In this document: positions 1-21,994 of the stretch, piece after piece
How positions within the stretch are numbered: the stretch's first letter is position 1
How the letters are laid out: every line of letters starts with the position of its first letter
IMG/VR virus record: IMGVR_UViG_3300034196_000017
Span: 77,422-99,415 of that record
Strand: one strand, 5' to 3'
Length of the DNA stretch: 21,994 nt
Source of the DNA: a virus
Lineage: Duplodnaviria; Heunggongvirae; Uroviricota; Caudoviricetes
Position numbers and translations under genes: made by a program
Notes under the pieces: model-generated
What the model saw: the letters and a program-made list of their open reading frames with translations, nothing else
What the model was told of the DNA's origin: nothing
The model's database searches: none

Positions 1-433
1 AATGTGTGGTATGTTCCATATCAAGACTAAAAGCACCAGTAGCGACAGCATCTGTCTCTTTCTGATTCTCTTCTAGTTGATTGGCATTGTTTTCGTTCTT
101 CTCTCTAACACCGAGGATCGCCATCTCTTCACGCAAGCATGTGTTGTTAAGACTCTCGATTGATTTGACTACAAACTTCGCCATATCAACCTTTTCTTTA
201 GTCATGGTGACAGTATCACCAGCTGAGTTCTTACCAGTCATACTAATGCGGAGAATCTCTAGAGCATCGTCTTGGAGTGCACACAGTTTCATTAGCTGCG
301 TTCTCATCTTAGATCTTGGTGTCTTACCACCTGAGCCCTTTGGACGTCCAGCAGGGTTACCAGAGACGCCTCGTTGAAACCTTGTATCTCTTTCATGTAG
401 TGGGCTTTCACCCATGTCTTCATTTTGGCTCAT
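1..433 (-). CDS. Probable terminase small subunit (DUF5681 motif), partial; runs off window start
   Basis: Manual translation MSQNEDMGESPLHERDTRFQRGVSGNPAGRPKGSGGK...; F-x-x-G-x-SGNP-x-GRPKG motif; RBS AGGGAGG; open to position 1; absent from the ORF track because it has no stop in the window. Confidence 0.75.
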   Translation of the reverse strand, partial: MSQNEDMGESPLHERDTRFQRGVSGNPAGRPKGSGGKTPRSKMRTQLMKLCALQDDALEILRISMTGKNSAGDTVTMTKEKVDMAKFVVKSIESLNNTCLREEMAILGVREKNENNANQLEENQKETDAVATGAFSLDMEHTTH

Positions 434-460
434 AAAGCCTCCCTTTAGTCAAGTTACATA

Positions 461-489
461 ATTCTAACCTTAATTAGTTGATTTGTCAA
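461..489 (-). promoter_or_regulatory. Sigma70 promoter for terminase small subunit
   Basis: TTGACA (489-484), 17-nt spacer, TAGAAT (466-461). Confidence 0.85.
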
Positions 490-508
490 GACCACTAGTG
501 TATAGACG

Positions 509-538
509 AAAAAAAGCCCCGCTTATTAGGCAGGGCTT
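509..538 (-). terminator. Rho-independent terminator ending the tRNA array transcript
   Basis: GCCCTGC-CTAATAA-GCGGGGC followed by 7 T. Confidence 0.9.
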
Positions 539-544
539 CTTATT

Positions 545-720
545 TGCAGTCTAGCTGCTACATCACCTTGTCGGGTAAGATGTTTGTTTCCCGTCTCAGA
601 ACACCTCCGACCGACACTCTATATGCCGACGAAGGTACTGGAATCAAACCAGTCTTGGGAATAAGATTTGATGCTCGGACGGGTTTCGCATCGCGGGTCC
701 GATAGTTTGAGATGACACAT
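545..720 (-). ncRNA. Structured ncRNA with permuted tRNA-like module (T-arm followed by loop-closed acceptor-like stem)
   Basis: ACTGG-TTTGATT-CCAGT (653-637) directly followed by ACCTTCG/CGGAGGT 7-bp stem extended by TCGGCA/TGTCGG; flanking stems TTCCC/GGGAA, GCATCA/TGATGT, TCGGAC/GTCCGA; no credible ORF. Confidence 0.55.
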
Positions 721-726
721 CAAATT

Positions 727-806
727 TGGCAAGGGAAGTAGGATTCGAACCCACGAAATGCCGGGATCAAAACCCGGTGCCTTAGACCTGACTTGGCTAT
801 TCCCTA
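727..806 (-). tRNA. tRNA-Gln(UUG)
   Basis: CCGGG-TT TTG AT-CCCGG anticodon arm, GTGGG-TTCGAAT-CCTAC T-arm, encoded CCA. Confidence 0.93.
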
Positions 807-812
807 ATTGTT

Positions 813-903
813 TGGCGGAAAGAGGAGGAGTCGAACCCCAACCACGTAAGCAGTACCTAGTTTTCAAGACTAGTCGCAGGCCAACCCCGCTGCATCACTT
901 TCC
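813..903 (-). tRNA. tRNA-Ser(UGA)
   Basis: CTAGT-CT TGA AA-ACTAG, long variable arm, G73-CCA. Confidence 0.93.
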
Positions 904-908
904 TTATT

Positions 909-996
909 TGGCAGTACAAGTAGGATTTGAACCTACGGTGCGTTTCCACACAATCCCTTAGCAGGGGATCACAATAAGCCTCTCTGTCATTGTACT
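909..996 (-). tRNA. tRNA-Ser(GCU)
   Basis: ATCCC-CT GCT AA-GGGAT, long variable arm, AGTACAA/TTGTACT acceptor, G73-CCA. Confidence 0.93.
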
Positions 997-1001
997 ATGT
1001 T

Positions 1002-1126
1002 TGGTAGGAATTGGTGGAGTTGAACCACCAGCCTCAAGCCGCTAAACTTGATTTGTACAGTAAATAACCGAACCTCTATTCCGATAAGTTCACCGGTGCA
1101 TATCAGCGTCGAGTCTGTACCTTCCC
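1002..1126 (-). ncRNA. ~125-nt tRNA-like RNA with expanded D domain, 8-nt anticodon-like loop and CCA end
   Basis: GGTGG-TTCAACT-CCACC T-arm, ATTCCT-A-CCA end, TCAAG/CTTGA arm, GTACAG/CTGTAC stem enclosing ~55 nt; 5' GGGAA starts 5 nt after the tRNA-Lys CCA. Confidence 0.65.
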
Positions 1127-1131
1127 ATATT

Positions 1132-1208
1132 TGGTTGGTCGCCCGAGATTCGAACTCGGAACACCCGGATTAAAAGTCCGGTGCTCTAACCAGTTGAGCT
1201 AGCGACCA
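1132..1208 (-). tRNA. tRNA-Lys(UUU)
   Basis: CCGGA-CT TTT AA-TCCGG, canonical cloverleaf, CCA. Confidence 0.95.
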
Positions 1209-1213
1209 TCTTG

Positions 1214-1251
1214 TTTGCAATCAGAAGCCTTACCATTCGGCCAACTAGGAC
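1214..1251 (-). pseudogene. 5' half of tRNA-Cys(GCA), truncated just after the anticodon loop
   Basis: GTCCTAG TT GGCCGAATGGTAAGGC T TCTGA TT GCA AA, then no 3' anticodon strand, T-arm or CCA. Confidence 0.7.
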
Positions 1252-1255
1252 ATAA

Positions 1256-1345
1256 TCAATTTGTGAGTATTGCAATCCATATAGCTAGACTGATCATAAT
1301 AATCAACAAGCTTGCTGGTATTGGTAATTGCATATTTACCGGCAT
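1256..1345 (-). CDS. 29-aa hydrophobic membrane micro-protein MPVNMQLPIPASLLIIMISLAIWIAILTN
   Basis: ATG preceded by AGAGGATGTAAGT; one TM-like segment; fills the spacer between tRNA-Leu and the Cys remnant. Confidence 0.55.
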   Translation of the reverse strand: MPVNMQLPIPASLLIIMISLAIWIAILTN

Positions 1346-1365
1346 ACTTACATCCTCTTTAAATT

Positions 1366-1451
1366 TGGTGCCCACAGGGAGAGTCGAACTCCCACGCCCT
1401 TTCAGGCCACAGGGTCTAAGCCTGCTATGTCTACCGTTCCATCACACGGGC
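1366..1451 (-). tRNA. tRNA-Leu(UAG)
   Basis: GCAGG-CT TAG AC-CCTGT, long variable arm, A73-CCA. Confidence 0.93.
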
Positions 1452-1456
1452 AAAAT

Positions 1457-1530
1457 TGGGGTGAGGCAGCGATTTGAACGCTACGAACCGGGTCACAACC
1501 GGAACTCCCAGCCAGCGGGAACGACCTCAC
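1457..1530 (-). tRNA. tRNA-His(GUG), atypical
   Basis: CCGG-TT GTG AC-CCGG, GTGAGGT/GCCTCAC acceptor, C73-CCA; short T-stem; no encoded G-1. Confidence 0.8.
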
Positions 1531-1644
1531 AGTCACATCTTAAATCGCGTTTGCTGCCGTCATCGACACCTTTCGGCCTTATAATCAGTACGATATCACA
1601 CCATCACTGCACGAATGCTTTCTGGTAATACCTTTTCAACAAAT

Positions 1645-1724
1645 TGGTACGCATGGGTGGATTCGAACCACCGACCTCCCATCCTCTACGGCTTGGGGAC
1701 TCTATCCTCTGAGATTACACACGT
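1645..1724 (-). ncRNA. tRNA-like RNA/pseudo-tRNA with a 12-nt non-anticodon loop
   Basis: ACGTGTG/CATGCGT acceptor, GGTGG-TTCGAAT-CCACC T-arm, AGGTC variable region, CCA; anticodon arm CCCA-AGCCGTAGAGGA-TGGG. Confidence 0.7.
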
Positions 1725-1731
1725 ATTAAAT

Positions 1732-1805
1732 TGGTCACCCCGGAAGGACTTGAACCTTCACCACTTCGTTCCAAACAAAGTACGCTACCATTACGCTACA
1801 GGGAG
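1732..1805 (-). tRNA. tRNA-Pro(UGG)
   Basis: CTTTG-TT TGG AA-CGAAG, T-arm GAAGG-TTCAAGT-CCTTC, CCA. Confidence 0.9.
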
Positions 1806-1852
1806 ATGTTGACATCTTATGCTGATCTTACGGGAAGGAACAGATGTCTTAT

Positions 1853-1939
1853 TGGTGGTCGAAGGATGGAATTGAACCTCTAGCACAAGGCGGGGTGGTT
1901 ACAGCACCCTGACAGTAGCCATCTGTCTCTACAACGACC
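1853..1939 (-). tRNA. tRNA-Tyr(GUA), atypical arms
   Basis: GGGTG-CT GTA AC-CACCC, variable arm, A73-CCA; 5-bp D-stem GACAG/CTGTC; apparent 8-nt acceptor strands. Confidence 0.8.
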
Positions 1940-1943
1940 GTAT

Positions 1944-2047
1944 TGCATTTTGACTGGCGATATTCTCAAGCCTGTCTGAATTAGTACCGGGTATCTAATG
2001 AGCGTCTAGAATTATCACTCGATACCCTGTTGAGCTTGCCAAATGCA
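1944..2047 (-). ncRNA. Candidate ~105-nt structured RNA (nested long hairpin)
   Basis: TGCATTT/AAATGCA (2047-2041 with 1950-1944), GGC/GCC, CTCAA/TTGAG, GGGTATC/GATACCC (2027-2021 with 1995-1989), GAG/CTC. Confidence 0.5.
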
Positions 2048-2050
2048 TTC

Positions 2051-2135
2051 CGAACTATATCCCACTCTATCGCAGGATGTGGGGATTGAACCCACAGCAG
2101 TCACATCTCACATAATGGGGTATAGACCCCGTTCG
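2051..2135 (-). ncRNA. Second permuted tRNA-like module (T-arm + loop-closed 7-bp acceptor-like stem)
   Basis: GTGGG-TTCAATC-CCCAC (2095-2079) directly followed by ATCCTGC-GATAGA-GTGGGAT (2078-2059); closing stem CGAAC/GTTCG; GGGG-TCTATA-CCCC hairpin. Confidence 0.55.
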
Positions 2136-2174
2136 CTATTGTTGACCTGAAGTCGAATAGCCTTTCTATAAATT

Positions 2175-2250
2175 TGGTGCCGCCACCAAGGATCGAACTT
2201 GGGACATCTTGCTTACAAGGCAAGCGCTCTACCATCTGAGCTATAACGGC
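2175..2250 (-). tRNA. tRNA-Thr(UGU)
   Basis: CTTGC-CT TGT AA-GCAAG, canonical cloverleaf, CCA. Confidence 0.95.
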
Positions 2251-2320
2251 AAGTGTGAACATTGACTCCCTGTCGGCGGTTGCCTCAACAGTGTTGCCTG
2301 TCGGAAGTTGCTCACAAATT

Positions 2321-2396
2321 TGGCAGTCTATACGGGAATTGAACCCGTGTCTCCGGCGTGACAGGCCAGTATAATCGACCACTATACTAATAGACT
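2321..2396 (-). tRNA. tRNA-Asp(GUC)
   Basis: CTGGC-CT GTC AC-GCCGG, G73-CCA. Confidence 0.93.
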
Positions 2397-2401
2397 ATAT
2401 T

Positions 2402-2478
2402 TGGTACACCATCAGGGATTCGAACCCTGTTCCTCTGATTGAAAGTCAGAAATCCTAAACCTCGTAGACGAATGGTGT
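2402..2478 (-). tRNA. tRNA-Glu(UUC)
   Basis: TCTGA-CT TTC AA-TCAGA, CCA. Confidence 0.93.
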
Positions 2479-2483
2479 ATTTG

Positions 2484-2618
2484 TTACTTAACCTTACCAG
2501 AGTAAGGATTCTTACCTTTAAGACCTTTGTTCGGATGACATTTCGACTTCTCCTTACTACCAGTAGAACTCTTCTCGATCTTGGCGTGTTCTTTTGTTGC
2601 ATCGTAAAACTTAGTCAT
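2484..2618 (-). CDS. 44-aa Lys-rich micro-protein MTKFYDATKEHAKIEKSSTGSKEKSKCHPNKGLKGKNPYSGKVK
   Basis: ATG preceded by AGAGAGGATGTAAG; fills the Asn-Glu spacer; below the ORF-track length cutoff. Confidence 0.6.
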   Translation of the reverse strand: MTKFYDATKEHAKIEKSSTGSKEKSKCHPNKGLKGKNPYSGKVK

Positions 2619-2649
2619 CTTACATCCTCTCTTTGCTTTACTACGAAAT

Positions 2650-2724
2650 TGGCACCCACGCGAGGGATCGAACCTCGGACCTACTGGTTAACAGCCAGTT
2701 GCTCTGCCGCTGAGCTACACGGGT
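2650..2724 (-). tRNA. tRNA-Asn(GUU)
   Basis: ACTGG-CT GTT AA-CCAGT, G73-CCA. Confidence 0.95.
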
Positions 2725-2747
2725 ATAAATTCTAACAATGTTCAGAC

Positions 2748-2776
2748 ATTTTACAGTAGTCTTGGGTCATTGTCAA
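2748..2776 (-). promoter_or_regulatory. Internal sigma70 promoter within the tRNA array
   Basis: TTGACA (2776-2771), 17 nt, TAAAAT (2753-2748). Confidence 0.75.
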
Positions 2777-2841
2777 CCACAACATTGATCACTATAACGG
2801 GGGATCAGTACGAACCGCTCACTACACGGTCTTAGTCGATT

Positions 2842-2915
2842 TGGTGCGGGTGACAGGTTTCGAACCTGCAATGTCTGGGTGGAAGCCAGAAGTGTTACCG
2901 TTACACTACACACGC
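2842..2915 (-). tRNA. tRNA-Gly(UCC)
   Basis: TCTGG-CT TCC AC-CCAGA, CCA. Confidence 0.93.
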
Positions 2916-2922
2916 ATTTGTT

Positions 2923-2971
2923 TGGTGGTCCGTCAAGCGTTATTACACGCTCTTTGCTTAGCATAAGGACC
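2923..2971 (-). ncRNA. 49-nt CCA-ended mini tRNA-like RNA
   Basis: GGTCC/GGACC-A-CCA acceptor-like stem enclosing AGCGT-GTAATA-ACGCT; spaced like neighbouring tRNAs (6-7 nt spacers). Confidence 0.55.
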
Positions 2972-2977
2972 ATTGTT

Positions 2978-3054
2978 TGGTTGCGAAGGCGAGACTCGAA
3001 CTCGCACATACCGGGATATGAGCCCAGCCTTCTCCCAGTTGAAAGTACCTCGCA
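2978..3054 (-). tRNA. tRNA-Met(CAU), initiator-like (three G-C pairs in anticodon stem)
   Basis: CTGGG-CT CAT AT-CCCGG; U1-A72; CCA. Confidence 0.88.
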
Positions 3055-3065
3055 ATAATTCTATT

Positions 3066-3141
3066 TGGTACACCTGAAGGGATTCGAACCCCTGACCTTG
3101 AGCTTAGAAGGCTCTTGCTCTTCCATCTGAGCTACAGGCGT
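3066..3141 (-). tRNA. tRNA-Arg(UCU)
   Basis: GAGC-CT TCT AA-GCTC, canonical D and T arms, CCA. Confidence 0.93.
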
Positions 3142-3147
3142 ATTACT

Positions 3148-3224
3148 TGGTGGGTCTCACGGGGTATGATCCCGCATCTTACCTGTTATGAGCAGGCAGC
3201 ATTATCCAATTATGCTAAAGACCC
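3148..3224 (-). tRNA. tRNA-Met/Ile2(CAU), elongator type, non-canonical T-loop
   Basis: GCCTG-CT CAT AA-CAGGT; T-loop ATCATAC; GGGTCT/AGACCC acceptor, CCA. Confidence 0.85.
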
Positions 3225-3235
3225 ATTTACTAATT

Positions 3236-3310
3236 TGGCAGGGTTATTGTAGTTACGAACTACTCTTCTCGGCTTGGCCCCGAGCGTGCTGCAAATTACA
3301 CTATCACCCT
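3236..3310 (-). tRNA. Degenerate tRNA-Trp(CCA)-like gene (G32/G33)
   Basis: CTCGG-GG CCA AG-CCGAG; D-loop lacks GG; G73-CCA. Confidence 0.6.
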
Positions 3311-3317
3311 ATTTGTT

Positions 3318-3393
3318 TGGCAGGCCGACTAGGACTTGAACCTAGAACAAAGGATTTGGAATCCTCCGTTTTCCCAATTATAACTACCGACCT
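3318..3393 (-). tRNA. tRNA-Trp(CCA)
   Basis: GAGGA-TT CCA AA-TCCTT, CTAGG-TTCAAGT-CCTAG, G73-CCA. Confidence 0.92.
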
Positions 3394-3421
3394 GTAATTT
3401 GTTGCCAAGATGTGGAAGGCC

Positions 3422-3450
3422 AATATACACTAACATCACATCTCAGTCAA
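3422..3450 (-). promoter_or_regulatory. Sigma70 promoter just upstream of the first tRNA
   Basis: TTGACT, 17 nt, TATATT. Confidence 0.65.
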
Positions 3451-3540
3451 GCAATCCTTTACGTCACCTGATTCCTTAGAGGAGAGGGCTAAGTACCAAT
3501 ACATCTGCAAAGGAAGTGCCTCTTATGTTCTGATTCGCTC

Positions 3541-3569
3541 ATTATACAGACACTTCCGTAAGTTGTCAA
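3541..3569 (-). promoter_or_regulatory. Consensus sigma70 promoter driving the tRNA array
   Basis: Perfect TTGACA-17-TATAAT with upstream A/T-rich UP-like tract. Confidence 0.92.
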
Positions 3570-3599
3570 GACCTTTTTCAAATATTTTAACTAGCGTCA

Positions 3600-3782
3600 C
3601 TAGACATGACTGTACCTCCGCTTGTAGGGTGTATGCCTTTCCGTGATGCTTTCATGTGCATATTCAAACTTGAAGTCCGCATTATACTCGCTATCATCAT
3701 CTGTGTCAAGCGAATTTTCAAGCAGATCATTAATCTCTTGCACTTCCTTCATTACATCCTCATAACTATTGGGTGTTTTCAC
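3600..3782 (-). CDS. Hypothetical acidic protein, 60 aa
   Basis: ORF with AAGGA RBS and an upstream promoter-like sequence. Confidence 0.65.
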   Translation of the reverse strand: MKTPNSYEDVMKEVQEINDLLENSLDTDDDSEYNADFKFEYAHESITERHTPYKRRYSHV

Positions 3783-3817
3783 ATCGTAGTTTCCTTTTGC
3801 TGATTAATAGAAACCAC

Positions 3818-3847
3818 ACTGTACACCCAATAGATGGAAAATGTCAA
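3818..3847 (-). promoter_or_regulatory. Possible sigma70 promoter
   Basis: TTGACA, 18 nt, TACAGT. Confidence 0.5.
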
Positions 3848-3857
3848 TACCTATGAG

Positions 3858-4154
3858 TTAACGCTTCATAGCCCACTCAACCGCTTTCACAATGATGTCA
3901 CCGTGACATGACTTAGGTTTACAGAAACAACCTAATCGCTTCCCATGCAGGCTCTTCAGCATTTCAACAGTGATTGTACCAGAACGTATGCTATCCCACA
4001 ACTGATTTCTGTAAGCGTCTACAGCCTCATCACGTGTTTCTACCTTGTGTGATGCCTTAGTTTCAGGGAGGTGACTGTAGTCGTTACCCCAGACAGAACC
4101 ACGACCAATGTAGATATCATACCCATCTTTGTATTTGTTGACGACTGTACACAT
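3858..4154 (-). CDS. DUF4326 family protein, 98 aa
   Basis: VVN...YDIYIGRGSVWGN...LGCFCKPKSCHGDII signature. Confidence 0.85.
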   Translation of the reverse strand: MCTVVNKYKDGYDIYIGRGSVWGNDYSHLPETKASHKVETRDEAVDAYRNQLWDSIRSGTITVEMLKSLHGKRLGCFCKPKSCHGDIIVKAVEWAMKR

Positions 4155-4157
4155 AAA

Positions 4158-4349
4158 TCACCATCGGTCATAGGAGCTACAAGGCTCGTAGAGACCACTC
4201 ATTGTGAATTCAGGGTCGTCGTTAAGGTTGATAGTTAAAACCTCACCAGCAGCAGTGGAGAGGCTTACAGAGCCACATGTGTCGTCAGCCAGTACTGCAC
4301 CACCGTGAAAATTGTACGAATCGTGTTCTGTAGTGTAAATCTTACTCAC
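4158..4349 (-). CDS. Hypothetical protein, 63 aa
   Basis: GTG start with GAGGT RBS; packs tightly between neighbours. Confidence 0.6.
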   Translation of the reverse strand: MSKIYTTEHDSYNFHGGAVLADDTCGSVSLSTAAGEVLTINLNDDPEFTMSGLYEPCSSYDRW

Positions 4350-4353
4350 AAAA

Positions 4354-4563
4354 TTACCTCACATTCTTGAATTGAAAAAGTTGATGGTGCCCGTTTGGTT
4401 CGTAGGTCAGATTACATGATTTTGCAGAATCACGCCAGTTGTTTTCTTCGATTGCCTGTAACCAATCACGTAGGTATTCAGCAGTCTCTTTTCTTGCACA
4501 GGTGAAGTGGACATACTCATTGTAACCGACTACCTGCCAAGCATACATAACCTTGTCATCCAT
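4354..4563 (-). CDS. Hypothetical protein, 69 aa (start moved to ATG 4563)
   Basis: GGAG RBS; ATG overlaps the upstream stop (ATGGATGA). Confidence 0.65.
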   Translation of the reverse strand: MDDKVMYAWQVVGYNEYVHFTCARKETAEYLRDWLQAIEENNWRDSAKSCNLTYEPNGHHQLFQFKNVR

Positions 4564-4753
4564 TTTTACGCTCCATCTGAATTCGACTGATCGTTGCAAT
4601 GTCAGCAGTATGACGATCATATTCAGGTTTGTCAGCGTCATTTGTCATTCCGCAGCAGCCACAAACATAACGACCTCTCTTCTTGTACAGCGTTGTCTTT
4701 ACACCTTTCAATCGATGATCACTAAGGCGTCTAAGCATGTGAATACTCAACAT
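4556..4753 (-). CDS. Hypothetical protein, 65 aa, with a CGCC motif (start moved to ATG 4753)
   Basis: GGAG RBS downstream of promoter 4783-4810; the longer track start lies inside the promoter. Confidence 0.6.
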   Translation of the reverse strand: MLSIHMLRRLSDHRLKGVKTTLYKKRGRYVCGCCGMTNDADKPEYDRHTADIATISRIQMERKNG

Positions 4754-4782
4754 ATCTATACTCCAGTTGGTTGATGTGATCC

Positions 4783-4810
4783 AGTATATAGAAATCAGAC
4801 AAGGTGTCAA
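4783..4810 (-). promoter_or_regulatory. Sigma70 promoter for the leftward small-gene operon
   Basis: (GGTC)TTGACA, 16 nt, TATACT. Confidence 0.75.
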
Positions 4811-4814
4811 GACC

Positions 4815-5046
4815 TATTTACACAAAGCAGTGATAGCAGATTTTGATCTTGATCTTCTCTCATAACCATTGGTTATAATTATATATCTTATAATAACATA
4901 TTCTCTATAAAGATCAAGAGCTTTTTCTTTATTCTTTTTCTCTTACTACTATCTCTCTAATTACTTATAATTCATAGGGTTACTACCCTATAATCTTTTA
5001 AGATCAAAAGCTTTAAAGATCTTTAGGGTATCACAAATCTCGGATA
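4815..5046. other. AT-rich non-coding region, candidate replication origin
   Basis: No ORF; five GATC sites in AAGATC contexts; pyrimidine tract 4921-4966; short palindromes; strand-switch point. Confidence 0.5.
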
Positions 5047-5052
5047 TGTCAA
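5025..5052 (-). promoter_or_regulatory. Leftward promoter firing into the AT-rich region
   Basis: (GGTC)TTGACA, 16 nt, TG-A-TACCCT (extended but weak -10). Confidence 0.45.
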
Positions 5053-5096
5053 GACCTATTTTCAAAATATTTGTGAAATAAACACAGAAATAGGTC

Positions 5097-5124
5097 TTGA
5101 CATGACAGCCAAATGCTATAGAAT
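5097..5124 (+). promoter_or_regulatory. Rightward sigma70 promoter for the RNA ligase-Pnk-Prs-Nampt operon
   Basis: (GGTC)TTGACA, 16 nt, TAGAAT. Confidence 0.8.
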
Positions 5125-5152
5125 GAAAACCATCAAAAACAGGAGAGACACC

Positions 5153-6406
5153 ATGAAATTTAAATGCGAGTGTGGAATCTCAGGATTCTCTTGCTTCATT
5201 CCTACAAAATGTATTGGCTGCGGCCAACCACTAAAAGACGAAAAGGTAGATAAAATGCAGGTAATCGACTACATCACAAAATATGGCTTTAGCAAAACCG
5301 CAATCTCAAACCAGCTAAAGCGGTTGACAGAAGAGCTTGGAATCAGCGTCAAGTACGTTGACGACCTGATCGTACTAAACTACAACCAGATCGAAAGTCC
5401 AAAAACACATCCAGTTGTGATGGAATGCCGCTCTCTGATTCTGGAAGCTGGAACACTGAAGGTTGTGAGCCGTTCCTTCGACCGTTTCTTCAACTATGGT
5501 GAGGGTGGTAAGATCTGGGAGCGTGACCAGAATGCAATTGACACAATGGAGTTGATTGACTGGGAGCAGGCCGTAGCTTACGAGAAGGTTGACGGTAGCC
5601 TCATCAAGATCTACAACCACAAAGGTCACTGGTACATCTCCACAAAAGGTACTGCATATGGTGATAGCGGGTGCATGGGATTTGACATCACATTTGCAGA
5701 ACTAGTCTACAAGGCTCTCGATTGTGCTGATGACGAAGAGTTCCAACAGTCGTGTGCTTCTGCTGACCTTTGGCCTGAGTTCACGTACATCTACGAACTG
5801 ACAAGCGTTGAGAACAGGGTTGTACGACGCTACGAAGGCTATAAGCTACATTCTCTCGCAGTACGCGCAAATGAGGATGGTCGATATGTTACGGAGACTG
5901 AGCTTGTTAACGCATTGGCGATTGGAGCTTACCTACCTGAAGGTTTCAAGTTCGATTCAGCAGAAGAATGTATTCGTGCTGCACGAAACCTCAAGAATCT
6001 GGATGAGGGTTACGTGATCTACCAAGATGGTGTACCTGTGGCTAAAATCAAGTCTCCTGCATACGTTGCTGTACATCACATCCGTGGTGAGGGTCTTAAC
6101 CCTAAGCGAATCATGCAGCTTGTTCTTTCTGGTGAGCAAAATGAGTATCTTAACTACTTCCCTGAAGATACAAACGTTATTATGCCATATGTTTACGCCT
6201 ACTTGACATTGACTGACGAAATCGGTGATACTTATGATCTGATTAAAAATATCGATGATCAAAAGGATTTTGCTTTGATGGCACGACCATACAAGTACCA
6301 AGCTGCATTGTTCCAAGCTCGAAATAAAGGAATCTGTGCAGTTCATGCGTTCAACGATCAGCGTGATACATACAAAATGGAAATCTTAAAGGGGTATGTC
6401 AAGTGA
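5153..6406 (+). CDS. rnlA: RNA ligase, T4 Rnl1 family (417 aa; alternative start 5255)
   Basis: RSFDRFFN, motif I EKVDGSLI, YELTS, DEGYVI, VAKIKSPAY; AGGAGAG RBS. Confidence 0.92.
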   Translation: MKFKCECGISGFSCFIPTKCIGCGQPLKDEKVDKMQVIDYITKYGFSKTAISNQLKRLTEELGISVKYVDDLIVLNYNQIESPKTHPVVMECRSLILEAGTLKVVSRSFDRFFNYGEGGKIWERDQNAIDTMELIDWEQAVAYEKVDGSLIKIYNHKGHWYISTKGTAYGDSGCMGFDITFAELVYKALDCADDEEFQQSCASADLWPEFTYIYELTSVENRVVRRYEGYKLHSLAVRANEDGRYVTETELVNALAIGAYLPEGFKFDSAEECIRAARNLKNLDEGYVIYQDGVPVAKIKSPAYVAVHHIRGEGLNPKRIMQLVLSGEQNEYLNYFPEDTNVIMPYVYAYLTLTDEIGDTYDLIKNIDDQKDFALMARPYKYQAALFQARNKGICAVHAFNDQRDTYKMEILKGYVK

Positions 6407-6807
6407 AAGGTTTTGTGCGTGTTTACAAATCTGATCTTTTGTCAGCTATCATTGGTTTTGAATTGAGGCTTGATGCTGGTAAAGAAATACGTGACAAAGG
6501 CATCAATTTGTACTACGATTTTAAATACAAAAACATGAATGCATTTGGAAATTGGTGGTATCGAAATCACTCAGCAATCCAATTCGCACGTGATGATATG
6601 TGTGCGTTTGGTCGTTGGCCTGACCTACTTCATGTTGTACTCACTAAAGAAGAGTGTGATGAACTTGAGTGGTGGTGCTGGACTCACAAAAGCAAGGTTG
6701 ATCCATTAAAAGCGCTTTACAAAGCAACAATAGACGATCATGCGCTTGTTGATCAGGACATGGCTGCGTTTATCACAACGCACAAAAACTATTTGGAGGG
6801 ACTATGA
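6403..6807 (+). CDS. Hypothetical protein, 134 aa
   Basis: GTGA overlap with the ligase stop; GGGG RBS. Confidence 0.75.
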   Translation: MKGFVRVYKSDLLSAIIGFELRLDAGKEIRDKGINLYYDFKYKNMNAFGNWWYRNHSAIQFARDDMCAFGRWPDLLHVVLTKEECDELEWWCWTHKSKVDPLKALYKATIDDHALVDQDMAAFITTHKNYLEGL

Positions 6808-7340
6808 AAGCAAAAGCACTTCCAAGTAGAGATTACTTGACTGAGTGCTTTGATTATGACCTTCACAGTGGTAATCTTATTTGGAAGGATAGACCGCTTT
6901 CACATTTTATTGATAGCTGGAGAATGAATCAAAGCAACTCACGTAACTCTGGAAATGTCGTATCAATGGTTTCTGTATCTGGATACATTGAAGTTAAAAT
7001 CAGTGGTACGACATATAAGTCACACCGTATTATATGGAAAATTGTTACTGGTGATGAACCTTCAATGATTGACCATATAAATGGTGATAGGACAGATAAT
7101 AGGTTTATTAATCTGCGACTAGCAACAAAGAATCAAAATGGTGCAAACAGGGGCATATCTTCAAATAATGAATCTGGATTTACAGGTGTTTCGTATCACT
7201 CTCGTGATGAGAAATGGCAGTCATACATAACAGTTGATGGTTCAAGATTATATCTTGGGTCTTTTGAATCACTTGACAGTGCTATTATTTCAAGGCAAAA
7301 TGCCGAAGTAAAATACTTTGGTGAATATAGGAGAGAATAA
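6804..7340 (+). mobile_element. Free-standing HNH homing endonuclease with AP2-like C-terminal domain, 178 aa
   Basis: HRIIW...IDHINGDRTDNRFINLRLAT..QN; SGFTGVSYH...KWQSYI. Confidence 0.9.
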
Positions 7341-8218
7341 TGCGTGCAATTGTAACAGTCGGTATCTCGGCAAGCGGCAAAACAACATGGGTGAACGACC
7401 TTATTGAAACTGAGAAAGGTTGGCGTGACATCAACCGTGATTGGATTCGCTTCAACGTGGTTAAGCCCGGTGCCAATTGGTCGAACTACAAGTTCAATAA
7501 TGCAAACGAGAAAGAAGTTACACGTATCCAAGGTCAAATGATCATGGAAAGCTGGGCCGCTGGTGAGAACATCGTTATCAGCGACACAAACCTTAACCCA
7601 ACTACCCGTCAGGGTCTTATCAATCGGTTGCGTGAACTTGGATACACCGTTGATCTTAAAGTATTCCATGTAACATACGAGACGGCACTCAAACGTGATC
7701 GTCTGCGACCAAACAGCGTAGGTCATGAGGTAATCTATCGCCAGATGGATCAGTGGAACACGTTCAATGGTCGTGTTACATACGTTGGTGATGAGTCTCT
7801 TCCTAAGGCGATCATCGTTGACGTTGATGGTACAATCGCTCAGATGAGCGGTCGTGGACCTTTTGAGTGGCACCGTGTAGGTGAAGACCTGCCTCGAAAG
7901 TTGATCATTGATATGGTTAAGAATTACTTTGCACAAGGTTATGAAATCCTGATTGTTAGTGGACGTTCTGACGAATGCAAGGCTGAGACTCAAGAATGGC
8001 TTCATCATCATAGGGTTCCTGTTCAAGAGCTGCACATGCGTAAAGAAGGTGATTATCGTCGTGATTCTGCGATTAAGGAAGAAATCTTCTGGACACACCT
8101 TGCTCATAAGTATAACATTGTCGCAGCAATCGATGACCGACCAATGATGATTCGTGCTTGGCACGAACTGAAAATCCCGAACGTCATAGCTGTAGCTAAC
8201 CCATATTTGGAGTTCTAA
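7340..8218 (+). CDS. pseT: Polynucleotide 5'-kinase/3'-phosphatase (T4 PseT/Pnk-like), 292 aa
   Basis: P-loop GISASGKTT, INRD, HAD motif VDVDGT, IDDRP. Confidence 0.93.
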   Translation: MRAIVTVGISASGKTTWVNDLIETEKGWRDINRDWIRFNVVKPGANWSNYKFNNANEKEVTRIQGQMIMESWAAGENIVISDTNLNPTTRQGLINRLRELGYTVDLKVFHVTYETALKRDRLRPNSVGHEVIYRQMDQWNTFNGRVTYVGDESLPKAIIVDVDGTIAQMSGRGPFEWHRVGEDLPRKLIIDMVKNYFAQGYEILIVSGRSDECKAETQEWLHHHRVPVQELHMRKEGDYRRDSAIKEEIFWTHLAHKYNIVAAIDDRPMMIRAWHELKIPNVIAVANPYLEF

Positions 8219-8219
8219 A

Positions 8220-9083
8220 ATGATCAAGTACGAAATCGGAAATTTGACAGCACATGTACGTCAGTGGTTCTTCCCAGATGGCTGTGTCGGAACAAATATC
8301 AACATTGGTGAAGAGCGTACCGATCCTGAGCGATACGAGATTACTGTGACTCTGGTATTTGGCTCTTCGGATGAAAACGGTAAGAAATTCAGCATCAATG
8401 ACGATATCATGGCGCTTGCTCAAACCGTAGATGCATTGAAAATTCACTACCCAATGGCTACATTGTATTTGGTCCTACCATACATTCCGTATGCGCGTCA
8501 GGATCGAGCATGTAGCCCCGGTGACTCGTTCTCCCTGCGAGTAGTAGCTAAGATGATCAACGCGCTTGGTTTCGGAACAGTTACAGTTGCTGACCCACAC
8601 AGCGGTGTAGCTGGTGCACTTATCGACAACATGTATGATGTTCACCAGTATGAGTTCTTCCACAACGTTCGTGACTTCTCAGATGTTTACATCGTTGCAC
8701 CAGATCAAGGTGCTTCAAAGAAATGTGAAGAGTTTGCAAAACGTGTTGGTGCACTTGGTGTTATAACTTGTGCAAAGGTTCGTGAAATGTCAACTGGTAA
8801 GATCCTTGGTCTTAAAGTTATTGATGAAATTCCAGATGCGGCAAAACTATTTGTTTTGGATGACATTTGTGATGGTGGTCGTACCTTCATTGAAGTCTCA
8901 AAAGCACTTCAGATGAAGGCATCAAATTCAGGCAATGGTCATATTGCAGTGATTGAGCTTGCTGTGACTCATGGTCTTTTCACAAAAGGTGTAGATGCAC
9001 TATCTGCGTTCTACGACAGGATCTACACGACAAATAGCGTAATAAGTGAAAAAGAAGGATGTACGGTCATTGACATCCTTTAA
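8220..9083 (+). CDS. prs: Ribose-phosphate pyrophosphokinase homolog (probable Adps of NARP1), 287 aa
   Basis: FPDG, PYIPYARQDR, DPHS, VAPDQGA, LDDICDGGRTF, VTHGLF. Confidence 0.92.
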   Translation: MIKYEIGNLTAHVRQWFFPDGCVGTNINIGEERTDPERYEITVTLVFGSSDENGKKFSINDDIMALAQTVDALKIHYPMATLYLVLPYIPYARQDRACSPGDSFSLRVVAKMINALGFGTVTVADPHSGVAGALIDNMYDVHQYEFFHNVRDFSDVYIVAPDQGASKKCEEFAKRVGALGVITCAKVREMSTGKILGLKVIDEIPDAAKLFVLDDICDGGRTFIEVSKALQMKASNSGNGHIAVIELAVTHGLFTKGVDALSAFYDRIYTTNSVISEKEGCTVIDIL

Positions 9084-9129
9084 TTAGGGTGTAAAATGAG
9101 CGCATAAACAACATTACTAGGAGAAACAA

Positions 9130-10929
9130 ATGAATCTTTTCGCACCGTTTAACTCAGATGGCTACAAACTCGGTCACGCACCGATGTATGCTCACGGTAC
9201 TGAGTCCGTGTACTCCAACCTGACACCACGATCTGATCGTATTTACAAGCGTAACGCTACTCGTTATTACAAGGGTAAGTTGGTGCTTATAGGTTGCCAA
9301 GGTGCAATGATCGAAATGGTTGAGAACTGGAACAAGTTCTTCACTATGAACCGTAGCATAGCAATCGCACGATTCAAACTCCTGTGCGATAACTACCTTG
9401 GTCCAAACGTAGTTTCCGTTGACGAACTGTCGGCTCTCCACAAACTAGGCTATTTGCCTCTGGAAATCAAGACTCTTGATGAAGGCTCCAAGGTTCCAAT
9501 GGGTATTCCTGTACTCACAATCACCAACACCGTTGCTCACGCTTACTGGTTGGTGAACTTCCTTGAAACCACGATCAGTAACTTGACTTGGAAAACTTCG
9601 ACGGCGGCAACAATCGCTACCGAATACAAGGACATGCTGAAAGACTTCGCCTTGAAGACAGGTACTCCTATGGAGACAACCCTTTTCCAAGCGCATGATT
9701 TCTCGGCTCGTGGCATGTCTGGCCCTGAAGACGCCGCACGCACAGGCTTCGGTCACATTGCATCTGGTCACTTGGGTACTGATTCGCTTGGTTCTGTTCT
9801 GTATGCTCAAGAGTACTATGGTGGTGGTAACTTCGTTGCTGCTTCTGTACCTGCAACCGAACACGCAGTAGCGACCAGTAACATCCTTCGTATCGAGCAG
9901 GAAATCGAAGATGGTGTGTACAATCTTCAGACAGGCGAGCAGGGTGATATCCTGATCAAAATGAGTCTTGCTGGTGAAGACACTCGCTTGATCGCTGAAG
10001 TGATGTTCCTGTACGAACTGATGCTACGTTTCCCAACTGGTATCCTGTCGTATGTTACTGACAGCTTCGACTTCTGGGCAATGATTAGTCGTGGACTTCC
10101 GTACCTGAAGGCTGTGATCTTGCGTCGTGAAGGTAATGGCATCACTCCGGGTAAACTGGTGATTCGTCCCGACTCTGGCGACCCTGTAGAAGTGATCTGC
10201 GGTCGTGTTATCCACGATTTGGGCTCTGAAGTTCTGGACGCTGACGATTGGGAAGACAGTGCCTCTGACATTGGTTCTCAATACGTCAAAGATTGTGATG
10301 TTGAGGATGAGGTTCGTTTCCTTGTCCGTGATGCTGAAGGTGCAATCCTTGAGGTGTTTGGATACGCTCAGCGTGAGTATGACCGTTCTATGTACTTTGA
10401 ATACCAAAGTGTTGAAGAGTATGAAATGAGTCCTGAAGAGAAAGGTGCAATCGAGGTTCTTTACGAAATCTTCGGTGGGACTGAGACTTCTACTGGTCAC
10501 AAGCTGCTGAATGAACATATTGGTCTGATCTACGGTGACTCAATCACTACCCAAAGGTGCTTGACGATCCTTGAGCGGCTGGAAGGTCAGGGTTACGCTT
10601 CTGGTAACGTGGTATTTGGTATCGGTAGCTTCACCTATCAGTGCGTGACACGTGACACCTTTGGTTTCGCTGTCAAGGCTACTCACACTGTTGTAAACGG
10701 TAAGTCTATTGCGATCTTCAAAGATCCTAAGACTGACAGCAAGAAGAAATCGGCAAAAGGTCTGCTTCAGGTTGTGCGTGCTGAGGATGATCCAGAAGGT
10801 GAACTTTTGTTGATCGATGACGTGTCTCCTGAGGTTGAACAATCTGATAACTTGCTCACCCGTCGATTCTACAACGGTCAGTTTTTTAACATGACCACCA
10901 TTGATGAGATTCGTTCTCGACTAGCCTAA
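9130..10929 (+). CDS. nadV: Nicotinamide phosphoribosyltransferase homolog (probable Namat of NARP1), 599 aa
   Basis: SDGYK, AHDFSARG, VPATEH, SYVTDSFD, IRPDSGDP, LIYGDSIT, KDPKTD.KKSAKG. Confidence 0.95.
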   Translation: MNLFAPFNSDGYKLGHAPMYAHGTESVYSNLTPRSDRIYKRNATRYYKGKLVLIGCQGAMIEMVENWNKFFTMNRSIAIARFKLLCDNYLGPNVVSVDELSALHKLGYLPLEIKTLDEGSKVPMGIPVLTITNTVAHAYWLVNFLETTISNLTWKTSTAATIATEYKDMLKDFALKTGTPMETTLFQAHDFSARGMSGPEDAARTGFGHIASGHLGTDSLGSVLYAQEYYGGGNFVAASVPATEHAVATSNILRIEQEIEDGVYNLQTGEQGDILIKMSLAGEDTRLIAEVMFLYELMLRFPTGILSYVTDSFDFWAMISRGLPYLKAVILRREGNGITPGKLVIRPDSGDPVEVICGRVIHDLGSEVLDADDWEDSASDIGSQYVKDCDVEDEVRFLVRDAEGAILEVFGYAQREYDRSMYFEYQSVEEYEMSPEEKGAIEVLYEIFGGTETSTGHKLLNEHIGLIYGDSITTQRCLTILERLEGQGYASGNVVFGIGSFTYQCVTRDTFGFAVKATHTVVNGKSIAIFKDPKTDSKKKSAKGLLQVVRAEDDPEGELLLIDDVSPEVEQSDNLLTRRFYNGQFFNMTTIDEIRSRLA

Positions 10930-10936
10930 TGTGAAA

Positions 10937-10964
10937 TAGCCCCTCCAAGTGAGGGGCTTTCATT
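10937..10964 (+). terminator. Rho-independent terminator after the Nampt homolog
   Basis: AGCCCCT-CCAAGTG-AGGGGCT followed by TTCATTT. Confidence 0.75.
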
Positions 10965-10979
10965 TGCCTAAAATAAAGC

Positions 10980-11007
10980 TTGACCTATCCGTTATTTCTG
11001 ATAGAAT
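10980..11007 (+). promoter_or_regulatory. Sigma70 promoter (extended -10)
   Basis: TTGACC, 16 nt, TG-A-TAGAAT. Confidence 0.7.
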
Positions 11008-11032
11008 AGCCACACAGACAAAGGAGAAAACC

Positions 11033-11518
11033 ATGAAAGAACAATTGAGTATCGCTGTACCATTAGCCATTGAGTGGCATGGCGACCAAAAGTATGGTGA
11101 TAGTGACCTACCATACATCTATCACCTAAACTGCGTTGACGAATTAGTTGTAGCAGCATACGCACCAAAAGATCGAGGACACTCTGACCCTTATAGTAAA
11201 GAACCCGGTGATGAGGTTGATAACCTACGTGCAATTGCCTATCTCCATGACGTTCTTGAAGACACCGACTGTAAGGTATTAAATCTCATTGATGCCGGTT
11301 TTAATGACGATGTTATTAACGCAGTAATTGCAATCACCAAGAAAGGCGATACTTATGAGGATTATTTGAAAATCGTTATGAGTAACCCACTTGCATTGAA
11401 AGTTAAAATTGCAGATACAGCCACAAACTTGGCTCACAGCATCTTCGCTCAGAATGATCGACGTATTGAAAAGTACATTCGTCAAATTAATATCCTGAAG
11501 GGTTTTGAATCACTATGA
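11033..11518 (+). CDS. HD-domain protein, RelA/SpoT-hydrolase (SAH/Mesh1)-like, 161 aa
   Basis: HGDQKY..LPYIYHL, LHDVLEDT, VKIAD...NL; AAGGAG RBS. Confidence 0.85.
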   Translation: MKEQLSIAVPLAIEWHGDQKYGDSDLPYIYHLNCVDELVVAAYAPKDRGHSDPYSKEPGDEVDNLRAIAYLHDVLEDTDCKVLNLIDAGFNDDVINAVIAITKKGDTYEDYLKIVMSNPLALKVKIADTATNLAHSIFAQNDRRIEKYIRQINILKGFESL

Positions 11519-11685
11519 AACAGATTGGCGATACAAAAGGCGGATGGATGCACTACGTTAAGGACGTGACAGGTTCTCTTGCACGATCACTTACAGACGC
11601 TGAGTACGCACTTGTTATGAAGTGTTACATTGGTGGTAAACCATATACAAAAGCTGCGGAGGAGATGCAAAATGCTGGTAACTGA
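11515..11685 (+). CDS. Hypothetical protein, 56 aa (MKQIGDTKGGWMHYVKDV...)
   Basis: Manual translation; ATGA overlap; fills the gap between genes. Confidence 0.65.
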   Translation: MKQIGDTKGGWMHYVKDVTGSLARSLTDAEYALVMKCYIGGKPYTKAAEEMQNAGN

Positions 11686-11827
11686 AGACGATAAGAAAGC
11701 GATGGCTTTGGCTGATGCAATTAAGTATCTTGAACTTTCACGTAAAGCAGCATACACCTATGGTTTCGGTTGGGAAATCGATGACGCATACATCGCAATC
11801 CAAGAAGTATTGGAGTTTGAAGAATGA
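11672..11827 (+). CDS. Hypothetical protein, 51 aa
   Basis: GGAGGAG RBS before ATG 11672. Confidence 0.65.
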   Translation: MLVTEDDKKAMALADAIKYLELSRKAAYTYGFGWEIDDAYIAIQEVLEFEE

Positions 11828-12096
11828 GTTACCTTGAAAGGAACAACGGTCGTCTTTACCCTATATGGGTAGATACAGAGAACTTCGACGATGAAGCATT
11901 TGAGGCGTATGAAGAGAATGGTTACATGGTCATTGATCGTGAAATCTACAGGGTAGACTGGGATGTCAAGTCGTCACAATCTGGTGGTTTTTCAGATGTT
12001 AAGGTTGGTATTCAAGGTATTATCCACTTCCACACAATGCATCATAATGGTGGTGCTAGCCTTAGCGAAGTTATTGAGGACGCTTTATGCCGATAG
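11824..12096 (+). CDS. Hypothetical protein, 90 aa
   Basis: ATGA overlap, GGAG RBS. Confidence 0.7.
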   Translation: MSYLERNNGRLYPIWVDTENFDDEAFEAYEENGYMVIDREIYRVDWDVKSSQSGGFSDVKVGIQGIIHFHTMHHNGGASLSEVIEDALCR

Positions 12097-12278
12097 TATC
12101 TTGGCAAGATAAACTAGGCTCGACGGATGGCTACACACCCGTTGCTAAAGGAGGTAGCGCTGGTGTGTATTGGGAAGACTATAACCTACCCGATGGTTAC
12201 TGGCGTTATACTTGGACAAACTTTACACTAGATGCAAACCCAATACATGTAGAAGTCAATAGAATGGAGTACGAATAA
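12087..12278 (+). CDS. Hypothetical protein, 63 aa
   Basis: GAGGA RBS. Confidence 0.65.
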   Translation: MPIVSWQDKLGSTDGYTPVAKGGSAGVYWEDYNLPDGYWRYTWTNFTLDANPIHVEVNRMEYE

Positions 12279-12505
12279 TGAACCTTCATAACCAAATTAT
12301 GAATATCAATATTTCTAGCGGTTTTGATTATTCAGAATTTGAATCAAAGGTGATCGCATACAAATGTGGTCATCGTGACGCTCGACATGCTGCGGCATTT
12401 CTTGCAGTAAAATATGATTCAATTATCGAAGATTTACTTGACCACATCGAGAACTTTGGTAGCGATCTTTATGTAGAACGAATTCGAAAGGAGTACAACC
12501 TGTGA
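12278..12505 (+). CDS. Hypothetical protein, 75 aa
   Basis: TAATG overlap, GGAG RBS. Confidence 0.7.
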   Translation: MNLHNQIMNINISSGFDYSEFESKVIAYKCGHRDARHAAAFLAVKYDSIIEDLLDHIENFGSDLYVERIRKEYNL

Positions 12506-12825
12506 ATATCCCAAATACCGAACAACGCGCCAGTGTAATTTATGTTGCTGGACCAATGACCGGTCATGAAAATTATAACTTCGACAACTTCAATCGTGTG
12601 GCTGATAAGCTTCGATCTGAAGGATGGACCGTGCATAACCCAGCTGATCACGGTGCTATTGAAGGCGCTACATGGGAAGACTACATGGCCTATGATCTAA
12701 CCAAGGTCGGTTTGTGTGGTGCGATGTACATGCTCAAAGGGTGGCAAATGTCACGAGGAGCATGTCTTGAGCAGCTTATCGCACAGAACCTTAACTTCAA
12801 GATCATCTACGAGGACGCCCAATGA
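12502..12825 (+). CDS. DUF4406 family (nucleoside deoxyribosyltransferase-like fold), 107 aa
   Basis: IYVAGPMTG...NF..F...A..L...G..V.NPA; ML.GW..S.GA.LE. Confidence 0.85.
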   Translation: MNIPNTEQRASVIYVAGPMTGHENYNFDNFNRVADKLRSEGWTVHNPADHGAIEGATWEDYMAYDLTKVGLCGAMYMLKGWQMSRGACLEQLIAQNLNFKIIYEDAQ

Positions 12826-12986
12826 CTCTGAATGACGCTATCAACAAGATTTCAGATGAGGCACGCGCCCTTGGTTACAGTGAGTCTTCAATTCGTTCTT
12901 TAATTCCAGATGCACGTGAAATGCTGTATGATATTGAAGACCTTACAAGTGAAGTGATCGACATTTTTATTGAGGAGCATCTGTGA
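12822..12986 (+). CDS. Hypothetical protein, 54 aa (MTLNDAINKISDEARALG...)
   Basis: Manual translation; GAGGA RBS; ATGA and GTGA overlaps on both sides. Confidence 0.65.
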   Translation: MTLNDAINKISDEARALGYSESSIRSLIPDAREMLYDIEDLTSEVIDIFIEEHL

Positions 12987-13174
12987 TTGATATTAGTTTT
13001 TATGACGAAAGATCAGAACAGTATTTAGATGTCAGCTTGTACTCTAAACGTCAACCACTTGTTGATGTTTCAATCTTCGGTGAAGGTCCGGGTGTAGCTA
13101 AAGTTGAGTTGACAAAAGATCAGGTAAGTGATTTAATTGTTGGTCTAGTTGAGATTCACAAGGAGATGTTGTAA
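12983..13174 (+). CDS. Hypothetical protein, 63 aa
   Basis: GTG start, GAGGAG RBS. Confidence 0.65.
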   Translation: MIDISFYDERSEQYLDVSLYSKRQPLVDVSIFGEGPGVAKVELTKDQVSDLIVGLVEIHKEML

Positions 13175-13175
13175 T

Positions 13176-13457
13176 ATGGCTGAAAAGGTTATCAAGACAG
13201 TGGTAGTTAAATTTGAGAAATTCAGCGAGTGGGATTTTATACCACCGGGTAGCTTTTATATCCGACCTGCAAGCGGGGATTATCTTTTCTTGAAAACCTC
13301 AGATCGCAAAGCAGCACAAGAAATGATCAACGAAACATATGGAAAGGGTAAATATTCCGTAATCCCAACAAAGGATCAGAAAACCAAATCCAGACTTGAG
13401 TCTGGTGGGCTAAGCTGTTATGGTACAGCAACCAGAAGAGGACAACAGAAACGATGA
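13176..13457 (+). CDS. Hypothetical protein, 93 aa
   Basis: AAGGAG RBS before ATG 13176. Confidence 0.7.
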   Translation: MAEKVIKTVVVKFEKFSEWDFIPPGSFYIRPASGDYLFLKTSDRKAAQEMINETYGKGKYSVIPTKDQKTKSRLESGGLSCYGTATRRGQQKR

Positions 13458-13870
13458 GTAAGTTAATTGAACTACTAGTAGGTGATTCAGAGTCACGATA
13501 CTCGCATTTTAACAACACGCTTGAAATCAAACAAACCAAACGAGAATTGGTCAAGCATTACCCAATTCAAACAGTTTGTGAAAACCAAGAACAAGTAGAA
13601 AGCGCGGTTGCATCTATGGTTGATGCTCAATGGCTAACTTTCAAGCACAACTATGCTGTTGCGTTTAACGAAAAGTACCCAAATGTATCATTTGACGAAA
13701 TTCTTTCATCTGGGTATAAGGTCGGTGCTGTACTTGTTTGCCCACCACACCGTTTCATGCATATTAATAATGAAGTAGAAGCTGTAAAACCATTTGTATT
13801 TCAATATCAGATGGCAAGTGGTAAAATAGATGTACGTGTTGAAATGAACTACTCGTTCGAAATTTACTAA
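13454..13870 (+). CDS. Hypothetical protein, 138 aa
   Basis: ATGA overlap, GAGGA RBS. Confidence 0.7.
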   Translation: MSKLIELLVGDSESRYSHFNNTLEIKQTKRELVKHYPIQTVCENQEQVESAVASMVDAQWLTFKHNYAVAFNEKYPNVSFDEILSSGYKVGAVLVCPPHRFMHINNEVEAVKPFVFQYQMASGKIDVRVEMNYSFEIY

Positions 13871-13880
13871 GGAGAAAGAC

Positions 13881-14315
13881 ATGACTCATAAATTCGTACC
13901 AAGCAAAACAACTAATATTCAAGAAGAATCGCTGACCAATTTTATGGCAGCACTCGGCTATGAGCCTGTATACAGCATCCACAACTGTAATCTTCTACGA
14001 TTCAGCCAACCACGTTTCGCCAAACATGGTCAAGCAATCGTAAGCGTGAACCGTGCTATTCGTATGCACAACTCGGCAGGTGAAGAGTCCTTTGCCGAAC
14101 TGATCGCTTTCACTAAACCACAAGAGCTTCGTGAATACCTTCGTGATTTCAAGAACTACCAGACCATTACCAACGTTGCTGCCGGATCGACAAAGATCGT
14201 TGAACAGATCAAGGGTAGCTTCTCCAAAAAGAAAGGCTTCATTGTTCATGACCACAAAATCAAGTTCATGACTAATCGCGATAAACGTAAATGGTTTGAT
14301 ATGATTGGTTGGTAA
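13881..14315 (+). CDS. Hypothetical protein, 144 aa
   Basis: AAGGAG RBS. Confidence 0.75.
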   Translation: MTHKFVPSKTTNIQEESLTNFMAALGYEPVYSIHNCNLLRFSQPRFAKHGQAIVSVNRAIRMHNSAGEESFAELIAFTKPQELREYLRDFKNYQTITNVAAGSTKIVEQIKGSFSKKKGFIVHDHKIKFMTNRDKRKWFDMIGW

Positions 14316-14316
14316 A

Positions 14317-14726
14317 ATGGTGTGGGAGAACTACTCAGATGAAATGAGGAACGCTTCCAAGTCAATGAAAGAAACAAATGACTGCACTGTGATTGCATGG
14401 AGTATCTGTTTTGATGCTCTCCATACAGCCATTCTCATTTCTGGATGAAAAGACACGGTAGACCAAATCGACGTGGTATGCAGCTTTTACACATACAACA
14501 AGCTCTTGACAATTGTAAGAAAGCTAAGATTCGCAAAGGTCCATATAACCGAAGGAATCGAATCACACTAAGTGCTTTCTGTAAAGCTCATCCTGTCGGT
14601 AGGTATTATGTGCTTGTCGCTAGACATGCTTTGTGCGTCAAAGACGGTATTGTTCATGACTGGAAGCACGGACCCCGTAGACAGGTTCAATTCGCAGCAA
14701 GAGTGTATCTTGAGGGGGAGATTTGA
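14317..14726 (+). pseudogene. Frameshifted conserved phage gene (NDC...Y...H...GR family); fragments 14317-14448 and 14445-14726
   Basis: Removing 2 nt from CTCT at 14417-14420 gives one 135-aa ORF ...NDCTVIAWSICFDAPYSHSHFWMKRHGRPNRRGM... Confidence 0.65.
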
Positions 14727-15205
14727 TTAAATATGCTGGAATCGGTGACTATCTGAAATATGATAGCGTTACTGGTGAACTAACTTGGCTAAAAGGTAGA
14801 ATGAAAGGAAAGATCGCAAAATCAGTTGACACAAGAGGTTACCTACGAATCCGTTATAAAAACAAATTGTTATTAGGTCACAGAGTTTGCTGGTTTTTGT
14901 TCTATGGGGATTTACCTGATGTGATTGATCATGCCAATGGTGACACATTTGATAACCGAATATCAAACCTTAGGGAATCATCTAACTCCACAAACAATAT
15001 GAATAGGACTATGCATAAAAATAATAAGTCAGGGGTAAAATGTGTTAGCTGGTGCAATAGGACAAGTAAGTGGCGTGTTATAATCGGTAAAGATGGACGA
15101 TACCATTCATTTGGGTGCTACACAGATCTTTCTGAAGCAAAGATTGTTGCAGACAGCAAACGCAGACTGTTACATGGTGATTTCTCAAATGATGGAGGGG
15201 GATAA
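14723..15205 (+). mobile_element. Free-standing HNH homing endonuclease with AP2-like tail, 160 aa
   Basis: HRVCW...VIDHANGDTFDNRISNLRES...N; SGVKCVSW...KWRVII; TTG start with GGGGGAG RBS. Confidence 0.9.
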
Positions 15206-15621
15206 TGGTTTTGCACAAAATGATCACGCCGTATATGGAAACAGCACGCGCTTTTGCGAAGCTGTCCAAGGCAAATCGACGAAAGGTCGGAGGTATTGCT
15301 GTCACACCACAAGACGTTGTGATATACTCATGGAATGGAAGACCAGCCGGTGATCCAAACGATTGTGAGATTGATGACGTTACACATCCACACGTCTTGC
15401 ACTGTGAGAGCAATCTTGTAGCGAAAGCAGCACGTGAAGGTATATCAATGAAGGGGTCAAGTGTATTCGTTACACTGAGCCCATGCTTGCCTTGTGCAAT
15501 GCAAATGTTTCAGGCTGGCGTAGTCAGCGTGATATACGACGAAGAGTACCGATTGACAGACGGAATTGAATTCCTGAAATCACATCAAATACACATTGAA
15601 AAATATGAGGAGAGCGTATGA
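15205..15621 (+). CDS. dCMP deaminase, 138 aa
   Basis: KVGGI, WNGRP.G, LHCESN, TLSPCLPCA zinc motifs. Confidence 0.9.
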   Translation: MVLHKMITPYMETARAFAKLSKANRRKVGGIAVTPQDVVIYSWNGRPAGDPNDCEIDDVTHPHVLHCESNLVAKAAREGISMKGSSVFVTLSPCLPCAMQMFQAGVVSVIYDEEYRLTDGIEFLKSHQIHIEKYEESV

Positions 15622-15815
15622 AAATTCTTGTTTCGAAATTGTTAGGTGACGCTACAGTGAACATCTACAATAAAAATGGTGACCTTATCCATACTGAAGG
15701 TTTCTGTGGTAAGACCAACAGTAACTATGTCCGTAGTATTCCCGTGGATGCTGTTGAATATGGTTACTCTACAGCTCTGTTTAACAAAGACTTCGAATAT
15801 AAGGTGGTCACATGA
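15618..15815 (+). CDS. Hypothetical protein, 65 aa
   Basis: GAGGAG RBS, ATGA overlap. Confidence 0.7.
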   Translation: MKILVSKLLGDATVNIYNKNGDLIHTEGFCGKTNSNYVRSIPVDAVEYGYSTALFNKDFEYKVVT

Positions 15816-16006
15816 GTAAGAGTTATCGTGTAGTTGAACAAGAGTTAGTTTCAGGCGAAATCCGATACAGTGTTCAATACAACAATGGAGTGGTCGGTGA
15901 ATGGCTTATTAGTTCATACCGATCTAACCTACAAGCTGCAATTGATTTGATTCAACAAATCAAAAAGTATGATCTGGTTCGTGAGGAGGTTGTTCATCTT
16001 GATTAG
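15812..16006 (+). CDS. Hypothetical protein, 64 aa
   Basis: ATGA overlap, AAGGT RBS. Confidence 0.65.
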   Translation: MSKSYRVVEQELVSGEIRYSVQYNNGVVGEWLISSYRSNLQAAIDLIQQIKKYDLVREEVVHLD

Positions 16007-16235
16007 TCGTGAAGAGGTAGCTAGTGTTGTAGAGGAAGCTCAGAAACCTGTTGACCGCGAGGCAATGATGGCACAGGCTCGTAAATTCCTGTACGATAAT
16101 CAGGAATGCTATGTTGCTCAGTGGGTTTTACAGAACCCATTTGCCGATATCAATAGATATCGACTGAAGTTTGTTTACACTGACACGTCCCTACTGGGAT
16201 ACACCGTTGAAATGGAGAAGATTGAAAATGTTTGA
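15999..16235 (+). CDS. Hypothetical protein, ~78 aa (TTG start 15999 inferred)
   Basis: GAGGAGG RBS 9-10 nt upstream of the in-frame TTG. Confidence 0.6.
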   Translation: MISREEVASVVEEAQKPVDREAMMAQARKFLYDNQECYVAQWVLQNPFADINRYRLKFVYTDTSLLGYTVEMEKIENV

Positions 16236-17499
16236 GAAACGTATGTTTGGTCTAAGCAAGAACGGCACATACAAAGTATGGAATATTGGCGTATTTCACA
16301 TTCACGGGGGAGACCTCGATAAAGACGGTGCTGCATTCACGATTACTCATGGTTCTGAGGGTGGTAAGCTCACAAGCAAGACTGAGTATGTAAACGAAGG
16401 TAAACAAGGTCGTACACCTTACGAGCAAGCTGTATTGCAAGCTGAGGCACGCTTCAAGAAGCAGTACGATAAGAACTACCGTGAGACCAAAGAAGAGTTA
16501 AACGAAATCCCAGTTCTGGCAGTTCTGGCAAAAGACCACACGAAGGTTGGAAAAGATTCGGATATCGAGAAAGGCGTACTCACATCCGACAAACTAGATG
16601 GATGCCGTCTTCTGGCCTTCTGTAAGCGCGTAGACGGCGTTAAAACTGTTTACTTGAACTCACGCACCGGTCAGGTTGAATCGCTCCCACACATCACTAC
16701 AGAGCTTCTGAGTATAATGAATGTTGGTGACATCTATGATGGTGAGGCATACCTTCACGGTTACAAGCTTCAAGAAATCTGCTCAGCTGTCCAACGGACG
16801 GATACTCAGGCTAAAATCGATGAGTGCATCAAGAAGCTCGCACGGGTTAAGGCTAAATACGAGAAGAATCCATCTGAGGAATTGTCTCATGACGTTCTTG
16901 ATGCTGAAGCTGCTCTGGAGAATGCATACCTGATCCATGATCTTCGTCCACGCCTTGAGTTCCACGTTTTCGACGTTATTATTAATGGTAATCTTGACAT
17001 TCCATTCCTGAACAGGGCGGCATGTCTTAAAGATGAAGGTCTGAAGTTCCCACAAGTAGAACACATCAAGGAAGTTTGCTACAAATATGCTGACTCGATT
17101 CAAACGCTTACTGAACAGCTTAACGATGCTATTGATCGTGGTTATGAAGGAATCATGTATCGCCTTCCTGAAGGTGTGTACGAGAGTGGTAAGCGTAGTA
17201 GCTATCTGTTCAAGTTTAAGTTGTTCTTCGATGAAGAGTTCATGATTCTTCGTACACATAAGGATAAACAAGGTTTCGTAGTCTTTGAGTTAATCAATAA
17301 CGTGAACACTGAAGAGTTCAAATGTGTAATGGGTGACTATAATTGGAGACGTGCTGTAGCAAACGACGACTTCCGCGGCCAATGGATGACAGTGAAATTT
17401 CAGGCTCGTAATAAAGGAACCCTGTTGCCCCAGTTCGGCACAGGTAAAGCAATTCGTCAAGGTACAGTTGTTGACGGTATATTCATTCCAAGTCTGTGA
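16228..17499 (+). CDS. lig: ATP-dependent DNA ligase, 423 aa
   Basis: Motif I DKLDGCR, YDGEAY, FHVFDVI, YEGIMYR, FKFK; GGAG RBS. Confidence 0.92.
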   Translation: MFEKRMFGLSKNGTYKVWNIGVFHIHGGDLDKDGAAFTITHGSEGGKLTSKTEYVNEGKQGRTPYEQAVLQAEARFKKQYDKNYRETKEELNEIPVLAVLAKDHTKVGKDSDIEKGVLTSDKLDGCRLLAFCKRVDGVKTVYLNSRTGQVESLPHITTELLSIMNVGDIYDGEAYLHGYKLQEICSAVQRTDTQAKIDECIKKLARVKAKYEKNPSEELSHDVLDAEAALENAYLIHDLRPRLEFHVFDVIINGNLDIPFLNRAACLKDEGLKFPQVEHIKEVCYKYADSIQTLTEQLNDAIDRGYEGIMYRLPEGVYESGKRSSYLFKFKLFFDEEFMILRTHKDKQGFVVFELINNVNTEEFKCVMGDYNWRRAVANDDFRGQWMTVKFQARNKGTLLPQFGTGKAIRQGTVVDGIFIPSL

Positions 17500-17505
17500 G
17501 GAAAT

Positions 17506-18036
17506 ATGATAAATATCCTTGAGCATAGTAGTTCATCTTACGCACCACGTACATGGCATAACGCCGCTCAGGGTATCACTCTTGCTGTAGCCGTGGATTT
17601 CTCCACGGCAGGTGAGAAGCTGACCACCAAAGCGGCACAGAAGCAAGGTATCGTCCATCTGGACGCCCGAAATTTTGCAACCGGTTGGTTGCCAGCTGCA
17701 CGGGAACTCTACAAGAAGCTCAAAGATAAAGACTTACACGTGATCAACGTGGCTGGCAACGGTATCTACACATACGCAAAGCACGGCTTCAATCAAGAAG
17801 GCGTTAACCGTATGGTTTCAATGGTACTAGATCAGGTTAATCAACATTGGCCGATTCAGCACGTTGTGAGTGGTGGACAGACAGGTGCTGACATTGCCGG
17901 GTTGATTGCAGCAGCGCATCTGGGTATCGAGTGTACAGGAATGTGGCCCAAGGGTTACAAAATGCGTTTTGAGGACGGTATCGATGTGAATCATACACCT
18001 CAACAAATTATGGAGATTCTGAATCAATATGCATAA
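17506..18036 (+). CDS. SLOG-superfamily (MoCo-carrier/YpsA-like) protein, 176 aa
   Basis: SY..RT..N, TLAVAVDFSTAGEKLT, INVAGNG, VVSGGQTGADIAGL, WPKGY. Confidence 0.75.
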   Translation: MINILEHSSSSYAPRTWHNAAQGITLAVAVDFSTAGEKLTTKAAQKQGIVHLDARNFATGWLPAARELYKKLKDKDLHVINVAGNGIYTYAKHGFNQEGVNRMVSMVLDQVNQHWPIQHVVSGGQTGADIAGLIAAAHLGIECTGMWPKGYKMRFEDGIDVNHTPQQIMEILNQYA

Positions 18037-18748
18037 AATTATAGGTTCGTGTGGTCATGTCCACCAGTACGACATGAGAGACTTCAAAGGACGTATCTTT
18101 TTCACGACTGACTTGCACGGACACTATGATCTACTGCATGAGGCTCTTAACTCTGTAGCATTCAGTTCCGAAAAAGACTTCTTGGTTGTAGGTGGTGATT
18201 GGACAGACCGTGGTCCGCACAGCAATACATTTCTAGACTACGCACATATACCAAGTGTCCGTGGTAATCATGAGCAAATGTTCATTGACGGATTTCAGGC
18301 TAACTGGCACCCTGAAGATCGAAATGTTCGAACACTGAAAGCTCACGGCGGAGACTGGATATGGCGACTTACTGATATCGAGAGGGTCATGATCCATGAC
18401 GCATTCAGTGCAATGCCTCTAGGTATCGAATTGTTGTTGCCAAATGATCGCAAAGTCGGTATAATCCACGCCGAAGTCCCGTACAACGACTGGGATCAGT
18501 TCAAGGCTATCACTAAAGCTGAATTAGATTGGGATGGTCAGGCTACTGCTCAGTGGGCTCGATCTTGGTACACTCAACGATACAATGGGCAAGTCAAAGG
18601 TGTTGATATCGTCCTTGTTGGACATACACCAACCGACCAGTCTCATCTTGAGCGTTTGGGTAACATGGTGTTTGCTGATGCAGGCTGTCACTGGAATGAT
18701 CGTATTAACCTGATCGAAATTAACGAGAATTTTATAAAAGGAGAGTAA
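18029..18748 (+). CDS. Calcineurin-like metallophosphoesterase (NinI/PphA-like), 239 aa
   Basis: TDLHG, GDWTDRG, RGNHE, IIHAEVP, VGHTP. Confidence 0.9.
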   Translation: MHKIIGSCGHVHQYDMRDFKGRIFFTTDLHGHYDLLHEALNSVAFSSEKDFLVVGGDWTDRGPHSNTFLDYAHIPSVRGNHEQMFIDGFQANWHPEDRNVRTLKAHGGDWIWRLTDIERVMIHDAFSAMPLGIELLLPNDRKVGIIHAEVPYNDWDQFKAITKAELDWDGQATAQWARSWYTQRYNGQVKGVDIVLVGHTPTDQSHLERLGNMVFADAGCHWNDRINLIEINENFIKGE

Positions 18749-18751
18749 ACT

Positions 18752-18925
18752 ATGCGAATTGAACAGGCAGAAGGTCAAGATCGTAACGTATTCAACAATG
18801 CAAAGCGATTTATCCGTGATCTTTCGAAGCTTGACAACAAGCAGCTTGCAATTGTAAACTTTGAAATCTGGCACGAAGCAAAAACGCGTGGTGCACGTCT
18901 GTTAGAAGAGGAGAAGAAAGATTAA
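18752..18925 (+). CDS. Hypothetical protein, 57 aa (MRIEQAEGQDRNVFNNAKRF...)
   Basis: Manual translation; AAAGGAG RBS. Confidence 0.7.
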   Translation: MRIEQAEGQDRNVFNNAKRFIRDLSKLDNKQLAIVNFEIWHEAKTRGARLLEEEKKD

Positions 18926-19304
18926 TATCGAATACACAGACAACTTGAATGTTGACTTGTGTCGTGCTAACCCCGCAAAGATCTTTGTATTTGGCGATAA
19001 CCTCGCCGGTATGGGGTCAGCGGGGCAAGCTTGTATCCGAAAGGAACCAAATGCCTTTGGGATTCCGACCAAGCGATACCCATCCACTCATATCGGTGCA
19101 TATTTCAGTGACAGAAAATGTGAGAGGGAACACGTAATTTCTTCATTAAGGGACTTGTACTCACTCGGACGTAGGAGTATAATCGTATTCCCATCAAGCG
19201 GTGTTGGCACAGGTTTGGCTAAAATGCCAGAAAAATCACCATTGATATACAACGAGATGTGTGAAATACTGTTTAAACATTTTGGAATTAGGAATGAATC
19301 ATGA
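18921..19304 (+). CDS. Conserved phage protein with Macro-like features (start ATT 18921 or TTG 18945)
   Basis: IFVFGDNL..G..GQA.IR.EPNAFGIPTK; FPSSGVGTGLA. Confidence 0.7.
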   Translation: MNIEYTDNLNVDLCRANPAKIFVFGDNLAGMGSAGQACIRKEPNAFGIPTKRYPSTHIGAYFSDRKCEREHVISSLRDLYSLGRRSIIVFPSSGVGTGLAKMPEKSPLIYNEMCEILFKHFGIRNES

Positions 19305-19534
19305 AAAAAATTAAAGAACTGTTCTGCAAACTGAAACCTAAGACGCCAGAGTGTATTGCAGCGTGGCAAACGTTTGGTGTTGTTGCTCTAATCATCGCAA
19401 TGATCTGTTTGGCAATTATCGACATTGGTTATTTGATTTTGGTTGTACTCTTTACATTACTGGTATTCTCTATCAGATTTATTTACATAGAGCGTCTAGA
19501 CGAAGTACGGCGTAAGAATGGTCGTAGTCGATGA
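19301..19534 (+). CDS. Membrane protein with two hydrophobic segments, 77 aa
   Basis: Hydrophobic runs flanked by basic termini; AGGA RBS. Confidence 0.7.
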   Translation: MKKIKELFCKLKPKTPECIAAWQTFGVVALIIAMICLAIIDIGYLILVVLFTLLVFSIRFIYIERLDEVRRKNGRSR

Positions 19535-19728
19535 AAATATATATCGTCGTCAGTGTGGATCATGGGGGTTATGATGGCTGGGATGTTTCTTATCACCGAA
19601 CACGTAAAGGTGCGTTGAAGTTCATTATGAACTCTAAGTATGCTGACTGGGATCGATTCCGATATATTACACCCGGCGGTTACGAGGATAACTATATGTA
19701 CATAACAGAAAGGGAATTATACGATTGA
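19531..19728 (+). CDS. Hypothetical protein, 65 aa
   Basis: ATGA overlap. Confidence 0.65.
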   Translation: MKIYIVVSVDHGGYDGWDVSYHRTRKGALKFIMNSKYADWDRFRYITPGGYEDNYMYITERELYD

Positions 19729-20255
19729 ATCTAATTAAACACCTGCTGACACGTAACTACGACCCAACACGATATGTCAATCAGGTGTTGGATATGGACG
19801 AATCTGTTCTAACCGTATATCTTACAAACCTTTCAGGCCAGTTCTCAGGATTCCAGCAGTATCGACCTACCGTCGAGTCTAAGCGACTCAACGATGCACG
19901 TGAGGCTAGATACTTCACATACTCACAACTGGGTGTGAATGCCTGCTGGGGTATTGAGACACTTGACAGTAGAAAGGAGGATCTATTCCTCGTTGAAGGG
20001 ATCTTTAAGGCAAGCGCCTTACACATGCTAGGGTATAATGCTCTAGCATTGCTTACATCAAACCCTAAACCGATGAAAAGTTGGTTGCACACGCTACCGT
20101 ACAACCTCGTTGGTATCGGTGACAATGATAAAGCTGGTAAAGGAATGATTCGCATTGCTGGGAAAGGGTTTCAGTCCGAACTGGACTTGGATGAGTACAA
20201 TCTTACTGATCTTAAACAACTAATCGATGAATGGAGAGAAAATGGGTTTACATAA
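19725..20255 (+). CDS. Stand-alone Toprim (primase-like) protein, 176 aa
   Basis: LFLVEGIFKA, IGDNDKAG (DxD); TTG start. Confidence 0.8.
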   Translation: MNLIKHLLTRNYDPTRYVNQVLDMDESVLTVYLTNLSGQFSGFQQYRPTVESKRLNDAREARYFTYSQLGVNACWGIETLDSRKEDLFLVEGIFKASALHMLGYNALALLTSNPKPMKSWLHTLPYNLVGIGDNDKAGKGMIRIAGKGFQSELDLDEYNLTDLKQLIDEWRENGFT

Positions 20256-20436
20256 AACAGCAATTTCGATATTTACAATGGTTGTTCTAGCACTCATGCT
20301 CTTGATATATTGCACTCTGAATTGGCCTACAATTATTCTTAAAGTATTTGGTGTGACCGTTGTTGTTCTCTGGTTTGCACTTTTATACTTTCTCATCTAC
20401 TCAATCGTTAGAGGAGTTAAACGAAATGGATCTTGA
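20242..20436 (+). CDS. Membrane protein, 64 aa, two TM segments
   Basis: GGAGAG RBS before ATG 20242. Confidence 0.7.
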   Translation: MGLHKTAISIFTMVVLALMLLIYCTLNWPTIILKVFGVTVVVLWFALLYFLIYSIVRGVKRNGS

Positions 20437-20656
20437 AGATCTACCTAACAAATACACCATCAAACTGAATGTCAACGATGACTTCGATCTGTTCGTAAAT
20501 GGAGTGAAAACTATCACGGCAACATTCGTAGGTGGGCTGCTTGTAGCTATTGCTGCGCGTGAGGGTGTTCCCGTGCATCTCAAGGGATCTAGCGAAAGCT
20601 ACATCTTAGCCGTCTTGAAAGAAGACGGTATCAATATTGAGGTCGAAGGATGGTAA
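20426..20656 (+). CDS. Hypothetical protein, 76 aa
   Basis: GAGGAG RBS before ATG 20426. Confidence 0.7.
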   Translation: MDLEDLPNKYTIKLNVNDDFDLFVNGVKTITATFVGGLLVAIAAREGVPVHLKGSSESYILAVLKEDGINIEVEGW

Positions 20657-21126
20657 TCTGGAAGCGTAAGACAATCAACCTCGGCGATCAAGCAGTTACC
20701 GAACTGACAATCCTTGAGTGGAAGAGATTCTTCAGTATCAAGCTTTTCAACTTCCACAAGACAGATGGTAAACAAGACCGCTTCCATACTCACGCATTCA
20801 ATGCTGTGAGTATCCTTCTGTCAGGTGATTATGTCGAAGAGATTGTTGACGAACTCGACAATATTGTACCTCTAAAAAGGAGCCGTAAGCGTTTCCTTTT
20901 CATTCCGGCGAACCAGTACCATCGTATCACCAAGAGTGATGGTTGTCGTACATTGTTGATCACAGGTCCATGGGGTGAGAAATTTAAAGAGTTACGTCTT
21001 TTAAATTCAAGACTCAATGTATACGAAGGTTTCACTAATGTGTCATTATGGCAAATTTGGAATTGTGGTAAGCACCGTATCGATTTGAGCAAAGGTGCTC
21101 TTAAACTACTAAAAGGAGAGATTTGA
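20650..21126 (+). CDS. Cupin-fold protein, 158 aa
   Basis: RFHTHAFNAVSILLSGDYVEE ... YHRI ... TLLITGP. Confidence 0.75.
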   Translation: MVIWKRKTINLGDQAVTELTILEWKRFFSIKLFNFHKTDGKQDRFHTHAFNAVSILLSGDYVEEIVDELDNIVPLKRSRKRFLFIPANQYHRITKSDGCRTLLITGPWGEKFKELRLLNSRLNVYEGFTNVSLWQIWNCGKHRIDLSKGALKLLKGEI

Positions 21127-21413
21127 TGAAACGCGATGAGTTTATCAAAACGTATATCGAAGGTGCCGAACTGACACCATTTATGATTACCATTGAGTCA
21201 CTCATTGGTAAACTATACGATGCTCGTAAGAGTGTTGAAGACATAAGTGAAAAGTATGAACACACGATTGAATTCATGGATGATGTAGCACGCAATACAC
21301 GATGGACGATGACCTGTCGCTCATGTGAAAAGGAATTCGAACCAGACTGTGAACTAAGTGAGATGTTCGGTTCCGAAGTATATTGTGGAGGATCAGATAG
21401 ATGCTGCCCATAA
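21123..21413 (+). CDS. Hypothetical protein with C-terminal Cys cluster, ~96 aa
   Basis: AAAGGAG RBS; CRSC...C...YCGGSDRCCP. Confidence 0.7.
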   Translation: MMKRDEFIKTYIEGAELTPFMITIESLIGKLYDARKSVEDISEKYEHTIEFMDDVARNTRWTMTCRSCEKEFEPDCELSEMFGSEVYCGGSDRCCP

Positions 21414-21685
21414 AGAATGTAGGTATATTCCGAAAGTCACAACATTCAATGCTTAACGCATTTAAAGAACATATCGTAGAATTAGAAAATGCTGGTTCCG
21501 TGTTTCATGCCTCATTACATAAATCTGAAATTGAACTACCACACGGTGTTCGATTCATTTTTAGAGTAATCTCTAATTATGAGGATGTCATGAAGGTATC
21601 CGGTATTAAGTTCCATGCAATATTCTCAGATGTTGATTGTGCAAAAGCGCAAAGATTTCTTCTTACTCGGATGAGGGGTTCTTAA
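21401..21685 (+). CDS. Hypothetical protein, 94 aa
   Basis: GGAGGA RBS. Confidence 0.65.
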   Translation: MLPIKNVGIFRKSQHSMLNAFKEHIVELENAGSVFHASLHKSEIELPHGVRFIFRVISNYEDVMKVSGIKFHAIFSDVDCAKAQRFLLTRMRGS

Positions 21686-21994
21686 TGCAGCTATCGCATG
21701 ACGATCTGTGCCTAAAGGCTGAGAAGTTCCTGAAGTCTAACGGATTTGGTGTGGTATTCCACGATAAGTTCAAAGCATCAACCCCTCACGGAGAACAACC
21801 TGATTGCCTTGGTTTTCGATCTGGTGTATCATGTCTGATTGAATGCAAGACAAGTCGATCAGACTTCCTTGCCGACCGCAAGAAGCGATTCAGGATTGAC
21901 CCTACAAAGGGTATGGGTGACTGGCGGTTCATGCTAACACCCAAGGGACTGATCACCGTAGAGGAGCTTCCTGAGGGTTGGGGGCTCCTTGAAA
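21685..21994 (+). CDS. MmcB-like PD-(D/E)xK nuclease-fold protein, partial; runs off window end
   Basis: Manual translation ...GEQPDCLGF...LIECKTSRSDFLADRKK...GMGDWRF...ELPEGWGLL; TAATG overlap. Confidence 0.7.
   Translation, partial: MQLSHDDLCLKAEKFLKSNGFGVVFHDKFKASTPHGEQPDCLGFRSGVSCLIECKTSRSDFLADRKKRFRIDPTKGMGDWRFMLTPKGLITVEELPEGWGLLE

Follow-up and report, generated by a model that had tools for sequence, protein, structure and literature searches.

A sealed, permuted tRNA-like RNA cassette in the 3' trailer of a phage tRNA operon

Introduction

Annotations of phage tRNA clusters usually list tRNAs and, besides them, 'spacers'. In phage T4, the distal end of the tRNA operon carries the stable RNAs species 1 and 2, encoded by rnaC/rnaD.

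In the YrlA-class Y RNAs, the parts of a tRNA-like domain follow one another in the order variable region, T, acceptor-like stem-loop and D (Chen et al. 2014, PMC4201824). In the Ro60-binding module of these RNAs, the 5' and 3' ends pair into a terminal helix that bears the conserved motif GNCGAAN0-1G, and their sealed tRNA-like domain is acted upon by tRNA-modifying enzymes and RNase P (PMC4201824). YrlA RNAs have been described by Chen et al. (2014, PMC4201824) and Wang et al. (2018, bioRxiv 10.1101/312249), and the domain also occurs in phages.

Here we describe a sealed tRNA look-alike, cassette E, from the trailer of the tRNA operon of a phage. It shares the permuted order of the YrlA domain and lacks other hallmarks of the Y RNAs. 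The analysis is based on the window, i.e. a stretch of 21,994 nt (positions 77,422 to 99,415 of IMG/VR record IMGVR_UViG_3300034196_000017), on the genome to which it belongs and on related phages.

Results

The tRNA operon and its trailer

The window covers the final 22 kb of an IMG/VR phage contig that measures 99,415 bp, has direct terminal repeats and is rated 100% complete. The phage is distant kin of Pseudomonas phage phiPMW and of phiPsa374-type phages; with its terminal repeats, it appears to be lytic. Its tRNA operon, located on the minus strand, extends from about 3400 to 727, with 16 tRNAs called by ARAGORN, all of which encode CCA. The last canonical one is tRNA-Gln(UUG) at 727..806 (minus strand), called by ARAGORN and by the Rfam tRNA model (52 bits). 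Genes for an Rnl1-type RNA ligase and a PNK/phosphatase, together with a Prs-like and a Nampt-like gene, lie upstream of the operon on the other strand.

From tRNA-Gln to the end of the intrinsic terminator there are 222 nt. In the direction of transcription, and all on the minus strand, they contain the conserved RNA module A (667..724), cassette E (588..661), hairpin H (561..582), a small hairpin GCAG-CUAGA-CUGC seen in the predicted fold of the 222 nt (546..558) and the terminator of the operon, GCCCUGC-CUAAUAA-GCGGGGC followed by U7 (509..536). An aligned terminator is also present in two related loci (L002 and L003). A promoter-like site TTGACA-17-TAGAAT (461..489, minus strand) serves the DUF5681 (small-terminase-like) gene that follows 3' of it (433-2, minus strand).

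Loci of related phages were gathered in three ways, via the neighbouring small-terminase-like protein, via the pre-terminator motif in IMG/VR and via the same motif in metagenomes. Set side by side, they reveal the trailer as a chain of independent elements. In a preliminary description, made from the letters of this DNA, the segment had been assigned to the distal end of the tRNA operon, and E indeed lies in the operon trailer. The ~175 nt 3' of tRNA-Gln had been regarded as devoid of a credible ORF, in agreement with our ORF check. They had also been taken as one RNA domain, which did not hold up: there are instead at least four separate elements, and the tRNA-like part accounts for only ~75 nt.

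Fold of cassette E

E adopts a tRNA-like four-way junction (588..661, minus strand), as judged from the same minimum free energy (MFE) fold in the window and in its homologue from Pseudomonas phage ventosus (see below), from a covariance model and from pair comparison. The enclosing stem P1, whose 5' strand UUCCC (657..661) pairs with the 3' strand GGGAA (588..592), stands at the anticodon-stem position of a permuted cloverleaf. A three-base joiner leads from P1 to a T-arm-like hairpin, ACUGG-UUUGAUU-CCAGU (637..653), with a 5-bp stem and a 7-nt loop, which can be read directly from the sequence and is found in the fold. The loop offers U54, U55, U56, G57 and A58 and is closed by a G-C pair. 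Abutting the T-arm without any linker follows the sealed acceptor-like arm (603..636): a perfect 7-bp stem, ACCUUCG (636-630)/CGGAGGU (609-603), with a G607-U632 wobble at the '3:70' position, continues after a bulged U610 into a sealing helix (629-624/616-611) with a loop around 623-617, and no NCCA or CCA follows G630. At the D-arm position we find a mini hairpin, GUU-CUGA-GAC (593..602), of only 3 bp and with a 4-nt loop without GG; it overlaps UCGGAGGUGUUCUG (610-597), a stretch that ventosus shares with the window letter for letter. Expressed in tRNA terms, the order in E is anticodon-stem 3' strand, short variable region, T-arm, sealed acceptor, vestigial D element and anticodon-stem 5' strand.

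Much of this had been noticed beforehand. The T-arm with loop TTTGATT (653-637 when the minus strand is read directly), the 7-bp acceptor-like stem stacked directly on it, the extra helix and loop that close the acceptor in place of NCCA, and the circularly permuted order all reappear here, with outer stem, T-arm and sealed acceptor-like stem being part of the conserved fold. That the RNA cannot be aminoacylated likewise applies to E as it stands, sealed and without CCA. The GG-containing segment that had been proposed as the D-like part has to be reassigned: its GGG (592-590) is the paired 3' strand of P1.

Standard tRNA criteria do not capture E: neither ARAGORN nor the Rfam tRNA model calls anything there, P1 is open-ended so that no anticodon loop exists, and CCA is missing after G630. 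ARAGORN, one of the checks suggested in the preliminary description, called neither a tRNA nor a tmRNA between 505 and 726.

We scanned both strands of the 99,415-bp genome with a shape descriptor that calls for a UU[CU]RANN loop on a 5-bp stem, followed at once by a 7-bp stem that closes perfectly within 3-40 nt. The two matching sites, 653 and 2095, belong to the tRNA operon and are on the tRNA strand, compared with a mean of 0.07 matches in 30 shuffled genomes. The 83-nt piece containing E folds at z = -3.28, and the ventosus copy at z = -3.16. Given this excess of matches and the folding z-scores, T-arm and sealed stem are real and no chance pair of hairpins.

A homologue in Pseudomonas phage ventosus

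A permissive blastn search with E alone against 50,697 phage records yielded one real match, in Pseudomonas phage ventosus, at 76.8% identity over 94% of the query (E 9e-6). The covariance model R1, built from the E of the window, scores 114 bits in the window and 56.8 bits in ventosus (E 5e-14) and finds one copy per carrier genome (G000, to which the window belongs, and ventosus). R1 gave no further match in 14 related loci and detected no E in the complete genomes of phiPMW, of two other phiPMW-like phages (G002 and G003) and of phage Bitten. No further copies were obtained from IMG/VR with a 21-mer pattern; scans with CGGAGGTGTTCTGNGAC and GGTTTRATTCCNGTACCTTCG returned 15 and two matches, all due to chance and, for the former, in coding DNA. 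Two looser scans, a gapped stem pattern (7 matches in genome_contigs) and a still looser one (at least 118 in IMG/VR), returned 87 loci in which R1 found none.

Folded separately, the two copies arrive at the same four-helix MFE structure, in which the sealing helix adds 5-7 bp past the defect. P1 reads UUCCC/GGGAA in the window vs. UUUGCCU/AGGCAAA in ventosus, including one C-G to G-C swap, and the ventosus T-arm (ACGGG-UUUAAUU-CCCGU) differs from that of the window by a compensatory change from U-A to G-C. In the alignment of the two, which was fitted to the covariance model, 27 of 27 pairs are kept in both sequences. The stem differences are compensatory in five of five cases (three in the sealing helix and one each in P1 and the T-stem) and disruptive in none, vs. 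33-57% paired positions and 0-1 compensatory pairs when partners were slid by 1-3 columns; with only two sequences the statistics of this covariation are weak, 15 of 500 shuffles reaching the observed values. As the conserved G-U pairs would turn into A-C mismatches on the opposite strand, the RNA strand of E is the tRNA strand. We consider the fold of E solid, though it is known in two genomes only.

Conservation within E is uneven. The 7-bp stem including G607-U632 and the stretch UCGGAGGUGUUCUG are identical in both phages; in the sealing helix, 6 of the 10-12 paired bases differ. The modules on either side of E cannot be aligned between the window and ventosus, E being far better conserved. 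This pattern points to a possible sequence-specific recognition of the 7-bp stem and its 3' neighbour.

In ventosus, the order is an A-type module (UUUGAGAG...CUCUCAAA, then A-CCA), E, a hairpin H' (CAUACC-GCGCCUU-GGUAUG), a promoter and tRNA-Trp. The promoter 3' of E and H' is a strong one. The A-type module of Bitten (A') is 95.7% identical to that of ventosus over 92 nt and is joined directly to H', with E absent. About 60 ORF fragments of the genome of the window have a tblastn match in ventosus (E up to 1e-4). E is a rare accessory cassette, carried in the same slot by two phage lineages that are distant relatives: accessory, because close relatives join A directly to the hairpin without it, and not essential, because there are sister phages lacking it. 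As to conservation and covariation in relatives, put forward as a test in the preliminary description, there is one homologue with all pairs kept and five compensatory changes; close relatives are without E.

A slot between module A and hairpin H

Module A is a conserved RNA of 58 nt (667..724, minus strand) present in five copies in four phages (the window, L012, L007 and two in L003). It begins 3 nt past the CCA of tRNA-Gln, which equals the spacing seen between tRNAs, and consists of an 8-bp outer stem (UUUGAUGU/GCAUCAAA), a 15-nt loop on the 5' side with a conserved GUCA...UAU, and an inner 5-6-bp hairpin (CGGAC/GUCCG). RNAalifold applied to the five copies gave 14 consensus pairs, five of them with compensatory changes. 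A blastn search of the phage collection with module A remained without match, and the single IMG/VR match of a scan for the ventosus-type module A' was a chance one.

Hairpin H, CAUC-UUACCCGACAAGGU-GAUG (561..582, minus strand), was identified by pattern scan and fold. It precedes the terminator in every phiPMW-like locus; its loop UUACCCGACAAGG is invariant and its stem covaries (CAUC/GAUG here, CAAUU/AAUUG and CAUUU/AAAUG in relatives). The H pattern was found in nine IMG/VR loci and in four metagenome loci of phiPMW-like phages. Among the latter, L016 and L017 are apparently counterparts of L005 and L012, five other metagenome matches being due to chance; the two new phage loci, L013 and L020, are both without E.

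What stands between A and H differs from phage to phage. The slot is empty in L012 and L007, where A is joined directly to H. In L003 it holds a different module, D, which in phiPMW is located between tRNA-Pro and H. In L009 and L020, another mini tRNA-like module replaces A and directly precedes H. E is best read as a member of a set of small RNA cassettes that can replace one another between an A-type module and hairpin H.

These elements also bear on the outer stems that had been ascribed to the region as a whole. The 5-bp stem UUCCC/GGGAA is supported; the longer one is not, as it takes bases of the covarying helix of module A. A single 175-nt RNA with long outer stems corresponds to the MFE fold of the 222 nt, in which CCCGUCCGAGCA pairs with UGUUCUGAGACGGG. 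This pairing was rejected because it consumes the 3' strand of the inner helix of module A, which covaries in five copies. A comparable outer-stem option in ventosus, CCUUG/CAAGG, would use bases of the A' hairpin, itself covarying with Bitten, and was discarded as well.

Further structured RNAs of the operon

A second T-arm with a sealed stem, proposed in the preliminary description for 2051-2135, is correct. The conserved RNA to which it belongs spans ~330 nt and is flanked by tRNA-Thr and an uncalled tRNA-Tyr. Across five phages the T-arm covaries, and each of them has a different sealed-stem sequence. Since R1 does not match this T-arm and sealed stem at 2095, the two elements share architecture and not sequence.

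At ~1543-1600 the operon contains a CAGCAA-type 'handle' RNA (AUCGUACUG...CGGCAGCAAACGCGAU), the sole such sequence in the genome, which is conserved in L002 and L003.

Discussion

Possible roles of E

Our best explanation, which we hold tentatively, is that E descends from a tRNA and, as a permuted cloverleaf with little of a D-arm, imitates the acceptor/T minihelix. Transcribed within the 3' trailer of the phage tRNA operon, it would fold into an enclosing stem at the place of the anticodon stem, a T-arm, the 7-bp stem stacked on the latter and a vestigial 3-bp hairpin at the place of the D-arm. The resulting 12-bp coaxial stack of acceptor and T-arm may show the 'minihelix' face of a tRNA to a tRNA-recognising factor, the putative contact surface being the invariant 7-bp stem together with the next 10 nt, and the sealed end would block charging. 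E would then act in trans, as a stable processed RNA that decoys, or is bound by, a tRNA-binding enzyme or nuclease. Roles as decoy, scaffold or T-box/RNase P-type ligand had been named as possibilities in the preliminary description. The parts of this proposal have different foundations. The ancestry of E from a tRNA is suggested by its shape, no parent tRNA being recognisable in either operon and the Rfam tRNA model giving no match; its release as a stable, discrete RNA is presumed, and so is a partner factor reading the acceptor/T stack. It is doubtful that E would be recognised by factors relying on the G19-C56 platform, because there is no GG in a D-loop and both copies have U in place of C56. 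As to the partner, no candidate gene could be linked to E among the ORFs shared with ventosus. A single ORF, phrog_36221, is exclusive to the genome of the window and ventosus. It was dismissed as a partner, being unlinked and located a long way from the tRNA region in each genome, and co-occurrence in just two genomes having no weight.

A somewhat unlikely alternative is that E has no role as a free RNA and acts in cis, shaping together with A and H the maturation or stability of the 3' end. In detail, the three elements might provide RNase P/RNase E landmarks that free tRNA-Gln from the terminator trailer, or a block against 3' exonucleases, a version we likewise regard as possible and rather less than probable. 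The location of E would suit such a function: it is always found in the trailer of a tRNA transcription unit, just before H and the terminator in the window and before H' and the strong promoter in ventosus, and module A stands at normal inter-tRNA spacing past the CCA like a dummy RNase P substrate. Its absence from sister phages would be in keeping with a modulatory element. However, a pure barrier needs neither 17 contiguous invariant bases nor an invariant stem with a wobble beside a drifting helix, and A, H and the terminator already supply structure in phages without E. We therefore favour, if only narrowly, action of E in trans over a purely cis role.

E could also be a functionless relic, namely a junction between two copies of the same tRNA gene in tandem, left after deletions, copy 1 contributing the T-arm and the 3' acceptor strand and copy 2 the 5' acceptor strand; we regard this, including the layout, as improbable. 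Such a tandem junction would automatically yield a T-arm followed by a self-complementary acceptor, and the tRNA clusters of these phages are indeed reshuffled around HNH endonuclease genes. Dimeric tRNAs can moreover mimic YrlA in searches, as noted by Chen et al. (PMC4201824). On the other hand, the stem differences between two distant phages are all compensatory, E is far better conserved than its flanks, and its parent tRNA cannot be recognised. A tandem-tRNA junction may well have been the origin of E, though not its present state.

Comparison with Y RNAs, tmRNAs and other phage RNAs

The preliminary description had related the segment to the YrlA-class Y RNAs. On such a reading, E would be the tRNA-like module of a Y RNA, tethering a phage or host Ro60/Rsr, which we now hold to be very improbable. 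There is a true likeness in that E, like YrlA, runs from a variable region through a T-arm into a sealed acceptor-like stem (PMC4201824) and has its ends at the anticodon-stem side; the sealed 7-bp stem (636-630/609-603, closed by helix 629-611) agrees with the sealed acceptor-like stem of YrlA. Both RNAs are not chargeable as made, and both occur in phages. A CAGCAA-type handle RNA exists elsewhere in the operon, as mentioned above, but E itself has no handle, the CAGCAA motif being absent from 500-730.

The differences are more numerous. Covariance models of Rfam, one of the checks proposed at the outset, gave no YrlA or Y RNA match, whether cut at the gathering score or extended to an E of 10 (window 400-3600 and 500-730; ventosus 2400-2640), and with a 231-nt query no model of the tRNA clan or of the Y RNAs matched E even at E up to 10. 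The T-loop possesses U54, U55, R57 and A58, but position 56 is U in both copies and C in tRNAs, including all those of the operon. A D stem-loop with GG is lacking 3' of the sealed stem, where only the 3-bp mini hairpin with its 4-nt loop occurs. The motif GNCGAA is absent from the minus strand of 500-730, as is a long terminal Ro-binding helix, the enclosing stem of E having only 5-7 bp and no conserved bulge. Furthermore, the acceptor-like stem of E is sealed by a helix and that of YrlA by a loop. Regarding the protein partner, the absence of a Ro60/Rsr gene from the window, as stated in the preliminary description, extends to the complete genome: a six-frame search for TROVE in the 99,415-bp genome and in ventosus found nothing, with control genomes scoring, and DUF2828 and two vWA models were negative across the complete genome of the window's phage. 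A Pfam scan of 10 of the 20 ORFs of at least 300 aa recovered ordinary genes of replication, nucleotide metabolism and the head, or no family at all; the large ORFs of the window were covered separately. Membership of E in the YrlA family is largely refuted by this combination of no Rfam match, no D-arm GG, no Ro motif and no Ro60-like gene.

Permuted tmRNA precursors present a further parallel, as they too have a T-arm, the 3' acceptor strand, an intervening segment and the 5' acceptor strand in this order, and a G-U pair at 3:70. One may imagine that E is the precursor of a two-piece chargeable RNA, in which RNase P would cut at U610|C609, the 3' piece would undergo trimming and CCA addition and G3:U70 would direct alanylation; this is a most improbable scenario. 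Exactly 7 bp precede the conserved helix defect, with U at -1 and 73, and this is the same in both phages, as is G607-U632 at 3:70. The sealed 7-bp stem of M. smegmatis YrlA is in fact cut by RNase P and receives CCA (PMC4201824). Against this, ARAGORN detects no tmRNA, permuted or otherwise, and no tmRNA family of Rfam matches on the RNA strand, the only tmRNA-type match (7.7 bits) being on the opposite strand of ventosus. A tag reading frame common to both phages is missing, pseudoknots are lacking, the RNA measures only ~75 nt, the seal is a stable 5-6-bp helix and not a loop, and CCA is not encoded, unlike in all tRNAs here. The 5' part of E is loosely similar to the start of a tmRNA and the terminator loop reads UAAUAA; neither feature is conserved in ventosus or the relatives, and the tmRNA interpretation was abandoned. 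By the same far-fetched route, and with its 3' piece finished by the CCA-adding enzyme, E would become an anticodon-less split minihelix in two pieces, charged by AlaRS, and the position after the last tRNA a slot where phages swap tRNA mimics. Were this true, the split minihelix would constitute a novel type of aminoacyl carrier or act as a host-enzyme sink. An attP-like tRNA 3' fragment, finally, is rejected since the pairing partners covary and the G-U pairs fix the RNA strand.

E, as a presumed mimic of the acceptor/T minihelix, may also be set beside the RNAs of the T4 operon. Species 1 and 2 are, like E, small structured non-tRNA RNAs, transcribed together with the tRNAs of a lytic phage and placed after them. 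The agreement is one of position alone, i.e. after the last tRNA and before the terminator; species 1 and 2 are not known as sealed, permuted cloverleaves.

In this phage group, what would be annotated as spacers holds a repertoire of conserved, covarying small RNAs, none of which matched an Rfam family in the loci scanned, and this repertoire takes in a sealed tRNA look-alike without a Ro60 partner. As ventosus is cultured and its sister phage Bitten is naturally without E, the question of what E does is directly testable at the bench. If E binds a tRNA-recognising enzyme or a defence nuclease, it would represent a minimal, protein-independent tRNA decoy, and phage tRNA mimicry would reach beyond the pairing of Ro60 with Y RNAs.

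The end of the tRNA operon

All phiPMW-like phages found have the pre-terminator hairpin H (window 561-582, minus strand; also in loci L002-L013 and L020) where their tRNA operon ends, regardless of which gene lies downstream. The loop of this hairpin, UUACCCGACAAGG, is invariant, and its stem covaries. A different element, module D, is retained in two of these phages (L003:4735-4795, and about 4585-4645 of L010, the phiPMW locus), with the sequence AUGCAG-AGAGUGGUGGACACUCU-UAAACGAUUAGGU...GACCUGCAU. It precedes hairpin H and sits in the slot taken in the window by cassette E, the sealed tRNA-like RNA. In L003 its upstream neighbour is module A (the conserved RNA that follows tRNA-Gln in the window), and in phiPMW it is tRNA-Pro. 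A mini tRNA-like RNA was identified in L009 and in L020, in the latter downstream of tRNA-Gln. In this RNA, an acceptor-like stem of 7 bp (UUGAGUG/CACUCAA) is combined with a short hairpin resembling a D-arm and with a T-arm, GGUUCGAUGCC; an anticodon arm and a CCA end are both missing.

Other structured RNAs of the operon

The stretch between tRNA-Thr and tRNA-Tyr holds a structured RNA roughly 330 nt long (window about 1944-2160, minus strand), which is conserved in L002, L003, L007 and L012 and for which Rfam gave no family match. Within it, a covarying T-arm (2095-2079) leads straight into a sealed hairpin, and the sequence of that hairpin is different in each phage. The adjacent tRNA (window about 1853-1939, minus strand) is probably a tRNA-Tyr, with a GUA anticodon, a long variable arm and a terminal CCA; it escaped both ARAGORN and the Rfam tRNA model.

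The sealed hairpin that follows this operon's T-arm at 2095-2079 and the sealed stem of cassette E have the 8-mer AUAGAGUG in common (window 2068-2075 and 617-624, respectively, minus strand). Its placement is identical in both stems, where it spans the sealing loop plus the initial bases of the 3' strand, and this sharing is absent from the relatives. It could stem from gene conversion inside the phage, or from chance.

A further RNA (window 1543-1600, minus strand; AUCGUACUG...GCCGAAAGG...CGGCAGCAAACGCGAU) combines a closing stem with a CAGCAAACGCGAU motif that is kept in L002 and L003. It is flanked by a tRNA-like element on one side and by tRNA-His on the other. The genome carrying it has no TROVE, DUF2828 or vWA gene.

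Genes and introns in the carrier and related phages

Outside the tRNA region, a single ORF is common to the window's phage and Pseudomonas phage ventosus while being absent from Bitten (the sister phage of ventosus), phiPMW and two other phiPMW-like genomes (G002 and G003). This 148-aa phrog_36221 ORF (4032-4475 of the whole genome G000, also L169:4032-4475; minus strand) is not linked with the tRNA operon in either carrier. One phiPMW-like contig harbours a group I intron (L009:12784-13079; Rfam, 54 bits). Free-standing HNH endonuclease genes occur in ventosus (L022:2000-2391) and Bitten (L040:905-1292), amid tRNA genes and adjoining the slot of cassette E and of A', the counterpart of module A in these two phages. 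It is plausible that the HNH endonucleases beside this slot drive its cassette-like reshuffling.
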